Source of the DNA: Gemmatimonadales bacterium
GTDB taxonomy: Bacteria > Gemmatimonadota > Gemmatimonadetes > Gemmatimonadales > GWC2-71-9
Length of the DNA stretch: 64,000 bases
Direction: 5' to 3'
Assembly: GCA_035759745.1 (NCBI GenBank)
Contig: DASTUF010000112.1
Span: forward strand, 905-64,904
This document shows, piece after piece, positions 1-64,000 of the stretch. The number at the start of each line of letters is the position of its first letter. Positions within the stretch are counted from its first letter, which is position 1. The position numbers and the translations under genes were made by a program. Under the pieces are notes generated by a model. It made no database searches and was not told where the DNA came from. It saw only the letters and a list, made by a program, of their open reading frames with translations.

Positions 1-224
1 CCGGCGGGCACGCGCAGTTCGCCGAACTGGCCTGAGTCCACCCCGTAAGCGGCACGCAAGTCCGGTGCGTCGGCCGGGACGGCGGTGAGTTCCTGGGGCG
101 TCATCAATCGTGCCGGACCAGATGCATCGCGGGCAGGCGACGCCGTCCGACGCGCGCAGGCGGCAGTGAATGCAAGGGCTGCGGCGACCAGCACCACTCG
201 GACCCTCCCGATGTCATTCGCCAT
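1..224 (-). CDS. Partial (N-terminal part only) exported lipoprotein, esterase/alpha-beta-hydrolase-like
   Basis: Reverse-strand ORF with ATG at 224-222 that runs off the window edge, so it has no stop and is absent from the ORF track. Translation MANDIGRVRVVLVAAALAFTAAC... has a signal peptide and lipobox. The later ...YGVDSGQFGELRVPAG resembles esterase N-termini. Confidence 0.4.
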   Translation of the reverse strand, partial: MANDIGRVRVVLVAAALAFTAACARRTASPARDASGPARLMTPQELTAVPADAPDLRAAYGVDSGQFGELRVPA

Positions 225-340
225 GGCACACATATGCATCTCATTGTCCAGCTTCGCAATCCTCCCCTTGCCGCCCCCCTTCACCCGCCCATATACTGAA
301 ACACCGCCCTGCAAGCATTTGTCTCACCCGGGAGTGCCCC

Positions 341-2260
341 ATGTCCCAGCCACTCACTCGCCTCACCCAGCCGCTCGTTCGCGAGGGTGGAGTCCTCCGT
401 CCCGCCTCCTGGGAGGCCGCGCTCGATCGCGCCGCCGAGGGGTTCCGGAAGGCGAAGGATCAGCACGGAGGCGATGCTCTCGCGACCATGAGCTGCTCCA
501 AGGCCAGCAACGAGATGAACTACCTGGCCGCGAAGCTCACGCGGGTTGCGTTCGGCACCCACAACATCGACAGCTGCAACCGAACGTGACACGCTCCTAG
601 CGTCGTCGGTCTGGCGACGGTGTTTGGTGCCGGTGGGGGGACGACCTCCTACCGCGAGGTGGAAGAGACCGACGTCATCTTCCTCTGGGGAGCGAACGCC
701 CGGGAAAACCACCCGATCTTCTTCCATCATGTCCTGAAGGCGCTCCACCGCGGCGCGAAGCTCTTTGCCGTGGATCCGCGCCGCACGGCCTCGGCCCAGT
801 GGGCCGACGACTGGCTCGGCCTCCATGTGGGCACCGACATCGCCCTTGCTCATGCGATGGCTCGGGTGATCATCCACGCCGGTCTCGCCAACGAGGAGTT
901 CATCCGGCGGGCGACGACCGGCTACGAGGAATATCGCCAGGAGGTGGAGCAGTTCCCGCTCGATGTGGCGGAGCGGATCACCGGCGTCCCGGCCGAGGTG
1001 ATCGAGCGCGCTGCGCTGACCTACGCCCGCGCCGGACGTGCCGTGATCTGCTGGACCCTCGGCATCACCGAGCACCACAACGGGACCGACAACGTCTTCG
1101 CCCTGATCAACCTGTCGCTGCTGACCGGCCACATGGGGCGCTACGGCTCGGGCCTCAGCCCCCTCCGGGGCCAGAACAACGTGCAGGGTGGCGGCGACAT
1201 GGGCGCGATTCCCAACCGGCTGGTCGGGTTCCAGGACTGGACCACCGACGCCGACGTGCGCCAGCGGTTCGAGCGCGCGTGGAACACCACGCTGAAGCCG
1301 GAGTACGGCAAGAATCTCTCGGAGATGTTCGAGGCGATGGAGCATGGCGAGATCCGCGCGGTCTATGCCATCGGCGAGAACCCGGCGCGCTCTGAAGCCG
1401 ACCAGGGCCGCGCCGAACGCCTGATTCGCGGCCTCGACCACCTGGTGGTGCAGGACATCTTCCTCACCCGGACGGCGGAGCTGGCCACCGTGGTGCTGCC
1501 GGCCTCGGCCAGCTGGTGCGAAGCGGAAGGCACCGTCACCAACAGCGAGCGCCGGGTACAGCGGGTGCGCAAGGCGCTGGATCCGCCGTTCGACGCCCGC
1601 GACGACATGTGGATCATCGCCGAAATCGCCCAGCGCCTGGGCTACGATTGGGGGCACCCGACCGCCGAGGAGCTCTGGAACGAGCTGCGGACCCTCGCAC
1701 CTATGTTTGCGGGAATGAGTTACGAGCGGCTGGAAAAGGAAGGCGGGCTGCAGTGGCCCTGCTACGACGAGAATCATCCAGGCGAGCTGTTCCTGCACTC
1801 GCGGCTCTGGGCCGAGCCGCGCGGTGGCCCGCCGGCGCCATTCATGGCGGTGAAGCACGAGATGCCGGTTGAGATGCCGGACGACGAATATCCGTTCCAG
1901 CTCACCACCGGTCGGCGGCTCGACTCCTACAACACCGGGGTTCAGTCCAGTGGCTACACTTCCCCGCTCCGGCGCGGCGAATCGGTGGACATGTCGCCCG
2001 AGGACGTGGCCCGCCTCGGCTTCGCCGATGGCGAGCGTGTGCGCATCTCGTCACGGCGAGGCAGCGTGACCGCCCCGGTGCGAATCGACCACAGCCTCAG
2101 GCCCGGACTGGTGTTCATGACCTTCCATTTCCAGGACGACGTGCGCACCAACCTGCTCACCATCGACGCCACGGACCCGAAGTCGGGCACCGCCGAGTTC
2201 AAGGCGTGCGCAGTGCGGATTGATCCGGTCGAAGCCACCGTCACCGCCTCGATAGCCTGA
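341..2260 (+). CDS. fdhA: Formate dehydrogenase catalytic Mo/W-bisPGD subunit, selenocysteine-containing (C-terminal part of a split FdsA/FdhA)
   Basis: ORFs 170..589 and 620..2260 are in the same frame and are separated only by TGA 587-589. The joined product reads ...THNIDSCNRT-U-HAPSVVGL..., matching the E. coli FdhF CARV-U-HGPSVAGL active site. It also has RGQNNVQGGGDMG and a C-terminal ...TAEFKACAVRI. The likely start is ATG 341 (MSQPLTRL). Confidence 0.85.
587..630 (+). promoter_or_regulatory. UGA-Sec codon plus bacterial SECIS hairpin
   Basis: The stem C601-C607 pairs with G613-G619 (one G-U pair) and the apical loop is GGUCU. GGUCUG begins 19 nt after the UGA, the same sequence and spacing as the E. 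coli fdhF SECIS. Confidence 0.7.
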
Positions 2261-2263
2261 GCC

Positions 2264-4099
2264 GTGGACCTTCATCTCCTCGACGCCGAACCGATCGCCG
2301 AAGAGCGCGACGCCATTGACCAGCTTCTTGGTTCGGAGGCAGGCGGATGGACTGGGGGAGAACGCACCGCGACCGATCATCATAGCGCGGCGGGCGGGCA
2401 TGCAGCGCGAGACCAGCGGCACCTGCTGCTGCCGGCGTTGCGCGCGCTGCAGTTACGGGTGGGCTGGATCAGCGAGGGTGGCCTCAACTACATCTGCGAG
2501 CGGCTGACCATTCCTCCGGCTGACGCCTACGGCGTCGCCACCTTCTATGCGCTGCTCTCCACAACGCCGCGCCCGCCGCGAGTCGTCCATGTCTGCGACG
2601 ACATCGCGTGCCGCACCCGCGGCGCGGACCGCCTCTGCGACGAACTCGAGAAGAATGTCGGCAAGAGCGGCTGGCTTCGCAGTCCCTGCCTGGGCCTGTG
2701 CGAGCAGGCACCGGCCGCCTTCCTCACGGAGGCGGGCCCGGAGCCGGTAGAGCTGCTCTTCGGCGGAGCCACGGCCGCGTCAGTCGCCAGGGTGCTGGCG
2801 GGCGACCACGCGCCAGCGAAGCTGCCCCACCTCCCGCTGCCGCAGGCGGGCAGCCTGGATCTCGGGCTGCTGCGGCGGATCGGGATCGTCGATCCGTCGA
2901 GCTTCGAGGACTATCGGGCCCACGATGGGTACAAGTCGCTGGCGAAGGCGGCGCACCTGGGTCCCGAAGGGGTGCGCAAGGAAGTAACCGACGCTCGGCT
3001 GGCCGGGCGCGGCGGCGCCGCGTTCCCCACCGGCAGGAAGTGGGACGCGGTGGCGCAGCAGGCCGAGACCGAGCGGTACATCATTGCCAACGCAGACGAA
3101 TCGGAGCCGGGTACGTTCAAGGACCGGGTGGTGATGGAAGGCGACCCGTTCAGCGTGATCGAGGCGATGACTATCGCGGGGTACGCGACCGGTGCCGAGA
3201 AGGGCTACATCTATCTCCGGGGCGAGTATCCGCTGGCGCGCGAACGGTTGCAGCACGCGATTGAGGAGGCGCGCTCGAACGGCATGCTGGGCGAGTCGGT
3301 GCATGGGCTGGGCGTGAAATTCGACATCGAGCTGCGGGTCGGCGCCGGGGCGTACATCTGCGGGGAAGAGACGGCGATCTTCAACTCGATCGAGGGTTAT
3401 CGGGGCGAGCCGCGAAACAAGCCGCCCTTCCCGGTCGAAGCGGGACTCTTCGGCAAGCCCACGGTCGTCAACAACGTCGAGACCCTGATCAACGTACTCG
3501 AGATCCTGCGCGTGGGCGGCGCGAAGTACGCCGAGACCGGCAGCGGTGTCTCGACCGGGCCACGGTTGTTCTGCCTGTCGGGATCGGTGCAACGCCCCGG
3601 GGTGTATGAAGTGGCGCATGGAACCTCGCTGCGCGACCTCATTGCGCTGGCCGGCGGCGTGGCCGGCGGACGCGAGCTCCGGGCGGTGTTGCTGGGTGGT
3701 GCCGCGGGCGGGTTCATCCGGCCCGAGGAAATTGACATGCCGCTCACCTTCGAGGCCACCCGTGCGGCGGGCAGTACGCTGGGCTCGGGCGTGGTCATGC
3801 TGTTCGACGACCAGGTGGACCTGGTGGACATCCTGCGCCGCATCGCCGCTTTCTTCCGCGACGAATCGTGCGGCCAGTGTGTTCCCTGCCGGGTGGGGAC
3901 GGTGCGGCAGGAAGAGGCGCTGCACCGGATCCTGGCCGGCAAGCCGAAGGGCGGCATGGCCACGGAGCGGGCATTGCTGGAGGAGATCGGGCTGGCGATG
4001 AAGGACGCGTCGATCTGCGGACTGGGCCAGACCGCCTATGGCGCCGTCGAGTCGGCCATCAAGCGACTCGGCCTTTTCGAGCAAGCGGCTGCCTCATGA
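2264..4099 (+). CDS. NuoE-like/NuoF-like fusion (diaphorase subunit of NAD-dependent formate dehydrogenase, FdsG-FdsB type)
   Basis: The N-terminal part has thioredoxin-like 2Fe-2S motifs (HVCDDIACR ... CLGLCEQAP). The C-terminal part has the NuoF FMN/NAD motifs (GRGGAAFPTGRKW, GAGAYICGEETA) and the 4Fe-4S motif ESCGQCVPCR. It starts 4 nt after the fdhA stop. Confidence 0.85.
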   Translation: MDLHLLDAEPIAEERDAIDQLLGSEAGGWTGGERTATDHHSAAGGHAARDQRHLLLPALRALQLRVGWISEGGLNYICERLTIPPADAYGVATFYALLSTTPRPPRVVHVCDDIACRTRGADRLCDELEKNVGKSGWLRSPCLGLCEQAPAAFLTEAGPEPVELLFGGATAASVARVLAGDHAPAKLPHLPLPQAGSLDLGLLRRIGIVDPSSFEDYRAHDGYKSLAKAAHLGPEGVRKEVTDARLAGRGGAAFPTGRKWDAVAQQAETERYIIANADESEPGTFKDRVVMEGDPFSVIEAMTIAGYATGAEKGYIYLRGEYPLARERLQHAIEEARSNGMLGESVHGLGVKFDIELRVGAGAYICGEETAIFNSIEGYRGEPRNKPPFPVEAGLFGKPTVVNNVETLINVLEILRVGGAKYAETGSGVSTGPRLFCLSGSVQRPGVYEVAHGTSLRDLIALAGGVAGGRELRAVLLGGAAGGFIRPEEIDMPLTFEATRAAGSTLGSGVVMLFDDQVDLVDILRRIAAFFRDESCGQCVPCRVGTVRQEEALHRILAGKPKGGMATERALLEEIGLAMKDASICGLGQTAYGAVESAIKRLGLFEQAAAS

Positions 4100-5064
4100 C
4101 GGCACTGATTCCCATCCAACCGCTGCGGAAGCGCATCGAGATCACCGTCGACGGCAGGCCGGTCTCGGTGCCGGAAGGCAGCACCATTCTGGATGCCTGC
4201 CGCCAGTCCGACATCGAGGTGCCGACGCTGTGCTATCTCGACACGCTTCATCCCGTCAACGTCTGCCGGGTGTGCGTGGTGGAGGTCGAGGGTTCGCGGG
4301 TGCTGGTGCCGAGCTGCTCGCGGAAGGTAGAACCGGGAATGGTGGTGAAGACCGATTCGGAGCGGGTGCGCCACAGCCGGAAGATGGTGCTGGAGTTCCT
4401 GGCATCTTCGGTGGACCTCTCGACCACGCCCGAGGTGGCGGAGTGGCTCGCCGATTACGCGGCCGATCCCGAGCGCTACGGCCCGCCTGCTCCGCCGAGC
4501 GCCGCCGGCGAGCGGGACAGCCACGGGCCGGGGCATCATGAGGCGGTCGCGCCGGGATTCCGTGCGACCGTGGCGCAGCCGGTCAAGCTGGACAACGACC
4601 TCTATATCCGCGACTACGGCAAGTGCATCCTCTGCTACAAGTGCGTCGAGGCGTGCGGCAAGGATGCCCAGAACACCTTTGCCCTGACGGTGGCGGGACG
4701 GGGGTTCGACGCGAGGATCTCGACCGAGTTCGCGGTGCTTCTGCCCCAGTCGGCCTGCGTGTATTGCGGCAACTGCATCGGAGTGTGCCCCACCGGGGCG
4801 CTGATGTTCAAGACCGAGTTCGACCGCCGGGCGGCCGGCACCTGGGACGAATCGGCGCAGGAAGTCACCACCACCATCTGTCCCTACTGCGGCGTGGGTT
4901 GCAACCTCGAGCTCCACGTCCAGGGCAACGAGATCGTCAAGGTCACCTCGCCGCTGGACCACTCGGTGACTTCGGGCAACCTCTGCATCAAGGGTCGCTT
5001 CGGCTGGAAGTTCGTGCAGAGCCGCGGGCCGGTGCGCCAGTCGGAGGGTGTGGACCGGGGCTGA
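4096..5064 (+). CDS. NuoG-like Fe-S domain protein (N-terminal part of the split FdsA/FdhA)
   Basis: ATG 4096 overlaps the upstream stop (ATGA). It has a 2Fe-2S region (CRVCVVEV), two ferredoxin-type motifs (CILCYKCVEAC, CVYCGNCIGVCP), then the Mo-enzyme N-terminal 4Fe-4S CPYCGVGC...LCIKGRFGW. The protein ends at that point. Confidence 0.8.
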   Translation: MTALIPIQPLRKRIEITVDGRPVSVPEGSTILDACRQSDIEVPTLCYLDTLHPVNVCRVCVVEVEGSRVLVPSCSRKVEPGMVVKTDSERVRHSRKMVLEFLASSVDLSTTPEVAEWLADYAADPERYGPPAPPSAAGERDSHGPGHHEAVAPGFRATVAQPVKLDNDLYIRDYGKCILCYKCVEACGKDAQNTFALTVAGRGFDARISTEFAVLLPQSACVYCGNCIGVCPTGALMFKTEFDRRAAGTWDESAQEVTTTICPYCGVGCNLELHVQGNEIVKVTSPLDHSVTSGNLCIKGRFGWKFVQSRGPVRQSEGVDRG

Positions 5065-5917
5065 CCACACGCTGCGGGTGGGTGTAGACGGTCAGCCGGT
5101 CCTTCCGCGCAAAACCCACCAGCGTCATTCCTGACTCTCGCGCCACCCGCACCGCCAGTGCCGTAGGTCCCGAGATCGCCGCCAGGATCGGCGCGCCCAG
5201 TGCACTCGCCTTCTGCACCATCTCGAAGCTGGCCCTGCTGGTCACCACCACGAATCCCTCGTCGGCATTCACCTTCTGCTTCAGCGCCGCGCCCACCAGC
5301 TTGTCGAGCGCGTTGTGGCGGCCTACGTCCTCGCGGGCGAGCGTGATGGTGCCGTCGAGCGTGGCCCAGCCGGCGGCGTGGACCGCGCCCGACTCGCGAT
5401 TGAGGCGCTGATGCTCGGTGAGCGTGTCCAGCGCACGGTGAATGACGCCTGGCTCCACTGGCCGTCCTGGCGCCACCGTGTGGAGTGTCTTCAGGACTCC
5501 TTCGAGATCGTTGGCTCCGCAGATTCCGCAACCGGTGCGGCCCGACAGCCGCCGGGCGCGGGATTCGATCTCCTTCGCGCGCTGGTGGGAGATCGAGATT
5601 TTCACCTCTATGCCCCGGCTCAGCCGCTCGACCGTGACGCCGAGCAGCTCATCGGGTGACGCGACCAGTTCCTCGGTGATGCTGAATCCGACGGCGAAAT
5701 CCTCGAGGTCCTCGGGCGTCGCCATCATCACCACGTGGGGCACGTGGTTGTACACCAGCACGACAGGGGTCTCCTCGACGATGCTGCCCTGCGTGGTGGT
5801 CTCCCTCCCGTCCCTCCATTCGACCGCCTCCACCTCCAGCAGCGGGCCGGCGTGACCCAACCGTCGGAAACCGGCCGGTCCCAGGGGGCCACTGGAGCTG
5901 TCAGAGGTCGGTGCCAT
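4988..5917 (-). CDS. fdhD: Formate dehydrogenase accessory sulfurtransferase FdhD
   Basis: Carries the signature SGRTGCGICG and ...GRHNALDKL.... It is convergent with the FDH genes. The C-terminal tail overlaps the 3' end of 4096..5064. Confidence 0.85.
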   Translation of the reverse strand: MAPTSDSSSGPLGPAGFRRLGHAGPLLEVEAVEWRDGRETTTQGSIVEETPVVLVYNHVPHVVMMATPEDLEDFAVGFSITEELVASPDELLGVTVERLSRGIEVKISISHQRAKEIESRARRLSGRTGCGICGANDLEGVLKTLHTVAPGRPVEPGVIHRALDTLTEHQRLNRESGAVHAAGWATLDGTITLAREDVGRHNALDKLVGAALKQKVNADEGFVVVTSRASFEMVQKASALGAPILAAISGPTALAVRVARESGMTLVGFARKDRLTVYTHPQRVVSPGPHPPTGAPARGSARTSSRSDP

Positions 5918-5984
5918 GCTCGAATATATGGCTGCGGCTGGGTACGCGGCTGTTGCTGGGCGCTTGCAACCGCAAAGCCGCTTT

Positions 5985-6016
5985 AGCGGCAGAGCCGAGC
6001 GGCGGCTTCAGCCGCC
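5985..6016. repeat. 32-nt direct repeat, copy 1 (AGCGGCAGAGCCGAGCGGCGGCTTCAGCCGCC)
   Basis: 30 of 32 positions match 6594..6625 in the same orientation. It contains the small hairpin GCGGC-TTCA-GCCGC. Confidence 0.7.
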
Positions 6017-6077
6017 GAGAGGGTAGTTGACGCCTCCTGTACCACTGCGCACGTTGGGAAGACCACAGGAGGTGGAT

Positions 6078-6494
6078 ATGGCAACCCAGACAATTGAAGC
6101 CGAAGTGATGGAGCTCGAGAACCGCTTCTGGCAGGCGATGAAGGACAACGACGTGGATACGATGGTGGAACTCACCGACGAGCCGTGCGTGCTCACTGGC
6201 CCCCAGGGCCTCGGCCTGATCGACCGGAAGGCGCTCGCCGGCATGATGAAGGACGCCACATACACGCTGGACAGCTTCGAGATCAAGGAAGGTGTCAAAT
6301 TCAGGCAGGTGGGCGACGATATAGCCATCGTCGGTTACACCGTCCACGAGGAACTCACGGTCGACGGGGAGCAGATCACGCTCGATGCCGTCGATGCGAC
6401 CACCTGGGTGCGCACGGATGGACATTGGCGCGCCGCTTCGCACAGCGAATCGATCCTGGGCGATCCGTTCGGCCGGGATCGCAAACCGGTGTGA
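6078..6494 (+). CDS. NTF2-like / SnoaL-like (DUF4440-type) protein
   Basis: ATG 6078 follows GGAGG. The protein MATQTIEAEVMELENRFWQAMKDNDVD...TWVRTDGHWR is typical of the SnoaL/DUF4440 fold. Confidence 0.7.
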   Translation: MATQTIEAEVMELENRFWQAMKDNDVDTMVELTDEPCVLTGPQGLGLIDRKALAGMMKDATYTLDSFEIKEGVKFRQVGDDIAIVGYTVHEELTVDGEQITLDAVDATTWVRTDGHWRAASHSESILGDPFGRDRKPV

Positions 6495-6520
6495 GGGCGG
6501 TTGAGAAGGCACGGCAGTCA

Positions 6521-6567
6521 GGGCGCTCCCCTCTGGCAGATACGTGACCTGCCTGCGGGGAGCGCCC
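6521..6567. repeat. Palindromic hairpin element, copy A (conserved 25-nt loop)
   Basis: The 11-bp arms GGGCGCTCCCC / GGGGAGCGCCC flank the loop TCTGGCAGATACGTGACCTGCCTGC. The loop is the reverse complement (24 of 25) of the loop at 51278..51302. Confidence 0.75.
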
Positions 6568-6593
6568 CGACCGCCGTATCCCGACGCCACTTC

Positions 6594-6625
6594 AGCGGCA
6601 GAGCCGAGTTGCGGCTTCAGCCGCT
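6594..6625. repeat. 32-nt direct repeat, copy 2
   Basis: AGCGGCAGAGCCGAGTTGCGGCTTCAGCCGCT; see 5985..6016. Confidence 0.7.
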
Positions 6626-6641
6626 GTTCGGCGGTCGTGCC

Positions 6642-7178
6642 TCAGAACCGCGCCGAGAGTCCCAGCCGCGCCCCATTGGGGCCGGGCGAGACGAGCAACG
6701 TTACAGCCGGGGGATTCGGCTCCACTGGTTCCCACCGATCCGTGGTCATCAGCGTGCCAAGGCCGGCGCCCACCACGCCGCCCAACCCGGTGGTCAGTAC
6801 CACGGCGAGCGGGAACGCTGCCGCTGGCAGGTCGTCCCAACATTCATCCCCCTCGGCGAGGCACCCGACCGCGAGCGCGGTTCCCATCCCTGCGCCGACG
6901 ATGGCGCCGTACTTGATACCCCGGAGGGTGTTGGACTTCCGGCCTCGGCTAATGTCGAGCCGGGTGACGTGGTCGCGCGCAACGGCCACTTCGCGACGAT
7001 CGGACATCAGGTACAATGAGTCGGCGCTGCTGCGGAGGAGGGTGCCAGTGAGCCAGCCGGATCCGGGACCCTGCTTCACGCGAATGCGGGACTGCGGGGG
7101 AGGGTCGGCGCTCTGCGCCACCAGAGGGACAGCGACAGAGCCTGCGAGCAGAACGAGAAGGCAGCCGATGCGAAACAT
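6642..7178 (-). CDS. Hypothetical secreted/membrane protein with glycine-zipper segments
   Basis: Signal peptide MFRIGCLLVLLAGSVAVPLVAQS. Gly-rich hydrophobic stretches (GAIVGAGMGTALAVG, GLGGVVGAGLG). The start is uncertain: 7178 or 7223. Confidence 0.55.
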   Translation of the reverse strand: MFRIGCLLVLLAGSVAVPLVAQSADPPPQSRIRVKQGPGSGWLTGTLLRSSADSLYLMSDRREVAVARDHVTRLDISRGRKSNTLRGIKYGAIVGAGMGTALAVGCLAEGDECWDDLPAAAFPLAVVLTTGLGGVVGAGLGTLMTTDRWEPVEPNPPAVTLLVSPGPNGARLGLSARF

Positions 7179-7241
7179 GGTAAGCACTCCGGGCCAGGGT
7201 GAGTACTGGCGGGAGTGTGCCATCGGCCGGTCAAGCGAAGG

Positions 7242-7589
7242 TCAAGCGGCGCTGCCGCCCAGGTTCTCCTGGATGAACCGGGGGCTAAGGTGCACGTCTA
7301 CCTGCACCAACGGCAGGTCGCCGATGGACTTGAACTCGTGTACCTCGCCGGCCTTGATGACCAGGATGTCGCCGGCGCCGGCCTCGAATTCCTCGCCATT
7401 TACTACATAGCGGCCTCGGCCCTCGCGAATGAACTGGATCTCATCGTAGGGATGGCGGTGGGGCCCGGGCCCTCGGCCGGGTGCGCCATTGAAGAGAAAG
7501 ACCGAGATGCCAGTGTCACCCTGGTCGGCGCCGACGAAGTTGTGGGAGCTTCCCACCAGGGGCAGGTCCTGCTGACGAATTCGGTGCAT
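7242..7589 (-). CDS. Cupin domain protein
   Basis: Cupin motifs GPGPHRHPYDEIQFIREG and GDILVIKAGEVHEF. Confidence 0.75.
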   Translation of the reverse strand: MHRIRQQDLPLVGSSHNFVGADQGDTGISVFLFNGAPGRGPGPHRHPYDEIQFIREGRGRYVVNGEEFEAGAGDILVIKAGEVHEFKSIGDLPLVQVDVHLSPRFIQENLGGSAA

Positions 7590-7611
7590 GCCGGGATTCA
7601 GTTGACAGTGG

Positions 7612-8496
7612 TCAAGGTTGCGCCAGCCGCGCCATCAGCGCATCAGCCATCCGCGATGCAGCCTGGGGTATGAGATCGAAGCTCAGCACCGGCTCGATGA
7701 GCTCCAGCTCCATCACCACCAGCCGCCCATTCAAGCGAGCCAGGTCGAGCCGGGCATAGAGCAGCCCGGGAGGGAGCATCGAGTAGATCGCGTCGGCGGC
7801 GGCGAGGTCTGCGTTGGAAGCCTCGGCCAGCGCCAGGGTTCCGCCGTAGATCTCCTGCACCCGGTAGTCGCCCTCGGCGGGCAGTTTTCGCAGCGCGTGA
7901 CTGAACGCGCCGTCGATATAGACGAACGACCATTCGCCTTCGGTGACGACGCTGTCGAGCAGCGGCTGCACCAGCAGGCCCGGTGCCAGTTCCTTCTCGA
8001 CGTCGCGCACCGCAGCTCGGCGCACGCCCGACCCGCCCGCGCCGACCGCCGGCTTGAGCACTGCCTCCCCGGCGCCGAGTTTCTCGAGTGAACTGCGGAT
8101 CGCGGCCGGCTCGTCGCGTCCTGCCTGCCAGGTGGGCACTGTCGGCATCCCCCGGTGCGCGATTTCCAGCAGGTAGCGCTTGTCGCTGTTCCAGCGCACC
8201 ACTTCGAGCGGATTGAAGATCCGGCACCCGGCAGAGTCGATGGCGCTGAGGGTGTCGAGAAAGCCGTCCCGGTCATCGATGTAGTCGAAGGTGGCGCGAA
8301 TGGCGGCGGCGTCGAAGTCCGCCCAGTGTGTGCCGTTGCCCTTCCACGCCAACTGTTCGGCGCGGGCGCCGCGAGCGTTGAGCTCGCGCACCAGGAGGGC
8401 CTCGTCGGCATACAGCGCCTCGGAATGGACCATGTCGGGAGTGACGTGGGAAGGAAGCTGGGCGCCCTGGAGCACGGCGATGCGGGGGTGATTCAA
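7612..8496 (-). CDS. ATP-grasp domain protein (RimK / glutathione-synthetase-like)
   Basis: The C-terminal half resembles the ATP-grasp fold (...AVLKPAVGAGGSGV..., ...EGEWSFVYIDG..., ...RLDLARLNGRLVVMELELIEP...). The proposed start is TTG 8496, which overlaps the upstream stop (TTGA). The long ORF reaches 8652, but that stretch overlaps the upstream gene. Confidence 0.6.
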   Translation of the reverse strand: MNHPRIAVLQGAQLPSHVTPDMVHSEALYADEALLVRELNARGARAEQLAWKGNGTHWADFDAAAIRATFDYIDDRDGFLDTLSAIDSAGCRIFNPLEVVRWNSDKRYLLEIAHRGMPTVPTWQAGRDEPAAIRSSLEKLGAGEAVLKPAVGAGGSGVRRAAVRDVEKELAPGLLVQPLLDSVVTEGEWSFVYIDGAFSHALRKLPAEGDYRVQEIYGGTLALAEASNADLAAADAIYSMLPPGLLYARLDLARLNGRLVVMELELIEPVLSFDLIPQAASRMADALMARLAQP

Positions 8497-8939
8497 GGCC
8501 CCACGCTGCCATTGAGATCCACCAGTTCTCCATCCTTCAACTGAACGCCCAGGGTATGCTCCTCGTCCCACTGGGTTTCCATCCGGATCTCCACCGTGAA
8601 CGCTCGGCGCTCGGGATCGATGTCTACATAGGTGACATGCAGGTAGCTCCACACGTCGCCCGGGTCGACCAGTTCATCGAGCGTTCCTTCCTCGCTGTAG
8701 GGCTCGTAGTGCTCGAACAGCGCGTCCGCCACCTGCGACTCCAGCGCGGCGTACTCTGTCGGCAGCGCCGCGGCCAGTTCCAGCGCGGCTGACGACGGCG
8801 CCTTGCGGTCACCCGCCAGGTGCAACTCGACCTTGCCGTGAGGTGGAAGGTTGATGGCGCCGATCCAGTCGCCGTGCTTGCGGATGAACGTGCCCAGGCG
8901 GGCGTGGGTGAAGGGCTCTGATGCAAGGAAGGCAGCCAT
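8493..8939 (-). CDS. Hypothetical small acidic protein
   Basis: 148-aa ORF with coding-like composition, coupled to the downstream ATP-grasp gene. No family was recognised with confidence. Confidence 0.55.
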   Translation of the reverse strand: MAAFLASEPFTHARLGTFIRKHGDWIGAINLPPHGKVELHLAGDRKAPSSAALELAAALPTEYAALESQVADALFEHYEPYSEEGTLDELVDPGDVWSYLHVTYVDIDPERRAFTVEIRMETQWDEEHTLGVQLKDGELVDLNGSVGP

Positions 8940-8973
8940 GGCGGCCTCGGGGTTGGGGTCCGTTACCGTCAGT

Positions 8974-9414
8974 CTACTGCGCCGACCCGGAGCCTGCCAG
9001 CGCCTCGCATCGAGCCTTCAGTCCGCGGTTCTCATCGGCGATGGCCTTCCGGATTCCCAGCCACAGCACCGGCCACAAGAGGATCGTTAGCACACCGTGG
9101 GCGTCAACCCGCAACTCGTTCCGCGTGGCGCCCCCTTCGGGGATGACGTGGTGGCTCCCGACGAAATGGAGGCCGGGTCGGCGGGTCTCCCAGCTGAAAC
9201 GTTCACCCGGCACGAACTCGGTGACGGTCCATGTCGCCTCAGGTTGGGTCGGCTGCTTGAGGAGGGCGACGCTGCCGAGTCCGAATGGACCGTTGTCCAG
9301 CCGACTCGCGGCGGTGACGGTCGACGTCCACTCCGGCCACCGTTCGATGTCCTGGCTGACGGACCAGACCAGCTCCGGCGGCGCTGCAATTGCGATCGTG
9401 TTCTCAAGGCGCAT
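8974..9414 (-). CDS. SRPBCC family protein (polyketide cyclase/dehydrase-like)
   Basis: MRLENTIAIAAPPELVWSVSQDIERWPEW... is a typical SRPBCC N-terminus. Confidence 0.75.
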   Translation of the reverse strand: MRLENTIAIAAPPELVWSVSQDIERWPEWTSTVTAASRLDNGPFGLGSVALLKQPTQPEATWTVTEFVPGERFSWETRRPGLHFVGSHHVIPEGGATRNELRVDAHGVLTILLWPVLWLGIRKAIADENRGLKARCEALAGSGSAQ

Positions 9415-9431
9415 GAGGAACAGTCTACGCT

Positions 9432-10055
9432 CTAGCGCGGTCGAGCGGCAGGCTTCCGTTCGGGGACGATCGTCTCGCCCCGGGCGAGCATGTCCACCAG
9501 CTGGGCGATCTTCCTGGCCCGGCCCGCGGGCGTCTTCATGTTGTTGGTGCGGAAGGCCAGTGCGAAGAGGTTGGTCTTGCCCAGGGTCTGGAACGTCTTC
9601 CTTGCGCGGGCGTTGGCCTCGATGGCGGCGCGCAGGTCGGCGGGCACGGTGTCCACGGTGGCGCTGCGGATCGGTGCGTAGGCCGCGTCCCAGCGGCCGT
9701 CCGCCTTGGCGGCGTCGACTTCCCGCTGGCCCTGCGGAGTCATGCGTCCGGCCGCTACCAGCCGGGCCACGTTCTCGCGATTCACCTGGCTCCAGGTACT
9801 CTTCGGCTTGCGGCGGCTGTACCGCTGCAGGTAGGACTCCTCGTCGTGGCTCTTCCGGATGGCATCGATCCAGCCCCAGCAGAGCGCCACATCGAGCGCT
9901 TCGGCGGGCGTCACCGTCTTCCTGCCAGTCCCCTTCTTGTAGATGCGGATCCAGATCTCGGACTCGCGCTCGTGGTTGGCACGGAGCCAGGTCTGGAACG
10001 CCTGCCAGGTGCGGAAGCTCTTGATCGTGCGGGGATCAGGGGTGACGGGTGGCAT
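9432..10055 (-). CDS. YdeI/OmpD-associated family protein
   Basis: ...WLRANHERESEIWIRIYKKGTG...ALDVALCWGWIDAIRKS...YLQRYSRRKPKSTWSQVN... matches the YdeI family pattern. Start taken at MPPVTPDP. Confidence 0.75.
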   Translation of the reverse strand: MPPVTPDPRTIKSFRTWQAFQTWLRANHERESEIWIRIYKKGTGRKTVTPAEALDVALCWGWIDAIRKSHDEESYLQRYSRRKPKSTWSQVNRENVARLVAAGRMTPQGQREVDAAKADGRWDAAYAPIRSATVDTVPADLRAAIEANARARKTFQTLGKTNLFALAFRTNNMKTPAGRARKIAQLVDMLARGETIVPERKPAARPR

Positions 10056-10083
10056 GGCGGAAATATATGGCTCGGCCGCGAGG

Positions 10084-10725
10084 CTATGGCTCGGTGACGA
10101 CAATCGTGAAAGCTGAGGTCACGCCCTCCGCCCTCGCTGAGATGGTGGCCTGGCCAGGCCCGACCCCCCAGACCCGCGCGAGACCGGAACTGAATCCGCT
10201 GCGAGGTGTGTACTCGATGGTCGCCATCGTCGAATCGCTGGATGTCCACGCGACCTGTCGCTGCAACGGGTTGCCCACACTGTCCAGAACCTCATAGTGG
10301 ATATCGGTTGACTGACCCACAGCGATCGAGCTGGACGCCGGGGCAAGGTTCACGGCCGCAACAGAGGCGCGGTGAACCAGGATCGGAATGGTATCCGCCA
10401 GGGGACGTGCCGAATGCTGCGCTATGATCAGCCCGGTTGTCGCTTCCCATCCATGGACGGTCACCTCCCACGGCAGTGGGCGCAGAAATCCTGACGAAAA
10501 CCCTACTGCGTTCGAGGGCGGATCGGACAGGAAGGACCAGTTTACCTGGCTGATCACCTGATATTCGGACAGGTTCGTGAACAGAGCGACCGTCGTGAAC
10601 TGCCCTTCCACGAGCTCGATACGGCGCGGGGAGATCCGGAAGCTTGGCGCAGCCGCTGGAGCGGCAGCCTCATCACAACCTGCGATCAGTCCGACCAGGA
10701 GCGGGAGAATCCGCATAGGGCGCAT
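10084..10725 (-). CDS. Lipoprotein with C-terminal bacterial Ig-like (Big_2) domain
   Basis: Lipobox LIAGC. The C-terminal segment is Big_2-like: VAAVNLAPASSSIAVGQSTDIHYEVLDSVGNPL...VTSAFTIVV. Confidence 0.7.
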   Translation of the reverse strand: MRPMRILPLLVGLIAGCDEAAAPAAAPSFRISPRRIELVEGQFTTVALFTNLSEYQVISQVNWSFLSDPPSNAVGFSSGFLRPLPWEVTVHGWEATTGLIIAQHSARPLADTIPILVHRASVAAVNLAPASSSIAVGQSTDIHYEVLDSVGNPLQRQVAWTSSDSTMATIEYTPRSGFSSGLARVWGVGPGQATISARAEGVTSAFTIVVTEP

Positions 10726-10850
10726 AGGTTCCTCACAGCATGAGGGAGCAGCACGGTGGTCGCAGGGGCCTGCGAAGCGACGGCACCACCAAGCAACGGA
10801 CGAGGCATCAAGCAGGAGTCAAGGCAGGGTGGGGAGCTGACGGTATAGTC

Positions 10851-10881
10851 AAGAAAAAAGGCCGGCGCACCCGCGCCGGCC
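10851..10881 (-). terminator. Rho-independent terminator after tRNA-Gln
   Basis: On the minus strand: GGCCGGCGC-GGGT-GCGCCGGCC followed by TTTTTTCTT. The 9-bp GC stem (10860-10868 / 10873-10881) sits directly downstream of the tRNA 3' end. Confidence 0.85.
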
Positions 10882-10882
10882 A

Positions 10883-10955
10883 TTGCCCCTCCTGGGCTCG
10901 AACCAGGACTCTCCTGATCCAGAGTCAGGCGTGTTGCCAGTTACACCAAGGGGCA
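10883..10955 (-). tRNA. tRNA-Gln (anticodon CUG)
   Basis: The reverse complement folds as a cloverleaf. Acceptor UGCCCCU/AGGGGCA, anticodon stem CCUGA/UCAGG with loop CUCUGGA (CUG), and T-arm CCUGGUUCGAGCCCAGG. CCA is not encoded. Confidence 0.85.
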
Positions 10956-10972
10956 GAATCTCGAATTTTCAA

Positions 10973-11045
10973 TGGAGCTGAGGGGGATCGAACCCCTGAC
11001 CTCTGCAGTGCGATTGCAGCGCTCTCCCAGCTGAGCTACAGCCCC
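10973..11045 (-). tRNA. tRNA-Ala (anticodon CGC)
   Basis: The reverse complement is GGGGCUGUAGCUCAGCUGGGAGAGCGCUGCAAUCGCACUGCAGAGGUCAGGGGUUCGAUCCCCCUCAGCUCCA. It has the G3:U70 Ala identity pair and the anticodon loop AUCGCAC. CCA is not encoded. Confidence 0.9.
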
Positions 11046-11119
11046 AGAGAGGCACAAAGGTAGCCAGGGGCCGGACTTCGCGAAAGTTCCGGCCCCGAGG
11101 CACGCCCGTTCCCCGGCCC

Positions 11120-11716
11120 CTACTCCACCGGCACCATTAGATGGGCGTACGGACTGCCGGACCACATCACCCAGGCCCCGTTGCCCGCCGCGGTTGGCAG
11201 TCCAGCCAGCGCAGCCGGATCAGCTGGCACCAGCATCGTATGCGGCGGCTCGGTATTCCACTCGCCACCGGCCGGGGGCGCCATCATCGACGGGTCATCG
11301 TTGCTTGCATCCGCCCCGCCCTGGAGCATGTACCCCACCCCGGCCTCGTCGGTCTCGAACGGCGCCTGCCGACTCCAGGCGTCGACCAGCCGGACCCACA
11401 CCGAATCGAGGCACATCGGGTCGTTGACCGGGGTCAGCGGCAGGTCGGGCATGCAGGTCCAGCCATTGGTGCCCGCCCGCAGCTGGGTCATCGGCGCACC
11501 CGCGCTGTCCCCCCACGCCATGACGGTCGCATTCGCCGTGACCACGGAAGGCCCCGCGCTAATCGCATTCTGGATACTCCACTCCGGCGTGCCCTCCGCC
11601 GGCATGGTAGCCTCGGCCGCCATCTCGGATTCGCCCTCCGCAGCCTCGGGCGCTGGTCGCTGGCAGCCAAACAGGAGGAAAGGAACCACTGCCACTGCTG
11701 CGGGAAGCCGATACAT
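11120..11716 (-). CDS. Hypothetical lipoprotein
   Basis: Signal peptide with lipobox (FLLFGC). It is followed by the hairpin GGGGCCGGA...TCCGGCCCC at 11067-11096. Confidence 0.6.
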   Translation of the reverse strand: MYRLPAAVAVVPFLLFGCQRPAPEAAEGESEMAAEATMPAEGTPEWSIQNAISAGPSVVTANATVMAWGDSAGAPMTQLRAGTNGWTCMPDLPLTPVNDPMCLDSVWVRLVDAWSRQAPFETDEAGVGYMLQGGADASNDDPSMMAPPAGGEWNTEPPHTMLVPADPAALAGLPTAAGNGAWVMWSGSPYAHLMVPVE

Positions 11717-11766
11717 AAAGATCCTCCTTCATGTCAAGGCTCGGACTGCGGAATAGAACTGGAACG

Positions 11767-12705
11767 TTAGAGCATATGCTCCGGTACATCGGTGCGGAAC
11801 CCCACCTCCACCACCATCCCGTCCCGCGCCACCGACACTTCGGAAAATTCCTCCTGCGCCTCGGCCAGCAGCTCCGGCGCGTCCCGGGTGTACCGGGGGC
11901 TTATGTGGGTCAGCACCAGCTGGCGGACCCCTGCCTGCCGGGCCACCCGGGCCGCCTCCCGGGCGGTCGAGTGCCCGGTCTCCACCGCCCGCTCCTTCTC
12001 CTCATCGATGAACGTGGCCTCGTGCACCAGCAGGTCCGCCCCCCGGGAGGCCTCTACCAGCGCCGAGACCGGACGGGTGTCGCCCGAATAGACCACGGTG
12101 CGCCCCGGCCGGGAGGGACCCACCAGCTCTTCCGGGCCCACCTCCCTGCCATCCTCCAGCCGGATCCGCTCGCCCCGGTGGATCTGGCCCCAGAGCGGTC
12201 CCTCCGGCACTCCCAGCTCCCGGGCGAGGTCGGGGTCGAAGCGCCCTTTCCGGATGTGTTCCACCAGGGCCCAGCCGATGGTGTCGGCCCGGTGCTCGGT
12301 GGGGAACGCCACCAGGTCATAGTCCTTCCGCTTGAGCACGTCGCCGGCGGCGACCTCGACGATCTCGACCGGGAACTTGTTGCGCTCGATCCCGACGCCC
12401 AGCGCCGCACCGAGCACCCGCTTCGCCCCCTTCGGCCCGTGCAGTGTCAGCGGCGCGGTGCGGTCCAGCAGTCCCATGGTGCGCACCAGGCCGATGACGC
12501 CCAGCATGTGGTCGGCGTGGAAATGGCTGAAAAAGATCTCGGTGAAGCTGAAGCCCACGCCGTAACGCATCATCTGGCGCTGGGTGCCCTCGCCGCAATC
12601 GAAGATCAGCGTCTCGCCCTCGCGCTGGATGGCGAGCGACGAAACGTTGCGGTGGACCGACGGCATCGCGGCGCCGGTGCCGAGGAAGGTGAGGGAGAGT
12701 GACAC
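11767..12705 (-). CDS. rnz: Ribonuclease Z
   Basis: LTFLGTGAAMP...LIFDCGEGTQRQM...FFSHFHADHMLG (metallo-beta-lactamase HxHxDH). GTG 12705 gives a product of typical length (312 aa). The longer ORF reaching 12855 runs through an intergenic repeat. Confidence 0.85.
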   Translation of the reverse strand: MSLSLTFLGTGAAMPSVHRNVSSLAIQREGETLIFDCGEGTQRQMMRYGVGFSFTEIFFSHFHADHMLGVIGLVRTMGLLDRTAPLTLHGPKGAKRVLGAALGVGIERNKFPVEIVEVAAGDVLKRKDYDLVAFPTEHRADTIGWALVEHIRKGRFDPDLARELGVPEGPLWGQIHRGERIRLEDGREVGPEELVGPSRPGRTVVYSGDTRPVSALVEASRGADLLVHEATFIDEEKERAVETGHSTAREAARVARQAGVRQLVLTHISPRYTRDAPELLAEAQEEFSEVSVARDGMVVEVGFRTDVPEHML

Positions 12706-12748
12706 GGTCAGCGGCTCGGCAGCTCCTGGCTCGTTGGCGTAGCGGGAA

Positions 12749-12945
12749 CTGCAACCGCAGATTGCGCAGATTCCAGCTGCTGATTGTTCGTTGCCGAATC
12801 TGGCGACTGATTCCCGGGCCGAGTTGGCCGCAGGTGTTCTTGTGGGTTCTCCCACGAAAACAACCGAACCTCAGGCCGCCCGTAAGAGGAGGTCAGCCGA
12901 CCTCAGGCAATCAGCAGTGCAAATCTGCGCAATCTGCGGTTGCAG
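12749..12945. repeat. Inverted-repeat element, CGCAGATT-word family (copy 1)
   Basis: The left arm (12749-12786) and right arm (12908-12945) are reverse complements with a perfect 24-nt core, CTGCAACCGCAGATTGCGCAGATT. The spacer is about 120 nt. It is related to 45028..45289. Confidence 0.75.
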
Positions 12946-12970
12946 TTGCAGTGCCAATCGCAGTCCAACC

Positions 12971-13879
12971 CTAGAACACCTGGACTTGAATCGGAATCTT
13001 CCCCGGATTGGCCCGGATCGCCGCCATCAGCGAATCCAGCTGCGCGGTGGCCCGCACCATCCCGAAGTAGAGCGTGCTGTCGGACATGAACTTGCCCAGC
13101 GAGCCCTCGCCCCGGTTCATGCGGGCGAGCATCTGCTGCAGCTCGTCGCCGGTAGCGGCGAGTTTGGTGGACATCGCCTGCAGGCTCTGGGTGAGTGAAT
13201 CGCTCCGGTCCAGCGCGGCCTTGAGCCCCGGGTTGCCCACGACGCCCTCGAGCTGAGTGGACAGCGTCCGGAACTCCGACAGCGTGCGGGTCAGCTCGGC
13301 CGACGGGCCGGTGTTGGGGTTGGCGTAGAGCGCCATGGTCTGCTGGGTGGCGGCCAGGGTCTGCTGCAGCGCCGTCATGGTCTTCTCCAGCGCCTCGGTC
13401 ATCTCGGGCGACACCATCGCCTGGAAGCCCGACAGGACCGAGTCGGCCCGCGCTGCCAGGGGACCTACCACGTCGGTAATCCCCAGTTGCGACGTGCCCA
13501 TGATGATCGCGTCGGGCGGCAGCGGCTCCGGATCGTCGCCCGGAACCAGCGCGATCGCGGCGTCGCCGGCGGCGAGACTGACCGTGAAAATCGAGGCCGC
13601 AGCATCCTTCTGCAGCGGGAGGTCGCGGGTGAGCGCCACTTCCACCAGCACCTCGCCCGGCTGCACGAAGTTGATCGACTGGACCTTGCCCATCTCCACG
13701 CCGGAGATGCGGACCGCCGATGCTTCCTTGAGGTTGCCGATGTTCTCGAACTGGATCCGCACCAGCTCGCCCGGGTTGAACGACTTGCCCCGGAGCCACA
13801 TCGTCGCGGCGATGAAGAGGACGATGCCCAGCAGCACCAGCCCGCCCACCGAGATTTCCTTCTTGTAGTGCAGGTCCAT
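12971..13879 (-). CDS. mlaD: MlaD / MCE-family protein
   Basis: N-terminal TM helix followed by an MCE domain (...VRIQFENIGNLKEASAVRISGVEMGKVQSINF...). Last gene of the mlaE-mlaF-mlaD arrangement. Confidence 0.8.
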   Translation of the reverse strand: MDLHYKKEISVGGLVLLGIVLFIAATMWLRGKSFNPGELVRIQFENIGNLKEASAVRISGVEMGKVQSINFVQPGEVLVEVALTRDLPLQKDAAASIFTVSLAAGDAAIALVPGDDPEPLPPDAIIMGTSQLGITDVVGPLAARADSVLSGFQAMVSPEMTEALEKTMTALQQTLAATQQTMALYANPNTGPSAELTRTLSEFRTLSTQLEGVVGNPGLKAALDRSDSLTQSLQAMSTKLAATGDELQQMLARMNRGEGSLGKFMSDSTLYFGMVRATAQLDSLMAAIRANPGKIPIQVQVF

Positions 13880-13881
13880 GG

Positions 13882-14637
13882 TCAGGCCTCGGGAAGCGTG
13901 GCGTCCTGGAAGTCGCGCTCGAGAAACTCCCGCACCTTGGGACTGTCCGAGGCGAGAAACTCCTGCTGCGTTCCCTGCATCACGATCTTCCCTTCGCTGA
14001 GCAGCGCCAGCCGGTCGGCCACCCGGAATGCGCCGCGGACGTCGTGGGTCACCATCACGCTGGTGACGCCCAGCTCCTTGTCGAGCTGCTTGACCAGGTC
14101 ATCGATGATGTCGGCGTTCACGGGATCGAGCCCGGACGTCGGTTCGTCATAGAGCAGGTAGTCGGGCTCGCCCACGATGGCGCGGGCGATGCCCACCCGC
14201 TTGCGCATGCCGCCCGACAGCTCGGCCGGGTACTTCTCGATCGTTTCCGGCGCGAGGTTCACCAGCCGGATACAGCGCGACACTGCTTCCCGGCTGTAGC
14301 CTATGTCGTCGAACTTCTCGGTGTCCGAGATGCCCAGCCGCACGTTCTCGAACACGTTCATCGAGTCGAAGAGCGCGCCGTTCTGGAACACGTAGCCAAT
14401 GCGGTAGCGCAGCTGCCGCAAGTCGTTCCGCTTGAGTTTCGGCACGTCGAGCCCGTCCACCACCACGTTGCCGCGGTCGGGCTTGATCAGCCCGATGATG
14501 TGCTTGAGCAGGACGCTCTTCCCGGTGCCCGACGGACCCAGCAGCGCCACGGTCTCGCCGTCCGCCACCGTGAAGTCCACCCCGTCCAGCACCACCTGCT
14601 CGCCGAACCGCTTGGCGACATCCCGAAGCTCGATCAC
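13882..14637 (-). CDS. mlaF: ABC transporter ATP-binding protein (MlaF-type)
   Basis: Walker A GPSGTGKS, signature LSGGMRKRV, Walker B LLYDEP. GTG 14637 overlaps the mlaE stop (GTGA). The longer ORF reaching 15165 overlaps mlaE. Confidence 0.85.
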   Translation of the reverse strand: MIELRDVAKRFGEQVVLDGVDFTVADGETVALLGPSGTGKSVLLKHIIGLIKPDRGNVVVDGLDVPKLKRNDLRQLRYRIGYVFQNGALFDSMNVFENVRLGISDTEKFDDIGYSREAVSRCIRLVNLAPETIEKYPAELSGGMRKRVGIARAIVGEPDYLLYDEPTSGLDPVNADIIDDLVKQLDKELGVTSVMVTHDVRGAFRVADRLALLSEGKIVMQGTQQEFLASDSPKVREFLERDFQDATLPEA

Positions 14638-15428
14638 ACCGTGAGCAGCAGCTGCGCCAGCAGGGTATCGAGCAGCAGGATCAGCACCGAGGCGCTCACC
14701 ACCGCACCGGTGGTGGAGCGGCCCACACCTTCGGCCCCCTGGCCGGTATTGAAGCCCATGTAGCAGGGGATGAAAGTGATGGCGCCAGCAAAGAAGAAGG
14801 CCTTGATGAGCGAATAGTAGGCATCGAACGGGCGATAGTATGCCTGCGCGCCGTAGGCAAAGTCGGCATTGGTGAGCGGCATGACCTGCCGCGCGGAGAA
14901 CCAGCCCATCGCCACGCCGATCACATCGGCGAAGATCACCAGGACCGGCACCATGATCAGCCCCGCCACCACCCGTGGCACCAGCAGATGCGATGCCGGC
15001 GACCGGCCCAGGCTCTCCAGCGCGTCTATCTGCTCGGTGACCCGCATGGTGCCTATTTCGGCGGCGTAACGCGCCCCGATCCGGCCGGCGAGGATGAGTC
15101 CCGTGAGCACCGGCCCCAGCTCGAGGACGATCGACTGGGTGACGAGGGTGCCCACCACGAACCACGGAAGGTTGCCCTGGAACTGGTAGCCGGCCTGGAG
15201 CGCCGTCACCGCCCCGGCGAACGCGCTCACCAGCAGCACGATGAACAGGCTGCCGATGCCGATGTTCCAGGCCTCATCGAACGCCCGGGGCACCCAGATG
15301 CGTGGTTCCTTGAGGCCCCGGAAGAACTCCACCACCAGCATGCTCAAGCGTCCCACGTGCGCCAGAGCGCCGAGGACAACCCGACCGATGGATCGGCGGA
15401 GATTGAAGCGCTGGGGGGGAGGAGGCAT
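14634..15428 (-). CDS. mlaE: ABC transporter permease (MlaE-type)
   Basis: Multi-TM protein with the MlaE-like ...EIGTMRVTEQIDALE... motif. Confidence 0.85.
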   Translation of the reverse strand: MPPPPQRFNLRRSIGRVVLGALAHVGRLSMLVVEFFRGLKEPRIWVPRAFDEAWNIGIGSLFIVLLVSAFAGAVTALQAGYQFQGNLPWFVVGTLVTQSIVLELGPVLTGLILAGRIGARYAAEIGTMRVTEQIDALESLGRSPASHLLVPRVVAGLIMVPVLVIFADVIGVAMGWFSARQVMPLTNADFAYGAQAYYRPFDAYYSLIKAFFFAGAITFIPCYMGFNTGQGAEGVGRSTTGAVVSASVLILLLDTLLAQLLLTV

Positions 15429-15449
15429 GCGGTAGTATCTTGCCCCACC

Positions 15450-16109
15450 ATGCCACGTAAGTCCAGCCTGCGCACGCTCTCACGCGGCCCCGAATTCCGC
15501 CGCCGCCTGCTGCGCTGGTTCCGGGCCCACGGCCGGGACCTGCCCTGGCGCCGGACCCGCGATCCCTACGCCATCCTGGTTTCCGAGTTCATGCTGCAGC
15601 AGACCCAGGTCTCACGGGTGCTGGAATACTGGCCCCGCTTCCTGGAGCGGTTCCCCGCCCTGCCGGCGCTGGCGTCGGCGCCGCCTGCCAGTGTCCGGGA
15701 GGCGTGGGATGGCCTGGGCTATTATCGCCGGGCTGCCAACCTGCAAAAGCTGGCACGTACGGTGGTGGACAACGGGGGCGTGCTGCCGGACGACCCGGCG
15801 CAGCTGCGTGAGCTGCCGGGCGTGGGACGCTACACTGCGGGCGCGGTGGCGAGTTTCGCCTACGAGCGGCGCACCGCCGCGGTGGACACCAATGTCGCGC
15901 GAGTGCTGCGACGCGCATTCCATCCCCGCCGCGCCAGCGAGGCGACGCTGTGGGCGACGGCCGAGGCACTGTTGCCGAGACGGGGGAGCGATGTGTGGAC
16001 CTTCAACCAGGCGATCATGGAGCTGGGAGCACTGGTGTGCACGGCAAGAGTGCGGCGATGCGACGTGTGTCCGGTGCGGCAAGCCTGTGCGACTGGACGA
16101 CCAAAGTGA
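15450..16109 (+). CDS. HhH-GPD DNA glycosylase, MutY-like, short form without the C-terminal NUDIX-like domain
   Basis: ...LPWRRTRDPYAILVSEFMLQQTQV...LPGVGRYTAGAVASFAY... plus the 4Fe-4S loop CTARVRRCDVCPVRQAC. 219 aa. Confidence 0.75.
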   Translation: MPRKSSLRTLSRGPEFRRRLLRWFRAHGRDLPWRRTRDPYAILVSEFMLQQTQVSRVLEYWPRFLERFPALPALASAPPASVREAWDGLGYYRRAANLQKLARTVVDNGGVLPDDPAQLRELPGVGRYTAGAVASFAYERRTAAVDTNVARVLRRAFHPRRASEATLWATAEALLPRRGSDVWTFNQAIMELGALVCTARVRRCDVCPVRQACATGRPK

Positions 16110-16181
16110 ATGGTGAAGGGTGATTGGGGACAAGATTCGACACCCCCTTTCACCAATCACTTTTCACCGTTCACCCTTCAG

Positions 16182-16640
16182 CTAGACTCCTGTGCGATAC
16201 GCCACCCCTGCAATCAGCGCGATCCACGCCAGCACCCCGGCGATGGATCCTACCAGGGCGAGGCGCCTGCGGAGCGCGTCGAACGTCGCCGGCTCGGCCT
16301 CGGGGTCGGTCCGGCCGATGCGGCCCGCTGCCGGGAGCGAGAAGATGAGGGTCAGCAAGGCGCCCAGCAGGCCCGCTCCCTGCATCGTCATCAGCCAGTG
16401 ACTCATCCCGGTCTCGAAGGCGTTCATCATCCGCAGCGTCAGCACCAGTCCCGACAGCACCACCATCACCGCCCCCGGGGCGATGACCTTGCGGACGATC
16501 GCGGCCTGGGCGCGTGCCACGGTTCGCTGGCTGCCCCGGTCATCGCGCCGCACGACTTTCGCCACGCACATGGCGGCGAGCCCGCCGCCGATCCAGAACG
16601 CCAGCCCCGCGAAATGCACGAACAGCCACAGCGCCTTCAT
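16182..16640 (-). CDS. Integral membrane protein (4 TM, DUF2269-like)
   Basis: Four hydrophobic helices. Overlaps the upstream gene's stop by 4 nt. Confidence 0.55.
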   Translation of the reverse strand: MKALWLFVHFAGLAFWIGGGLAAMCVAKVVRRDDRGSQRTVARAQAAIVRKVIAPGAVMVVLSGLVLTLRMMNAFETGMSHWLMTMQGAGLLGALLTLIFSLPAAGRIGRTDPEAEPATFDALRRRLALVGSIAGVLAWIALIAGVAYRTGV

Positions 16641-17068
16641 CGCGCCACCTCCGAGAGAATTGCGTCATCCACCGGCTGCCGGCCTTCGAAGCCGCCGTCC
16701 ACCGGATGCCAATGGGTGATCCGTTCCTCGCCCAGTCGCCAGCAGAGCAGGATCGGCTGGTCGTCGCGCAGCGAGGGGAAGTCCACGAGGCCCGCATCGA
16801 AGCCCTTGAACACGCAGCCGATCGACTCCAGTTCCTTCAGGTAGCCGTCGATTCGCGCGGCGCGGGCGTTGACATCGTCCAGCACCGCCTGCATTTCGGC
16901 GGTCTCGCCACTGTCAGCCCGCGCCGCCAGGGTGAGCGCCTCGTAGCGCGACACGCCCGCGCGCCAGTCGGGATACTCCTTCACCAGGTCCGCCACGATG
17001 CCGCGCACCAGCGGAAGCGTGCGTTCCGCATCTTCCAGAGTGAAGAGCCGTGAATTGCTCATCTCCAA
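16637..17068 (-). CDS. DUF2203 family protein
   Basis: LFTLEDAERTLPLVRGIV...GCVFKGFDAGLVDFPS...LLCWRLGE pattern. Confidence 0.65.
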   Translation of the reverse strand: MEMSNSRLFTLEDAERTLPLVRGIVADLVKEYPDWRAGVSRYEALTLAARADSGETAEMQAVLDDVNARAARIDGYLKELESIGCVFKGFDAGLVDFPSLRDDQPILLCWRLGEERITHWHPVDGGFEGRQPVDDAILSEVAR

Positions 17069-17075
17069 CGTCCCT

Positions 17076-17906
17076 TCAGGGCGCCGCCAGGGCAGCGCGC
17101 GTCGCCCGATAGCCTTCAGTCATGAGGGTTTCCGCCAGGTCAGGCCGGAAAGTCGTACCTCGCTTGATCGTTGGCCGCACGTGCAGCAGTGTCGGCCGAG
17201 CCGGATCGGCGCGCCACATCGCCAGCCGCAACGCGGTGTTGTCGGCCAGCAGCACGCTCATCGCCTCGTCATGGGCCCGTCGAAGAGGCAGCGACATCCC
17301 TGGGGCGATCCCCTCCTCGAAATTACCGCCAAGGTCCACGGCGACTACCCGGCTGATGCCTGGCAGTGCGGCGAGCTCGAGTGGCAACACACCCCTGAGT
17401 CCGCCATCCGCCAGCCGGCGGCCCGCCAGCACTACCGGGGGATAGTAGAACGAAAGCGCACAGGATGCGACCAGCGCATCTACCAGCGGCGCGTCCTCGC
17501 CACCCTCGCCGAAGACAACTCGTTCGCCGCTGTCGAGGTCCACCGCCGTGAACGCGAGTGGAGTGGACAGTTCGCCGAAGCGGCGGGCCGGGATCACCGC
17601 CTCGATCATCCGGCGAAGCGGCTCCGGCCGGAGCAGCGATGGCGCCGTGAGGCCGCGCAAAGCGACCAGTGGCCGCTGCTCCACGATGTCACTGGCCGAA
17701 GCTGCGAGCCGGCGCGCCAGCTCGTCGGAAGTCATTCCGGTGGCGAGCGCCGTCGCCACGACAGCTCCCATCGAAGTGCCGACGTACAGCGCCGGCTGGA
17801 TTCCCGCCTCGGCGATGGCGCGTGCCGCGCCCACGTGGGCCGCCGCCTTGGCGCCACCACCCGACAGCACCAGCGCCACGCCCCCGTTCGCGGCCGCGCT
17901 GCTCAT
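17076..17906 (-). CDS. Patatin-like phospholipase
   Basis: GGGAKAAAHVG (oxyanion), GTSMGA (GxSxG) and DGG (catalytic Asp). Start taken at MSSAAANGG. Confidence 0.8.
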   Translation of the reverse strand: MSSAAANGGVALVLSGGGAKAAAHVGAARAIAEAGIQPALYVGTSMGAVVATALATGMTSDELARRLAASASDIVEQRPLVALRGLTAPSLLRPEPLRRMIEAVIPARRFGELSTPLAFTAVDLDSGERVVFGEGGEDAPLVDALVASCALSFYYPPVVLAGRRLADGGLRGVLPLELAALPGISRVVAVDLGGNFEEGIAPGMSLPLRRAHDEAMSVLLADNTALRLAMWRADPARPTLLHVRPTIKRGTTFRPDLAETLMTEGYRATRAALAAP

Positions 17907-17992
17907 GCGTCCAGCCCTTGACAAAGGTCCGGTCGAATGCGGATTCTCATCACGGTGATCGTCCTGCCCCTCCCGCACCCGCGAGTTTACCC

Positions 17993-18412
17993 ATGAACGC
18001 AGCCACGATCGCGCGCTCCGACTTTGGACTCCTCGCACTCCGTGTCGTCACCGGCATCATCTTCGCCGCCCACGGCTGGCAGAAGTTCTTCCAGACGGGC
18101 CTGGACGGCGTGACCGGATTCTTCGCCAGCCTCGGCATCCCGATGGCCGGCATCGCCGCGCCGGCGGTCGCCACCCTGGAGCTTGCTGGCGGCGTTCTGC
18201 TGATCATTGGCCTGCTGACCCGGCCGCTCGGCGTCCTCTTCGCCCTCAACATGGCGGGCGCGATCTTCTTCGCCAAGACACGCGGCGAATACGGCTTCGG
18301 TGACGTCGAGCTCGAGCTCCTGCTGCTCGCTGCCTCGCTCTGCCTGGCCATGGCCGGCCCCGGAGCGTGGGCGGTGGACAAGAACATCGCTGCCCGGCGG
18401 CGACTGCCCTGA
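17993..18412 (+). CDS. DoxX family membrane protein
   Basis: ...LLALRVVTGIIFAAHGWQKF... is a typical DoxX pattern. ATG 17993. Confidence 0.75.
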   Translation: MNAATIARSDFGLLALRVVTGIIFAAHGWQKFFQTGLDGVTGFFASLGIPMAGIAAPAVATLELAGGVLLIIGLLTRPLGVLFALNMAGAIFFAKTRGEYGFGDVELELLLLAASLCLAMAGPGAWAVDKNIAARRRLP

Positions 18413-18434
18413 TGACCCGCAGGGCCGCGCCCGC

Positions 18435-18899
18435 TCACCTCGGGCGCGCGTGCTTGCGCTGCTCCTCCGCGCGCCGATAGCGCTCCCGCTCCTCATCCGT
18501 TTCAGCCACCAGCCGCGGCACTCGCCGCGGCTTTCCCTTCTCGTCCAGTGCGACAAACACCACGTGCGCGGTATGAGTGTGGCGCCGGGTGCCGGTGCTT
18601 ACCTGCTCGGCGTGCACCTCGACGGTGATGTCCATCGAGGAATTGCCCACGAAATCCACCATGGCGGTGCAGGTCACCAGTTCGCCCAGGTGGATCGGCT
18701 CACGGAAGTCCATCCGCTCGATGCTCGCCGTGACCGCGATGCCGCCCGCGTGCCGGATCGCCGCCACCGCCGCAGCCTGATCCACCAGCGCCAGCAGGTC
18801 GCCGCCGAACAGGTCACCCCGAACGTTCTGCATGTGCGGCATGACGAACGTGGTGAGTTCGCTGCGGGAGTGGGACATGGAGCGGGAGTCGGGGACCAT
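18435..18899 (-). CDS. Acyl-CoA thioesterase (hotdog fold)
   Basis: ...NVRGDLFGGDLLALVDQAAAVAA...HLGELV...VEVHAE... resembles YciA/BFIT-type thioesterases. Confidence 0.75.
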   Translation of the reverse strand: MVPDSRSMSHSRSELTTFVMPHMQNVRGDLFGGDLLALVDQAAAVAAIRHAGGIAVTASIERMDFREPIHLGELVTCTAMVDFVGNSSMDITVEVHAEQVSTGTRRHTHTAHVVFVALDEKGKPRRVPRLVAETDEERERYRRAEEQRKHARPR

Positions 18900-18961
18900 G
18901 TTAGTAGAGAGTAGGAAGTGGGAAGTGGGAAGTGGGAGGTAGGGGCGGACTGCGTCCGCCC

Positions 18962-20755
18962 TTAGTAGTCCACCGGCCTCAGATAATACTCCCCGATCGC
19001 CGTCTGGCTCACCATCGCGACGGTGGGAAGGCGGCGCTTCCAGTGGGTGGACTCGAGCCGCACGCGCACCAGCTCGATTTCCGCGTCACTGTAGCCCAGC
19101 AGGGCGATGTCGGCCGGGCGGTAACCCAGCAACAGCCAATGCAGGATGTGATCGGCCCGGGCGTAGGTGATGCCGAAGTCGCCCTCATCGGTCTGGCCCT
19201 GGACCAGGTCGGCGCTGGCGGGCTTGTCCACGATCACACTCGGCACGCCTACGTGGCGGGCCAGGTCCCAGACCTGGGACTTGAAGAGGTCGCCCAGCGG
19301 ATTCACCGGCGGCGAATCGTCGGCATGCCAGGTGAAATAGCCGAACAGGCGCTCGGTCTTGTTGCCGGTGCCGAGGGGCAGCGCGCCGAGTGCCGACGAG
19401 AGATCGAACAGCGTGATCATCCGGGTCCGCGCCATCACGTTGCCGAGCCGCCCGGGCGTGGTCGGTACGCCGATGTCCGCGGCAAGCGCATCTACCGCTC
19501 CCGAGATATCCACGGTGCGCACCTCGATGCCCAGCTCGTTCGCCACGAGTTCGGCGTGCTCCAGGCTGTCGCTGCTCGAGGCGTGGTACGGCATGCGCAC
19601 GCCAATGACGTTCTCCGGACCCAGCGCTTCCGCCGCAAGCCATGCCACCAGCGAACTGTCCACACCGCCTGACAGCCCCAGGATACCCTTCTTGAATCCC
19701 CGGCGCCGAACAACCTCGTCCTTGAGGAACTCGACCAGCCAGCGGCGAGTCAGCTCAGCCTCGATGGCGAGCGGATCTTCCGCATTGCTCGGCACCACCG
19801 GATGGCTGCTCGGCACCCGGGTGGCCCAGCGGCGTTCCCTGATACCGGACAGCGCGCCGTCACCGGCGCCGGTTCCGGTTCGGTCCTTTCCGTCCCACGC
19901 CTGCAGCAGGTGGGGAAGTCGCATCTCCAGGTCTGACAGCAGCGGCAGGTCGGCGCGGGCCCGCGCGATCTCGCCCAGGTGGAGGCTGCACGGCAGCACC
20001 GCGTCTTCGAAGACGGGGGCGCGTGCCAGGAGCTCTCCCCGGGGCCCCGCGACCAGCGACCCACCCGGAAATGCCTTGCCGCCCTCGAATCCCACCAGCT
20101 GGGCCACGGCCACGAATACACCGTGCTCGCCCGCGACATCTTGCGCGATCCGTTCCCACCGACTCAGGCTCGCGGGGCGTTCGTCGTCGGCATCGGGCCG
20201 GATGCCGCGGGCCGGACTGGCACTGGGGACCAGCAGCACTTCGGCGCCATCCAGCGCGGCGAACATAGGCATCACGCTGTGCCAGACGTCCTCGCAGATG
20301 AGCATGGCTGCGCGGCCCCAGCTGGTGTCGAACGCCTCGACCGAGCGGCCCGGCTCGACGAAGCGCTCCTCGTCGAACACCCCGTATGTGGGAAGAAAGA
20401 CCTTGCGATGGATGTGACGAATCCCGGCGTCGGAGCCGCCCAGCGAGGCGTAGATCGCGGAGTTGTAGAGGCGATTCTGGTGCAGCTCGAAAAAACCGAG
20501 CGATACATCCATAGGCGGCGCACCACTGGACTGGTGCACGGTGCGGAGGTCCTCGAAGAGCTGGTCGGCGGTGAGCGACAACTCGCGTACCCCGCCCTCG
20601 AGGAAGTAGCCGGTGAGCGCCGACTCGGGCGCCAGCAGGAGGTTGGGAGGCTCCTTCCACGCGGCGACCTCGCGGAAGACGTCGCCCAGGCGGGCGAGGT
20701 TGTCCCGATAGGCGCCCTTCCGGGGCCGTACCTGCGCGATGGCTAGGCGGAGCAT
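18962..20755 (-). CDS. nadE: Glutamine-dependent NAD+ synthetase (nitrilase domain + NAD synthetase domain)
   Basis: N-terminal CN-hydrolase domain (...MLICEDVWH...) and C-terminal LGLSGGVDSS PP-loop domain. Confidence 0.9.
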   Translation of the reverse strand: MLRLAIAQVRPRKGAYRDNLARLGDVFREVAAWKEPPNLLLAPESALTGYFLEGGVRELSLTADQLFEDLRTVHQSSGAPPMDVSLGFFELHQNRLYNSAIYASLGGSDAGIRHIHRKVFLPTYGVFDEERFVEPGRSVEAFDTSWGRAAMLICEDVWHSVMPMFAALDGAEVLLVPSASPARGIRPDADDERPASLSRWERIAQDVAGEHGVFVAVAQLVGFEGGKAFPGGSLVAGPRGELLARAPVFEDAVLPCSLHLGEIARARADLPLLSDLEMRLPHLLQAWDGKDRTGTGAGDGALSGIRERRWATRVPSSHPVVPSNAEDPLAIEAELTRRWLVEFLKDEVVRRRGFKKGILGLSGGVDSSLVAWLAAEALGPENVIGVRMPYHASSSDSLEHAELVANELGIEVRTVDISGAVDALAADIGVPTTPGRLGNVMARTRMITLFDLSSALGALPLGTGNKTERLFGYFTWHADDSPPVNPLGDLFKSQVWDLARHVGVPSVIVDKPASADLVQGQTDEGDFGITYARADHILHWLLLGYRPADIALLGYSDAEIELVRVRLESTHWKRRLPTVAMVSQTAIGEYYLRPVDY

Positions 20756-20766
20756 GGATCAAAGAT

Positions 20767-20835
20767 AGCTGCGAGAGCTTCGAGCCTCGAGCTTCGAGCT
20801 GCAACCTCGCAGCTCGGGCCTCGAAGCTCGCAGCT
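20767..20835. repeat. Imperfect inverted repeat in the divergent nadE / 20847 promoter spacer
   Basis: AGCTGCGAGAGCTTCGAG ... CTCGAAGCTCGCAGCT. The 15-mer GGGCCTCGAAGCTCG (20816-20830) recurs exactly at 39430-39444. Confidence 0.65.
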
Positions 20836-20846
20836 ATATTCTACCC

Positions 20847-21308
20847 ATGTCCAAGCTTCTCGATTCTGTCGCGGCCATGCCCAATGCCTACGAGCCCGTT
20901 CCCGGGCTGATCACCGGCGGCCAGCCGAGTGAACAGCAAGTACGGGACTTTGCCGCCGCCGGTGGCAAGGTGGTGCTCGACATCCGCGACCCCATGGAAG
21001 TGCGCCCCTTCGACGAGCCGGCCCTGGTCCGCGAGCTGGGCCTCGAATACATCAACGTCGCGATTTCCCCGGGTGCCACCAGCGACGAGAAGCTCGATCG
21101 GATCCTCGCCGCGGTACGCGAGCACCGGGACCAGCCGATGCTGTTCCATTGCGCCAGCGCCAACCGAGTTGGCGGCGCGTTGCTGCCCTGGTTCATCCTG
21201 GACCAGAAGATGGACGCCGACGAGGCGACCGAAGCGGCGATGCGGGTGGGACTCCGGAGTCCGGAGTACCTCGCCTGGGGAATGGACTACGCAGGGACCC
21301 ACGGGTAA
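20847..21308 (+). CDS. DUF442 / TIGR01244-type phosphatase-like (CX5R) protein
   Basis: FHCASANRVG (HCX5R) motif and an N-terminal ...ITGGQPSEQQ... segment. Confidence 0.65.
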   Translation: MSKLLDSVAAMPNAYEPVPGLITGGQPSEQQVRDFAAAGGKVVLDIRDPMEVRPFDEPALVRELGLEYINVAISPGATSDEKLDRILAAVREHRDQPMLFHCASANRVGGALLPWFILDQKMDADEATEAAMRVGLRSPEYLAWGMDYAGTHG

Positions 21309-21313
21309 AACGG

Positions 21314-21343
21314 CAGGGGGCAGCGCCTTCGCGCTGCCCCCTG
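21314..21343. terminator. Perfect 13-bp GC hairpin between convergent genes
   Basis: CAGGGGGCAGCGC-CTTC-GCGCTGCCCCCTG. On the minus strand it is followed by CCGTTTTA. Confidence 0.6.
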
Positions 21344-21387
21344 TCGCCCACTCTCTCGACTCTCAACTCTCGACTCTCAACTCTCGA

Positions 21388-22863
21388 CTACCTGGGTCCC
21401 CGCCTCCCACCGCCCCCGGAACTGCGGGCCGGTGCTGCACTCCTGCCCGACGAAGATGATCGACTGGGTGACGCCGCCCTGCTGGGGCTCGGCGCCGACC
21501 GCCCGGCGCTGCTGCGGCTGGGCTCGGCCCGGCTCGACGGCTCGGCGGCTCGGCGGCTCGGTTCGGCTCGGTTGGGCTCGACCCGACGGGGTTCGGCCCG
21601 GCTCGACGGCTCCGCACGGCTGGGCTCGACCCGCCGAGGTTCGGCCCTGCCTGGTTCGGCCCGCTCTATAGTCGGCTCAGGCCGCTGCGACTCGACCTTG
21701 CGGCTGGGAACCGATTCGCGCGAACGAATCCGCTCATTGCTGCTGGGCTCGACCCGCCGCGGCGTGGCAGGGGCCGGTTCCGCCGCCCGGGATTCCACCC
21801 GGCGCCGCTCCCGGGGCTGCTCGGCCTGTGCCGGCGCCGAGGAGCTGGACGCGCGCCGCGGCGATGCCTCGAGGTTCCGGTCGCCTACCTGGGTGTTGAC
21901 CAGGGGCGAGCGGCCCGGATCACCATTGGTGACCGCGCGCCGAGCCGGCGCGGCGGGATTGTATACCGTGTTTACTGCCTGCACCGACGCCGCCGAGCGA
22001 TCGCGGTACGCCAGGCCATCCCACCGGCGGTTGTCCTGCTTGAACTGCGACGGCGTGGTATAGCGCGGACGATAGGTGCCGCCGTAGTAGTCGCCCGGGC
22101 GGTAGCCGTAGTAGCGCGGATACCGGGGATAGTTGTAGTAGGGGTAGTAGTACGCCGGACGATAGCCGTAGTACGGGTAGTAGCCGTAGCCGAACGGGTC
22201 GTAGTAGTCGCCGATGTGAATCGAGATCGAACTGCCGCGATATCGATTGTAGTAGTACGGGTCGCAGCTGTAGCTGTAGTAGAAGTACCGGCTGCCGCAG
22301 TACGAATCGTGGTAGTACACCGGGCTCACATACGACACCGGCGCATACGCGACGTCCACGTAGTCGTTGACGATATAGGTCGCGAGGTCGTAATCGTAAC
22401 CGCCCTGCGCCATCCGGCTTGCGATGCCGGTCAGCACCGCCTCCTCGTCGCCGCGGGCATCGCGAGCGTTGAGGGCGTCGAAATCCCAGTGCCGGTTGAG
22501 GCTGAATTCCCCGAACCGGAACGGGTCGCGCGAGACGGCAGCCAGCACCACACCGCGGCCGCTTTCGTCCTCGACCATGAACAGCCGGTCGTCCCCACCC
22601 CGGTCGCGCAGCTCGTAACTGCGGCGGCCGCGCACCCAGGTGTCATCATCGGGGTCGATGGGATACAGCACCCGGACGCGGCCATCGGGGTCGGCGTGCA
22701 GCACGACGAGATAACCGTCGTCCTCCACCCGAACCTTGACCTTGGCGTAATCGCCTCGTTCGTAGCGGCCCGCCTCGTTGAGCGTGATCCGGACGGCAGG
22801 ATCCTGGACGGCCGAAGACGGGCTCGGCGCCAGCAGCGCAATCAGGGCAAATGAGAGAAACAT
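21388..22863 (-). CDS. Secreted DUF4384-domain protein with Tyr-rich and Arg/Glu/Pro/Ser-repeat tails
   Basis: Signal peptide MFLSFALIALLAPSPSSA. DUF4384-like segment (...YAKVKVRVEDDGYLVVLHADPDGRVRVLYP...). An extreme Tyr-rich stretch follows, then RAEP/RVEP repeats. Confidence 0.75.
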   Translation of the reverse strand: MFLSFALIALLAPSPSSAVQDPAVRITLNEAGRYERGDYAKVKVRVEDDGYLVVLHADPDGRVRVLYPIDPDDDTWVRGRRSYELRDRGGDDRLFMVEDESGRGVVLAAVSRDPFRFGEFSLNRHWDFDALNARDARGDEEAVLTGIASRMAQGGYDYDLATYIVNDYVDVAYAPVSYVSPVYYHDSYCGSRYFYYSYSCDPYYYNRYRGSSISIHIGDYYDPFGYGYYPYYGYRPAYYYPYYNYPRYPRYYGYRPGDYYGGTYRPRYTTPSQFKQDNRRWDGLAYRDRSAASVQAVNTVYNPAAPARRAVTNGDPGRSPLVNTQVGDRNLEASPRRASSSSAPAQAEQPRERRRVESRAAEPAPATPRRVEPSSNERIRSRESVPSRKVESQRPEPTIERAEPGRAEPRRVEPSRAEPSSRAEPRRVEPNRAEPSRRAAEPSSRAEPSRSSAGRSAPSPSRAASPSRSSSSGRSAAPARSSGGGGRRGPR

Positions 22864-23027
22864 GGGGCCTCCAGGAGGCGGGCAGTCACTTGGTATTATG
22901 AACGCCACTGAACGTTGCGAGGGGCGTGCCAGAGCCTCAAGTTACTGCCTGACAAGCATTTGACGATTGTGGCCAAGGTTGAAACGTCCCCCTCCCGGGA
23001 CGAACTGCCGTTCCGGCGGGCGACACC

Positions 23028-23408
23028 TCAGCCGCGGCGCTCCCAGCACATTCGCATCTCGGAGATCCGCTCGCCCTCGGTCTCGCAGAAGATGCTGCCT
23101 CGCACATCGGTCCACTGTCCCGTGCGACGGCGACGGAACACGCACTTGAACTCGGTACCGAACCACGGCCCGGCCACATAGATCTCGCCAGACGAGAAGG
23201 TGGCCTCTGACTGGTGATACGGGGTCTCGAGCCAGTACTTCCCGATGGCTTCCTTTCCCTTCAGCGACTCGCTGAACGGGGTCTCCAGGAACACCGCCTC
23301 CTCTGTAAAAACCGATAGCAGCAAGGCAATGTTCCCCTTGGCCCACCCCTTGCCAAAGGTGTCGATGAGCTGTCGTCCAAGGGCCCCAACATCGATGCCG
23401 GTTTCCAT
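23028..23408 (-). CDS. NTF2-like / SnoaL-like protein
   Basis: METGIDVGALGRQLIDTFGKGWAKGNIALLLSVFTEEAVFLETPF... The start CAT 23406-23408 interlocks with the ATG of the divergent gene. Confidence 0.65.
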   Translation of the reverse strand: METGIDVGALGRQLIDTFGKGWAKGNIALLLSVFTEEAVFLETPFSESLKGKEAIGKYWLETPYHQSEATFSSGEIYVAGPWFGTEFKCVFRRRRTGQWTDVRGSIFCETEGERISEMRMCWERRG

Positions 23409-26019
23409 GACTCGGAAGTTACCCGCGTTCGCCCCGTTGCGCCGTGCGCTGGCGCTGACGGCGCTTGCATTGGCGCTGCCACTGGCGCAAGCGTCGGCGC
23501 AGGACTGCCCGGCGGCGTCCGGAGGGTCATCGGCGAGGGGCTGGGAGGCCTGGCGCGCCGACTCGATTGACGAGGCCGCGCGACGATTCCGCCAGGCACT
23601 GTCGCTCTGCAGCCGCAACCTCGACGCAACGGTCGGCCTCGGCTACGTCGCGCTGCGTCAGGGCGCGCCACACCGGGCGGACACGCTCTTTTCGGGCGTC
23701 ACCCGCAGCGACTCCCTCAATCTCGATGCCTGGATCGGGCTGGCGCTGGCGCAGGAACGCACCGGCCAGTGGGCCGGCGCCATCGCTGCTGCGCTCCGCG
23801 TAATCGATCGCGATTCCACCAACGCCACAGCGATCGCGGTGCTCGACCGCCAGGCCCCCGACTGGCGGCGAGGCGCTTCGCCCGCGACGCCCAGGCCGTC
23901 GAAGCTGCAGCTCACCGCACGCACCCGGGGGCCAGGCTTTGAGGTCCTGACCGACGGCGGGTGGCGCCCGTTCTGGATCAAGGGAATCAACCTCGGCGCG
24001 GCGCTCCCGGGGCGATTCCCCTCGGAGTTTCCCCGCGACTCGACGCTTTACGCCAGGTGGCTCGGCTTGATGGCGGGGATGAACGCGAACACGGTTCGGG
24101 TATACACCATCCTGCCGCCGGAGTTCTACCGCGCGCTGAGGGGCTGGAACCTGTCGCATGGCGACAGCACGCTGTGGCTGGTGCATGGCGTCTGGACCGA
24201 ACTTCCGCCGGGCCACCGGTTCGACGCGCCGGAGTGGGAGAGCGAGTTCGTCGCCGAAACGAGGCGCGTGGTGGACGTGGTACACGGCGCGGCGATGCTG
24301 GAGCCGAGGCCAGGGCACGCGAGCGGCCGCTATGACGCCAGCGTCGCGCCATGGACGCTCGGGTACATCGTGGGCCGGGAGTGGGAGCCGTACGCCGTCG
24401 CGGCGTTTGATTCCACCGATGCACGGCGGGCAGACTGGCGCGGCCGCTTCCTGCAGGCGAAGCAGGCGCCCGCGATGGAGCGCTGGCTGGCGCGGATCGC
24501 CGACGGGATGCTGGCGCACGAGTTCGAGCAGTACCACGCGCTTCGCCCGATTGCCTGGACCAACTGGCCGACGCTGGATCCGCTGACCCACCCGACCGAA
24601 GCGACCGGCGCCGAGGAGCGCGTGCTGCGCGAGCAGGCGGGCCGGCCGCTGGCCCGGGCGACGCTGGAGTACGACAACGACCTGCTCGGACTCGACGCCA
24701 ACCTGGTACAGCCCACCCCAACGAACCCGGCGGGCGTGTTCGCCAGCTACCACGCGTACCCGTATTATCCCGACTTCATGAATCAGGACCCAGGCTATTC
24801 CCGGGCGCGCTCGCGGGAGGGACGGTCCAACTACGCCGGCTACCTGCGCGAGCTGGTGCGCCATCATGCCGGAATGCCGGTGGTGATCGCCGAGTACGGC
24901 GTGCCGTCGAGCCGCGGCAATGCTCACCTTCAGGCGCAGGGGTTCGATCACGGCGGGCATGACGAGGCAGCCCAGGCGCGGATCGACGCGCGACTGACGC
25001 GCGAGCTGCACCAGACCGGCACCGCCGGCGGCATCCTGTTCGCGTGGATCGACGAGTGGTTCAAGAAGAACTGGATGGTGATCGACTTCGAGATCCCGCT
25101 GGAGAACACCCGCCGCTGGCACAACGTGATGGACGCCGAGCAGCACTATGGCTTGCTGGCGATGACGGCGGGCGACTCGGCCACCCGTCCGGTGCTGGGC
25201 GGCGACCCGGAGCGCTGGCGGGACATGCCTCTGGTGACCAGAGCAGGGCCGGTTTCCGGGCACGGGGCCGGACTGCGGGTGTCGAGTGATGAGTCGTTCC
25301 TTTACCTGGCAGTGGAGCCCGGGCGGCGGTTCGACTGGTCACGGCATGGCCTCGAGATCGGCATCAGCACTTGGCGCGATTCGGTGGGGCAGCATCGCCT
25401 GCCCCGGAGCGGATTCGAGAGCCACCTGGGCTTCGAGTTCCTGCTGGACCTCCCCATGGAGGGCGATAGCAGGATGAAGGTGCTGCCCGACTACAAGCGC
25501 TATGTGCCGCTCAGCGACTCTACCCCGGGCGATGACATGGGCCGATTCCTTCGGCGGCCAGCGGTGGTTGTGGATCGGCGTGACGGACGCTTCGACCCAA
25601 TGATGGTGGTCACCAACCGGGCAAGATATGGCAGGGACGGAACTTTCTTCCCGGCAATGGAGGTGGATCGAGGCAAGCTCGCACAGGGATCCGAGGCGGA
25701 ATCCACAGCCAACGACTGGTACGCCGACAAAACTGCCGGGCTGGTGGAGATCCGGATTCCTTGGGACTTGCTGAACGTGACCGATCCGTCATCGCGCACC
25801 CTGCTGATGGACCCGGGTTTGGCGGGCACCGTGGGAACCGTGACAGCGCGCGATTTTCGCTTTGTCGGCGTCACGTATGATCGAGCAACCGGGACACCAG
25901 TAACCTTCATTGACGGATCGCTTGGCTGGCGCTGGTCCGAGTGGGAGGAACCGGAGTGGCACATGCGGGTGAAACCGGTGTACGACTCGATGCGCACAAC
26001 CTGGAAGGCACTGCCATGA
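23407..26019 (+). CDS. Secreted TPR protein fused to a clan GH-A-like (TIM-barrel) glycoside hydrolase-like domain
   Basis: Signal peptide MTRKLPAFAPLRRALALTALALALPLAQASA, followed by TPR-like repeats. Then FWIKGINLG...NTVRVYT..., IVGREWE (possible acid/base) and VVIAEYGVPSS (possible nucleophile). No precise family was assigned. Confidence 0.7.
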   Translation: MTRKLPAFAPLRRALALTALALALPLAQASAQDCPAASGGSSARGWEAWRADSIDEAARRFRQALSLCSRNLDATVGLGYVALRQGAPHRADTLFSGVTRSDSLNLDAWIGLALAQERTGQWAGAIAAALRVIDRDSTNATAIAVLDRQAPDWRRGASPATPRPSKLQLTARTRGPGFEVLTDGGWRPFWIKGINLGAALPGRFPSEFPRDSTLYARWLGLMAGMNANTVRVYTILPPEFYRALRGWNLSHGDSTLWLVHGVWTELPPGHRFDAPEWESEFVAETRRVVDVVHGAAMLEPRPGHASGRYDASVAPWTLGYIVGREWEPYAVAAFDSTDARRADWRGRFLQAKQAPAMERWLARIADGMLAHEFEQYHALRPIAWTNWPTLDPLTHPTEATGAEERVLREQAGRPLARATLEYDNDLLGLDANLVQPTPTNPAGVFASYHAYPYYPDFMNQDPGYSRARSREGRSNYAGYLRELVRHHAGMPVVIAEYGVPSSRGNAHLQAQGFDHGGHDEAAQARIDARLTRELHQTGTAGGILFAWIDEWFKKNWMVIDFEIPLENTRRWHNVMDAEQHYGLLAMTAGDSATRPVLGGDPERWRDMPLVTRAGPVSGHGAGLRVSSDESFLYLAVEPGRRFDWSRHGLEIGISTWRDSVGQHRLPRSGFESHLGFEFLLDLPMEGDSRMKVLPDYKRYVPLSDSTPGDDMGRFLRRPAVVVDRRDGRFDPMMVVTNRARYGRDGTFFPAMEVDRGKLAQGSEAESTANDWYADKTAGLVEIRIPWDLLNVTDPSSRTLLMDPGLAGTVGTVTARDFRFVGVTYDRATGTPVTFIDGSLGWRWSEWEEPEWHMRVKPVYDSMRTTWKALP

Positions 26020-27482
26020 AGTGCAGGTTCATCGTCGTGATCGCCGTGCTCGCGCTCGCGGGCGTGATGCCGCTCGAGGCCCAGGTGGCGGAAGGCAACG
26101 CCCACTGGGAGGCGGGCCGCATCGCCGAAGCGAAGGCGGCGTACGAGCGCGAGCTGATGACCAATCCCGCCAGCGTGCGCTCGCTGTTCCGCCTGGCCAC
26201 GCTCGCCGCGCGCGAGGGGCACCTGGATTCGGCGATGGTGCTCATCGCGCGGGCCCGCCAGGCCGAGCCGGCGGATCCTGACGTGCGGCTGCTCGAGGCC
26301 CAGGTGCTGAGCTGGAAGGGTGACCTTGCGGGTGCGGAGGCGCGCTACGACTCGGTGATCGCGGACCATCCCGAGCGGATGGACGCAGCGGCGGGGCGGG
26401 CGCAGGTGCTTGCGTGGGACGGACGACTCGACCCGGCCATCGCACAGTACCAGCAGATCCTCCAGCGGGACAGCAGCAATGTGCAGGCGCGAGTCGGCCT
26501 GGCCCAGGCCTGGTACTGGAAGGGGCGGCCGTCGCTGGCGGAGCCGCAGGTGCGCCGGGCGCTGGAACTGGATTCCGAGCATGGTGTGGCCGCTGCGCTG
26601 GCGCGTGACGTGGCTCGAGCCCGACGGCGCACGCTGCAGCTGGAGCTGGGCTGGAGCGACGATTCCGACGACAACACCAGCTGGTGGCAGGGCGCCACGG
26701 TTGAAGTGCCGGTGGCGGACGGAATCCGGGTTGCTGGAAGGGGCCGGCTGCAACAGTCGAGCGATGCGCTGCTGTCGGGGGACGCACTCCTTGCCGAGGC
26801 GGGGCTCCGAGTCACACGTCCCAGTTGGGGTGCGGCAGTGGCGGCGGGGCTTCGCGGATTGCGGCCGGAAGGCGGCGACTCCCGTACCGAGCCAGGCTGG
26901 GAGCTGGGCGGGTATCTCTCGCCGGTTCGGCAGTTCACCCTGTCAGGGTCGTGGCGGCATACCGCATTCGACGAAACGGCGCGACTCATCGCATCCGACA
27001 TCGACTACGACATCCTCAATGGCAGCCTCGACATCGGCCTGTCGCGCAGCGCCAAGCTGGGGCTGGGCGGCGGGTACACCTGGTTCAGCGATGACAATCG
27101 GCGGTATCACGCCGTTGCAGTCGTCTCTCAGAGTATTGCACGCGAGTTCACGGTGGGAGCCTTCGGGCGGCAGATGGGTTTCGACTTCGTGGCGCCGGAG
27201 TATTTCTCGCCGGGTCGCTTCCGGATGCTGGAAGCCCGCGCCGGGTGGAGCCGGGTGCGCCCAACGTGGGAGGCGTCGGTGTCGGGTGGACTGGGCGGGC
27301 AACAGCCGTTCGCGGATGCGGACTGGCAGGCGGAATGGCATGCGGAGGTGAATGCGGCGGTACGTCCTGCCGAACGACTGAAGCTGGGAGCCTTCGGGGC
27401 CGTTACCAACAGCGTGGAACGGTCCGTGACTGGTGCTTATCGATACCGGACTGCTGGTGTGAGGTTGGAGATCGGGCTGTGA
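26016..27482 (+). CDS. TPR + outer-membrane beta-barrel protein (YaiO/PgaA-like porin)
   Basis: ATG 26016 overlaps the upstream stop (ATGA). It has a signal peptide and N-terminal TPRs. The C-terminal half has alternating beta-strand character and ends ...YRTAGVRLEIGL. Confidence 0.7.
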   Translation: MKCRFIVVIAVLALAGVMPLEAQVAEGNAHWEAGRIAEAKAAYERELMTNPASVRSLFRLATLAAREGHLDSAMVLIARARQAEPADPDVRLLEAQVLSWKGDLAGAEARYDSVIADHPERMDAAAGRAQVLAWDGRLDPAIAQYQQILQRDSSNVQARVGLAQAWYWKGRPSLAEPQVRRALELDSEHGVAAALARDVARARRRTLQLELGWSDDSDDNTSWWQGATVEVPVADGIRVAGRGRLQQSSDALLSGDALLAEAGLRVTRPSWGAAVAAGLRGLRPEGGDSRTEPGWELGGYLSPVRQFTLSGSWRHTAFDETARLIASDIDYDILNGSLDIGLSRSAKLGLGGGYTWFSDDNRRYHAVAVVSQSIAREFTVGAFGRQMGFDFVAPEYFSPGRFRMLEARAGWSRVRPTWEASVSGGLGGQQPFADADWQAEWHAEVNAAVRPAERLKLGAFGAVTNSVERSVTGAYRYRTAGVRLEIGL

Positions 27483-27487
27483 GGCGC

Positions 27488-27564
27488 AGGGATCAGGGGA
27501 TAGGGATCAGGGATCAGGGGGGCACCGTTAATCCCTGATCCCTAATCCCTGGTTCCTGATCCCT
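27488..27564. repeat. GGGATCA-word inverted repeat / hairpin between convergent genes
   Basis: AGGGATCAGGGGATAGGGATCAGGGATCAGGGG ... ATCCCTGATCCCTAATCCCTGGTTCCTGATCCCT. Confidence 0.7.
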
Positions 27565-30460
27565 ACCCACCCGCCCGCTGCACTCGTGCCAGCGCCTCGC
27601 GGGCCTCGGTGACCTGCGGCTGGAACTCCGGGTCAGCTCCCTCCCAGAGCGCGATGTAGCGGGTGTATGCCTCGGCGGAGGCGGCATAGTCGCCCTTCGC
27701 CTCGAGGGCGCGCCCCAGTGCCAGGTGCCGGATGGCGTCGTAGTGGGGGTCGAAGGCGAAGCCATGGCGCAGCCGAAGTATCCCTTCCTCGCGGGTACCG
27801 GGGCGAGCCGCCAGCGCCAGCGCCAGGTGGAACCGGATCGGGGCCGACGGCGGCGGCCCAATCTTCCCACTCGCGCCAGCCAGCCCCGCACGCATGCGAG
27901 CCACGCCCGCGGCGGTGTCGCCTTGCTGCACCTGTGCCAACCCGCGGGCGGCGTCCATCAGTTCGGCCAGGCCTGCCGGAATGGAATCGGCCGGCTTGAG
28001 AGCGGCAGCTTCCAGGATCCGGACACCGTCCGCTGTCTTCCCCTGTCCCAGGAAGAACAGTGCCCGGTAGTAGAGCTCGTATGGGTTGCGGGATGACAGT
28101 TGGCGCGGCGTAGTGCCGGCGCTTCCGGTTTCCCGGTTGATCACCTTGGTGAGCGAATCGGCGTAGCCGGGCGGGGCGAAGCCATTGATGACCGGCACGA
28201 TGGGTCCCATGAAACGGGCCTCGCCCGTGATCTGGCCCGTGCTGATCTGCTCCCGTAGCGCGCCCAGACGCCCCAGTCCTGCCAGCACCATCGCCTGGAC
28301 CCCGCGCAACTGCCGGACAACTGGCCCATCGGCGGGCATCGAGTCCAGCACCTGGTCCAGCCGGGCGATGCGGGCATCCGCCGAGCGATTCGGGTCTGTG
28401 GCGATCGCCGCCACGGTCCCGAAAATGATATCTCCGCGCTGACTTGCGATTACTTCCCCGAATGCCGAGTCCACCGGCCCATCGCCGAACAAGAGCCGAC
28501 CCGCCGAGCGGAATCGATCAGCCTCGGTCTCGGCATTGCTCGCCTCCAGGACATGCAGGTAGCGCTGGTACAGCGCTCTGTCGCCGATGCCCATCGCCAT
28601 CTCGATCGAATGAATGGCGGCCGGTGCCAGCGAGGAGTCGAGCGCCAGCACCCGGTCGAAGGGGACCAGCAGCTGTTCCACCGGCATCGGCACCAGGTCT
28701 CGACGGTGGAACTGTGATTCGCCCAGCAGGTACCAGCCGTCGGCGTCATCCGGATGCTCAGCGGTGTAGCGGCGCATCGAGTCGGTGGCTGAGGTGTCGC
28801 CCAGCTGAAACAGCCGGTAAGCTCGGACGATGGTCTGCTCAGCGACCGGCAACCGGTCGACGAACCGTACTGCCGCGGCCCCGGCCTCCAGTGCCTCGTC
28901 GTCGTCGGCATTGCCGGTCCAGCCGTAGGTCGTGGCCAGCCGGTAGTGTGCCAGGGCAAAGGTCGAGTCTTCGCTCACCGCATCGCGGAACGCCGCGGCC
29001 GCCGAGTCCCAGCGCGACTGGCGGTAGTACTGCTCGCCCCGCAGATAGTCGCGCATGGCGGCGGGCGAGGTCGTGGTGAGCGTGGCCACCTTGAGCGAAG
29101 GCAGCGGCTCGTTGGACCGCCACACTTCTCGCATCAGGGACAGGCTCAGCGCGTCCACCATGCCAAGGACGCTGTCCGCGGGGCCGTCCACCTGGGCATG
29201 ACCCAGCTTGCTGCCGTCGCGGGCGTAGAGGTCGGCGGACAGCCGCACGGCGCTGCCGGTCTGGACCACACTGCCCAGCAGGACTGCGCCGGCGTCGACA
29301 TCAGCCGCGACAGCGAGGGCATCGTCCAGCGCCGCGCTCGATCCCCGCTCCTTCCAGCGTTGCAGCACGGTGCGCGGCTCGACCGTGTTGATGCCGCCCA
29401 CACCGTCGAGGTTGGTCGACAGCAGGTCCACCAGGCCTTCTCCGAGGAGTTCGACGTCAGCGCCGCTGGTGCGAAAGGGGAGCACCGCGATGCGCTGGGC
29501 CTCCTCCACCACCGGGGGCCTTCCGCGCAGCGCGGTCCAGCCAACGAAGCCGGCCAGCAACAGCATTGCCACTGCGGCGATTCCCATCCAGCGGCGGGAG
29601 CCGCGCGCGGCGGCCTCGTAGGCGCCGCTCCGGCTGGTCTCCAGGGCATCCGTAAACGCGTTGGCGGTCGCAAAACGCTTGCCCGGATCCTGGTCCAGCG
29701 CGCGCACCAGAGCGGCGTCGGTGGTCTCGGGCACGTCGGGTCGCACCTTGCGGGCGCGGGGACGGGGACCGGAAATGCTCCGGGTGATTACCGACTGCAC
29801 CGTGGGCCCGCCGAAGGCCCGCTCGGCCGTCAACATCTCGTAGATGACGCAGGCCAGGCTGTACTGGTCGCTCCGGCCGTCGATCTCGGTCTCGGCGGTG
29901 GCCTGCTCGGGGCTCATGTAGGAGGGCGTGCCGATGGCTATTCCCATGCCGGTGAGCTGCGGACCGCCGGTCTCCACCGCGCGGGCGACACCGAAGTCCG
30001 CCACCACCGCATGGCCGCCGAAGAGCAGGATGTTCTCGGGCTTGATGTCGCGGTGGACCACGCCGTGGGAGTGGGCGTAGTCCAGTGCGCTGGCGATCTC
30101 GCGGGCCAGCCGGATGGTCTCCTCGACCGGCAGCTTGCCGTCGCGGTCCATCCGGTCGCGCAGTGACTCGCCCTCCACGAAGGGCATGACGTAGTGGAGC
30201 AGGCCTGCGGCGGCGCCGGAGTCGTAGACAGCGAGGATGTGCGGGTGCTGCAGCCGAGCCGCCATCTCGATCTCGCGCAGGAACCGGTCAGTGCCCACAG
30301 AGGCGCTGAGTTCGGGGCGCAGAACCTTGATGGCGACCGCGCGGCCATGCTTCAGGTCGCGCGCGAGATAAACCGTGGCCATGCCGCCGGCGCCCACCTG
30401 GCGCTCGACGGCATAGGTGTCCTTCAGCGCTTCCTTCAGCCGCGCCAGCTGATCGTTCAT
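27563..30460 (-). CDS. Ser/Thr protein kinase with TM segment and C-terminal TPR-rich sensor region
   Basis: Hanks kinase motifs GAGGMATVY, AIKVL, HRDIKPENIL, DFG and SPEQ. Start taken at MNDQLARL. Confidence 0.85.
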   Translation of the reverse strand: MNDQLARLKEALKDTYAVERQVGAGGMATVYLARDLKHGRAVAIKVLRPELSASVGTDRFLREIEMAARLQHPHILAVYDSGAAAGLLHYVMPFVEGESLRDRMDRDGKLPVEETIRLAREIASALDYAHSHGVVHRDIKPENILLFGGHAVVADFGVARAVETGGPQLTGMGIAIGTPSYMSPEQATAETEIDGRSDQYSLACVIYEMLTAERAFGGPTVQSVITRSISGPRPRARKVRPDVPETTDAALVRALDQDPGKRFATANAFTDALETSRSGAYEAAARGSRRWMGIAAVAMLLLAGFVGWTALRGRPPVVEEAQRIAVLPFRTSGADVELLGEGLVDLLSTNLDGVGGINTVEPRTVLQRWKERGSSAALDDALAVAADVDAGAVLLGSVVQTGSAVRLSADLYARDGSKLGHAQVDGPADSVLGMVDALSLSLMREVWRSNEPLPSLKVATLTTTSPAAMRDYLRGEQYYRQSRWDSAAAAFRDAVSEDSTFALAHYRLATTYGWTGNADDDEALEAGAAAVRFVDRLPVAEQTIVRAYRLFQLGDTSATDSMRRYTAEHPDDADGWYLLGESQFHRRDLVPMPVEQLLVPFDRVLALDSSLAPAAIHSIEMAMGIGDRALYQRYLHVLEASNAETEADRFRSAGRLLFGDGPVDSAFGEVIASQRGDIIFGTVAAIATDPNRSADARIARLDQVLDSMPADGPVVRQLRGVQAMVLAGLGRLGALREQISTGQITGEARFMGPIVPVINGFAPPGYADSLTKVINRETGSAGTTPRQLSSRNPYELYYRALFFLGQGKTADGVRILEAAALKPADSIPAGLAELMDAARGLAQVQQGDTAAGVARMRAGLAGASGKIGPPPSAPIRFHLALALAARPGTREEGILRLRHGFAFDPHYDAIRHLALGRALEAKGDYAASAEAYTRYIALWEGADPEFQPQVTEAREALARVQRAGG

Positions 30461-30479
30461 TTTGACGTCAACCGGTACC

Positions 30480-30902
30480 TCACGGCCTGGTGAACGTCGC
30501 CGAGGCCTGCAGGAAGTAGTCGCCGGTGGGTGTGTCGAATACGTAGATGGCAACCCGGTACTGCTCCCCGGAGACCAGCGTCACGTCGGGCACGATCTCG
30601 GAGGCGCCGGCCGGGACCACGCCGTAGGCGATCGTCGGGTCGATGCTGTTGGAGCCGGACTCAACCCGCCAGACCGTCTCGTCGGTGTCAGGTCCGCCGG
30701 CGTCATTGTCGAGCCGGATGACTTCCACTCGTGCCACGCCGCACGCTGGCGTCCAGGCGAAGTTCGGGGGTGAGCCTGCCGCGTCGACGGAGAGAGGAGT
30801 AACTGCCTCACATGCGCCATCGCCCGGGCCGGCACCGTCGTCGCATGCCAGCACAGCCAGAGAAAGCCCCGCCATCAGGGCCATCGGGAATCGCTTCATC
30901 AT
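30480..30902 (-). CDS. Hypothetical lipoprotein
   Basis: MMKRFPMALMAGLSLAVLAC lipobox. It sits 19 nt upstream of the kinase gene. Confidence 0.55.
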   Translation of the reverse strand: MMKRFPMALMAGLSLAVLACDDGAGPGDGACEAVTPLSVDAAGSPPNFAWTPACGVARVEVIRLDNDAGGPDTDETVWRVESGSNSIDPTIAYGVVPAGASEIVPDVTLVSGEQYRVAIYVFDTPTGDYFLQASATFTRP

Positions 30903-31041
30903 TGTTGCCTGCCTCCGTTGCCGTCGTCGAGGAATCACGTCGCTTCAATACTGGTCGCGCAACCCTTCAGCCGGAAGGGCGCCAGACCGCCAGGCGGGAG
31001 ACGCCTCCGACGGGCTGGGGCGCACGGACCTCCTCGCCGAT

Positions 31042-33810
<2,769 letters not shown>

Positions 33811-33927
33811 GGGACGAGATCCTTGGATGGGTATTGCGGCTAAAGATACGGCGTCGAATGGCACGTGGTAACTACGGGCTTCCAGGGGTCACCGCGAAGG
33901 CGCGAAGGTCATGAAGAACAACAAAAG

Positions 33928-34068
33928 CAACCACGGAGCCACAGAGGCCACAGAGAGATCCCGTTGTTGCTTTTGTGGGTGTGCCGCAGGCGACGTTGCA
34001 TCGGAACGGCTCCCACACCAACAAGTAGTTCTCCGTGAATCTCTGTGATCTCTGTGTCTCTGTGGTTG
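33928..34068. repeat. Long imperfect inverted repeat (CACAGAG-word element)
   Basis: The left arm is CAACCACGGAGCCACAGAGGCCACAGAGAGATC. The reverse complement of the right arm is CAACCACAGAGACACAGAGATCACAGAGATTC. The spacer is about 77 nt and contains TTTTGTGGG. Confidence 0.65.
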
Positions 34069-34074
34069 TAACTC

Positions 34075-34938
34075 TTAGAACGGGTGCTCGACGCTGAAGT
34101 AGAGGAAGAGGCCGTTGGGGCCTCTGCTGTTGATGGTCCAGGCGATGCCAGGGACCAGCTGCACGCTACCGACATTGACAGCGAAGCGGACACCGGGATT
34201 GACCAGATTGGTGTTCATCTGCACGGTCTCGCCCTCGGCGACGACGACAGCCTCATTCAGCCAGAGTGTCTCGAGCATGAGGTTGACCCACGGCTGCAGC
34301 AGGTACACCACGCTGGCGCCGGCATGGAGGTCCACCCCGAAGGCACGATCGTCACCCACGCCCCGCGCCGAAGGAGTGAAGGTCGAGCCGGCGTTGGCGT
34401 GGAGCACGAAGCGGGGCGACACATCCACGCTCACCGGGAGGTTGAACTGCACCCCCTCCGCGCCGGTGCCTCGGCCGTGGGCCGACGAGCCGATGGGCAT
34501 CAGCACGCTTACCCGTGGCGCCACGCTGGTCCTGCCGCCTTCGGCGCCGAGCAGCTGATAGCGGTAGTTCACCGCACCATCGCCGATCCCCGCGCCCGCT
34601 CCGGCGTCGACCACGCCGAGTGACCAGCTCAGCTGATGCCGGATCCCGCCCAGGGGCCATTCCTGGGTGAAGTTGAACGCCCAGGCGTCGCCGCGGGTGC
34701 GCTGGAGCGTCGAGACATGCTGAACTACTCCGGCTTCCTGGTTGTAGGCCTCCTCGATGAGAAAACTGTTGTCGCGCACCACCATCGCCTCCTGACCCAC
34801 AGCCACGGTCGGAGCGAGAAGCGTGAACGGGAAGAGCAGAAGCGTGAACGGGACAAGCTTCCGTATGCCTGGTGCGCCTCCAGCGCTCCCTTTCACGCAG
34901 TTGCAGTTCCCTTTCCCGCAGTTGCAGTTCGCCTTCAC
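34075..34938 (-). CDS. Outer-membrane beta-barrel channel (MetA-pathway/transporter-like)
   Basis: Alternating beta-strand pattern ending ...LFLYFSVEHPF. The signal-like segment is KLVPFTLLLFPFTLLAPTVAVGQ. The start is uncertain: ATG 34938 lies in a tandem repeat, and GVKG GTG 34896 is an alternative. Confidence 0.55.
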   Translation of the reverse strand: MKANCNCGKGNCNCVKGSAGGAPGIRKLVPFTLLLFPFTLLAPTVAVGQEAMVVRDNSFLIEEAYNQEAGVVQHVSTLQRTRGDAWAFNFTQEWPLGGIRHQLSWSLGVVDAGAGAGIGDGAVNYRYQLLGAEGGRTSVAPRVSVLMPIGSSAHGRGTGAEGVQFNLPVSVDVSPRFVLHANAGSTFTPSARGVGDDRAFGVDLHAGASVVYLLQPWVNLMLETLWLNEAVVVAEGETVQMNTNLVNPGVRFAVNVGSVQLVPGIAWTINSRGPNGLFLYFSVEHPF

Positions 34939-34975
34939 GCGGTTTCAGTTCCTTTCACGCCGTTGCAGTTCCGGT
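34888..34975. repeat. About four tandem copies of a 21-nt unit (CCTTTCACGCAGTTGCAGTTC)
   Basis: Lies between the ZIP gene stop and the start of the OM-channel gene. It shares the word GCAGTTGCAGT with 12941-12951. Confidence 0.7.
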
Positions 34976-34976
34976 T

Positions 34977-36179
34977 TCACGCCGGCACCAGCAGGCCGGT
35001 GGCGTACATGATCAGCATCCCCAGCAGGAGCCCGGCGGTATTGAGGGGCGAGAAGAGGCCCGCCGACGCGTCGCGTCGCCGGAACAGCTTCCAGAGTTCC
35101 CACACGACCTGAATCACCGCGCCGGCGCCGAGGGCGAAGAAGAGCGTCGTGAGTGCCGGCGAATAGGTGAACCCGCCGATCCAGGCGCCGATGATCGTCG
35201 GCGCTCCAGCCAGCAGGCCGAGCAGAGCCAGCTGGGTGAAGGTGGGCCGCTCCCGGCCCAGCGGGGCGACGATGCCGAGCCCTTCCGTGGTGTTGTGCAG
35301 CAGGAAGCCGATCACGAGGAACGCACCCAGCGCGACCGCGCCGGAGGCGTAGGCTGTGCCGATCGCAAGACCTTCGCCCAGGTTGTGGAGTCCGATGCCG
35401 AGCGCCACCAGGGTGGCGACGTACAGTGGGGTTCGGGCGCCGTCCGCGTGCCTCAGCTTGCCGACGGCGCTGATGATCAGCGGGGCTCCAGCCACGCCGA
35501 GCAGCGCGAGCGAGATGCCCTGGAACGCGCTGGGCACCAGCGACGCGGTCTCCAGTGCCTCGGCCATGGCGTCCACACCCAGGAAGACCAGCAGCCCGAT
35601 GGTGAGCGCCAGGAAGAAGTCCACCCACTTCCGGTCGATCCCGCGCAGGAACGGCAGCCAGAGCAGCCCGATGAAGACAGGGATCACGCCGACGTAGATC
35701 CCGATCAGCGCGAAGGTGAGGAGATACCGCGCATCGGGAGTCGGCGTGCGCACCGCAACGTCGGTGACATGGCTGAAGGTGAGTCCGGTACTGGTGACGA
35801 GCGTGACCGCGACCGGTTCTCCCGTCACCCAGGGGTAGCGAATGGTGATGTCGCGGCGGCCCAGCCGTTCCACCGTCCTGGGGCCGTTCAGGTTGTGCAC
35901 CCAGTAAGCCTGGTCCACCATCACCTGCGCGATGGTCACCGCTTCCGGGCCTCCATTCACCACGCTGGCGTGGATGACCCCCGGCTGCGGGAATGAAAGC
36001 CGCTGAATCGTGAGTTCCTCGACCGGAGGAAAGACGTCGCGGGCGAGGTTGGCAGGGCCGAAGCGGAAGACCGCCAGCACCACCAGCGCCAGCAGCGCCA
36101 GTGGCAGCACACCCCGAAGCCACAGCGGAACGCGCGCGCTCCAGCCGGTCACGGCCCGGTCGGCAGTGGTGTCATGCAT
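34977..36179 (-). CDS. ZIP-family metal transporter with N-terminal extracytoplasmic domain
   Basis: ZIP signature helices GIGLHNLGEGLAIG and FLLHNTTEGLGI, with 8 or more TM segments. An extra domain of about 100 aa follows TM1. Confidence 0.8.
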   Translation of the reverse strand: MHDTTADRAVTGWSARVPLWLRGVLPLALLALVVLAVFRFGPANLARDVFPPVEELTIQRLSFPQPGVIHASVVNGGPEAVTIAQVMVDQAYWVHNLNGPRTVERLGRRDITIRYPWVTGEPVAVTLVTSTGLTFSHVTDVAVRTPTPDARYLLTFALIGIYVGVIPVFIGLLWLPFLRGIDRKWVDFFLALTIGLLVFLGVDAMAEALETASLVPSAFQGISLALLGVAGAPLIISAVGKLRHADGARTPLYVATLVALGIGLHNLGEGLAIGTAYASGAVALGAFLVIGFLLHNTTEGLGIVAPLGRERPTFTQLALLGLLAGAPTIIGAWIGGFTYSPALTTLFFALGAGAVIQVVWELWKLFRRRDASAGLFSPLNTAGLLLGMLIMYATGLLVPA

Positions 36180-37221
36180 TGAGCGCCGGCTCCACCTGGA
36201 AGATTCCCATCCAGCCCAGCTCGGCGAACTCGCTCTGGTGGGCGTGGAACATGAACGGCCCGGTGTGCTTGTAGGAGAACTCGAGCACCGCCCGCTCTCC
36301 CTGCCCCATCGTGACGATGTCGGTCCACTCGAAACGGTCGAGGTCGGTCCCGGTGCGGAACAGCTTGAAGAAGTTGCCGTGAATGTGGAGCGAGTTGACG
36401 AGATCGAACTCGGTGATGTTGCCGAGGTAGACCCGGACCAGCTCGTTCTGCCGGATGCGAATCGGATGCTTCTGGTAGTGGAACGCGACGCTGTTGACCG
36501 CGTACACCTCGTTCTCGTCGTCGAAGTTGGTATCGAACGCGTTCATCATCATCACCAGCTCGCGCGCCGGCGGCCTGCCCTGCTTCGGGTCGATGATGAA
36601 GGCGCCGTACAGCCCCTTGTGGATGTGCTTCTTCAGCGGCACGGCGTGGCAATGGTACATCTGGAGCCCGAACGGCTCGGCGTCGAAGTCATAGGTGTAG
36701 CTGCCACCGGGCGAGACCTGCTCGAACGCCCCGTCGGCGGTGGCGCCGTGGATGCCGTGGAAGTGAATCGTGTGCGGGTGGAGCCCCTTGTTGGTGAAGT
36801 GCACCCGGACCCGGTCGCCCTCGGTGGCGCGGAGGGTCGGACCGGGGACCTGACCGTTGTAGGTCCACGCAGGGAAGAACACGCCGGGCGCCACTTCGAT
36901 CTCCCGGTCCTCCGCCACGATGTAGTACTCGCGCAGGGTCTGGCCAGTGGGCAACGTCGACACGGTGCCATGGTCGAAGTCGGTCAGGTACGCCGTAGGG
37001 TCGAACCCGCCGGCGCGAATGTCTCCCACGCTCGCCATTACGTGATGCATGGACGCGGTGTCGGGCTGCTCACCGAGGTGGGGCCCCGGCGTCTGGAGCG
37101 CGACGGCCGCGCCGCCGGTGGCGAGCCCCACCCCCCCCAGCGCCGCAGCGCCGAGCAGCCCGCGACGCGACATCCGCGCGCGAGCAAGGTCGGCGAGCCG
37201 GGGGAGTCCGTCGCGGCTCAT
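36172..37221 (-). CDS. Tat-exported two-domain multicopper oxidase
   Basis: Tat signal SRRGLLGAAALGG. Copper motifs HPHTIHFHGIHG and MYHCHAVPLKKHIHKGLYG. Confidence 0.8.
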   Translation of the reverse strand: MSRDGLPRLADLARARMSRRGLLGAAALGGVGLATGGAAVALQTPGPHLGEQPDTASMHHVMASVGDIRAGGFDPTAYLTDFDHGTVSTLPTGQTLREYYIVAEDREIEVAPGVFFPAWTYNGQVPGPTLRATEGDRVRVHFTNKGLHPHTIHFHGIHGATADGAFEQVSPGGSYTYDFDAEPFGLQMYHCHAVPLKKHIHKGLYGAFIIDPKQGRPPARELVMMMNAFDTNFDDENEVYAVNSVAFHYQKHPIRIRQNELVRVYLGNITEFDLVNSLHIHGNFFKLFRTGTDLDRFEWTDIVTMGQGERAVLEFSYKHTGPFMFHAHQSEFAELGWMGIFQVEPALNA

Positions 37222-37907
37222 GCGTCCTCCACGGTACAGAGCAGCGCGGCCGCGAGTTCATGCCCGACCACATGGGTCGCCTGGTCGGTCTCCAGTGTGA
37301 TGGGGCCAAGGAAGGGGCGACGATCGCGCAACGTGACGTGGGCGCCGGGCACCAATCCGAGGTCGGCCAAGTGGCGGAGGAACTCGGGTTCACGGGTGCG
37401 AACCCGGTGAATCCGGGCCGAGTGTCCGGGCTCCATGTCGGCAAGCGCGACCACGGCTGTCTCCGGCATGCTCCCGTCGGGCGACGGAATCGGATCGCCG
37501 TGCGGATCCTCCAGCGGATGCCCCAGCGCGTCGGCCATCCGTTCGACCAAGTCGTCGGAAACAGCGTGCTCCAGCCGCTCGGCCTCGTCATGCACCGTGT
37601 CCCAGGAGTAGCCAAGGTGCGCCACGAGATATGACTCGATCAGGCGGTGCCGCCGCAGCATCCGCAGCGCCACCCGCCGGCCTTCCGGGGTCAGCTGCAC
37701 GCCGCGATAGCGCTCATGCTCCAGCAACCCCTGCTCCGACAACCGCTTGACCATTCCGCTGACGGATGCCGGGGCCAGCGCCAGATGCTGGGCAATCTCG
37801 CTGGTGGAGGCCGGTCGGATGTCGCCCGAAAGCCGGTAGATGGCCTTCAGGTAGTCCTCGACGGACCTTGTGAGCGTGTCGGAAACGGTGGTCACTACGC
37901 GCCTCAT
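37218..37907 (-). CDS. DtxR/IdeR/MntR-family metal-dependent repressor with C-terminal FeoA/SH3-like domain
   Basis: VEDYLKAIYRL...TSEIAQHLALAPASVSGMVKRLSEQGLL...RRHRLIESYL...DEAERLEH. Confidence 0.85.
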   Translation of the reverse strand: MRRVVTTVSDTLTRSVEDYLKAIYRLSGDIRPASTSEIAQHLALAPASVSGMVKRLSEQGLLEHERYRGVQLTPEGRRVALRMLRRHRLIESYLVAHLGYSWDTVHDEAERLEHAVSDDLVERMADALGHPLEDPHGDPIPSPDGSMPETAVVALADMEPGHSARIHRVRTREPEFLRHLADLGLVPGAHVTLRDRRPFLGPITLETDQATHVVGHELAAALLCTVEDA

Positions 37908-37911
37908 TCGA

Positions 37912-37931
37912 AAGTTAGGCTTTCCTAACTT
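37912..37931. promoter_or_regulatory. Palindromic operator AAGTTAGG-CTTT-CCTAACTT (DtxR-type half-sites)
   Basis: Perfect 8-bp inverted arms located 5 nt upstream of the repressor start codon. The TTAGG/CCTAA half-sites match DtxR/IdeR boxes. Confidence 0.6.
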
Positions 37932-37987
37932 AGCAATGCTCGCAGTACGCGCAAGGGCTGATAACGCTTTCTCTTCGACAACCGACG

Positions 37988-38566
37988 TTAGCCGTCAGCC
38001 AGCAGGTCGAGGAACTGCGTCAGCAACCGCTCAGTGAGCCCCCAGACCACGCCGCAGGGCGTGTGATAGGCCGGACGCTCGAGTTCCATCCCCCGGGCCA
38101 CCACGGTGGTCTCGAAGTAATTGGCCGGATCGCGGAGTTGGTCGAGCAACACCCAGTCAGCGGTGTCCACCTCGTCACTCAGCCTGAGGGCGGGACGATG
38201 ATCCAGATGGAAGACGAACGGACGCACCGCTACTGGCGGCAGCACTGGCGTGCTGGGCGCAAAATCATCCAGGGCGCCGAGTGAAGCGCCGACCGCGAGG
38301 GTGATACCGACTTCTTCCCACGTCTCCCGCCGAGCGGTGTGCTCGAGATCGGCGTCCGCGGGATCACGCCTCCCACCCGGAAGCGCCATCTGCCCGGACC
38401 AGGGATCCCCTTCCCACTCGGCGCGGCGAATCAGCAGGATGGACTCGGGATCGGGCGCGACGATGATCGCCACTGCTGCCCAGATCAGCCCCGCACCCTC
38501 GGCCTCGAGACTCCGGCGCCCTCGCAGCGAGGCCGCCAGCCGGCCCTCGATAGTCTGATCCATCAA
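37988..38566 (-). CDS. NUDIX hydrolase (CoA pyrophosphatase-like)
   Basis: Nudix box GGRRDPADADLEHTARRETWEEVGI. Confidence 0.8.
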   Translation of the reverse strand: MMDQTIEGRLAASLRGRRSLEAEGAGLIWAAVAIIVAPDPESILLIRRAEWEGDPWSGQMALPGGRRDPADADLEHTARRETWEEVGITLAVGASLGALDDFAPSTPVLPPVAVRPFVFHLDHRPALRLSDEVDTADWVLLDQLRDPANYFETTVVARGMELERPAYHTPCGVVWGLTERLLTQFLDLLADG

Positions 38567-39390
38567 AGACTCTGCATCATGAACCGCAGGGTCTCGTCCA
38601 TCACCCGATCCGCCATGTGCACGGGTGGCTTCCAGGGATGACTCGCGCCGAAGGTATGACCGGCGCCGGGCATTATCAGCCTCGTGGCGCCGGGATTCGC
38701 CTGCGCCAGTCGCTCGGCATTTGCGACGGGCACGGACTCGTCCTCTTCGCCGTGCACGATGAACCAGGGAATGCTCAAGCGTGAAGCGGCAGCCCTGATG
38801 TCCAGGCGCGCGGCGTTGGTGTCAAGGTCATCCAGGATGTCCACGCCGAGGGGCAGCACCTGCCCGGTGCGGCTGTTCTCCACGTCGAGGTGTCCGCGGG
38901 CGCGCCACGCCTTGCGGGTGGCGCTGCCCCATCGATCAGCATCGGCGATCGCGGCCCAGGTCACGAGCGCCCGCACCCGCGGGTCAGTCTCGGCGGCGAT
39001 TATCGCCATGCCTCCTCCGCGCGAGTGGCCTACGAGGCCCAGTGCCGATGGCTCAGCAACTCCCAGTGCGCCGCCGCACAGCGCATCGAGAACGGTGCGG
39101 ATGTCGTCCAGCTGCCGGGAGTAGGTGTCGCGGGAGAATCGCTCGCCCAGGGTCGGCTGGCCCGCGGCATCCACTCCGCTCCCACTCAGGTTGAAGGTGA
39201 CCGCTGTGAACCCCGCTCGCGCCGCCCGCTCGGCGAAGACCGGCCAGAAGCCCCAGTCCTTGAAGCCCTTGAAGCCGTGCACCCCGACGATCGCCGGCCG
39301 CCCGCTTCCCTCGCCGGCGGAGCGCACGTCGACGAACAGCTCGCCGAGCGAGCCGGGGAGGATGAGTTGCTTCAGTCGGGGCGTCGCCAT
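38563..39390 (-). CDS. Alpha/beta hydrolase
   Basis: HGFKGFKDWGFWP and the GHSRGG nucleophile elbow. Overlaps the Nudix gene start by 4 nt. Confidence 0.8.
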   Translation of the reverse strand: MATPRLKQLILPGSLGELFVDVRSAGEGSGRPAIVGVHGFKGFKDWGFWPVFAERAARAGFTAVTFNLSGSGVDAAGQPTLGERFSRDTYSRQLDDIRTVLDALCGGALGVAEPSALGLVGHSRGGGMAIIAAETDPRVRALVTWAAIADADRWGSATRKAWRARGHLDVENSRTGQVLPLGVDILDDLDTNAARLDIRAAASRLSIPWFIVHGEEDESVPVANAERLAQANPGATRLIMPGAGHTFGASHPWKPPVHMADRVMDETLRFMMQSL

Positions 39391-39488
39391 GCAGGAAGCT
39401 TCGAGCTACCAGGCACGAGAGACAAGCTTGGGCCTCGAAGCTCGAAACTCGAAACTCGAACTCCCGCTCTTGTTCTCATCCCGAAATA

Positions 39489-39530
39489 CGATAATATTGT
39501 TCTGGTATCTGATGATAACGATTCTCATAT
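39489..39530 (+). promoter_or_regulatory. AT-rich promoter/operator patch with Fur-box-like hexamers
   Basis: CGATAATATTGTTCTGGTATCTGATGATAACGATTCTCATAT is the most AT-rich stretch I noticed in the window. It has GATAAT/GATGAT/AACGAT hexamers upstream of a TonB-dependent receptor gene. The match to the 19-bp Fur consensus is only partial. Confidence 0.35.
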
Positions 39531-39574
39531 AGTTTTCATCCCCTGACTAACCGCAACCGGGTCAACAACTTCCA

Positions 39575-41443
39575 ATGAAAGCTGCAGCCCTCGCTGCTCT
39601 CGTCTCGCTCGCCGTTGCCGTACCACTCACCGCTCAGGACCCCGCTGATTCGCTCCGTGCCTATCAGCTGGAAGACATCAATGTTACCGCCGAGCGCCAT
39701 CCCAGCCGTTCGAGCGATGCGGCTGCGGTCGTCCGCACCGTCACGCGCGCCGAACTCGAGCGACGGGCGGCGCCGGACGTGACCACGGTGCTGCGCGACG
39801 TTCCCGGCATCCAGCTGGACCCGGTGGTCGGATCCGGCGCCGGCGTGACGCTCCAGGGCCTCGGGTCGGATCGGGTGCTGATCCTGCTCGACGGTTCACC
39901 GCTCGCGGGTCGCATCGGCGGCGAGTTCGACCTGAGCCGGGTGAGTCCTTCGCAATTGGAGCGGATCGAGATCGTGGAGGGCCCGCAGAGCACTCTTTAC
40001 GGCTCCTCAGCCCTGGGAGGCGTGGTGAACCTGCTCAGCCGCAACGACTTCTCGCGGCGAGCGGAGCTCTCGAGCCACGTTGGCTCGGAAGGTCAGCTCG
40101 ACGGGCGCGGCCGGGTCAGCGGCCGGCTAGGCAGCACGGGACTCTCGTTCGACGCAGGTCGGCGCACGGTGGACCTTGCGCCTGGGGCCGGCGCCACGAC
40201 CGTCGGCGAGGCGGGCCGGTGGGACGGCATGGCGCGGATGTCAGCGCCGCTCGCCGGCGGCAGCCTGGATGCGCGAGTGATGGGCATCATCGACGAGCAG
40301 GTGTATCGCTCGGGCTCCCAGCCCAATCCTCGGACCAGCTTCAACGACAACTGGCAGGTCGACGGGCTGGTCGCCACCACGCTCGATGCAGCCGGGCGCA
40401 CCGAAGTGCGGCTGCACGGCAGTCTCTATGACCACCGCTTCATCAGCTCGGCCACCGATTCCAGGAATGACGGCGCCGCCGAGTGGGATCACCAGCGGCT
40501 GCTCGACGCCGAAGTGATCCGCCGCGGCGACGTGGGAGCGCACCGCTGGCTGGCGGGCGTGAAGGGTGAGCGTGAGTGGCTGGAAAGCGAACGGATCGAG
40601 GGCGGGTCGCGCGCAGCCTGGACCGGCGCCGCGTTCGCCAGCGGCGACTGGGCGGTGGGAAGCAAGCTGCGGGCGTCAACCGGATTGCGGCTTACCACCG
40701 GTGAGCGCTGGGGTACCGACCTCGCGCCCCGCGTCGGGCTGGTCGCCACGCTTCCGGCGGGCGGGTACTTCAAGGTTGCGGGCGCGCGCGGATTCCGGGC
40801 GCCATCGTTCAAGGAGCAGTACACCAACTTCACCAACAGCCAGGGCGGGTTCACCTACACTGTGCTGGGCAATGCCGACCTCCAGGCGGAGCACTCCTGG
40901 AACGCAAGCGCCGAAGTGGGCCGGAGCGCGGGCGGCACGCGGGTGTACCTGCGCGGCTTCCATAACTGGCTCGACAATTTCATCGAGACCGAGCTGGTGG
41001 ATCCCGCCACGAGCACGTTCCGCTACCAGAACGTGAGCTCGGCCCGGACCCGTGGCCTCGAAGGCGGCGCGACCATTTCGCGCGGCATCGTGACCGCGCG
41101 CGCCTCGCACGCGTGGCTCTCCACCGAGGACGAGTCCACCGGGGAGTCCCTGCTGGGCCAGGCCGCACATACCAGCCGCGCTGCGGTCACCGTGCTTCCG
41201 GGCCCGGTGGACGTCACCGGCGAGGTGGTGTACACCGGCGCGGTTCCGCTGCGCCGCACGTCCACCGGCACCGAGGAGCAGGGCGACTATGCCCGGCTCA
41301 ACCTGTCGGGCGGCGTCAGCCTGCCGTCGGACCTGCGGCTCACCGTTGGCGCAGACAACCTGCTCGACACCCGGCCCGAAGGCGCGGCCACTTTCCTCGG
41401 CCGCCGCTTCTTCGCCGGCCTGACCTGGGGGTTTGGATGGTAA
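39575..41443 (+). CDS. TonB-dependent outer-membrane receptor
   Basis: Signal peptide, a plug domain (...VVRTVTRAELERR..., IEIVEGPQSTLYGSSALGGVVNLL) and a C-terminal barrel ending ...FFAGLTWGFGW. Confidence 0.85.
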   Translation: MKAAALAALVSLAVAVPLTAQDPADSLRAYQLEDINVTAERHPSRSSDAAAVVRTVTRAELERRAAPDVTTVLRDVPGIQLDPVVGSGAGVTLQGLGSDRVLILLDGSPLAGRIGGEFDLSRVSPSQLERIEIVEGPQSTLYGSSALGGVVNLLSRNDFSRRAELSSHVGSEGQLDGRGRVSGRLGSTGLSFDAGRRTVDLAPGAGATTVGEAGRWDGMARMSAPLAGGSLDARVMGIIDEQVYRSGSQPNPRTSFNDNWQVDGLVATTLDAAGRTEVRLHGSLYDHRFISSATDSRNDGAAEWDHQRLLDAEVIRRGDVGAHRWLAGVKGEREWLESERIEGGSRAAWTGAAFASGDWAVGSKLRASTGLRLTTGERWGTDLAPRVGLVATLPAGGYFKVAGARGFRAPSFKEQYTNFTNSQGGFTYTVLGNADLQAEHSWNASAEVGRSAGGTRVYLRGFHNWLDNFIETELVDPATSTFRYQNVSSARTRGLEGGATISRGIVTARASHAWLSTEDESTGESLLGQAAHTSRAAVTVLPGPVDVTGEVVYTGAVPLRRTSTGTEEQGDYARLNLSGGVSLPSDLRLTVGADNLLDTRPEGAATFLGRRFFAGLTWGFGW

Positions 41444-42309
41444 TCCGGTTGATGATGGCGGCGTTCCTCGCCTTGACGCCCGCCGCACTTGAAGCCCAGG
41501 GAGGGCTGCTGGTCGTCGCGCACGGCGCGAACAAGGGCTGGAACGACCGGGTCCGCGAGACGGTCCAGAACGTGACTTGGGACGGACCAGTCGCAATCGC
41601 CTTCCTGATGGGTGCCGAAGCCGACTCGCTGGGATGGGATGCCGGTGTGGCTCGGCTGGTGAGCGAGGGCGCGCGCGAGATCACCGTAGTGCCGCTCATG
41701 GTGTCAAGTCACGGATCGCACTATCGCCAGATCCGGTTCTATGCCGGCGAACTGCCGTCCCTGCCACCGGAACTGGCGCAGCACGATCATGGCACCCATT
41801 CGCCGCCGCCGGTGCCGATGCGGGTCACGCCGGCGCTGGACGATGCGCCGGAGTTCGCGGCTGCATTGTCGGCCCGGTGGCGCGCGATGGCCGAAGCCGA
41901 CCGGTCGCGGCCCCTCCTGCTGGTAGCGCATGGTCCCAACGATCCCGATGACGCAGTGGAGTGGCTGGAGGATATCGGGTCGGTGAGTGCGGGACTGCGG
42001 ACTGCGACCGGGAGGGACCTCTTCGTCGGCCTGCTGCGGGACGACGCGCCGGCTCCGGTGCGGGCACGGGCGGTCGCGGCGATGCGCGACAGCGTCCTGG
42101 CGATGGCGCAGCGGTCAGGCGACTCGGTGGTGGCGCTGCCGGTGATGATCTCGTCCGGCTCCATTACCCGGATCAAGATCCCCGCCGACCTGGCGGGGCT
42201 GCCCATTCGCTACCATGCCGAGCCGCTGGCGCCGTTGCCGGAGCTGTCGCGCTGGATCGAGCGGGTGGGTCGCGCAGCGGCGGCAACCGAACGCGCCGAG
42301 GCGCGCTGA
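41437..42309 (+). CDS. Exported two-domain CbiX/CbiK(SirB)-like chelatase-fold protein
   Basis: ATG 41437 overlaps the receptor gene's 3' end (ATGGTAA). Signal peptide MVIRLMMAAFLALTPAALEA. Two CbiX-like halves (LLVVAHGANKG...VVPLMVSSHGSHY; LLLVAHGPNDP...ALPVMISSG). Confidence 0.65.
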   Translation: MVIRLMMAAFLALTPAALEAQGGLLVVAHGANKGWNDRVRETVQNVTWDGPVAIAFLMGAEADSLGWDAGVARLVSEGAREITVVPLMVSSHGSHYRQIRFYAGELPSLPPELAQHDHGTHSPPPVPMRVTPALDDAPEFAAALSARWRAMAEADRSRPLLLVAHGPNDPDDAVEWLEDIGSVSAGLRTATGRDLFVGLLRDDAPAPVRARAVAAMRDSVLAMAQRSGDSVVALPVMISSGSITRIKIPADLAGLPIRYHAEPLAPLPELSRWIERVGRAAAATERAEAR

Positions 42310-42310
42310 G

Positions 42311-43261
42311 TCAGGAGACGGCTGGCTCCAGCAGCTCCACCGTTCCCGCGTCGGCATCCAGGCGCGCGCGCACGCCGATGGGCATGGTCCACTGGTCATC
42401 CAGGTGGCCGATGGGAAAGCCGAAGGCAACAGGAATGCGCAGCGGTTCGAGGTAATGGGCCAGCACGCGGTCGAGCCCGGCGGCGCCATCGGCGCCCCGG
42501 GCCGGCATTTCGGTGAACCGCCCGATGATCACGCCTGCCAGCCGTTCCAGCAGTCCGGCCAGCCGCAGGTGCGAGAACATGCGGTCAACCCGATAGGCAT
42601 CCTCTCCCACGTCCTCCAGGAACAGCAAGGCCCCGTCCAGTGACGGGAGGTACGCCGTCCCGATCAGGCATTGCACCAGCGAAAGGTTCCCGCCCACCAG
42701 CGGACCTTCTGCGCGGCCGCCCGCGAGCGTCGCGACCCGGCACTGCTCCGGGACCAGCACGGCCTTTGGCGGATCGGGCTGGCCCAGCATCCCTGGTGTT
42801 GCAGCGGACGCGACTACCCGCTCGAGATGGGAGCGCGAGAAGGGCCGAAGCTCGCGACGTGCCACCGGCGCATGGAACGTGACGCATCCGGCATGGCGGT
42901 AGAGCGCGAGCAGGAGCGCAGTGATGTCGGAGTAGCCAAGCACCGGCCGCGGCTGGCGCTTGCTGCCGTCGAAATCGATGCGATCGAGGATGCGGGTGAC
43001 CCCGTAGCCGCCGCGGATGCACCAGACGGCGTGAATGGCGGGATCGGTCAATGCCCAGTTGAGGTCGGCCAGTCGCGATTCATCCGGACCGGCGAACCAG
43101 GCCTCGTGCAACGTGGTATTCCGGCCCGGCACCGGCTCCCATCCGAGGGCGCGACAGAGTTCCTGGGCGCGGCGGAGGTCGTCGTGTTCCAGCAGCGGGC
43201 CGGCGGGAGCAACCAGCGCGACCCGGCTTCCGGCGGCGATACGAGGTGGCCGAACGATCAT
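42311..43261 (-). CDS. ldcA: LD-carboxypeptidase (peptidase S66)
   Basis: ...GSRVALVAPAGP...AVWCIRGGYG...VLGYSDITAL... The start is MIVRPPRI. Confidence 0.8.
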   Translation of the reverse strand: MIVRPPRIAAGSRVALVAPAGPLLEHDDLRRAQELCRALGWEPVPGRNTTLHEAWFAGPDESRLADLNWALTDPAIHAVWCIRGGYGVTRILDRIDFDGSKRQPRPVLGYSDITALLLALYRHAGCVTFHAPVARRELRPFSRSHLERVVASAATPGMLGQPDPPKAVLVPEQCRVATLAGGRAEGPLVGGNLSLVQCLIGTAYLPSLDGALLFLEDVGEDAYRVDRMFSHLRLAGLLERLAGVIIGRFTEMPARGADGAAGLDRVLAHYLEPLRIPVAFGFPIGHLDDQWTMPIGVRARLDADAGTVELLEPAVS

Positions 43262-43293
43262 CTCTTTGACCCCATGCAGCGACGGGAGTAGGT

Positions 43294-43881
43294 TTGACTT
43301 CCAACTTGTTAAGGAGCACGGCAGTGCGCGCTTCGCAGCCTGCGTTGCTCGCCGCTGGTCGTGTGATCGTCGAATCTCGCGATGCGATAGTAGCGGAGTG
43401 GACCGAACGTCTCGGTGACCGCTTGACCGCCGCACGCACGATACCGCGTTCCCTCGTCGAGCGGGAGTTCCGCCTGCTTCTCGACCTCATGGCCCATCAG
43501 GCGGGCCCGTTGAGGCGGGAAGTGAGGCCCATATGGCAACGTGCCTCTGAGCACCACGGCCGCACCGCATCCGCGCGGGGCCTGGCCGCGGGTGAGGTGG
43601 TGGAAGAACTGCTCCATCTCCGTGACATCATGACCCGGCACCTTGCGCCGGTGGTCGCCGCCATGCGGGCCCGCCAGGGCATGGCGATCCTGCTTCGCCT
43701 CAACCGGGTGCTCGATTATGGGGTCGCCGCGTCGGTGGTGGGCTACACCGACGCGCTGGTGGCGACGCTGATGGGCTCCAACGGCGTGCCCAGCGACGAC
43801 GGCAAGGGCGACGCAGAAAACGTCGAGCGCCAACTGGGCCTGCTCGAGGCGGAGCTCGAACAGCTCGTCGGAACGCGCTGA
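43294..43881 (+). CDS. Hypothetical helical protein (possibly an RsbR-N-like sensor domain)
   Basis: All-helical-looking 195-aa ORF ending in a coiled-coil-like segment. The family assignment is tentative. Confidence 0.45.
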   Translation: MTSNLLRSTAVRASQPALLAAGRVIVESRDAIVAEWTERLGDRLTAARTIPRSLVEREFRLLLDLMAHQAGPLRREVRPIWQRASEHHGRTASARGLAAGEVVEELLHLRDIMTRHLAPVVAAMRARQGMAILLRLNRVLDYGVAASVVGYTDALVATLMGSNGVPSDDGKGDAENVERQLGLLEAELEQLVGTR

Positions 43882-43886
43882 TCCCA

Positions 43887-45026
43887 TTGGAATTCGCAGC
43901 TGAGTGGTGGTGGGTCGCCTGGCTCGCCCCCTGGTTGCTGTTCCTCAGGCTGTTTCCCAAGCGCCCTCGCCTGGCGGACGTCCCGCCCCAGCGCGAGGGC
44001 CCTCTCGTTTCCGTCATCATCCCCGCCCGCAACGAATCCGCCGTGATCCAGTCGTGCGTGGCATCGGTGCTCGCCACCGGCTATTCATCGGTCGAAGTCC
44101 TCGTGGTGGACGACCGTTCCACCGATGACACCGCTGCCCGCGCCGGTGAGCTGGCCCGGCTCGACCCTCGGCTTCGCGTGATCGACGGCGAGGAGCTGCC
44201 CGGCGGCTGGTATGGCAAGCCCTGGGCGTGCATGCAGGGCGCCCAGCTGGCGCAAGGCGATATACTGCTCTTCACCGACGCCGACACCCGGCACCAGCCA
44301 ATGCTGCTGCCCCACGCCGTGGCCGCACTGCGCGCCACCACCGCCGGCATCGTGACCGTGTCGCCCCACCTCAGCTGCATCTCCTTCTGGGAGCGGGTGG
44401 TCATGCCGCAGGTGTGGCTGCTGCTCGGCACCCGCTACCATCCCGCGGCGGTCAATCGCGCCACCCGGCCCCGCGAGGTCATCGCCAATGGGCAATTCAT
44501 CATGACCACGCGCGAGGCCTACCTGAAGGCGGGCGCCCACGAAGCGGTGAGGGGTGAAGTCGCCGAGGATCTCGCGCTGGCGCAGCGCTATGCCGACGCC
44601 GGCATGAAAATCTGGTTCGCGTTCGCCGAGAACCTGATGGAAACCCGGATGTACACCGGCCTGGCTCACCTGGTTGAGGGATGGTCCAAGAATCTGTACC
44701 TGGGCGGGCGGCGTTCCTTTCCCGATGAGCCTGTTCTGCGCGCGCTTGTGCCGGTGGCGCTGTCACTTGCGATGAGCTTCTGGCTGGTGCCGCCGCTCGC
44801 GCTGCTCGCGAGCCTCGCACTCCCGGCGCTGCGGGAGCCGGCGCTCGTTGCTACGGGCATTTCCCTGCTGTTCTGGGCTGTCATCTCGCTGAGCATGCGC
44901 ATCCCGCTCCGGTACGCGCTGGCGTATCCCGCCGGCGCAGCAGTGGCGCTGTGGATCGTGCTGCGCTCCACCTGGCGCGGGAGCAGGCGGGTGGTATGGA
45001 AGGGCCGGATTTACCAGAGAGATTAA
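43887..45026 (+). CDS. Membrane-bound family 2 glycosyltransferase
   Basis: VSVIIPARNES...VLVVDDRSTDDT...LLFTDADT (DxD) followed by C-terminal TM helices. Confidence 0.8.
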   Translation: MEFAAEWWWVAWLAPWLLFLRLFPKRPRLADVPPQREGPLVSVIIPARNESAVIQSCVASVLATGYSSVEVLVVDDRSTDDTAARAGELARLDPRLRVIDGEELPGGWYGKPWACMQGAQLAQGDILLFTDADTRHQPMLLPHAVAALRATTAGIVTVSPHLSCISFWERVVMPQVWLLLGTRYHPAAVNRATRPREVIANGQFIMTTREAYLKAGAHEAVRGEVAEDLALAQRYADAGMKIWFAFAENLMETRMYTGLAHLVEGWSKNLYLGGRRSFPDEPVLRALVPVALSLAMSFWLVPPLALLASLALPALREPALVATGISLLFWAVISLSMRIPLRYALAYPAGAAVALWIVLRSTWRGSRRVVWKGRIYQRD

Positions 45027-45027
45027 G

Positions 45028-45289
45028 GGGATTCTGACTCGCAGATTACGCAGATTTGCATCCAGCGCGAAGACACCACGTCGAGTCCGGCGGCGATCTC
45101 GAATGTGTTTTTGTGGGCGCGGGACTATGGTTCCGCGACGCCTGCCAGCGCCCCCGCACGGGATCCAGAGGGGCGCCCACAGAAGCAATCGCACAAGAGC
45201 CTGCCCTGGGCGCGGGGTCTAGCCGGCCGGAGAACCCATCTGCGTCAATCGCAGTTCCCAAATCTGCGAAATCTGCGGTCCAGAATCCC
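45028..45289. repeat. Inverted-repeat element, CGCAGATT-word family (copy 2)
   Basis: The 30-nt arms are at 45028-45057 (GGGATTCTGACTCGCAGATTACGCAGATTT) and 45260-45289. The reverse complement of the right arm is GGGATTCTGGACCGCAGATTTCGCAGATTT, giving 26 of 30 matches. An extra partial arm lies at 45306-45325. Confidence 0.7.
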
Positions 45290-45399
45290 TTCAATCGCTG
45301 TATCCGAATCCCCGAAATCTGCGGTTTGCGCTGAACGGGTCATTGCTGCGCTGAAGCGGTTACCGCTTACCACCTCCGGCAACCCACCATGGGGCGACC

Positions 45400-48399
45400 A
45401 TGTCGTCGCCCCATCCGCTGGTACTCGCCGCAGTCCTCCGTTCCATCGAACGGCTGCCCGACCTCCCGCATCTTGCCGGGTGGCTCGGCGCCCAGCCGCT
45501 GTGGCAACCGATCACGCCGCCACCCCGAAGCTGCGATGCGGCGGCGCTGGTCGGACGGCTGGGAGACGTACTCTGGATCGGCGTGGAGTCCCCTGCCCGG
45601 CCCGAGCGTGCCGCGCTCCACGAGACCCGCCGGCTCGCTGCGGAGGGTCAGCAGGCAGTGGTGATCGGACTATCGCACGACCCGGCTCCGGGCGGCCTGC
45701 GACTGGCGCTGGCTGTCACCGGCGGCATCAGCCCGCTCAGTCTCGGGATCCACGACACCGATCGGGTCGCGCACGCCGCACTTGAGCGGCTTCGGCTCGC
45801 TGCCGGTGAACCAGCTTCCACCTGGCTTGCCCGCGCGACGGACGCACTGGCAGGACAGGGCGCCGGCGCTGCGTTCTTTCGCTGCTTTCGCGACTCGCTA
45901 GCGCGATTCGAGCAGCAGATCGTCACCAGTGCATGCGGCGAGCAGCGACGCACCCTGGCGCTGGTGCAACTCACCCGCCTGCTCTTTCTCTACTTCATCC
46001 AGAGCAAGGGATGGCTCGACCATCGGCCAGCGTACGTTCGTGAGGAGCTGGACCGGGCGCTGAACGCGGGCCGAGGCCTGCAACGCTGGGTGTTTGCGCC
46101 CCTGTTCTTCGGTGCGCTGGCCTGCCCGGCCCGCAAGCGCACTGGCAGGGCGCGCACCCTGGGCAACCTGCCGTTCCTCAACGGTGGCCTCTTCACTCCC
46201 CACCCGCTCGAGCGCAGCGCCGGATGCACCGTGCCCGACGTGGCCTGGCGCGAGGCAGTGGACCAGCTGTTCGAACGATTCCACTTCACCGTGGCCGAAG
46301 ACGATGGCGGCGGTCACGCCATCGCACCCGATATGCTGGGCCATGTGTTCGAGCGGGTGATGGCTGCCGATCGCCGCAAGGAAGCCGGCGCCTTCTATAC
46401 GCCCGCGACGCTGGTCCGCCAGACGCTGGACGAAGGGTTGACCGCAGTGGCCGTCGAGCGGCTCGGCATCTCCTGGAGCCACGCATCCGAGCGACTCATG
46501 GCCGGCGACCTGTCTATGTGCAGGTTGCTGGACCGGCTCCGCATTCTCGATCCCGCCTGCGGTTCGGGAGCATTCCTGCTGGGAGCGCTGGAGCGGATCA
46601 GCGAGCTGCGCGCCAACTCCGGGTTGCAGGCGCACCGCCTGCGACGCGAGGTGCTCGCCAGCCAGATCTTCGGTGTGGACCTCGATCCCATGGCCATCCG
46701 GCTCACCGAACTTCGGCTCTGGCTGGCAGTGGCCGCGGGTGATCAGCCGATCGCGCCCCGGAAGGTGGAACCGCTCCCCAACCTCGACGCCAGCGTGCGA
46801 CAGGGAGACGCGCTGCGCGAGCCAGCAGAACTCATCGCTGTGGATGCGGGAGCGAGCCGGGAACTCCGGACCCTCCGGCAGCGATACGCCCGAGCCACCG
46901 GTGGCTCCAAGCAGAGCCTGGTGCGCCAGCTGCGGCGTGCCGAGTTGCTCGCGGCCGAACGCGCGCTCGATGGCGGCATTGCCCGGCTGGAGCAGCGTAT
47001 CGCCGACTTGCTGCGAGTTGCGCGCGCGCCAAACCTCTTCGGCCAGCCAACCCGGCTCGCGCGCGGGCAGCGCAACATGCTCGGGGTCCTCCGCCGCGAC
47101 CTGCGGGAACTTCGGCGGGCTCGGCGCGAGATGAAGCGTGAGGGTCGCCTGCCGTGGTTCAGTGCCGCGGCGCAGTTCGCCGATGTCATGGCGAGCGGTG
47201 GCTTCGACCTGGTCGTGGGCAACCCGCCCTGGGTGCGGGCCGAGGCGCTGGCGCCGGGTGAGCGAGAGCGGTTGGCGCGGCGGTTCCGGTGGTGGCGCAC
47301 ATCCGGTCGAGGCTACCGGCATCAACCAGACCTCGCCGTGGCCTTCACCGAGCGGGCATGCGAGCTGGTAGCGCCCGGTGGAACCATCGCGCTGCTGGTG
47401 CCGGAGAAGCTCGCCACCGCGGGCTACGCCTCGGTGATGCGCGGTGGGCTCACATCGAGCTGCACGCTGCGGACTGCGGCGGCGATAGCACCGGACGCTG
47501 CCGCGGAGTTCGGTGCCACCGTGTACCCAATGATGCTGGTGGCCTCGAAACGGGTCGCCGAGCCGGAGTCGCAAGTGCGAGTGGCGCTCGATGCTGGTGC
47601 CTCCTCCGTTGAGCAACGATCACTCGGCGCCGGCCCATGGGTGCTTGGTCGAAGCGGCGTCGGCGAGCTGGTGTCGAGCCTGGGCGCATCTCATCCGCGC
47701 CTGGGCGAAACGCTCCGTCCGTGCCTGGGTGTGAAGACCGGCGCAGACCAGGTATTCCTCGATCCCGACGATGTCGAGGCCGAACTGCTTCGCCCGGCAG
47801 TGCGCGGGCGTGACGTGCGTCCCTTCCGGGTGTCGAGCCGGCACAAGCTGCTGTGGACCCATGATGCCCACGGCGAGCCGCTGGCAACTCTCCCGCCCCG
47901 GGCCCGGGCGTGGATCGCGCAACATGTCGAGCAGCTGATGGCGCGCAGCGACGCTCGGCCCGGGGTGCCGTGGACCCTGTTCCGGGTGCGGGGCGCGCTT
48001 TCGCGCTGGCGCGTTACATGGGCCGACGTCTCCCGGCGGCTACACGCTGCGGCGCTCGTGGGTGATGCTGCGGGTCACATCCCCCTCAATACCTGCTACC
48101 TCGTGTCCGTAGCCAGCGCGACCGAGGCGAATGCCCTGGCAGCCTGGCTCAACGCGCCGCCCATCAGGGCGCTGGCGGCTGCGGCCGCGCCACCGGCCTC
48201 AGGCGGGTATCGCCGCCACACTGCAAGCGTGGTGGAGCAGCTGCCGCTGCCCAGTGATGTGCTGGGGAGTGCGGAGTTGCAGGCGCTGGCCGAGGCCGCC
48301 GCAAGTACAGGCGAGGACAGTGAGGCGCTGGCCAAGGCTGCCGGCGACCTGCTGGGGTTGGATCGCCGTGAGTCTCGCCAGCTGGCATCGCTGGGGTGA
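45400..48399 (+). CDS. Gamma-class N6-adenine DNA methyltransferase, Eco57I/PglX-like, with C-terminal TRD and an uncharacterised N-terminal region
   Basis: LFLYFIQSKGWL, FLNGGLF, FHFTVAED...MLGHVFE, AFYTP, motif I ILDPACGSGAFL and motif IV VVGNPPWV. The TRD-like segment is CLGVKTGADQVFL. No PD-(D/E)xK motif was seen. Confidence 0.85.
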   Translation: MSSPHPLVLAAVLRSIERLPDLPHLAGWLGAQPLWQPITPPPRSCDAAALVGRLGDVLWIGVESPARPERAALHETRRLAAEGQQAVVIGLSHDPAPGGLRLALAVTGGISPLSLGIHDTDRVAHAALERLRLAAGEPASTWLARATDALAGQGAGAAFFRCFRDSLARFEQQIVTSACGEQRRTLALVQLTRLLFLYFIQSKGWLDHRPAYVREELDRALNAGRGLQRWVFAPLFFGALACPARKRTGRARTLGNLPFLNGGLFTPHPLERSAGCTVPDVAWREAVDQLFERFHFTVAEDDGGGHAIAPDMLGHVFERVMAADRRKEAGAFYTPATLVRQTLDEGLTAVAVERLGISWSHASERLMAGDLSMCRLLDRLRILDPACGSGAFLLGALERISELRANSGLQAHRLRREVLASQIFGVDLDPMAIRLTELRLWLAVAAGDQPIAPRKVEPLPNLDASVRQGDALREPAELIAVDAGASRELRTLRQRYARATGGSKQSLVRQLRRAELLAAERALDGGIARLEQRIADLLRVARAPNLFGQPTRLARGQRNMLGVLRRDLRELRRARREMKREGRLPWFSAAAQFADVMASGGFDLVVGNPPWVRAEALAPGERERLARRFRWWRTSGRGYRHQPDLAVAFTERACELVAPGGTIALLVPEKLATAGYASVMRGGLTSSCTLRTAAAIAPDAAAEFGATVYPMMLVASKRVAEPESQVRVALDAGASSVEQRSLGAGPWVLGRSGVGELVSSLGASHPRLGETLRPCLGVKTGADQVFLDPDDVEAELLRPAVRGRDVRPFRVSSRHKLLWTHDAHGEPLATLPPRARAWIAQHVEQLMARSDARPGVPWTLFRVRGALSRWRVTWADVSRRLHAAALVGDAAGHIPLNTCYLVSVASATEANALAAWLNAPPIRALAAAAAPPASGGYRRHTASVVEQLPLPSDVLGSAELQALAEAAASTGEDSEALAKAAGDLLGLDRRESRQLASLG

Positions 48400-48403
48400 G
48401 CCG

Positions 48404-50599
48404 GTGCCTCGCCTGGTCGCGGAAGCACTCGCCGAGGTGGCGGCGCTCCCGGAAAGCGCGATTGGGAGGACTCCTGCCTCGGCGCATGATGTGGTCGGTG
48501 CGATGGCAACGGCTGCCCGCCTGCCCGAGTCACCCGCCGAGCTTCCCACCTGGCTCCGCCCCGATCAGGTCCGCTGCTGCCGTCGTGCACTCGCCGCGAT
48601 GGAGCGGCATGGCGGTGCGCTGGTCGCGGAGCCACCGGGCACCGGCAAGACCTTCATCGCGCTGGGTGCAGCGCTGGCCGGCTTCGGTGGGCGCGCGAGC
48701 TGCCTGGTTCCTGCCGCCGTCGCGACTCAGTGGGAGCGAACCGCCTCACGACTTGGGGTGCGCATCCGGCTTGCGACCCACGAAGGCGCCAGCCGCGGTT
48801 CACTTCCACCGCCAGACGGGCTCACCGTCATCGATGAAAGTCATCGATTCCGCAACCAGTCCACTCGCCGCTATGACCACGTCGCGCGCTGGTTGCTGGG
48901 ACGCCCCGCGCTGTTGCTCACAGCCACGCCCGTGGTCAATCGGCTTGCGGATATCGTGCACCAGCTGCAACTGGTGCTTTCGGACGACGCGCTTGCGCCA
49001 TGGGGCGTACCCTCGCTGGCAGGGTTGACGAAGGCGGAGTCGCTGCCGGAGGCCATCTGCCGGGTGGTGATGCGCTCACCCGGACACCAGTCACTCCCCC
49101 GGCGCGAGCAATGGCAGGAGCGGCCTTTGGCGGCTCGATCGATGCACCCGCTGCTTCGTGGCATCGACCAGCTCGCACTCGATGCCGATGCGCCGGTGGC
49201 GGGGCTGGTGCGCGGGGTGCTGGTCCGTGCCGCCGCCTCCAGTCCCGCGGCCTTGCTGGCAGCGTTGATCCGCTACCGTGCGCTGCTGGAGTCGGCCCGA
49301 GACGCAGGCGAAGCGGGACGAGCCCTGTCGCGCGCTGCGCTCCGGCGGTGGGCCGGCGTCGACGGGCAACTGGTGATGTGGCCCCTGATTCCGGACGAAG
49401 GCGAGATGGTGCGATTGCCGCTCGGTGACCTTGCCCGGTTGGATCGACTGATCGAAGCGGCGAGGCGCGCCGGTACGCTCCGCGACCCCCGTGCCGAGCG
49501 CCTGAGCGCACTGCTCCAGGACGGTCGCAGAACGCTGGTGTTCACCACTGCCCGAGCGACCGTACACTATGTCGCCCGCCGACTGGGCCGTCATCGGGTG
49601 GCCTGGTGCACCGGCGATGACGCCGGCATCGGGATGGAGCGCTGCGATCGCGACACCGTCCTCGGACTCTTCCGGCCGGGCCCGGCGCACGAGCGCGCAC
49701 CCCGGGTGCTGGTCACCAGCGACGTCTCCTCGGAGGGACTCGACCTCCACGGCGCCGAGCGGGTGGTGCACTATGACCTGCCCTGGACGCCGTCCAGGCT
49801 GGAACAGCGGGAAGGCCGGGCCATCCGGCACGGCGCGGCACATGAAGTGGCGGAAGTGGTGCGCTTCCTTCCGCCCAGGGTGGTGGAGCGGCGGCTGGGC
49901 CAGCAACGGATACTCCATCACAAGGCGTCACTGCCGGTCCGAGCCCAGTTGCTCAACCAGGACCTGCTGGCGTGGCCGGAGCTGCTGGAGGAGTTGGCAG
50001 GACAGGATGATCCCGGGCCCCTCTTCGCTGTTGTGCGTGACGACGGCCCGCGCGGCCTGCTCGCGGCATTGCAGCTCGTCGGTCACGATGGCACCGGCTC
50101 GCATCCGGCTGGGGCACGGCTGACCTGGCTTCCGGCCATCGGTGCGATTCGGGAAGACGTGCAGGCGCTCGCGGCCGCGTTGCGACGGGCACGCGACGCC
50201 AATGGTGTTCTGGTTCCGGCAGACAGCGAGCTGCGCCGAAGTGAGCAGGCGATCCTGGCGGGTGCACTGGCGAAGGCCAGCGTTGATTCGCTCGGCGTCG
50301 CGCCCGGTGCCGACCGCCGCGCGTCGCGTGCGCTGATTCGCAGGCTGGGGCTGCTGGCGGGCGAGGCCGCCCGTCGACGCGACATTGCCGGCTTTGAGCG
50401 CTGGTCCCGCGCCTCGCAATGGCTGGCCCGCAACCGCACCGCCGGAAGCGAGCGGGTGGCGGCGCAGCTGGTCGGTGCCTCCGCTCCCGAACTCCAGCAG
50501 CTGGCGTCGGCCCTGCCGCCCCCGCCCCCGTTGCTCACCTGGGAACTTCGGGCCACGCACCTCATCGCCTTCCGTTCGGCAACCGACTCGCTACGTTGA
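48404..50599 (+). CDS. SNF2/SF2-family helicase-like ATPase
   Basis: Motif I EPPGTGKT, motif II VIDESHRF, motif III LTATPVVN, and motifs V/VI TSDVSSEGLDL...LEQREGRAIRHG. The start is GTG 48404 (4 nt after the methyltransferase stop) or GTG 48368. The ORF-track start at 48131 lies inside the methyltransferase gene. Confidence 0.8.
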   Translation: MPRLVAEALAEVAALPESAIGRTPASAHDVVGAMATAARLPESPAELPTWLRPDQVRCCRRALAAMERHGGALVAEPPGTGKTFIALGAALAGFGGRASCLVPAAVATQWERTASRLGVRIRLATHEGASRGSLPPPDGLTVIDESHRFRNQSTRRYDHVARWLLGRPALLLTATPVVNRLADIVHQLQLVLSDDALAPWGVPSLAGLTKAESLPEAICRVVMRSPGHQSLPRREQWQERPLAARSMHPLLRGIDQLALDADAPVAGLVRGVLVRAAASSPAALLAALIRYRALLESARDAGEAGRALSRAALRRWAGVDGQLVMWPLIPDEGEMVRLPLGDLARLDRLIEAARRAGTLRDPRAERLSALLQDGRRTLVFTTARATVHYVARRLGRHRVAWCTGDDAGIGMERCDRDTVLGLFRPGPAHERAPRVLVTSDVSSEGLDLHGAERVVHYDLPWTPSRLEQREGRAIRHGAAHEVAEVVRFLPPRVVERRLGQQRILHHKASLPVRAQLLNQDLLAWPELLEELAGQDDPGPLFAVVRDDGPRGLLAALQLVGHDGTGSHPAGARLTWLPAIGAIREDVQALAAALRRARDANGVLVPADSELRRSEQAILAGALAKASVDSLGVAPGADRRASRALIRRLGLLAGEAARRRDIAGFERWSRASQWLARNRTAGSERVAAQLVGASAPELQQLASALPPPPPLLTWELRATHLIAFRSATDSLR

Positions 50600-50603
50600 G
50601 CGC

Positions 50604-51251
50604 ATGACGCGCCTCACTACCGTGCTGTTCGACCTCGACGGCACACTGATCGACTCGATTCGCCTCATCCTCGACAGCTATCACCACACCCTCTCGTCCC
50701 ACGGCATTGCTGCCCGGAGCGACGATGAGTGGCTGCGCGGCATCGGTACGCCGCTGCGGGTGCAGTTCGCCGAGTGGGCCGAATCGCCCGGCATCGAAGC
50801 CATGATCGCCACCTACCGCGACTACAACCTGGCCCATCACGACACCCGGGTCCTGCCCTACCCCGGCATCGTGGACATGGTCCGTGCGGTGCGGCACGCA
50901 GGCCTCCTGACCGGGCTGGTCACGAGCAAGAACCGGACGGGCGCGATGCGCGGCCTCCGGCTTTGCGGCCTGGACCAGGAGATGAATGTGCTGGTGGGTG
51001 CGGACGACGTGGAACAACCCAAGCCGCATCCCGAGCCCGTTCTGCGGGCCCTGAGCGAATTGGGCCAGCCGCCGGAAGCGGCGATGTATGTCGGCGACAG
51101 CATCCACGATATGGAGGCTGGCCGGGCGGCGGGGGTGCTTACGGCAGCGGTGCTCTGGGGACCATTTGGGCGTGATCACCTGGAGGGCAGTCAGCCCGAC
51201 TACTGGCTGGAGCGCCCGGACCAGTTGGAGCCACTCGTTCGCTTGCTTTGA
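50604..51251 (+). CDS. HAD-superfamily phosphatase (PpaX/Gph-like)
   Basis: VLFDLDGTLIDS, LVTSK and YVGDSIHDMEAGRAAG motifs. ATG lies 4 nt after the helicase stop. Confidence 0.85.
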   Translation: MTRLTTVLFDLDGTLIDSIRLILDSYHHTLSSHGIAARSDDEWLRGIGTPLRVQFAEWAESPGIEAMIATYRDYNLAHHDTRVLPYPGIVDMVRAVRHAGLLTGLVTSKNRTGAMRGLRLCGLDQEMNVLVGADDVEQPKPHPEPVLRALSELGQPPEAAMYVGDSIHDMEAGRAAGVLTAAVLWGPFGRDHLEGSQPDYWLERPDQLEPLVRLL

Positions 51252-51257
51252 ACGTTT

Positions 51258-51322
51258 CGCGCCATCGGGGCGGTCCCCGCAGGCAGGTCACGTATCTGCC
51301 GGAGGGGACCGCCCCGATGGCG
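51258..51322. repeat. Palindromic hairpin element, copy B (perfect 20-bp stem)
   Basis: GCGCCATCGGGGCGGTCCCC - 25-nt loop GCAGGCAGGTCACGTATCTGCCGGA - GGGGACCGCCCCGATGGCGC. It lies immediately after the HAD gene stop. Confidence 0.8.
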
Positions 51323-51391
51323 CGCCACTCTTGCCCCGTCTCGTGTGTGCGGTATTTTCCGGCGCCTCCCCTCCGTTACTTGGACGTGACA

Positions 51392-52012
51392 ATGCGCCTC
51401 CTGCCGCGCGATGAGAAGTTCTTTGAGCTCTTCAATGCCGTCGCCCAACTTAACGTCGAAGCCGCCAAGTTATTGCATGACTTGGTGATAGCGCCTCCGG
51501 ACGAGCGCCGGCCAATCGTGGATGCCATCAAGCGACTGGAGCACGAGGCCGACGAAATGACCCACGAGGTGGTGAACCGGCTCGACCGGACATTCATCAC
51601 CCCGCTCGATCGGGAAGACATCCACATGCTGGCGTCCCGGCTCGACGACGTGATGGACCTGATGGACGGCACCGCCCGCCGGGTTCAGATGTTCCACGCC
51701 GCCGAAGCGCCTGCGGGCGCGATACGCATGGCCGGCGTCATCCATCGCACCTGCGAGCAGCTGCTGCAGGGCGTGCGGCACCTCGAGAATCCCAAGAACG
51801 GATCGGTCCTGGAAGCCTGCAAGCAGGTCAAGCTCCTCGAGGAGGAGGGCGACTCACTCTACCACGAGTGGGTGGGCCGGCTGTTTGAGGGCTCACCCAA
51901 CGCGCTTGAAGTCATCAAGTGGAAGGGGATCTACGACAACCTCGAGCGCACCCTCGACCAGGCCGAGGATGTCGCCAACGTGCTGGAGTCCGTCTTCATC
52001 AAGCACGTCTGA
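51392..52012 (+). CDS. DUF47 / PhoU-like protein (putative Pit accessory protein)
   Basis: MRLLPRDEKFFELF...IKRLEHEADEMTHEV...TPLDREDIHMLASRLDDVMD is typical of DUF47. It is followed by a Pit gene. Confidence 0.8.
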   Translation: MRLLPRDEKFFELFNAVAQLNVEAAKLLHDLVIAPPDERRPIVDAIKRLEHEADEMTHEVVNRLDRTFITPLDREDIHMLASRLDDVMDLMDGTARRVQMFHAAEAPAGAIRMAGVIHRTCEQLLQGVRHLENPKNGSVLEACKQVKLLEEEGDSLYHEWVGRLFEGSPNALEVIKWKGIYDNLERTLDQAEDVANVLESVFIKHV

Positions 52013-52014
52013 GC

Positions 52015-53043
52015 ATGGATCCGGCTACATACGTCATCGTCATCGTCGTGGTGGCGTTGCTATTCGATTTCATCAACGGATTTCACGACAGCGCCAATTC
52101 GATCGCCACCGTGGTCTCGACCCGGGTGCTCTCCCCGGGGGTCGCGGTATTCTGGGCGGCATTCTTCAACTTTGCTGCGGCCTTCATCGTTGGCACTGCC
52201 GTGGCGAAGACCGTCAGCAGCGGCCTCATCGACCCGTCCATCGTGTCGGCGAACGTGGTCCTCGCCGGTCTGCTGGGCGCCATCATCTGGGATCTCGTCA
52301 CCTGGTGGCTCGGGCTTCCCACATCGAGCTCGCATGCACTGCTCGGCGGTTACGGCGGCGCCGCGATCGCCAGCGCCGGCTTCGATGCGCTGATCCTGAG
52401 CGGGTGGGTCAAGCCGATCGTGTTCATAGTGTTTTCCCCGCTGCTCGGCTTCATCCTCGCCTTGTCACTCACCGTAGGCCTCAGCTGGCTGCTCCGGTAC
52501 GCTCGGCCCGGACCAGTGGACAAGGCATTCCGAAAGCTCCAGCTGGTTTCCGCGGGGCTCTATTCCCTCAGCCACGGTGCCAACGACGCCCAGAAGACGA
52601 TGGGCATCATCGTCGGGCTGCTGGTGGCGTCGCAGGGACTCTTCGCCCAGAGCGACGGCTGGACCCGCTTTCTCTACACGCCGACGGCCGACCACATCCC
52701 ATTGTGGGTGGAGCTGTCGGCCTACAGCTCGATCGCGCTGGGCACGGCGCTTGGTGGGTGGCGAATCGTGAAGACCATGGGCAGCAAGATCACGCGGCTC
52801 CGGCCGTTCGGCGGATTCTGCGCCGAGACCGCAGGCGGAATTTCCGTGATGCTCGCGTCGGCATTCGGAGTGCCGGTGAGCACGACGCACACGATTACGG
52901 GCGCCATCGTGGGTGTGGGTTCAGCTCGGCGGGCGTCGTCGGTGCGGTGGAACGTGGCGACGCGGATTGTGTGGGCCTGGGTTTTGACGATGCCGCTGGC
53001 GGCGGTGATCGCGGCGCTCTGCTACCTGGTCCTCGCTACCTGA
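52015..53043 (+). CDS. pit: Inorganic phosphate transporter, PiT (PHO4) family
   Basis: FDFINGFHDSANSIATVVSTR and ...SHGANDAQKTMG... signatures. Confidence 0.9.
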   Translation: MDPATYVIVIVVVALLFDFINGFHDSANSIATVVSTRVLSPGVAVFWAAFFNFAAAFIVGTAVAKTVSSGLIDPSIVSANVVLAGLLGAIIWDLVTWWLGLPTSSSHALLGGYGGAAIASAGFDALILSGWVKPIVFIVFSPLLGFILALSLTVGLSWLLRYARPGPVDKAFRKLQLVSAGLYSLSHGANDAQKTMGIIVGLLVASQGLFAQSDGWTRFLYTPTADHIPLWVELSAYSSIALGTALGGWRIVKTMGSKITRLRPFGGFCAETAGGISVMLASAFGVPVSTTHTITGAIVGVGSARRASSVRWNVATRIVWAWVLTMPLAAVIAALCYLVLAT

Positions 53044-53052
53044 CCCGCGGCC

Positions 53053-54198
53053 TCAGGCGGCCCGCAGTGCATCGTACGACTTCGCGACATTCCGGTATTG
53101 CGCAAGCAGGGCCTCGTCCACGGCGTCCCAGCGGCGTGCGGCCGCGGTGGCCAGCGCGCCGTGCGTGAGCTGGCGCCGCAGGAGTGGATCGGACAGCACG
53201 CGGTTCAGCCCATCTACCAGCGCCGGCACCGAGTTGGGAGCCACCAGCAAGGCGTTCCGCCCATCTTCAGCAAACTCCAGCACCCCACCCGCGGCGGCGG
53301 CCACTGACGGCAGCCCCGAAGCCATCGCTTCCAGTAGCACGTTCCCGAAGGTCTCGGTCACACTCGGAAAGGCAAACGCATCGGCGGAGGCATACGCCCG
53401 CGAGAGTGCGGCCCCGGAGAGCACGCCGGTCAGGTGCACTCCCGATTCCCGTCGCTGGCGCAGCTCGGCTTCCAAGGGCCCCTCACCTACCAGCAGCAGT
53501 CGCGCGTCAGGGTGCGTCGGATGGATGGCGCGCCATGCCTCGATCAGCAGGTCGAGGTTCTTTTCCCGTGCCAGCCGCCCGACGTAGGCGATCACCTGTG
53601 CGTCGGGGCCCGCTCCGATGGAAGCGCGAAAGGCATCGTCACGAAATGCGGGATCGAAGCGGCGTGCATCCACTCCCCGGGTCCAGACATCGGTGTGGGA
53701 CACGCCTCGCGCATTGAGGTGCTTCTCGTAGATCCGGGTTGGGGTCAGCACCTGCTCGGCCTGATTGTAGAACCAGCGGAGATATTTCCAGCCCGGCCGG
53801 AGCGCCCAGCCAACATGGTAGCGGGCGGCGTAGCTCTCGTAATCGGTGTGGGCCGAGGCCACCACCGGAATCGACAGCTCGCGGGCGACGCGAATGCCAG
53901 CATAACCGAGCGCGAACTCGGTGGCGACGTGTACCAGGTCGGGACGAAAGGCGGTCACGTCCTCGACCAGCGCCCGGTGGCGGGGAAAGGCCCACTGCAC
54001 GTCGGGATACAGGAAGAGGGGCGTGCTCCTGGAACGGTGCACCTCCGGGCGATCGCCCTGCGCCGGCAGCGAATACGTCGCGGTGTACACCCGCACGGCG
54101 TGACCGCGGGCCATCAGGCTGTCGGCCAACCGGGTGAGCGTGATACCCACCCCACTGACCATCGGCCAGTAGACCTCGGAGAATATTGCGACCCGCAT
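53053..54198 (-). CDS. Family 4 (GT-B) glycosyltransferase
   Basis: MRVAIFSEVYWPMVSGVG... and the C-terminal E-x7-E region (...FPSVTETFGNVLLEAMASGLP...). Confidence 0.8.
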   Translation of the reverse strand: MRVAIFSEVYWPMVSGVGITLTRLADSLMARGHAVRVYTATYSLPAQGDRPEVHRSRSTPLFLYPDVQWAFPRHRALVEDVTAFRPDLVHVATEFALGYAGIRVARELSIPVVASAHTDYESYAARYHVGWALRPGWKYLRWFYNQAEQVLTPTRIYEKHLNARGVSHTDVWTRGVDARRFDPAFRDDAFRASIGAGPDAQVIAYVGRLAREKNLDLLIEAWRAIHPTHPDARLLLVGEGPLEAELRQRRESGVHLTGVLSGAALSRAYASADAFAFPSVTETFGNVLLEAMASGLPSVAAAAGGVLEFAEDGRNALLVAPNSVPALVDGLNRVLSDPLLRRQLTHGALATAAARRWDAVDEALLAQYRNVAKSYDALRAA

Positions 54199-54269
54199 CC
54201 GCGAAGCATCCATTGCCTTTAAGTTACCGCAATGCATGACTCACCCGCGACCCGCAGCCTCCGGCTGCC

Positions 54270-54722
54270 ATGAAGCTCGAACTCAGCGGTGCCGAGACCA
54301 TGGCCACCGACCGGGCCACCGTATGGGCCTGCCTTACCGATCCCGCCTTCGTGGCCCGGTCGGCTCCGGGTAATGAGGAAGTCACGATCCTGGGTCCCGG
54401 GCGTTTCCGGCTGAGCATCGGGGTGGGGATCGCGATCTTCAAGGTGAAGTTCGACATGGACGTGCAGATGCACGACCTGGTGCCGCAGGAGCGTGCCCGC
54501 CTCACCGCAACGGGCGGGGCCCATGGCACCCACGCGTCGGTGGCGTCGTCGGTGCAACTGGAGGACGCCGGGCCGAGGCTTCAGCAACTCAACTGGGAGG
54601 CAGTTGGAGAAGTGAGCGGCACCCTCGCCGACCTGGGCGCACCAATAGTTGAAGCTGTCATCCGCGCGATGAGCCGCGATTTCTGGCAGGATTTTGCACG
54701 CAGGGTGGAGGGACACGCCTGA
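54270..54722 (+). CDS. SRPBCC / CoxG-family protein
   Basis: MKLELSGAETMATDRATVWACLTDP...FKVKFDMDVQM... matches the CoxG pattern. Confidence 0.7.
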   Translation: MKLELSGAETMATDRATVWACLTDPAFVARSAPGNEEVTILGPGRFRLSIGVGIAIFKVKFDMDVQMHDLVPQERARLTATGGAHGTHASVASSVQLEDAGPRLQQLNWEAVGEVSGTLADLGAPIVEAVIRAMSRDFWQDFARRVEGHA

Positions 54723-54749
54723 GCCAGGCACGCAATGGCAACCGGGAGG

Positions 54750-55352
54750 TCACAGCGAATCGCAGACAACCGTGCCCGACCTGGCCGGCGTGATCCGGTC
54801 CCTATCAGTAGCCGGTCGCGTCCCCACCCGCCCGACCCAGACGACGCAGCTGGAGCCGGACCACCCGTCCAGTGTCGAACGGCCGGTCCAGCCGCTGTCA
54901 CTGGCGGACTCGATCCGCACCGTCACCCCCGGCCGCGGAACCAGCCGCAAAGTCAGATACGACAGGTTGCTGGCGTAACGGGCGTTGTTGGCGAAGTGCT
55001 GCTCCTGCGCCGTTGCCAGGTTCTCGAGGTCGAGCCGGGGTGCAGTTGACCGAGGCGGTGGAGCCGGCCTGGGCGGAGGACTGTCAACCTGTCGCAGCCC
55101 GATGGGGCCATCGGCCACGTCGGCTGCGCTGGGGTAGTTGCGGGAGGTCGGTTTCTCCGCCTGCCGAGCGGCCCGGCGCGCCGACGGTTCGAGGGCCGGC
55201 GTCGTGTCGGCCACCTGCACCGCCGAGGCGGGCGGCGCGGGCCGACGACCGAGCCCTTCGCAGGCGGTGAGCAGCAGGCCGCCCAGGCCGATCGCGCCGA
55301 TGCAGCGGCGACCCCGGAATCCGGGGCAGCTGAAGGAGAGGGGGACCTCCAT
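54750..55352 (-). CDS. Hypothetical lipoprotein
   Basis: Lipobox LLLTAC followed by a Pro/Ala-rich linker. Confidence 0.5.
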   Translation of the reverse strand: MEVPLSFSCPGFRGRRCIGAIGLGGLLLTACEGLGRRPAPPASAVQVADTTPALEPSARRAARQAEKPTSRNYPSAADVADGPIGLRQVDSPPPRPAPPPRSTAPRLDLENLATAQEQHFANNARYASNLSYLTLRLVPRPGVTVRIESASDSGWTGRSTLDGWSGSSCVVWVGRVGTRPATDRDRITPARSGTVVCDSL

Positions 55353-55422
55353 CGTATGATCGTACGCCCGGATTGAACCCGGCGCCAGATACCCTGCCCA
55401 TCATGCCCCGGAGGTAGATCGA

Positions 55423-57117
55423 ATGCGGCTGAACCACCGCTCCGCGCTGCTCGTACTGCTGCTGGCCGCCTGCGCGCCTGCGCTGCGGCCCGCCCAACCG
55501 GAGTACGACGTCATCATCCGGAATGGCACCGTCTACGACGGAAGCGGTGGCGCCGGGATCGCGGCCGACGTGGCAATCAAGGGCGATACCATCGCCCGAA
55601 TCGGCGATCTCAGCGGCGCACGCGCCGCTCGCGAAGTGGACGCGAAGGACCTGGCCGTGACGCCGGGGTTCGTCAACATGCTGAGCTGGGCCAATGTCGC
55701 CCTGCTCCATGACGGACGTTCGCAGGGCGACATCCGTCAGGGCGTCACGCTCGAAGTGTTCGGCGAGGGCACCTCCATGGGGCCGCTCAGCGACTCGATG
55801 CGCGCCCGCTCGCTGGCCAACCAGGGAAGGATCAAGTACGACATCCCCTGGCGCACCCTCGGCGGCTACCTCCAGCACCTGGAGGACAAGGGCGTATCGC
55901 CCAACGTCGCGTCCTTCGTGGGCGCAACGACTCTTCGGATCCACGAAGTGGGGTACGACGACCGGCCGGCCACCGCCGAGGAACTGTCGCGGATGCAGGA
56001 GCTGGTGCGGGAGGCGATGCGGGAAGGAGCGCTGGGCGTCGGCTCGTCGCTGATCTACGCCCCCGCCAACTTCGCGCCCACGGCGGAGCTGGTGGCGCTG
56101 GCCAGTGCCGCCGGCGAGTTCGGAGGGATGTACATCTCCCATATTCGCTCTGAAGGCTCGGGCCTGCTGCCCGCGCTCGACGAACTGGTCCACATAGCCG
56201 ATGCTGCCGGAGTGCGAGCGGAGATCTACCATCTCAAGGCATCGGGCCGCGCCAACTGGCCGCGGCTGGACAGCGCCATCGCCAAGGTCGACTCCGCCCG
56301 GGCGGCGGGACTCGCCATCACAGCAGACATGTACACCTACCCCGCCAGCTCAACCGGCCTGGACGCCACCATGCCTACGTGGGTGCAGGAGGGAGGGCAC
56401 GATGCGTGGGTCGCGCGACTCAAGGATCCGGAGATTCGCGCTCGGCTCGGCGCCGAAATGCGGGGCGACGGCTCCACCTACGACAACGCGTTTGCCAACT
56501 CGGGCGGACCCGACGGCATCCTGCTGGTGTCGTTCCGGCAGGACTCGTTACGCTACCTGGCGGGCAAGACGCTGGGTGAGGTGGCGCGGATGCGGGGGAC
56601 GCCGCCGGAAGAGACAGCAATGGACCTGGTGATCCAGGATGACAGCGATGTGGGCTGCGTCTTCTTCACGATGTCGGAAGAGAACGTGCGAAAGAAGATC
56701 GCGCTGCCGTGGCTGAGCTTCGGCTCCGACGGTGGTTCGTACTCGGCAGAAGGCGTGTTCCTCCTTTCAGGCACGCACCCTCGCGCGTACGGCAATTTCG
56801 CCCGGCTGCTGGGGCGCTACGTCAGAGACGAGCAGGTCATTTCGCTGGGAGAGGCCATCCGCAAGCTCACGGCACTGCCGGCGAGCAACCTGCGCATCGA
56901 ACGCAGGGGGCAGCTCCGGCCCGGATACTTCGCCGACGTCGTGGTGTTCGATCCGGAGACCATCATCGATCACGCCACGTTCGAGCAGCCGCACCAGTAC
57001 AGCACCGGCGTGCGCGACGTGTTCGTGAACGGGGTTCAGGTGCTGCGGGATGGGGAGCACACTGGAGCGACGCCGGGGAGGTTCGTGAAGGGGCCAGGCT
57101 ATCGAAGTGAGAAGTGA
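55423..57117 (+). CDS. D-aminoacylase (N-acyl-D-amino-acid deacylase), amidohydrolase superfamily
   Basis: YDVIIRNGTVYDGSG...VTPGFVNMLSW...ISHIRSEG... and an N-terminal signal/lipobox. Confidence 0.8.
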   Translation: MRLNHRSALLVLLLAACAPALRPAQPEYDVIIRNGTVYDGSGGAGIAADVAIKGDTIARIGDLSGARAAREVDAKDLAVTPGFVNMLSWANVALLHDGRSQGDIRQGVTLEVFGEGTSMGPLSDSMRARSLANQGRIKYDIPWRTLGGYLQHLEDKGVSPNVASFVGATTLRIHEVGYDDRPATAEELSRMQELVREAMREGALGVGSSLIYAPANFAPTAELVALASAAGEFGGMYISHIRSEGSGLLPALDELVHIADAAGVRAEIYHLKASGRANWPRLDSAIAKVDSARAAGLAITADMYTYPASSTGLDATMPTWVQEGGHDAWVARLKDPEIRARLGAEMRGDGSTYDNAFANSGGPDGILLVSFRQDSLRYLAGKTLGEVARMRGTPPEETAMDLVIQDDSDVGCVFFTMSEENVRKKIALPWLSFGSDGGSYSAEGVFLLSGTHPRAYGNFARLLGRYVRDEQVISLGEAIRKLTALPASNLRIERRGQLRPGYFADVVVFDPETIIDHATFEQPHQYSTGVRDVFVNGVQVLRDGEHTGATPGRFVKGPGYRSEK

Positions 57118-57129
57118 GAAGGTGAAGGG

Positions 57130-57582
57130 TCAGGCAGGTCTGGTCAGTTCCTGAACCTGGCGGACAAACCTTCGCTGCTGGGCGCGGCCGCCGGTTGCGA
57201 CGAAGATCGTGTCGTCACCCGCCAGCGTGCCGACCACCTCGGGCCATGCGAGCCGGTCCAGTGCAGCCCCCACTCGGTTCGCCTCGCCCGGCGGAGTGTG
57301 CAGCACCACCATGGCGTCGCCCGCCGTGTCCACGGTGAGTACACCCTCGGCGATGCGGCGCTCGTCAGGGTCATCCGAGTTCCGCGCCGGCGCATCGGGA
57401 CGCCGATACGCCCCACCCGCCTTCACCAGGCCAAGCGCAGCGATGTCCCGGCTCACGCTGGACTGGGTCACTTCCCAGCCCTCGGCGGCGAGCGCCTCCG
57501 CCAGTTCCTCCTGGGTGCGCACCGACCTCGTCTCGATCAGCTCGAGGATCTTGAGGTGTCGCTTGCGACGATCCGCCGTCAT
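57130..57582 (-). CDS. argR: Arginine repressor
   Basis: N-terminal wHTH segment RHLKILELIETRSVRTQEELAEAL...QSSVSRDIAALGLVK and C-terminal GTLAGDDTIFV. The ATG overlaps the argH stop. Confidence 0.85.
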   Translation of the reverse strand: MTADRRKRHLKILELIETRSVRTQEELAEALAAEGWEVTQSSVSRDIAALGLVKAGGAYRRPDAPARNSDDPDERRIAEGVLTVDTAGDAMVVLHTPPGEANRVGAALDRLAWPEVVGTLAGDDTIFVATGGRAQQRRFVRQVQELTRPA

Positions 57583-58955
57583 CCGGACACCCTCCTGCCC
57601 GCCAGTCGCGCCATCGCACGATCGAATCGCTGCCGCTCGGCGCGGCTCCACCTGCGCGCGGCACGCGCCCGGACGGCGGCCTCGCGCAGCCCGGGATCTC
57701 CCACGCCACCGGTGCTGCGTCGCCGCCGGATGATGTCCTGCGCGCTGGGAGCAGGGTGTACCACACCTGCCGACAATTCATCAGCCACATCGCGGTAGGC
57801 CTGACGGAACGGTTCGCCCGCTTCCACCCGACGCATTACCTCGTCAGTTGCCAGCGCACCACCCTCCAGCGCTGCGCTGCAGCGTTCGCGATCCACTTCC
57901 AGGGCGCCCATCACCCGAGGCAGCACTGTCACCATCTCCCCGGTGCGGTCGAGCCCGCGGAAGAGCGGCTCCTTGAGCAGCTGGAAGTCGCGATGATAGC
58001 CGCTGCCCAACTTTGCCTTCAGTGCCATGACTGCCGCGAGGTCGCCCTCCACTGCGGCCGCGCGGGCTCGCGTCAGCTCGAACAGGTCGGGGTTGCGCTT
58101 GTGCGGCATGATGCTGCTGCCGGTGGTAAACTCTACCGGCAGCATGAAATAGCCGAACTCTTCCGCGCTGTAGAGAATGACGTCGGTGGAGAGCCGGGCC
58201 AGTTCGTGCCCGGCCTGGGAGCACCAGAAGAGCACCGCTGCCTCGAGCTTGCCCCGACCGTTCTGCACCGATGCGACGTTGCGGTCCAGTCCCCCAAAGC
58301 CCAGCGCGCGGGCAATGCGCTCCCGTGGCAGCGGCAGTGGAACGCCGTAGCCGGCGGCGCTCCCCAGTGGGGAGCGATCCACCCGCTGCCAGAGGGTCGG
58401 CAGTTCCTCGACCGTGTCAAGCAAACCCTCCGCCAGCGCTCCGGCCCACAGCGCGACCGAAGACGGCATCGCGCGCCGCTGGTGAGTGTAGCCGGGCATC
58501 AGCACCCGCTGGTGTGCGCGACCAAATCCCAGCAGCGCCTCCGCTACATCCAGTGCGCCGTCATGCAGGTTGAGCAGCCGGTCCTTCAGCATCAAACGCA
58601 GGTCGACCGCAACCTGGTCATTGCGCGAGCGTCCGGTGTGAAGCCGCTCACCGGCACCGCGATCACGACGGGTGAGCCAGGCCTCCACCGCGCTGTGGGC
58701 GTCTTCCTGCCCCGCGCCGATGCCAAGCGCTCCGGATTCGACCGCGCGCAGCGCGGCCCTGAGTCCGGAGCGGAGGCGGGCGTGCTCGCTGCCGGAGATG
58801 AGCTTCGCGAAGCGCAATCCTTCGATGTGGCCCAGGCTGCCGAGCACGTCCCACTGCAGCAGACGCGCATCCCAGTGCGGATCGTCGCCGATGCTGTACG
58901 CCAGCATCGCGGCATCGGGCCTGGCCTTGGGCTGCCAGAGCGTACGCGGACTCAT
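57579..58955 (-). CDS. argH: Argininosuccinate lyase
   Basis: Fumarase/lyase signature GSSIMPHKRNP, plus ...TGRSRNDQVA... Confidence 0.9.
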   Translation of the reverse strand: MSPRTLWQPKARPDAAMLAYSIGDDPHWDARLLQWDVLGSLGHIEGLRFAKLISGSEHARLRSGLRAALRAVESGALGIGAGQEDAHSAVEAWLTRRDRGAGERLHTGRSRNDQVAVDLRLMLKDRLLNLHDGALDVAEALLGFGRAHQRVLMPGYTHQRRAMPSSVALWAGALAEGLLDTVEELPTLWQRVDRSPLGSAAGYGVPLPLPRERIARALGFGGLDRNVASVQNGRGKLEAAVLFWCSQAGHELARLSTDVILYSAEEFGYFMLPVEFTTGSSIMPHKRNPDLFELTRARAAAVEGDLAAVMALKAKLGSGYHRDFQLLKEPLFRGLDRTGEMVTVLPRVMGALEVDRERCSAALEGGALATDEVMRRVEAGEPFRQAYRDVADELSAGVVHPAPSAQDIIRRRRSTGGVGDPGLREAAVRARAARRWSRAERQRFDRAMARLAGRRVSG

Positions 58956-60028
58956 GTGAGGTACTCCCTGGCGACGCGGGCGTAGTACCCGCGTGCTGCG
59001 CTCACCTCATGCAGGTCCACGTACTCGTCGGGCGTGTGCGAGCGCCGGCTGGTGCCGGGGCCGCACTTCACTGCGTCGGTGTCCCGCAGGAACACCCAGT
59101 CCGAGCAGGTAGGACTGCCGTACATCTCGGCCTGCGGCCGAAGCCGCCGCAGCACTTCCAGCAGTCGCGAGGGTCCCGGCGTCTCACACGGTACCAGCCG
59201 GTCAGACGTCACCACTACCTCGGACTTGAGCCGCTCGCGCAGCCGGGTCGCGATGGCATCATGGGGCCACGCCGGTGTGCTGCGGATGTCGAGCACGGCC
59301 CGGGCCGAGGGCGGAGTCACATTCCGGCTGACCCCACCCTCCAGCATGGTGGCCGTTACGGTGGGAGCGCCCAGCAAGCCGTGAGGCCGGTCGGGAAAGA
59401 GTTCACCCAGCGTCATAAGGTCCTGGGCGAGCGTGGTGACGGCGTTGACGAACTCTCCATCCGCCGCCGCGTAGCCGGCATGCCGCTGGTCCCCGCGCGC
59501 GACGAGGTCGACCATCATCAGCCCGCGCTGGGCAATTGCGAGGTCGAGATTGGTGGGCTCGCCCACGATGGCCCCATCTACTCGTCCGGTACGAGCGAGC
59601 GCTTCCGGCATGGAGGTATGTCGGGTCTCCTCGCCGTACCCGAGGATCACCGTCAACTCGCCGTGGAGCGCCGATGGATCGGCGGCGACATCGCGGGCCG
59701 CGAGCAGCATCGCGGCCACCGATGCCTTGGCGTCTCCCGAGCCGCGGCCATAGAGCTTGCCGGTTTCGATGGTTGCCTCGAAAGGATCGCGCACCCAGCC
59801 GTCGCCGGCGGGCACCGTGTCGAGATGCGACACGAACGCCAGGCGGCGGCCCGGGGAAGCACCGTGCACCGTCACCCGCACTCCTGCGTCGTCGCGAACG
59901 GTGTCGAGCCCCCATTCGCGCGCGCGGCGTTCGACGAGAGTGCCAGCGGCAACCTCGTCGCCGCTCACTGACGGCGTGCTTACCAGCTCCCGCAGGAGCT
60001 CAATCTCGTCCGGCCAGGTCAACGCCAA
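58952..60028 (-). CDS. argE: M20-family deacylase (acetylornithine / acetylcitrulline deacetylase-like)
   Basis: ...LVSTPSVSGDE...FVSHLDTVP...GRGSGDAKAS.... Located within the arg operon. Confidence 0.75.
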   Translation of the reverse strand: MALTWPDEIELLRELVSTPSVSGDEVAAGTLVERRAREWGLDTVRDDAGVRVTVHGASPGRRLAFVSHLDTVPAGDGWVRDPFEATIETGKLYGRGSGDAKASVAAMLLAARDVAADPSALHGELTVILGYGEETRHTSMPEALARTGRVDGAIVGEPTNLDLAIAQRGLMMVDLVARGDQRHAGYAAADGEFVNAVTTLAQDLMTLGELFPDRPHGLLGAPTVTATMLEGGVSRNVTPPSARAVLDIRSTPAWPHDAIATRLRERLKSEVVVTSDRLVPCETPGPSRLLEVLRRLRPQAEMYGSPTCSDWVFLRDTDAVKCGPGTSRRSHTPDEYVDLHEVSAARGYYARVAREYLT

Positions 60029-60941
60029 GGTAGGTCGCTTTCTCCTTTCGGCCGACGATCATGGTGCCGCAGCCCGCGCCGGTGAAAACCTCGAGCAGCA
60101 GCGCGTCCGGCTGGCTGCCGTCGATGATGTGGGTGCGCTCGACCCCGTTGGTCGCGGCCCGGATGCAGGCCTCCACCTTGGGCCGCATCCCGCCGGCCAG
60201 CGCGCCGCTCTGCATCAGCTCGGTGAGATCGTCGGGATCGGCAAACGTCACCAGGGTGGCGGGGTCGCTCCGGTCACGGAGCACCCCGGGGACGCCGGTG
60301 AGGAAGATCAGCTTCTGGGCATGCAGCGCCGTGGCGATGGTCTCTGCCACCGTGTCGGCGTTCACGTTGTAGACGTTTCCGTCGTCGTCGCCGGCGAGGC
60401 TGGCGACCACGGGCACGAAGCGCGCGTCGAGCAAACTGGAGATAACTCGCGGGTCGGTCCGGTCGATGTCGCCCACGTGGCCGAAGTCCACCACTTCTTC
60501 CTTGCCGCTGTCGTCTATCATGGGCACCGGGGGACGCCGGTGCGCGGTGAGCAGGTCAGCGTCCACGCCGCTCAACCCCACGGCTTGCACTCGGTGTTCC
60601 CGAAGCGCCGACAGCAGGTCGGTCGTAAGCAGGCCCGAGTAGACCATCTTGGCCACTTCGAGCGCGTCGTCGTCGGTGACCCTGCGGCCTGCAACCATGC
60701 GCGGCTCGCGGCCGAGCCGGCGCGACATGGCGGAAGCCTGCGGCCCGCCACCGTGCACCACCACCAGGCGGATGCCCAGCGAGTGCAGCAACGCCAGCTG
60801 TGCGGCAACCTGGTCCAGCACGGCCTCGTCCTGCAGGACGTCGCCGCCGAGCTTGACCACGAACACCTGGTCGCGATAATGCCGCACATACCGCAGCGCG
60901 CCCTTGAGGCCGGCGATGCCGCGGCTGGGATCCAGACTCAT
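60000..60941 (-). CDS. argB: Acetylglutamate kinase
   Basis: VFVVKLGGDVL...VVVHGGGPQ...NVNADT motifs. The start is ATG 60941 or 60971. Confidence 0.9.
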   Translation of the reverse strand: MSLDPSRGIAGLKGALRYVRHYRDQVFVVKLGGDVLQDEAVLDQVAAQLALLHSLGIRLVVVHGGGPQASAMSRRLGREPRMVAGRRVTDDDALEVAKMVYSGLLTTDLLSALREHRVQAVGLSGVDADLLTAHRRPPVPMIDDSGKEEVVDFGHVGDIDRTDPRVISSLLDARFVPVVASLAGDDDGNVYNVNADTVAETIATALHAQKLIFLTGVPGVLRDRSDPATLVTFADPDDLTELMQSGALAGGMRPKVEACIRAATNGVERTHIIDGSQPDALLLEVFTGAGCGTMIVGRKEKATYLGVDLAGRD

Positions 60942-60967
60942 CCGTTCCGTCTCCTGTCGTGTTTCCA

Positions 60968-61981
60968 TCACGGCCGCCCCAGCAGTTCCAGCAGCACCGC
61001 ACGCTGCACATGCAGCCGGTTCTCCGCCTGGTTCACTACCACGCTGCTGGGCCCGTCCAGCACCGCGTCATCGATCTCTACGTTGCGGCGCACCGGCAGG
61101 CAGTGCAGCACGATACCCTTCCCGTCCCGGGTTGCGCGCAGCCGGTTGCCGGTCAGGCGCCAGTCGCGATACGGCTTCCGCAACTCCGCACCCTCTTCCG
61201 GCCGGCCGAACGCGCCGAGCGCGCCCCACGCCTTCACGTATACCGCGTCCGCGCCCTGTAGCGCATCATCGAGATCATCCGATACGCTGACGGTTCCACC
61301 CGACGCTCCGGCCAGCCGGGTGACGGTGGCCATGTCGTCCGGGTCGAGGTCGAATCCGGGAGGGCGGGCCACCACCACGTCCATCCCCATCATCGCGCCT
61401 GCGATCGCAGCACTGGCCGGCACTGCGGTCGGCAGCGCCTTGGGATGCCACGCCCACGACAGCACCAGCTTCTTGCCGCGAGTCTGGCTGAGGTGCTCGC
61501 GCAGCGTCAGGGCGTCGGCCAGCCCCTGGCAGGGATGTCGCCGGGTGCTCTCGAGGTTGATTACCGGCTTGTCGGAGTAGTGCGCGAAGTCGCGGATGAG
61601 CCGGTCCTCTCGTTCCATCGCCCAGTCGGTACCCTTGGGGAAGGCGCGAACGGCCAGGGCATCGGCATAGCGTGCCAGTACCCGCGCCGCATCGACCACA
61701 TGCTCCACCGATGCACCATCCATCACTACGCCATGCTTGGTCTCGAGGGTCCACGAGCCCTTGCCCGGTTCCAGCACCAGGGCGTGGCCGCCGTGCAGGA
61801 ACATCGCGGTTTCGAAGCTCGACCGGGTGCGCAGGCTCGGGTCCATGAAGACCATGGCCAGCACCCGGCGCTCGAGCCCGCCGGCGATTTCGCCCCGCTT
61901 GATTCGTGCAGCCAGCCGGAGCAGCGCCTCGACCCCGTCGGCGCCCCAGTCCTCCATCGCGAGAAAGTCGCGCTTGCTCAT
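60968..61981 (-). CDS. N-acyl-ornithine (acetyl/succinyl) carbamoyltransferase-like transcarbamylase
   Basis: SLRTRSSFE and HCLP motifs. The N-terminus and the ...VLEPGKGSWTLETKHGVVMDG... insertion resemble ArgF' (AOTCase/SOTCase) rather than classical OTCase. Confidence 0.7.
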   Translation of the reverse strand: MSKRDFLAMEDWGADGVEALLRLAARIKRGEIAGGLERRVLAMVFMDPSLRTRSSFETAMFLHGGHALVLEPGKGSWTLETKHGVVMDGASVEHVVDAARVLARYADALAVRAFPKGTDWAMEREDRLIRDFAHYSDKPVINLESTRRHPCQGLADALTLREHLSQTRGKKLVLSWAWHPKALPTAVPASAAIAGAMMGMDVVVARPPGFDLDPDDMATVTRLAGASGGTVSVSDDLDDALQGADAVYVKAWGALGAFGRPEEGAELRKPYRDWRLTGNRLRATRDGKGIVLHCLPVRRNVEIDDAVLDGPSSVVVNQAENRLHVQRAVLLELLGRP

Positions 61982-63132
61982 CGCAGAACCTCGCGAAGGG
62001 AGTCGAGCAGCACGTCAGCCTCATCCAGGCTGAACGAAAGAGGCGGCATCAGGCGCAGCACCGCCGGATCCGTGGACGTGCCAGTCAGCACGCGCCGCTC
62101 GAACAGCGCGCGCTGGACCTCGGCAGCTGGACGCTCCAACCTCAGCCCGAGCAGCAGGCCACGCCCCTGTACCTGCCGCACGCCAAGCGACGCGGCGCCA
62201 GCGCGTATGTGGTCGCTCACGCGGGCGACGTTCTCCAGCAATCCTTCCTGCTCGATAACCTCGATCGTCGCGATCGCCGCGGCGCACGGCACCGGGCCGC
62301 CTCCAAACGTGCTGCCCAGGTCACCGATGGCCACCTGGCCGGCGATGGCACTGGTCGCTACCGTGGCCGAGATCGGCATGCCCGAGCCGAGCCCCTTGGC
62401 CATCGTGAGCAGGTCAGGCGTCACGCCGTATGACTCCGCAGCTGTGAATCGTCCGCTGCGGCCAACGCCGCACTGGATCTCGTCGAAGATGAGCATCACG
62501 CCACGTTCGGTGGTGAGCTCCCGGGCCCGCGCGAGAAAGTCGACCGAGCAGTCCCGGGCACCCATCATTCCCTGCACCGGCTCCACAATCAGCGCCGCGA
62601 CGTCATTGCCGAGGAGGTCGTCCAGTGCCGCGATGTCGTTGAACGGCACCTTTTCCGAGAGCTGCATGCCTGCGCGGCGGGCGGCAGCCATGTACTTCTC
62701 GCCATCGGTCACCGCAAGGCAGCCCAGCGTGCGGCCATGCCACCCGCCCGCCACCGAAACGACGCGCTGTCGTCCGGTCACCTTGCGGGCGAGATGCAGC
62801 GCGTTCTCGTTGGCCTCAGCGCCGGAATTGGCGAAGAATACGCTCGACAGCGGTGACGGCATCCGGGCCACAAGCAGCTCCGCCAGCCGCTCGCGGTTGG
62901 GATGTGGCAGCACCGTGGAGTAGAACAGGAGCTGCTCCGCCTGCTTCGCTATCGCCGCCACCACATGCGGGTGGCTGTGACCAGTGGAGGAGACAGCGTG
63001 GCCGCCGTAGGCGTCGAGCCAGCGCTGTCCCGCGTCGTCGGTGATCCACGAGCCACTGCCCGACACCGGCCGCACCGGCATCTGGGCGTACACCGGCAAC
63101 AGCACCGACTCCGTGGTGGTTTGGCTCAGCAT
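61978..63132 (-). CDS. argD: Acetylornithine aminotransferase (class III PLP)
   Basis: ...FANSGAEANE...LIFDEIQCGVGRSG...TMAKGLGSG.... Confidence 0.9.
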   Translation of the reverse strand: MLSQTTTESVLLPVYAQMPVRPVSGSGSWITDDAGQRWLDAYGGHAVSSTGHSHPHVVAAIAKQAEQLLFYSTVLPHPNRERLAELLVARMPSPLSSVFFANSGAEANENALHLARKVTGRQRVVSVAGGWHGRTLGCLAVTDGEKYMAAARRAGMQLSEKVPFNDIAALDDLLGNDVAALIVEPVQGMMGARDCSVDFLARARELTTERGVMLIFDEIQCGVGRSGRFTAAESYGVTPDLLTMAKGLGSGMPISATVATSAIAGQVAIGDLGSTFGGGPVPCAAAIATIEVIEQEGLLENVARVSDHIRAGAASLGVRQVQGRGLLLGLRLERPAAEVQRALFERRVLTGTSTDPAVLRLMPPLSFSLDEADVLLDSLREVLR

Positions 63133-64000
63133 GGAAACACTCCCACCGCGGTCAATCCGGCGGACTCGTCAAAGCCCAGCGCGAGATTCATCGCCTGGAT
63201 GGCCTGCCCGCCCGCGCCCTTCACGAGGTTGTCCTCCGCCACCATCACCTGCAGCTCGCGACCGTCCTCGGAAAGCGCGGCGTGGATCAGCGCATAGTTG
63301 GATCCCACCGCATGGGTCAGTTCGGGGGCGCGGTCCAGCACCCGGACAAATCGGCGATCCGCATAGGCGTCTCGATAGAACGCCGTGGCACCATCGGCCA
63401 GCTGCGACGGCCGCTCGTTGAAGCGGGCGTGCAGCGTCAGGTAGATGCCGCGCACCCAGGGCCCCGAGTGGACCATGAGCCGGGCCTCGGCATCGGCGTT
63501 GCCGGTCCATTCGCGCCAGCTCGCAAGCACCTCTGCCTCGTGGCGGTGACCCAGCACCGAGTAGGCAAAGACGTTATTGGCCCGGGCCGGATGATGGGTC
63601 GTGGGCCGAGGACGGACGCCGGCGCCGCTTGAGCCGGTTATGCCGAAGAGCACCGGCGTCGTCTTGATGCCGGACGTGGCGAGTGGCCACAACGCCAGCT
63701 GCGCCGCAGTGGCAAAGCAGCCAGGCGCCGCGATAGCGGTGGCGCCGCGGAGCTTGTCGCCCAGCACGTCGGCGAGACCGTATCTGAATCGATGGACATG
63801 ATCGGGCGACGCATGCTGGCCGTAGAACCGTTCGTAGAGCCGCATGTCAGCAACCCGGAAGTCGGCGGCGAGGTCGATCACCAGCCCCGGTCCCGACTCG
63901 AAGATCTCTGCCGCCAGGCGCGAAGACTCACCGTGCTCCAGTGCCAGGAACACCACATCCCGCCCTATCGCGGCTTCCCCCGGCGACATGCCGGAGAACC
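63126..64000 (-). CDS. argC: N-acetyl-gamma-glutamyl-phosphate reductase (partial, 5' end beyond window)
   Basis: The active-site region is ...IAAPGCFATAAQLAL.... The reading frame stays open to the window edge, and the expected N-terminal NAD-binding segment is missing. Confidence 0.85.
   Translation of the reverse strand, partial: FSGMSPGEAAIGRDVVFLALEHGESSRLAAEIFESGPGLVIDLAADFRVADMRLYERFYGQHASPDHVHRFRYGLADVLGDKLRGATAIAAPGCFATAAQLALWPLATSGIKTTPVLFGITGSSGAGVRPRPTTHHPARANNVFAYSVLGHRHEAEVLASWREWTGNADAEARLMVHSGPWVRGIYLTLHARFNERPSQLADGATAFYRDAYADRRFVRVLDRAPELTHAVGSNYALIHAALSEDGRELQVMVAEDNLVKGAGGQAIQAMNLALGFDESAGLTAVGVFPC

Follow-up and report, generated by a model that had tools for sequence, protein, structure and literature searches.

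A probable selenocysteine codon and its conserved SECIS hairpin in the split formate dehydrogenase gene of an uncultured Gemmatimonadales bacterium

A UGA codon inside a formate dehydrogenase gene of an uncultured Gemmatimonadales bacterium is very probably a genuine selenocysteine codon, a reading of the comparative sequence data to which we assign a probability of roughly 93%. The codon occupies positions 587-589 of the window, by which we mean the whole stretch of 64,000 nucleotides analysed (contig DASTUF010000112.1, assembly GCA_035759745.1), and it lies within an fdhA-type catalytic subunit gene at 341-2260 on the forward strand, where it specifies residue 83 of 639. A selenocysteine-containing FdhA with a SECIS element just 3' of its UGA is the textbook bacterial case, and the gene described here is a further example of it. 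It adds nothing new to the mechanism of bacterial selenocysteine recoding. Its main value is for annotation, in that one selenoprotein of 639 residues should replace two fragments, and hundreds of public homologues need correcting in the same way.

One reading frame across the UGA

A single frame runs from ATG 341 to the TGA at 2258-2260, and TGA 587-589 is its sole internal stop. The first-pass annotation of this DNA had described two open reading frames, 170..589 and 620..2260, that share a frame and are split by one TGA. As a mechanical list of open reading frames this is right, but ATG 170 is ruled out as the gene start and is replaced by ATG 341: orthologue alignments begin at residue 1 counted from ATG 341, and the corresponding 82-aa protein in the public collection begins MSQPLT.

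The 341-2260 product matches the Molybdopterin oxidoreductase family (PF00384, 235.4 bits) and the molybdopterin dinucleotide-binding family (Molydop_binding, PF01568, 99.8 bits), and its best matches among solved structures are the FdhF of the Thermoanaerobacter kivui HDCR, archaeal formate dehydrogenases, Methylobacterium extorquens Fdh1A, E. coli FdhH and Rhodobacter capsulatus FdsA. Pfam places no N-terminal Molybdop_Fe4S4 domain in this product; it is the product of 4096-5064 that carries the domain, at its C-terminal end (PF04879, 72.4 bits). The formate dehydrogenase alpha equivalog model TIGR01591 is divided in the same way. By itself the catalytic gene reaches 650.6 bits, matching model positions 52-672, and positions 1-51 are matched by the separate Fe-S gene that ends at 5064, at 54.0 bits. 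The curated equivalog cut-off is 666.25 bits, and the two scores simply added, which is a rough measure, give 704.6 bits. Because the Fe4S4 domain is carried on another polypeptide, the enzyme is a split variant of the FdhA/FdhF family rather than a canonical single-chain member.

By BLASTP the protein is 37% identical (439 bits) to the RefSeq entry for E. coli FdhF, a protein annotated as containing selenocysteine. U83, H84 and R276 align with Sec140, His141 and Arg333 of that enzyme, and the TGA is thus exactly at the catalytic selenocysteine position, as had been claimed from the motifs. The aligned stretches read DSCNRT-U-HAPSVVGL here and DCCARV-U-HGPSVAGL in E. coli.

This position is remarkably uniform among related genes. 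In a species-representative genome collection, 79 of the best 80 loci cover the site, and all 79 have TGA. They come from at least eight phyla, including Gemmatimonadota, Chloroflexota, Actinomycetota, Acidobacteriota, Dormibacterota, Methylomirabilota and metagenome-assembled genomes (MAGs) labelled Planctomycetales and Eisenbacteria; the closest assembly among these best 80 loci is JAICQR01, at 94% identity. Ten genomes out of 40 relatives encode an orthologue (65-94% identity), each with exactly one in-frame TGA, at the residue-83 codon, so that with the window's own genome the count is 11/11. The Cys-type homologues in the relatives are of the fused FdsA type, about 1000 aa long, with the motif CTRL-C-HS[ST]SV and a TGC or TGT codon, and none of them has a hairpin comparable to the one at 602-618 described below. 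In the comparison of both types that the first-pass annotation had recommended, Sec-type genes keep TGA and hairpin and Cys-type genes (CTRL-C-HSTSV) are without the hairpin. Orthologues with two separate halves, or with a plain stop and no hairpin, had been named as the refuting case; no orthologue is of this kind, and all 79 loci keep both TGA and hairpin. Flags for one TGA in three relatives (G001 and G004, with no selB, and G009) were discarded, as the TGA lies outside the catalytic motif of Cys-type enzymes.

Public gene calls do not cross the UGA. The expectation that automated callers would truncate the gene is borne out by the public protein collection, which holds the exact 82-aa and 546-aa pieces as separate predicted proteins and does not hold the read-through product of 639 residues. 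The best 120 public homologues are all 533-593 aa long, cover 82-85% of the protein and are named 'formate dehydrogenase major subunit' or 'YjgC'. The codon at 620, the supposed downstream start, is GTG in 48 orthologues, GTC in 12, GTA in 9 and GTT in 1, and GTG 620 is therefore not a conserved start.

A hairpin maintained beyond coding constraint

Within the coding sequence, 12 nt 3' of the UGA, begins the core of a candidate SECIS hairpin (602-618, forward strand), with a stem formed by 602-607 and 613-618 and an apical loop GGUCU at 608-612. With the U of UGA taken as nucleotide 1, the hexamer GGTCTG at 608-613 begins at nucleotide 22, and the earlier observation that its sequence and spacing are those of E. 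coli fdhF is correct. The loop is GGUCU in 78 of the 79 loci and GGGCU in the remaining one.

The six inner pairs are standard pairs in all 68 distinct homologous sequences. The first-pass annotation had drawn a 7-bp stem, 601-607 with 613-619; these six pairs of it stand, but the outer pair C601-G619, present in the window, is optional and is conserved in only 39 of the 68 sequences (CG in 32, GC in 4, UA in 3, unpaired in 29). Changes within the stem preserve pairing: 606-614 is C-G in 30 sequences, U-G in 29 and U-A in 9, and never C-A; pair 603-615 is U-A or U-G; and 604-616 becomes U-A in a paralogue. For the 602-607/613-618 helix, all of the five measures but the count of pair types exceed each of 500 shuffles, and slid registers all score below it. 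The covariation at 606-614 coincides with Val/Ala and Ala/Thr changes in the protein, and the nucleotide conservation, GGUCUG included, falls partly on conserved Gly-Leu codons, so protein constraint contributes.

Synonymous sites provide a measure of what the protein does not explain. Across 79 orthologues, the five codons +5 to +9 past the UGA read GTC, GTC (or GCC for Ala), GGT, CTG and GCG (or ACG for Thr); they show no synonymous variation, with a codon entropy of 0-0.1 bit. By comparison, among another 112 codons of 4- or 6-fold degeneracy in a stretch of 230 codons, entropy averages 1.46 bit and never falls under 0.15. At the Gly positions nearby in this alignment, GGT is not the codon favoured. 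The suppression starts and stops exactly at the helix, and codon +10 varies freely at its third position, nucleotide 33, which takes part in the non-conserved seventh pair. The hexamer alone could partly reflect protein homology; the fixed synonymous choice points to a constraint on the RNA.

When the region is folded, as had been suggested earlier, the energy does not convince by itself. The 54-nt stretch 587-640 is no more stable than shuffles (RNAfold, z = -0.15), and its minimum-energy register is a 10-bp stem with loop GUCUGG, unlike the conserved register. However, the 25-nt core at 598-622 does fold in the conserved register, with z = -2.96 and 1 of 200 shuffles as good. The 10-bp register was rejected: 25 of the 68 homologues break one of its internal pairs and 36 break another, and its covariation is not above that of shuffles. 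No Rfam family matches the hairpin at gathering level; the SECIS_3 model (RF01989) reaches 17.7 bits (E = 0.12; 584-645, forward strand) against a gathering threshold of 63, a match too weak to be usable as evidence. The case that the hairpin is more than chance consequently comes from the pairs, their covariation and the synonymous sites and not from folding energy, which alone is weak. On these comparative sequence data, which are decisive, the structure is evidently maintained beyond coding constraint.

Selenocysteine machinery and a second selenoprotein gene

The first-pass annotation had proposed a search of the rest of the genome for selA, selB, selD and tRNA-Sec, and all four are present in the window's own genome, a draft of 2.67 Mb in 122 contigs that is 91.8% complete. 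With 64.6 bits the tRNA-Sec is well over its cut-off, 47 bits, and ARAGORN calls it as a 98-nt tRNA-SeC with anticodon TCA. The scores for selA, selD and selB are 497, 395 and 314 bits, and selB includes GTP_EFTU, the SelB beta-barrel and, as SECIS-binding winged helices, SelB-wing_2 and SelB-wing_3 (PF09106, PF09107). In the 11 genomes that carry the TGA-type gene, namely the window's own and the ten relatives, selB is over its cut-off without exception, and the genomes that yielded no selB (G001, G002, G004, G005, G006 and G037, some of them incomplete) have Cys-type formate dehydrogenase only.

Within the genus the trait looks patchy, with selB over the cut-off in 3 of the 9 other genomes (G001-G009), many of which are incomplete (69-91%). 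A selB match at E <= 1e-40 is present in 4 of the 9, and several of the genomes without selB carry only the Cys-type FdsA of about 1000 aa.

A crude genome-wide scan for in-frame TGA codons followed by a hairpin with a GGT loop, which misses other loops and stems shorter than 6 bp, gave 78 candidates, of which only fdhA and one further gene looked like real proteins. The latter is an Rdx (SelW-like) selenoprotein gene outside the window (G000:C14:52661-52903, equivalent to L129:362-604, forward strand; 80 aa; PF10262, 74.3 bits), with the motif MHVQIEYCVV-U-NYE (CxxU). The sequence after its TGA, AGCCGCC-GGUCU-GGCGGCU, gives a 7-bp helix whose loop is identical to that of fdhA. Gene and TGA are conserved in 32 of 41 genomes (the window's own and the 40 relatives); the hairpin, too, is conserved in relatives, with one compensatory change. 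Two unrelated selenoprotein genes thus share a loop that the organism's SelB would read.

Both hairpins (602-618 of the window for fdhA, L129:409-427 for Rdx) are written in codons for x-x-Gly-Leu-Ala-x, GTC GTC GGT CTG GCG ACG in fdhA and GCC GCC GGT CTG GCG GCN in Rdx, and their loops, counted from the U of UGA, begin at nucleotide 22 (fdhA) and nucleotide 25 (Rdx). It appears that the RNA element forces the peptide motif G-L-A on the protein, 7-9 residues after Sec in FdhA and 8-10 in Rdx.

Operon context and related loci

The catalytic gene is followed on the same strand by a gene for a NuoE-NuoF fusion, the diaphorase part of the enzyme (2264-4099; PF01257, PF01512, PF10589; TIGR01959, 438.7 bits), with a 2Fe-2S thioredoxin-like domain, an FMN/NADH site and a 4Fe-4S site. 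Fdh1B is a known case of a beta subunit in which NuoE and NuoF are fused. The third gene (4096-5064, forward strand; PF13510, PF12838, PF04879) corresponds to the N-terminal part of canonical FdsA as a separate Fe-S subunit, with Fer2_4, two 4Fe-4S and Molybdop_Fe4S4 domains, and its ATG overlaps the stop of the NuoE-NuoF gene in the ATGA at 4096-4099. Convergent with the operon is an ORF on the reverse strand (4988-5917) that, from the motif GRHNALDK in its translation, we take to be fdhD-like. FdhD is the sulfurtransferase that matures formate dehydrogenase, and homologues of this ORF adjoin the operon in many related loci. By their coordinates, the Fe-S gene, which ends at 5064, and this ORF, which ends at 4988, overlap by 77 bp. 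Elsewhere in the window, the adjacent genes for tRNA-Gln(CTG) and tRNA-Ala(CGC) at 10883-11046 on the reverse strand are the only Rfam matches at gathering level.

The order of catalytic subunit (lacking the Fe4S4 domain), NuoE-NuoF fusion and Fe-S subunit is kept across several phyla in nearly all related loci with enough flanking sequence. In Gemmatimonadota the catalytic and NuoE-NuoF genes are nearly adjacent; 14 loci, mostly Chloroflexota MAGs, have 0.6-4.2 kb of extra DNA between them (L081, L085, L086, L089, L094, L100, L101, L104, L105, L111, L112, L114, L121 and L124). Two further loci, L030 (G022:C2) and L031 (G017:C54), hold a second and more distant Sec-type formate dehydrogenase at 45% identity, with read-through frames of 916-939 aa, a length which suggests that this enzyme is fused to its Fe-S domains. 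Its hairpin has the same GGUCU loop and compensatory changes, the outer pair being G-C in place of C-G and an inner pair U-A in place of C-G.

Alternative explanations

One alternative is that the TGA is a plain stop, leaving either a pseudogene or a pair of separate polypeptides, one of 82 aa and the other of about 546 aa. Gene callers produce exactly these pieces, a GTG is present at 620 in the window, and TGA does serve as a stop elsewhere in the operon (2258-2260 and 4097-4099). Yet this TGA falls exactly on the catalytic Sec/Cys site and is conserved in 79/79 loci across phyla, with protein constraint on both of its flanks. The first piece would contain no complete domain and the second would lack the metal ligand, the supposed start at 620 is not conserved as a start codon, and the genome has the full machinery for selenocysteine. 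We consider this explanation very unlikely. A sequencing or assembly error in a TGC or TGT codon, conceivable in a metagenome-assembled draft of 122 contigs, is more improbable still; the identical TGA in 79 independent public assemblies and ten relatives refutes it in practice.

It is also conceivable that the UGA is read through without selenocysteine, by near-cognate suppression or by insertion of Cys or Trp, and that the conserved nucleotides reflect codon or protein constraint only. The Cys-type homologues of relatives are active enzymes, and the longer region does not fold with significant stability, both of which fit such a process. However, protein constraint does not account for an absence of synonymous variation that is confined to the five codons of the hairpin, and its stem pairs covary. 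Two further observations speak against readthrough of this kind: the loop recurs in the unrelated Rdx selenoprotein gene elsewhere in the genome, and the TGA-type gene co-occurs with selB. We judge it as improbable as a plain stop, and decoding of the UGA as selenocysteine is the explanation we retain.

Proposed mechanism and implications

We propose that UGA 587-589 is decoded as selenocysteine in the following manner. The hairpin at 602-618, with its 6-bp stem and GGUCU loop, would be bound by the organism's own SelB through its C-terminal winged-helix domain, and SelB, carrying Sec-tRNA(Sec), would deliver it to the UGA 12 nt upstream of the stem. The product would be the full-length, 639-residue catalytic subunit of a Mo/W-bis-PGD formate dehydrogenase, in which Sec83 is the predicted metal ligand and His84 and Arg276 the predicted catalytic partners. 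Together with the NuoE-NuoF fusion and the separate Fe-S subunit, this chain would work as an NAD(H)-linked formate dehydrogenase. The sequences show the frame, its homology, the place of the codon, the hairpin's conservation and covariation and the presence of the machinery; from these we infer the binding by SelB, the actual insertion of selenocysteine and the identity of the electron acceptor.

For the organism, this would mean selenium-dependent formate oxidation or CO2 reduction, and at least two selenoproteins. A much more speculative extension, which we offer as a possibility and hold to be rather less likely than its opposite, is that this gene belongs to a cross-phylum, apparently always selenocysteine-containing clade of three-gene NAD-type formate dehydrogenases. 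Since its genes are systematically mis-called, such a clade may have gone largely unnoticed as a selenoenzyme in aerobic soil phyla, among them Gemmatimonadota, Chloroflexota and Actinomycetota. As part of the same tentative hypothesis, SelB of this lineage may recognise the C-GGUCU-G loop, forcing Gly-Leu-Ala downstream of Sec in the unrelated selenoproteins FdhA and Rdx.

Comparison with known systems

Of all bacterial selenoproteins FdhA is the most widespread; one survey counted it in 67 of 75 organisms that use Sec (Zhang et al. 2006, PMC1794560) and a later one in 822 organisms (Peng et al. 2016, PMC5029168), and the gene described here fits the pattern of both. The word Gemmatimonadota has 0 occurrences in the text of Peng et al. 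2016, and our literature search found no paper specifically on a Sec-containing formate dehydrogenase in this phylum.

The closest parallel for the recoding site is E. coli fdhF, which belongs to the same enzyme family and has GGUCUG at the same nucleotide 22. The 43-nt SECIS of E. coli fdhF (TGACACGGCCCATCGGTTGCAGGTCTG...) is found exactly in 5413 E. coli genomes, under annotated fdhF, with GGTCTG at the same offset. The shared hexamer is partly a matter of protein homology, because it encodes the Gly-Leu of the homologous H-x-P-S-V-x-G-L in both genes. The two elements differ in structure. The E. coli element has a GGUC loop on an A-U closing pair, and its upper stem contains the bulged U17, whereas the stem here is a plain 6-bp helix and the 5-nt loop GGUCU is closed by C-G. 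No equivalent of U17 is apparent at 602-618, and the helix has no conserved bulged U, being uninterrupted in the 68 sequences. The proteins differ as well: the one described here is without the N-terminal Fe4S4 domain that FdhF carries, and its gene belongs to an NAD-type operon rather than to a hydrogenlyase context.

Among solved structures, the best match is the FdhF of the T. kivui HDCR, one of the cytoplasmic FdhF-like enzymes (PDB 7qv7; 530.8 bits over residues 6-632). That chain has Cys, in CARL-C-HAPTV, where the protein here would have Sec, and it keeps its own Fe4S4 domain, unlike the protein here. The NAD-dependent enzymes M. extorquens Fdh1AB (PDB 7e5z, 7vw6) and R. capsulatus FdsGBA (6tg9, 6tga) have a homologous catalytic domain (469 and 415 bits, respectively) and a NuoE/NuoF-like partner. 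However, each of their alpha subunits is one chain of 958-995 residues that carries NuoG-like Fe-S domains fused to its N-terminus, whereas in the Gemmatimonadales enzyme the alpha subunit is split, its Fe-S part being encoded by the third gene and its catalytic part, by our reading, using selenocysteine.

Follow-up and report, generated by a model that had tools for sequence, protein, structure and literature searches.

FdsABG(D), known from R. capsulatus and Cupriavidus necator (PDB 6TG9/6TGA, 6VW7), is a soluble NAD+-dependent molybdenum formate dehydrogenase (FDH). It contains a NuoG-like Fe-S front end (its clusters being [2Fe-2S] and ferredoxin-type), a proximal [4Fe-4S] cluster, an FdhF-like bis-MGD domain, a NuoF-like FMN/NAD domain and a NuoE-like [2Fe-2S] domain, and has an FdhD/FdsC maturation factor. 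The same set of modules is encoded by three genes and a neighboring fdhD in a 64,000-nt stretch of DNA (the window) from a Gemmatimonadales bacterium (GCA_035759745.1, contig DASTUF010000112.1, positions 905 to 64,904, forward strand). The three genes very probably (roughly 85%) encode one soluble NAD+-linked selenocysteine (Sec) FDH with a Mo- or W-bisPGD site, made of three polypeptides. What is new is how a known type of enzyme is divided into subunits; its function is not new. Features of the locus, in window positions, are:

341..2260, + strand: A_C, catalytic subunit, 639 aa (ATG at 341, stop at 2258–2260; translated with TGA as U)
587..589, + strand: UGA codon for selenocysteine (residue 83), the Mo/W active-site ligand, in the context CNRT-U-HAPS
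601..619, + strand: SECIS hairpin, stem 601–607 with 613–619, loop GGUCU, supported by comparison
2264..4099, + strand: EF, diaphorase subunit, 611 aa, a NuoE-NuoF fusion (GTG at 2264, stop at 4097–4099)
4096..5064, + strand: A_N, Fe-S subunit, 322 aa (ATG at 4096)
4988..5917, − strand: fdhD, sulfurtransferase (Pfam PF02634, 253.7 bits; TIGR00129, 210.1 bits against a cut-off of 140.9)

The coordinates that a sequence-only reading of this DNA had given for the three genes were rechecked on the sequence and all hold. The order it described (catalytic part, NuoE/F fusion, Fe-S part) was confirmed and is conserved among related loci. The genes are tightly coupled, as it had said: the A_N ATG at 4096 overlaps the EF stop (ATGA), and the EF start codon GTG lies 3 nt beyond the A_C stop, where it had given a 4-nt gap. 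A divergent hydrolase gene lies upstream of A_C. The fdhD gene is convergent to A_N and overlaps its end by 77 bp. An N-terminal extension of A_C from an ATG at 170 was considered and discarded, since it would overlap with the divergent hydrolase gene, is unconserved and has no cluster motif.

The split enzyme and FdsABG(D) also share the Lys and Glu of the NAD site. In the split enzyme, however, the alpha chain is cut after the proximal-cluster domain with its halves in swapped gene order, the metal ligand is Sec where FdsA has Cys, and NuoE and NuoF are fused. FdsA has one [2Fe-2S] and four [4Fe-4S] clusters; of these, the off-path A4, located at the dimer interface, is missing from the split enzyme. 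No match to FdsD (PF11390) was found in the host genome (91.8% complete) or in any control genome, in a search with no positive control.

In MeFDH1 of Methylobacterium extorquens AM1, the beta subunit is likewise a NuoE-NuoF fusion, and the active-site ligand is Cys. This tungsten, NAD+-dependent enzyme (Fdh1AB, PDB 7E5Z/7VW6) has few subunits, like the split enzyme. Residues 189–559 of its 572-aa beta subunit align with EF 213–602, the NuoF-like part, and are preceded by a further stretch. Its alpha subunit, unlike A_C and A_N, is a single 989-aa chain that is continuous in the PDB entries and carries the proximal cluster.

The nearest relatives of both halves are fused FdhA-like alpha subunits of ~900 aa, including P0125 (Armatimonadota MAG), P0126 (Nitrospinota MAG), P0149 and a paralog at locus L078. 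They have 46–47% identity to A_C and ~35% to A_N. Each is one polypeptide; the L078 paralog is encoded ahead of a separate NuoF-type gene. P0149 is also without the A4 motif, like the split family. A bis-PGD catalytic chain is likewise naturally split in two in formylmethanofuran dehydrogenase (FwdB/FwdD, PDB 5T5I). That cut lies at the C-terminal cap domain, whereas the FDH is cut N-terminally, which removes the proximal cluster. In FwdB/FwdD, the proximal cluster stays on the catalytic chain.

One alpha chain in two genes

A_C matches PF00384 (Molybdopterin) at residues 7–431 and PF01568 (Molydop_binding) at 519–624. It is the sole FDH-like catalytic gene in the host genome. Sec83, His84 and Arg276 (in RGQNNVQG) are kept in 67–68 relatives. 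The features expected of TIGR01591 (Fdh-alpha) proteins include a metal ligand (Sec or Cys) followed by His, the active-site Arg and an available FdhD maturation factor, all of which were found, with Sec as the ligand. The N-terminal proximal [4Fe-4S] domain of this family is not on the catalytic chain and lies on A_N instead. No CxxCxxxC motif was found upstream in frame of A_C in any of 64 loci, and A_C has no Fe-S motif of its own. Against solved chains, A_C scores 531 bits with 7qv7_S (labeled "hydrogen dependent carbon dioxide reductase subunit FdhF"), 469 bits with MeFDH1 alpha and 415 bits with R. capsulatus FdsA. The label "FdsA-type" proposed earlier thus describes the architecture but not the sequence, by which A_C is nearer to the fused FdhA-like proteins and 7qv7_S.

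A_N matches PF13510 at residues 12–88, Fer4 at 176–236 and PF04879 at 256–308. These correspond to one [2Fe-2S] module, two ferredoxin-type [4Fe-4S] modules and the proximal [4Fe-4S] domain of Mo enzymes. Sixteen Cys (46/57/60/74, 177/180/183/187, 221/224/227/231 and 262/265/269/297) are invariant in 80/80 sequences. No match to PF10588 was found in A_N; the HPLDCxxC...C segment is replaced by SSVDLSTTPEVAEW, and no further Cys is conserved. The His-ligated cluster A4 is absent from A_N. Source annotations call A_N only "2Fe-2S iron-sulfur cluster-binding protein" or "YjgC-like". An AlphaFold2 single-chain model of A_N, built on a 33-sequence alignment, has a mean pLDDT of 56.7, with Fe-S regions below 50.

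The two products have complementary boundaries. TIGR01591 has 672 positions; positions 1–51 match A_N residues 260–310 (54.5 bits) and positions 52–672 match A_C residues 6–627 (650.6 bits). The cut-off of 666.25 bits is passed only by both chains jointly (sum 705), because A_N adds its 54.5 bits on the first 51 positions. On R. capsulatus FdsA (6tg9_A), A_N 14–308 matches 25–304 and A_C 7–627 matches 308–931. End-to-end alignment therefore does not yield two complete independent proteins. The proposal that one canonical polypeptide has been cut in two is borne out by both sets of coordinates and by conservation. The canonical alpha chain is cut just past the Mo-enzyme 4Fe-4S domain. A_N stops ~12 residues beyond KGRFGWKFVQ, and all family members end soon after the KGRFG motif, with tails that are variable and of low complexity. 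The A_N tail GPVRQSEGV weakly resembles the A_C start QPLVREGGV. This likeness was considered as a relic and read as chance, because tails are unconserved beyond the closest relatives, to which it is confined.

Cofactors, selenocysteine and electron acceptor

EF matches PF01257 at residues 49–155, PF01512 at 241–412, SLBB, and PF10589 at 522–601. It also matches NuoF and NuoE NCBIfam models and the FdsG model NF004638 (E = 2.4e-13). A NuoE-like [2Fe-2S] domain is followed by a NuoF-like FMN/NAD(H) domain with a [4Fe-4S] cluster. All 70 relatives aligned over this part keep the [2Fe-2S] ligands Cys111, 116, 142 and 146, and C536, 539, 542 and 585 are present. In FdsB, Lys157 and Glu259 determine that NAD+ is bound and NADP+ discriminated against (PMC10671435). 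Their EF counterparts are Lys259, kept in 74/75 sequences, and Glu368, kept in 76/76; Glu368/369 are conserved. NAD+ specificity is predicted from these two counterpart residues.

Cluster A4 of R. capsulatus FDH (His117/Cys121/124/130) lies outside the bis-MGD-to-FMN pathway (PMC7171172). The cluster cysteines of A_N are counterparts of those of the on-path clusters A1, A2, A3 and A5. Between the metal site and FMN, all predicted ligands of the cofactor chain are in place, and the NAD-specifying residues are kept.

The TGA is present at the aligned codon in 68/68 genes examined, 67 from the split family and the fused paralog in L078. The SECIS element GTCGTCGGTCTGGCGAC is conserved in the same genes. 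Stem variants keep pairing (GTCGCC/GGCGAC, GTCGTC/GACGAC), and a two-sided change, GTGGTC/GGCCAC, is found in Actinomycetota. The single-sequence fold of the SECIS is not better than shuffles (z = -0.19), so its support is comparative, from conservation and covariation across the 68 genes. SelA, SelB and tRNA-Sec are present in the host genome. With the in-frame UGA and the downstream SECIS, they complete the features that mark a bacterial selenoprotein. The sequence-only reading had pointed out the combination of Sec with an NAD-linked (Fds-type) architecture. Sec in a pyridine-nucleotide-linked FDH is not unprecedented; the NADP-FDH of Moorella thermoacetica is an example, and the fused paralog in L078 likewise uses TGA.

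Formate would be oxidized at the metal site of A_C with Sec83, His84 and Arg276, after maturation of this site by FdhD. The first electron acceptor would be the proximal [4Fe-4S] cluster, equivalent to A1 of R. capsulatus FDH, which lies outside A_C and would be supplied in trans by the 55-residue C-terminal domain of A_N. This domain would have to dock on A_C and rebuild the usual cluster-binding domain. Within A_N, the electrons would travel over both ferredoxin-type [4Fe-4S] clusters and the [2Fe-2S] cluster, and then reach the [4Fe-4S] cluster and FMN of EF, where NAD+ would be reduced. The analysis shows the domain content, the matching boundaries, the intact ligands, their conservation, purifying selection and the Sec machinery. 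From there we infer that the three chains form a single complex, which way the electrons run, that NAD+ is preferred and which metal is bound.

The best PDB matches of EF are the B subunits of electron-bifurcating enzymes (8oh5_B, 7q4v_B, 7t2r_B and 8a6t_B), and the best NCBIfam match of A_N is a group A6 [FeFe] hydrogenase model. Both matches would suit an electron-bifurcating FDH of the Bfu/HylABC type that also needs ferredoxin. Such an enzyme is improbable here, as the NADH_4Fe-4S domain (522–601) takes EF almost to its last residue, 611, with no Fer4 or other extra ferredoxin-type domain behind it. The B subunit of Bfu enzymes (HylABC-FdhF2) has a C-terminal 2x[4Fe-4S] domain that is part of the bifurcating unit, and their NuoE-like C subunit is a separate protein. 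There is also no separate HydC-like gene, the NuoE-like part being fused into EF, and no ferredoxin gene in the operon. The host phyla are mostly aerobic soil bacteria, judged by genome record titles. An NAD+-linked FDH is the preferred reading.

Distribution and origin of the permuted order

Among 80 related loci, all those with room for the three genes have the order A_C - EF - A_N; the one exception is L066, where only the Fe-S gene is present. Split loci come from Gemmatimonadota, Chloroflexota, Actinomycetota, Acidobacteriota, WPS-2 and other lineages, and one Streptomyces protein belongs to the family. A survey of related genomes, suggested as a check on the permuted order, thus finds it shared across at least six phyla. 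It is also present on complete chromosomes (OY969695.1, OZ253507.1, OZ253463.1 and OZ244775.1). At least 533 of the 600 pattern matches listed among GTDB species genomes encode relatives. Presence is patchy, with 33/201 Gemmatimonadota genomes sampled being positive. In 47/80 loci, a homolog of fdhD is at most a few kb away. Some Chloroflexota have unrelated genes between A_C and EF, and in one MAG, A_N is the only one of the three genes within 8 kb, so strict co-transcription is not universal. Against the nearest relative (L001), dN/dS is 0.06–0.10 for all three genes, a sign of purifying selection.

Gene calls end A_C genes at the TGA and give fragments of ~540–550 aa, such as P0122 and P0123. 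In a single-genome annotation, A_C therefore appears shortened on two counts, the TGA and the lack of an N-terminus, as a pseudogene or a chimeric contig might. A broken or mis-assembled gene is nevertheless hardly credible. The layout is neither chance nor an assembly artefact, because the order recurs across independent loci, including the closed chromosomes. Further, dN/dS is 0.06–0.27, the ligands are invariant and the Sec machinery is present.

In a plasmid collection, only fused FdsA-type genes were found, below 60% identity. A 620-aa relative without the cluster domain (P0222) was rejected as a second example of the split, because Cys/Sec is missing at the active-site position. A full-text literature search found no description of this split, and look-ups in a 2026 Chem Rev FDH review and in the ForCE paper found none either. 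A guess that S. coelicolor SCO6559-6562 is this operon was dropped, as no paper was found.

Trees of both halves were made as unrooted quick searches. In the catalytic tree, the split family is one clade (SH-aLRT 100), nested among fused ~900-aa forms, and fused P0149 is its sister (support 96). In the Fe-S tree, the split family is also one clade (SH-aLRT 99), and the sister of the A_N clade is not resolved. These data fit a single origin of the partition, from a fused ~900-aa alpha subunit, with later horizontal spread among soil-type phyla, since each half forms one well-supported clade and the catalytic half lies among fused enzymes.

The permuted order may have arisen by tandem duplication of an alpha and diaphorase operon with loss of the outer parts. 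The first alpha gene would have lost its 5′ part, and the second its 3′ part together with anything behind it. This route, which the sequence-only reading had proposed, is possible but uncertain. It yields the exact A_C - EF - A_N order from either an A-EF or an EF-A ancestor, and both halves have a single origin. The two trees share sub-clades (L033+L045, L030+L056, L023+L036 and L016+L078), the order A_N - A_C - EF is found in none of the 80 loci, and the fused paralog in L078 has the order fdhD - alpha - NuoF. However, there are no relics of the lost parts, A_C being flanked upstream by the divergent hydrolase and A_N downstream by fdhD. The A_N tails, as noted, vary and have low complexity, and the two deletions would have had to end within one and the same ~5-residue linker.

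Under another, somewhat doubtful explanation, the alpha gene underwent fission in place when its linker gained a stop and a start codon, and A_N later moved behind the diaphorase gene. Split genes come about most commonly by fission at a linker between domains. The cut here costs no residue that is conserved; in the fused sister P0149 the sequence is KGKFGFEFEMSGD-RLTTPLV. Yet no unpermuted split intermediate was found among the 80 loci, and two events are needed versus one duplication plus decay. Tandem duplication is compatible with the single origin and is not distinguished from fission with rearrangement.

Meaning of the partition

The split FDH is perhaps the first type of bis-PGD (DMSO-reductase-family) enzyme with its proximal [4Fe-4S] cluster in trans and a cluster-free catalytic protein, a priority we regard as rather uncertain. 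Nature thereby offers a way to ask if a covalent link between the proximal cluster and the catalytic domain is necessary. As a three-piece enzyme, it would offer a cluster-free catalytic module. If the partition is functional, this module could be matured, replaced or regulated apart from the Fe-S/diaphorase module, and the enzyme would be a naturally modular scaffold for CO2-reduction catalysts. In evolutionary terms, the split would be a clear example of gene fission with a permuted order that became fixed a single time and later moved from one phylum to another.

If the reading is true, a Sec FDH works in largely aerobic soil bacteria. The formate-oxidation capacity of soils is likely under-counted in metagenome surveys, because A_N is poorly labeled and A_C is truncated at the TGA. 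The split enzyme would then represent a major unrecognized route of formate oxidation in soils.

Gene layout and the division of the alpha chain

The locus comprises three tightly packed plus-strand genes, in the order A_C (catalytic subunit), EF (diaphorase, a NuoE-NuoF fusion) and A_N (Fe-S subunit), and two flanking genes.

Genes of the locus, by window position
Upstream of 341, divergent: alpha/beta-hydrolase-like gene
341-2260, plus strand: A_C gene; ATG at 341, stop at 2258-2260; 639 residues if TGA is read as selenocysteine
2264-4099, plus strand: EF gene; GTG at 2264, end at 4097-4099; 611 residues
4096-5064, plus strand: A_N gene; ATG at 4096
4988-5917, convergent to the A_N gene: fdhD; 77-bp overlap with the A_N gene (4988-5064)

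Because the upstream gene is divergent, the operon begins with A_C. The tight coupling described in the sequence-only reading holds: at 4096 the A_N start overlaps the EF stop as ATGA, and EF starts three bases past the A_C stop, not after a 4-nt gap. The A_N tail in the region overlapping fdhD is low-complexity and varies among relatives.

Pfam matches on A_C are limited to Molybdopterin and Molydop_binding. A_N matches Fer2_4 (12-88), ferredoxin-type Fer4 (176-236) and Molybdop_Fe4S4 (256-308), and EF matches 2Fe-2S_thioredx, Complex1_51K, SLBB and NADH_4Fe-4S. The 672-position Fdh-alpha profile TIGR01591 is divided between the two products, with positions 1-51 on A_N (54.5 bits) and 52-672 on A_C (650.6 bits); only the sum of the scores exceeds the 666.25-bit cut-off. 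The end-to-end alignment to FdsA of the Rhodobacter capsulatus NAD+-dependent formate dehydrogenase (FDH; 6tg9_A), proposed earlier as a check, places residues 25-304 on A_N and 308-931 on A_C. Both sets of coordinates bear out the claim that one alpha chain was cut in two with complementary boundaries. The fused 900-aa relative P0149 reads ...KGKFGFEFEMSGD-RLTTPLV... across the cut point. A_N ends in ...KGRFGWKFVQSRG and a short tail, and A_C starts MSQPLT-RLTQPLV. Compared with P0149, conserved residues are neither lost nor duplicated at the cut and, judged by sequence, the split is exact.

Conservation and origin of the split family

One genome per species was scanned for relatives, and at least 533 loci encode a close relative of A_N. 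Locus comparisons rest on the best 80 of these, several of them closed chromosomes, from Gemmatimonadota, Chloroflexota and Thermomicrobia, Actinomycetota, Acidobacteriota, WPS-2, Armatimonadota and unclassified metagenome-assembled genomes (MAGs). The survey of related genomes suggested by the sequence-only reading recovered the order A_C-NuoE/F-A_N on one strand in all long-enough loci among the best 80 except L066. The 16 cluster cysteines of A_N are invariant in 80/80 (best 80 of at least 533), and KGRFG lies close to the C-terminus. Upstream of A_C, 64/64 loci have no in-frame CxxCxxxC motif, and an in-frame stop is often only a few codons away. dN/dS values against the nearest relative, L001, are 0.065, 0.095 and 0.062 for the three genes. 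An artefactual split is ruled out by the conserved order, including in closed chromosomes, the low dN/dS and the invariant ligands. Profile coordinates and conservation together confirm the original observation and support its reading as one alpha chain split and encoded in permuted order. A_N is present at ≥70% identity in 33 of 201 sampled Gemmatimonadota genomes, with patchy distribution within genera.

Locus L066 (8001-9011; Chthonomonadaceae MAG, DASRGL010000431.1) carries a lone, 69% identical A_N gene; the 8 kb to each side of it contain neither a catalytic nor a NuoE/F gene. Either its partners lie at another site or the contig is chimeric. In Chloroflexia and Limnocylindrales, the operon is interrupted by 0.6-3.5 kb of unrelated genes between A_C and NuoE/F (L057, 2522-6051; L016, L017, L020, L024, L029, L031, L078). 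Judged by their translations, the ORFs inserted in L057 resemble an ECF sigma factor, perhaps its anti-sigma partner, and two short proteins of possible GYD and SRPBCC type.

A quick, unrooted catalytic-domain tree was built from 125 sequences (21 split, the fused paralog of L078 and 103 representatives). The split family forms one clade (SH-aLRT 100, stem length 0.59) with P0149 as sister (96) and fused and FdhF-like forms as neighbours. An equally quick, unrooted tree of 65 Fe-S front ends also contains one split clade (99), its sister position is without support, and many internal pairs match the catalytic tree. Within the split clade, phyla are intermixed and internal branches are short, which suggests that fission happened once and that the split form then spread horizontally. 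The permuted order may derive from tandem duplication, the route first proposed, or from fission plus rearrangement. Either yields A_C-EF-A_N; no relics of a duplication were found at the locus or among the compared relatives, and no unpermuted split intermediate was found among the best 80 of at least 533 loci.

Selenocysteine, cofactors and predicted electron path

A_C has a single in-frame TGA at 587-589 (CNRT-U-HAPS), the FdhF active-site position. TGA occupies this codon in all 68 catalytic genes examined (67 split-family genes and the L078 fused paralog), with GTCGYCGGTCTGRCGAC following downstream. Stem substitutions preserve pairing; in Actinomycetota both sides have changed, from C-G to G-C. 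The host genome (2.67 Mb, 91.8% complete) has SelB and SelA genes whose products pass their cut-offs, and a tRNA-SeC gene; no second FDH-type catalytic gene was found in it. Its sole other NuoF-like and NuoG-like genes are adjacent on contig C62 (14283-16473; 42% and 31% identity) and presumably belong to respiratory complex I.

In R. capsulatus FDH, clusters A1, A2, A3, A5 and B6 connect bis-MGD to FMN, and A4 (His117/Cys121/124/130) and G7 lie outside this path (PMC7171172). A_N retains the ligands of the A5 counterpart ([2Fe-2S], Cys46/57/60/74), the ferredoxin-type [4Fe-4S] A3 and A2 counterparts (Cys177-187 and Cys221-231) and the proximal [4Fe-4S] A1 counterpart (Cys262/265/269/297). The A4 motif is absent from A_N, which has no PF10588 match and carries SSVDLSTT in place of HPLDCxxC. 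By simple pattern search, this motif is also missing in about 19 of 43 fused ~900-aa relatives, including P0149, so its loss is not peculiar to the split family. EF retains the NuoE-type Cx4C...Cx3C ligands and the NuoF [4Fe-4S] cysteines. By HMMER coordinates and motif (GRKW, CGEE), EF Lys259 and Glu368 correspond to Lys157 and Glu259 of FdsB, the latter a residue whose exchange lets R. capsulatus FDH use NADP+ (PMC10671435).

From the retained ligands of A_N and EF and the NAD-site residues, we infer a formate:NAD+ oxidoreductase whose first electron acceptor, the proximal cluster, would be provided in trans by A_N. Although the best PDB matches of EF are B subunits of bifurcating enzymes, two absences argue against a Bfu-type electron-bifurcating enzyme: that of an additional ferredoxin domain following NADH_4Fe-4S in EF, and that of a HydC-like partner as a separate protein. 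In FdhH, the segment that binds the cluster packs into a single domain with parts of the chain that follow later. If this packing holds, the A_N/A_C contact of the predicted oxidoreductase would be an obligate, domain-completing interface.

Relatives and place among known enzymes

L078 (Limnocylindrales) encodes a fused, unsplit paralog (9517-15464, minus strand) on the same contig as its split operon, providing a natural side-by-side control. Its Fe-S part joins the catalytic part directly, TGA/Sec is again present, and fdhD lies ahead and a separate NuoF-like gene behind. Six relatives of 1365-1409 aa (P0127, P0130, P0133, P0146, P0154, P0161) represent the opposite extreme of fusion, with a ~740-residue N-terminal extension that opens with [2Fe-2S] and has the ferredoxin/proximal-cluster part immediately ahead of the FDH catalytic domain. 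The metagenomic FdhF-like P0222 (620 aa) starts where split catalytic subunits start. Its active-site position carries no Cys and no Sec (ARFYYAP); the protein is possibly non-catalytic, or a relative with a different ligand. P0128 from Streptomyces tendae (CAM5396568.1), a catalytic subunit of the split family, carries Cys instead of Sec (CNRTCHAPS), and the C-terminal part of this record is apparently frameshifted. Cultured carriers of the split family therefore exist, and a Cys version is present in cultured actinomycetes.

No description of a split alpha chain was found in the literature by full-text search and look-ups inside papers, and database names of the subunits are generic only. 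The split enzyme shares its modules with FdsABG(D) and MeFDH1. The MeFDH1 beta subunit aligns to the NuoF-like part of EF and is presumably also a NuoE-NuoF fusion. Unlike both enzymes, the split family has an A_C/A_N alpha partition, a proximal cluster predicted to be supplied in trans and a different gene order. To our knowledge, no other bis-PGD enzyme carries its proximal cluster on a separate chain. What sets the locus apart is a new way of partitioning the subunits of a known enzyme type; the function predicted for it is ordinary.

Follow-up and report, generated by a model that had tools for sequence, protein, structure and literature searches.

A PglX/MmeI-type adenine methyltransferase and a RapA-like Snf2 ATPase at one chromosomal place in Gemmatimonadales: a candidate motor-assisted methylation module in which no nuclease is found

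In a 64-kb stretch of the genome of a Gemmatimonadales bacterium (GCA_035759745.1, contig DASTUF010000112.1, positions 905-64,904 of the forward strand; hereafter the window, in whose numbering positions are given), two adjacent genes encode an N6-adenine DNA methyltransferase (MT) and a Swi2/Snf2 ATPase (HEL), and this pair occupies a constant position in the Gemmatimonadales core chromosome, where it is inherited vertically with its housekeeping neighbours. We propose, with a probability of roughly 45%, that the pair forms a methylation module that is assisted by a motor, has no nuclease and has become fixed by vertical descent. The two translationally coupled genes would encode a complex in which HEL, as a RapA-like translocase on double-stranded DNA, may spend ATP to travel along or clear DNA and so load or activate MT, which would methylate one adenine within a short target that is probably asymmetric. 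A precedent for loading a methyltransferase at the cost of ATP is MANTIS/Gao_RL, in which methylation depends on ATP and asymmetric sites are hemimethylated (bioRxiv 10.64898/2026.09.23.753747).

The first-pass annotation had described the pair as a nuclease-less cassette and a candidate defence or epigenetic system; the observation is confirmed, while the interpretation is partly supported. The arrangement it reported, a 999-aa MT and, after a gap of 4 nt, a Snf2-type ATPase of about 730 aa, is borne out by the open reading frames (Table 1; the TGA stop of MT occupies 48397-48399), and all the motifs it quoted for the two proteins are present. The composition of the pair matches that of the host (its GC is 0.70 and the window mean about 0.67; its GC3 is 0.77-0.79, and most flanking genes have 0.78-0.84), and the pair is no recent acquisition, as had also been suggested. 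The 64-kb window shows no mobile-element or defence genes besides the pair, nor any partner gene of a BREX, DISARM, Type I or Type III system. In the Pfam, PADLOC and NCBIfam searches, every model of a named system scored far under its cutoff, which supports the earlier view that the pair fits no recognised complete system.

Table 1. Features of the MT-HEL locus, in window positions
Feature	Position	Strand	Description
Inverted-repeat element upstream of MT	arms 45028-45047 (+), 45270-45289 (-)		0.19 matches expected by chance
Candidate promoter/operator upstream of MT	45327..45366	+	direct repeat GCGCTGAA x2, then GCGGTTACCGC
Perfect 10-bp hairpin ATGGGGCGAC / GTCGCCCCAT	45389..45414	+	MT start ATG (45400) inside the loop
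MT	45400..48399	+	999-aa gamma-class N6-adenine DNA methyltransferase of PglX/BrxX and MmeI-type architecture
MT N-terminal alpha/beta domain, residues 1-135	45400..45804	+	place of the Type IIG nuclease domain
MT helical bundle, residues 155-330	45862..46389	+	LFLYF..KGWL, FLNGGLF, FERFHFT; MmeI/PglX-type helical domain
SAM-binding motif I DPACGSG, MT residues 384-390	46549..46569	+	
Long two-helix insertion, MT residues 483-581	46846..47142	+	splits the catalytic domain
Catalytic motif IV NPPW, MT residues 608-611	47221..47232	+	invariant in the family
MT target-recognition domain, residues ~700-960	47497..48279	+	TaqI_C/M.BseCI type
HEL	48404..50599	+	731-aa Swi2/Snf2 ATPase, start GTG (48404), without nuclease domain
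Walker A GTGKT, HEL residues 79-83	48638..48652	+	
Motif II DESH, HEL residues 144-147	48833..48844	+	
Motif VI QREGRAIRHG, HEL residues 468-477	49805..49834	+	
HEL C-terminal alpha+beta region, residues 505-731	49916..50596	+	three-stranded sheet (540-577), long helices, closing strand (712-725)
PpaX-like HAD pyrophosphatase	50604..51251	+	start ATG (50604), 4 nt past the HEL stop
Hairpin past the HAD stop	51258..51324	+	29-nt arms, 93% complementary, 9-nt loop

The pair had been thought to lie between an inverted-repeat element and a perfect palindrome. The upstream element is real. At the downstream end of HEL (50599), however, there is no palindrome; the unit continues into the HAD gene, and the only strong palindrome on that side is the imperfect hairpin beyond it, which likely ends the transcription unit; the terminator scan was silent there because the hairpin lacks a T-run. 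Of the 374-nt spacer upstream of MT, only the stretch at 45327..45366 is conserved with the closest relative (L001), and since no sigma-70 consensus was found upstream of MT, we infer rather than recognise a promoter or operator in it. The hairpin around the MT start, which retains 8 of its 10 bp in the same relative, may control translation. The HAD gene, which scores 201 bits with the PpaX model (cutoff 218), is probably co-transcribed with the pair and is probably no functional partner of it; functionally, it belongs with the PhoU_div and Pit genes downstream. Its spacing from HEL varies elsewhere from -91 to +722 nt, and reaches 6 kb in one locus (L061).

The main finding of the analysis is evolutionary. 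We compared the best 80 loci from species-representative genomes, out of at least 543 confirmed matches. All 80 come from Gemmatimonadales or Gemmatimonadota MAGs (one, labelled Bacillota, has identical synteny: L031), and in all of them, representing at least 80 species, MT and HEL lie together at one syntenic spot, which bears out the co-occurrence of the two genes. The conserved block runs NUDIX, abhydrolase, LD-carboxypeptidase, RsbRD_N-like, GT2, MT, HEL, PpaX-like HAD, PhoU_div, Pit and GT4, an order seen wherever the flank of a locus was long enough. In a sample chosen independently of MT, namely, 80 metagenome contigs picked by way of the RsbRD_N-like neighbour, MT was present in all 16 contigs that reach at least 1.5 kb past GT2. 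Pairwise identities of MT correlate with those of the flanking genes at r = 0.76-0.89, a range also seen when flanks are compared with one another, and with those of HEL at r = 0.92. The dN/dS ratios (0.07-0.23 for MT and 0.12-0.25 for HEL) point to purifying selection on both genes, whose products co-diverge, while the dS of the pair is of the same order as that of the flanks and somewhat higher in more divergent pairs. Defence systems are usually patchy and associated with islands. Thus, since such synteny, co-divergence and purifying selection are unusual for a mobile defence cassette, the defence half of the original proposal, which gave both roles equal standing, loses weight in favour of a fixed host function.

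With a mean identity of 0.51-0.53, against 0.60-0.77 for the flanks, MT and HEL are among the fastest-evolving genes of the block, and their fastest change is in the peripheral domains. This speed counts against the host-function reading and also fits an arms race. It would suit a chromosomally fixed, BREX-like defence in which MT marks host DNA, while MT and the motor sense unmethylated sites on DNA that enters the cell. They would then either stop that DNA from replicating, with no dedicated nuclease needed, or deliver it to host RecBCD/AddAB or to a nuclease whose gene lies in another part of the genome. We regard such a defence as possible rather than probable: the constant position, the full occupancy of the independent sample and the co-divergence with housekeeping neighbours all speak against it, as does the absence of PglZ, BrxC, a DUF499 ATPase and a nuclease from both the window and the variable spacers of the 80 loci.

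Pfam matches MT to Eco57I (7e-19), N6_Mtase (9e-12) and MmeI_Mtase (3e-9), and its best PADLOC match is a partial one to REase_MTase_IIG (6e-29). Besides the catalytic motifs, it contains LFLYFIQSKGWL (195-206), FLNGGLF (259-265) and FHFTVAED (294-301). Its AlphaFold2 model (mean pLDDT 78) finds its best Foldseek matches, over about 990 aligned columns, in the PglX/BrxX structures 8q56, 8c45 and 9ewz (E 1e-16 to 1e-14); CamA, M.BseCI and MmeI 5hr4 rank next. MT and PglX/BrxX of Type 1 BREX share the order of helical bundle, gamma-class methyltransferase domain and recognition domain, but MT has an additional N-terminal alpha/beta domain and reaches only 32-62 bits with the NCBIfam PglX models, whose cutoffs are 400-900. 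With this extra domain, the layout resembles that of the Type IIG/IIL enzymes MmeI, BpuSI, Eco57I and DrdV: an N-terminal alpha/beta domain, a helical spacer, a gamma-class domain with NPPW and a TaqI_C-type recognition domain. For instance, MmeI 5hr4 aligns with MT over 960 columns (TMq 0.46), and in the A1 profile with residues 179-429. Unlike Type IIG enzymes, which need no Snf2 ATPase, MT is apparently paired obligately with one.

The helical bundle is the best-conserved part of MT (mean pairwise identity 0.66), whereas the insertion, modelled as helices 483-498, 502-542 and 555-581, evolves fast (0.42). The annotated TaqI-C-like recognition domain has no match to the Pfam TaqI_C model, but its type stands, as residues 731-973 align by profile with the recognition domain of M.BseCI (302-564; E 8e-19 for the whole chain). 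This domain has a mean identity of 0.53 and aligns across all family members, in which some 30 of its residues are invariant (K779-T780-G781, R802-G803-R804-D805, W858, R862, W874, D876, C899 and N918 among them), which speaks against the frequent switching of specificity and hence against the BREX-like defence.

As claimed at the outset, neither protein shows a nuclease: Pfam, PADLOC and NCBIfam detect no nuclease family in MT or HEL, the 50 Foldseek matches listed per model include none, and no conserved D/E/H/K constellation outside the named motifs occurs in MT 1-140 or HEL 505-731. The catalytic motifs, in turn, are intact in both enzymes throughout the family, with DPAxGSG, NPPW, Walker A, DExH and motif VI invariant (D384, P385, A386, G388, S389 and G390 in 27 MT family members; G79, G81, K82 and T83 in 26 HEL homologues; D144, E145 and H147, and Q468, R469, G471, R472, R475 and G477 of HEL).

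A nuclease domain too divergent for profiles, in the N-terminal part of MT or the C-terminal part of HEL, would make this an ordinary Type IIG, III or ISP enzyme, which we consider very unlikely. MT 1-135 does stand at the PD-(D/E)xK site of Type IIG enzymes, and its model (a-b-b-b-a-b-b-b; pLDDT about 90 over 11-90 and 68-83 beyond) has a compatible a-b-b-b-a-b order. In the window's MT, D56...E64-S-P66 even resembles, without its lysine, the catalytic motif of MmeI, D70-X9-E80-X-K82. Yet D56 and E64 are not conserved, the only invariant residues of the domain are L13, L22, L29, G30, W59 and G83, and no PDB sequence matches it. Given that PD-(D/E)xK residues are not conserved there, cleavage by MT, in contrast to Type IIG enzymes, is not expected. 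In HEL, the residues invariant in the C-terminal region are limited to L504, K507, L510, W575, R647, A655, A680, G681 and L689, and region 505-731 thus offers no acidic or histidine catalytic set. The pair also fits neither other description: Type III Mod proteins are beta-class and have their recognition domain in the centre, and each Type ISP enzyme is one single polypeptide.

HEL matches Helicase_C (8e-17), SNF2-rel_dom (9e-6) and ResIII (3e-5) in Pfam and carries, besides the motifs in Table 1, TATP at 173-176, with only about 75 residues ahead of Walker A. For the whole chain of its AlphaFold2 model (mean pLDDT 80), Foldseek ranks RapA first (E 1e-16 to 1e-13) and then Rad54, SWR1 and ISWI, although hhalign aligns only RecA2 of HEL with RapA. 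In topology, the modelled C-terminal region would resemble the C-terminal domain of RapA and BrxHII, which share one architecture (PMC12839542).

The likeness to RapA raises the question of whether the two genes merely share an operon, MT being a conserved orphan methyltransferase with a regulatory role, like Dam, CcrM or CamA, and HEL a RapA-like ATPase that serves RNA polymerase or DNA repair. Like MT, these methyltransferases are lineage-wide, vertically inherited and without a linked nuclease, and CamA, itself a conserved orphan, is a strong structural match for the catalytic and recognition domains of MT. Moreover, because the operon also holds the unrelated PpaX-like HAD gene, membership in it is by itself no proof of a shared function. 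We nevertheless consider independence unlikely. Among 72 loci in which the distance was measured, the MT stop mostly lies -14 to +16 nt from the nearest in-frame HEL start (-89 to +82 nt in the others, depending on the start codon chosen), whereas the HEL-HAD spacing is free, and the correlation between MT and HEL exceeds that of either gene with any flank. The order of methyltransferase and helicase also persists in distant plasmid relatives, as described below. RapA binds RNA polymerase through N-terminal Tudor domains, which HEL lacks, and HEL scores only 34 bits with the NCBIfam RapA model (cutoff 576). Dam, CcrM and CamA, for their part, are much smaller than MT and have no N-terminal and helical domains, and none of them is known to be coupled to an Snf2 ATPase.

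Several known systems combine a methyltransferase with such a motor. In Type 3 BREX, PglXI directly precedes the helicase BrxHII, as MT precedes HEL, but HEL has no Tudor domain and apparently no inactive restriction-endonuclease-like domain, PglZ, BrxC, BrxA and BrxB are absent at the locus, and BREX is borne on islands. Class 1 DISARM and the Type ISP enzymes LlaGI and LlaBIII also join an N6-adenine methyltransferase to an SF2/Snf2 motor, and the nearest kin had been sought there, in DrmMI with DrmD or a split Type ISP enzyme. We reject this kinship, MT being of the PglX/BrxX and MmeI (Type IIG/IIL) type and HEL RapA-like: PADLOC gives only partial DrmMI and DrmD matches, NCBIfam DrmD reaches 86 bits against a cutoff of 610, DrmA, DrmB and DrmC are absent, and neither DISARM nor Type ISP proteins occur among the 50 Foldseek matches listed. 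Type ISP enzymes, moreover, unite an Mrr nuclease and a motor like that of Type I in one chain. The Hma, Gao_RL and MANTIS 'BR' systems couple a methyltransferase to a Swi2/Snf2 helicase (PMC12839542; bioRxiv 10.64898/2026.09.23.753747), and HmaA is a partial PADLOC match in the pair (5e-14). However, they require a DUF499 AAA+ ATPase and use a DUF1156-type methyltransferase, whereas MT is PglX-type, and their helicases carry an active restriction-endonuclease or HKD nuclease domain, unlike HEL. The partial PADLOC matches to DrmD, BrxHI, DpdE and HmaA, together with the PglX/BrxX matches of MT and the RapA-like architecture of HEL, which is also assigned to BrxHII and the BR/Hma helicases (PMC12839542), are arguments for BREX-like defence. 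The closest structural relatives, PglX/BrxX and the RapA-like BrxHII (PMC12839542), are defence proteins, which also counts against the host-function reading.

Distant relatives outside the chromosome may indicate where the parts came from. Plasmid matches to MT are partial and at most 31% identical, those to HEL are short and confined to conserved motifs, and in viral contigs the helicase is matched only in part, at about 30% identity save for one 53-residue motif, all of which suits vertical descent. On plasmids of Calothrix, Nostoc and Allomeiothermus, an Eco57I-type methyltransferase (25-31% identical to MT over residues ~160-900) precedes a PLDc_2+Snf2 helicase of 1094-1125 aa, an arrangement listed as the PADLOC candidate 'C3a139 HKD+Snf2', with an effector akin to the Type-2 BR helicase (PMC12839542). 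In these cassettes, which are another point in favour of defence, small ORFs separate the two genes, and transposases, integrases and XRE regulators surround them. HEL aligns only with the motor of the plasmid helicases (23% identity, E 4e-25), its residue 61 falling on residue 246, and it begins just ahead of the motor, where they bear an N-terminal PLDc_2 nuclease. The MT-HEL module thus most likely derives from a mobile system of the restriction type in which a methyltransferase like MT was paired with a fusion of nuclease and Snf2 motor, and would have lost the nuclease or never had it.

Given their constant chromosomal spot in at least 80 species, these defence-like parts look to have been kept as a permanent function of the host. 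Under the motor-assisted methylation that we favour, the m6A mark would serve such a permanent purpose in Gemmatimonadales, either to mark the host's own DNA or to exert epigenetic control, and not a restriction that cuts and destroys.

The first-pass annotation had noticed a methyltransferase gene followed by an Snf2-type ATPase gene, here called MT and HEL, in a window whose overall G+C content is about 67%. The open reading frames, the quoted motifs (all of which were found in the ORF translations), the Pfam matches, the partial PADLOC matches and the sub-cutoff NCBIfam scores together confirm this observation. In Pfam, MT matched Eco57I (7e-19), N6_Mtase and MmeI_Mtase, and HEL matched Helicase_C (8e-17), SNF2-rel_dom and ResIII. 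PADLOC, a check suggested by the same annotation, gave only partial matches, namely REase_MTase_IIG, DrmMI and PglX for MT, and DrmD, BrxHI, DpdE and HmaA for HEL. All of the NCBIfam system models scored far under cutoff on both proteins. For instance, the best PglX model on MT (BREX_2_MTaseX) reached 61.8 bits against a cutoff of 400, and the remaining PglX models reached 32 to 53 bits against cutoffs of 500 to 900; on HEL, the DrmD models NF038317 and NF038318 gave 86 and 61 bits (cutoffs of 610 and 950), and RapA gave 34 bits (cutoff of 576). DPAxGSG and NPPW in MT and Walker A, DExH and motif VI in HEL are invariant in the family alignments, which indicate that both proteins retain intact catalytic motifs across the family.

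Features of the MT-HEL locus, in window coordinates
Feature	Position	Strand	Description
RsbRD_N-like gene	43294-43881		195 aa
Inverted-repeat element	45028-45289		about 260 bp, terminal repeats of about 30 nt (GGGATTCTG..CGCAGATT), in the spacer between GT2 (upstream neighbour) and MT
Conserved upstream block	45327-45414		GCGCTGAA twice and GCGGTTACCGC, then a perfect 10-bp hairpin with the MT start codon in its loop
MT	45400-48399	+	ORF, 999 aa, TGA stop
HEL	48404-50599	+	ORF, 731 aa, GTG start 4 nt past the MT stop
HAD (PpaX-like)	start ATG 50604		4 nt after the HEL stop
Hairpin	51258-51324		29-nt arms, 93% complementary, 9-nt loop, no T-run; between the HAD stop and PhoU_div (downstream neighbour)
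PhoU_div	true start ATG 51393

AlphaFold2 models of full-length MT and HEL, built on the family alignments, were usable (mean pLDDT of 78 and 80, respectively), and they were compared with the PDB using Foldseek, with 50 matches listed per model. The top matches of MT were the PglX/BrxX proteins of BREX (8q56, 8c45 and 9ewz; E of 2e-16 to 6e-14, about 990 aligned columns), and others included CamA, M.BseCI, MmeI, BpuSI and DrdV. HEL matched RapA first (E of 1e-16) and then Rad54, SWR1, ISWI, CSB and others. The models thus show MT to be a PglX/MmeI-type methyltransferase and HEL a RapA-like Snf2 ATPase. In HEL, the C-terminal sheet, long helices and closing strand resemble the described C-terminal domain of RapA/BrxHII-like proteins by topology only, and hhalign of the HEL family against E. 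coli RapA aligned RecA2 alone (97% probability). Given that about 50 mostly helical residues precede the motor core in the model, a Tudor domain in HEL is ruled out.

The pair had been described as nuclease-less, and profiles, models and family conservation all agree with this description. For both models, the 50 matches listed by Foldseek contain no nuclease. In residues 1-140 of MT, the only invariant residues are L13, L22, L29, G30, W59 and G83 (27 and 15 family members), and around residues 505-731 of HEL, they are L504, K507, L510, W575, R647, A655, A680, G681 and L689; a conserved acidic/histidine/lysine set is absent from MT 1-140 and HEL 505-731 in the family alignments. In the MT model, the N-terminal domain stands in the place of the Type IIG nuclease and has its elements in the order a-b-b-b-a-b. 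In the window copy, D56...E64-S-P66 resembles the MmeI catalytic motif, but family members do not conserve these residues, and the domain would be a dead nuclease relic at best. A hidden nuclease in MT 1-140 was also sought with a profile search against PDB sequences, which gave noise only (E above 1), as well as in Pfam, where there was no match, and hhalign of the MT N-terminus against that of a Calothrix plasmid methyltransferase produced no alignment. Since no catalytic residues are conserved, it is very improbable that we are dealing with an ordinary restriction enzyme carrying a cryptic nuclease, and the sequence and model evidence indicates that a nuclease is absent from both proteins.

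It was also proposed that the pair is not a recognised system, and this holds, as every NCBIfam system model is far below cutoff and the usual partners are absent. With regard to BREX, the MT fold is PglX-like, yet its scores fall far short of the PglX cutoffs, and Pfam found neither PglZ nor BrxC/PglY in the 32 longest ORFs of the 64-kb window or in the variable spacers of related loci. The DrmA helicase, DrmB (DUF1998) and DrmC (PLD) of class 1 DISARM are absent from the window and from 80 syntenic loci, and HEL fails the DrmD equivalog cutoff. MT shares with Type IIG/IIL enzymes a single-chain layout of helical spacer, gamma-class methyltransferase domain and recognition domain (based on Pfam Eco57I and MmeI_Mtase, PADLOC REase_MTase_IIG, and Foldseek MmeI and BpuSI), but these enzymes have an N-terminal PD-(D/E)xK or other nuclease domain, where MT lacks conserved catalytic residues. 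In Type III systems, Mod is a beta-class enzyme with a central recognition domain and Res ends in a PD-(D/E)xK nuclease, whereas in MT, a gamma-class enzyme, motif I precedes NPPW and the recognition domain is C-terminal, and the HEL C-terminus has no catalytic residues. Type ISP enzymes join an Mrr nuclease, an SF2 motor, a methyltransferase and a recognition domain in one polypeptide, while here there are two ORFs in reversed order; no Mrr domain was found in MT or HEL, and LlaGI and LlaBIII are not among the 50 Foldseek matches listed.

The RapA-like proteins of known defence systems offer a further comparison. According to Rakesh and Krishnan, the RapA-like Swi2/Snf2 proteins include BrxHII and the helicases of BR (Hma/Gao_RL) systems, the latter with an active nuclease at the C-terminus in Type 1 and an N-terminal HKD domain in Type 2, and BR systems need a DUF499 ATPase and a DUF1156-type methyltransferase (PMC12839542). 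Both of these components are missing at the MT-HEL locus, with no Pfam match to DUF499 or DUF1156 in the window. BR/Hma/MANTIS (Gao_RL) systems combine a DUF1156-type methyltransferase with a helicase-nuclease, whereas MT is of the Eco57I/PglX type and the HmaA match of HEL covers RecA2 only. HEL does share with the RapA/BrxHII-like subgroup a Snf2 fold and complete, invariant Snf2 motor motifs. Half of a DISARM system or a split Type ISP enzyme, the analogies first suggested, are not the closest ones; PglX/BrxX, MmeI and RapA are closer.

MT and HEL each have hundreds of full-length homologues, with 41-51% identity beyond the window's own clade, and the few that are named all belong to Gemmatimonadales or Gemmatimonadota MAGs. 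For many hits of MT and HEL, the lengths of the longest contig agree. When one genome was scanned for each GTDB species, at least 543 stretches encoding a relative emerged, of which the best 80 were examined; these come from Gemmatimonadales/Gemmatimonadota MAGs, except for one that is labelled Bacillota and has the same synteny. This locus (L031, JBLMWC010000081.1, "Bacillota bacterium MAG294") shows the full Gemmatimonadales gene order with 47-76% identity to the window genes; a binning or labelling error is likely. Wherever the flank suffices, the genes follow the order NUDIX, abhydrolase, (TonB receptor, CbiX), LD-carboxypeptidase, RsbRD_N-like, GT2, MT, HEL, HAD, PhoU_div, Pit, GT4. The first-pass annotation had named synteny and co-occurrence as a test of the pair, and in the best 80 of these at least 543 stretches, MT and HEL do lie together at one conserved locus.

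The MT and HEL genes are tightly coupled. In most of the 72 loci measured, the nearest HEL start lies between -14 and +16 nt from the MT stop, unlike the HEL-HAD spacing, which is free across loci. In all-vs-all identity matrices, MT and HEL correlate with r = 0.92, compared with 0.76-0.89 for MT against flanking genes and 0.67-0.77 between flanks, the latter two being regarded as the same range. The tight junction and the correlation weaken the explanation that MT and HEL are two independent genes sharing an operon, which we consider improbable. An apparent MT-HEL fusion (L074:12701-13300) forms a single frame, but its MT tail seems to be frameshifted, in a MAG that was probably built from long reads; it is probably an indel error and was not used as evidence.

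Both genes are under constraint, with dN/dS of 0.07-0.23 for MT and 0.12-0.25 for HEL in seven close genome pairs, and their dS is of the same order as that of the flanks, being somewhat higher in more divergent pairs. Occupancy was estimated independently of MT from 80 metagenome contigs retrieved via the neighbouring RsbRD_N-like gene: MT is present in all 16 contigs that reach at least 1.5 kb past GT2, and the 21 contigs lacking it all break off no more than 1.45 kb past GT2, a distance that known spacers can span. A mobile-element origin of the window copy was rejected, as plasmid matches to MT are partial with at most 31% identity, viral contigs give only partial HEL matches of about 30% identity apart from one 53-residue motif, and no integrase or transposase was found in the window. 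Taken together, these results show vertical inheritance, co-evolution of MT and HEL and purifying selection, and the pair appears to be fixed in the Gemmatimonadales core chromosome. The suggestion that it is not a recent acquisition is therefore well founded on fixed synteny and vertical descent. With a constant clade-wide locus, vertical descent, purifying selection and no linked nuclease, MT has the features of a lineage-conserved, housekeeping-type methyltransferase, whose role may be in regulation or in defence.

Defence islands usually do not show such a vertical, fixed pattern. It is nevertheless possible, if somewhat doubtful, that the pair is a fixed, BREX-like, nuclease-independent defence system: both folds are of defence ancestry, and the peripheral domains evolve fast, but inheritance, co-evolution and selection are all unlike those of the usual islands. 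Even so, the pair belongs to the fastest-evolving part of the block (mean identity of 0.51-0.53, against 0.60-0.77 for the flanks), and its terminal domains change fastest. Order-wide fixation, which could not be seen from a single window, shifts the relative weight of the defence and epigenetic readings.

The same order of genes recurs on plasmids of Calothrix, Nostoc and Allomeiothermus: an Eco57I/Type IIG-like methyltransferase, small ORFs and a helicase of 1094-1125 aa in which a PLDc_2 nuclease is fused ahead of the Snf2 motor (PADLOC "HKD+Snf2"). HEL can be aligned with the motor alone, its residue 61 falling on residue 246. Two such cassettes, in Calothrix AP018291.1 (L081, 11347-18991) and Allomeiothermus pMESIL02 (L082, 11524-19065), run from an XRE regulator through a Type IIG-like methyltransferase and 2-3 small ORFs to the PLD-Snf2 helicase. 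The annotation of the 26-kb stretch viewed lists no DUF499 ATPase gene, and these cassettes may represent a separate two-component restriction-like system.

The surroundings of the pair are those of a housekeeping region. The Pfam content of the 32 longest ORFs in the 64 kb comprises housekeeping families only, including formate dehydrogenase, FdhD, NAD synthase, a TonB-dependent receptor, CbiX, LD-carboxypeptidase, glycosyltransferases, PhoU_div, Pit, amidohydrolase and OTCase. HAD was considered as a functional partner and set aside; given that it is PpaX-like and lies at a variable distance from HEL, a link to PhoU_div and Pit is more probable. The first-pass annotation, which had the pair bounded by a perfect palindrome downstream, misplaced this boundary: HAD follows HEL, and the only strong palindrome lies past HAD and not at 50599. 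Its interpretation is thus supported in part: the pair is nuclease-less, unrecognised and not recently acquired, but the DISARM/ISP analogies and this boundary do not hold.

The upstream inverted-repeat element is real, with arms at 45028-45047 and 45270-45289. The window contains a single copy, Rfam gave no match, and the closest relative (L001) lacks the element, having a spacer of just 125 nt, so it looks like an unrelated, MITE-like insertion and was not treated as part of the system. The upstream block and its hairpin are largely kept in L001, unlike the rest of the spacer, and are possible transcriptional or translational control sites. A promoter scan found no sigma-70 consensus, and a terminator scan found one chance-level terminator, inside MT.

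In other genomes, the GT2-MT spacer ranges from 0.1 to 7.6 kb and the HAD-PhoU_div spacer is about 3.5 kb. Neither contains a nuclease or ATPase partner, and their unrelated cargo (hybrid histidine kinases, a secreted protein of about 250 aa, SnoaL, MarC, an M28 peptidase and a Ser/Thr kinase) was rejected as a source of a third partner. The secreted protein, which has no Pfam match and is absent from the window, lies on the minus strand between GT2 and MT in several Gemmatimonadales (L013:9181-9939, L017:9036-9833, L016:9218-9934 and L024:9236-9985); in these four loci, it is divergent from MT and has an apparent signal peptide and invariant FFNLGGGQT and PYLN motifs. One of these loci also encodes a 1127-aa PAS-GAF hybrid histidine kinase/response regulator between HAD and PhoU_div (L013:16019-19399, minus strand). 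The window lacks this gene, and in many other lineages a comparably sized spacer occupies the position. Within the syntenic block, conservation is highest in the RsbRD_N-like gene (dN/dS of 0.00-0.10), which has no NCBIfam match; it lies upstream of MT wherever the flank suffices and directly adjoins it when GT2 is missing.

We propose, with a probability of roughly 0.45, that the pair is a fixed, nuclease-free, motor-assisted methylation module. MT and HEL would form a working complex, with the motor loading or assisting MT, the methyl mark would serve a permanent host role, and the module would descend from a mobile restriction-type ancestor that paired a methyltransferase with a nuclease-Snf2 effector. 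By analogy, MANTIS is a precedent for such ATP-dependent methylation, as a related methyltransferase hemimethylates asymmetric sites only if loaded by an ATPase (bioRxiv 10.64898/2026.09.23.753747). The methylome of Gemmatirosa kalamazoonensis includes the m6A motifs RGATCY, ATGCAC and CCAGN7TCA (PMC3974934). None of them was assigned to the MT family, with ATGCAC a candidate for the asymmetric, single-strand motif that the module reading predicts. Our literature search returned no paper that mentions both Gemmatimonad* and Eco57I or that ties Gemmatimonadetes to the pair. A more specific version, which seems rather unlikely, is a domesticated BREX/Type IIG-like module acting as a core-genome epigenetic writer, in which the Swi2/Snf2 remodeler would be required for adenine methylation, with order-wide vertical descent and one conserved motif. 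In eukaryotes, DDM1 or LSH remodelers act with DNA methyltransferases, and if true, this version would be a bacterial counterpart of such remodeler-assisted methylation.

Modules of a methyltransferase and an Snf2 protein are known from mobile phage defence, as in BREX, DISARM and Hma/MANTIS, which carry extra ATPases, phosphatases or nucleases and are patchy across genomes. Here, in a finding that is purely computational, the same two building blocks occur without a nuclease, and an entire order of mostly uncultured soil bacteria apparently has them fixed in its core chromosome. Both the methylation and the defence readings predict an m6A motif, maybe common to the order, which is testable in cultured Gemmatimonas and Gemmatirosa. 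If the pair serves defence, a whole order would have retained a minimal system that works without a nuclease, and it would help in working out how BREX-like systems halt phage without cutting DNA. If instead the motor is needed for methylation, the pair would represent a minimal two-protein form of ATP-dependent DNA methylation in bacteria, as well as a clear case in which a module of the defence type has become a permanent host function.
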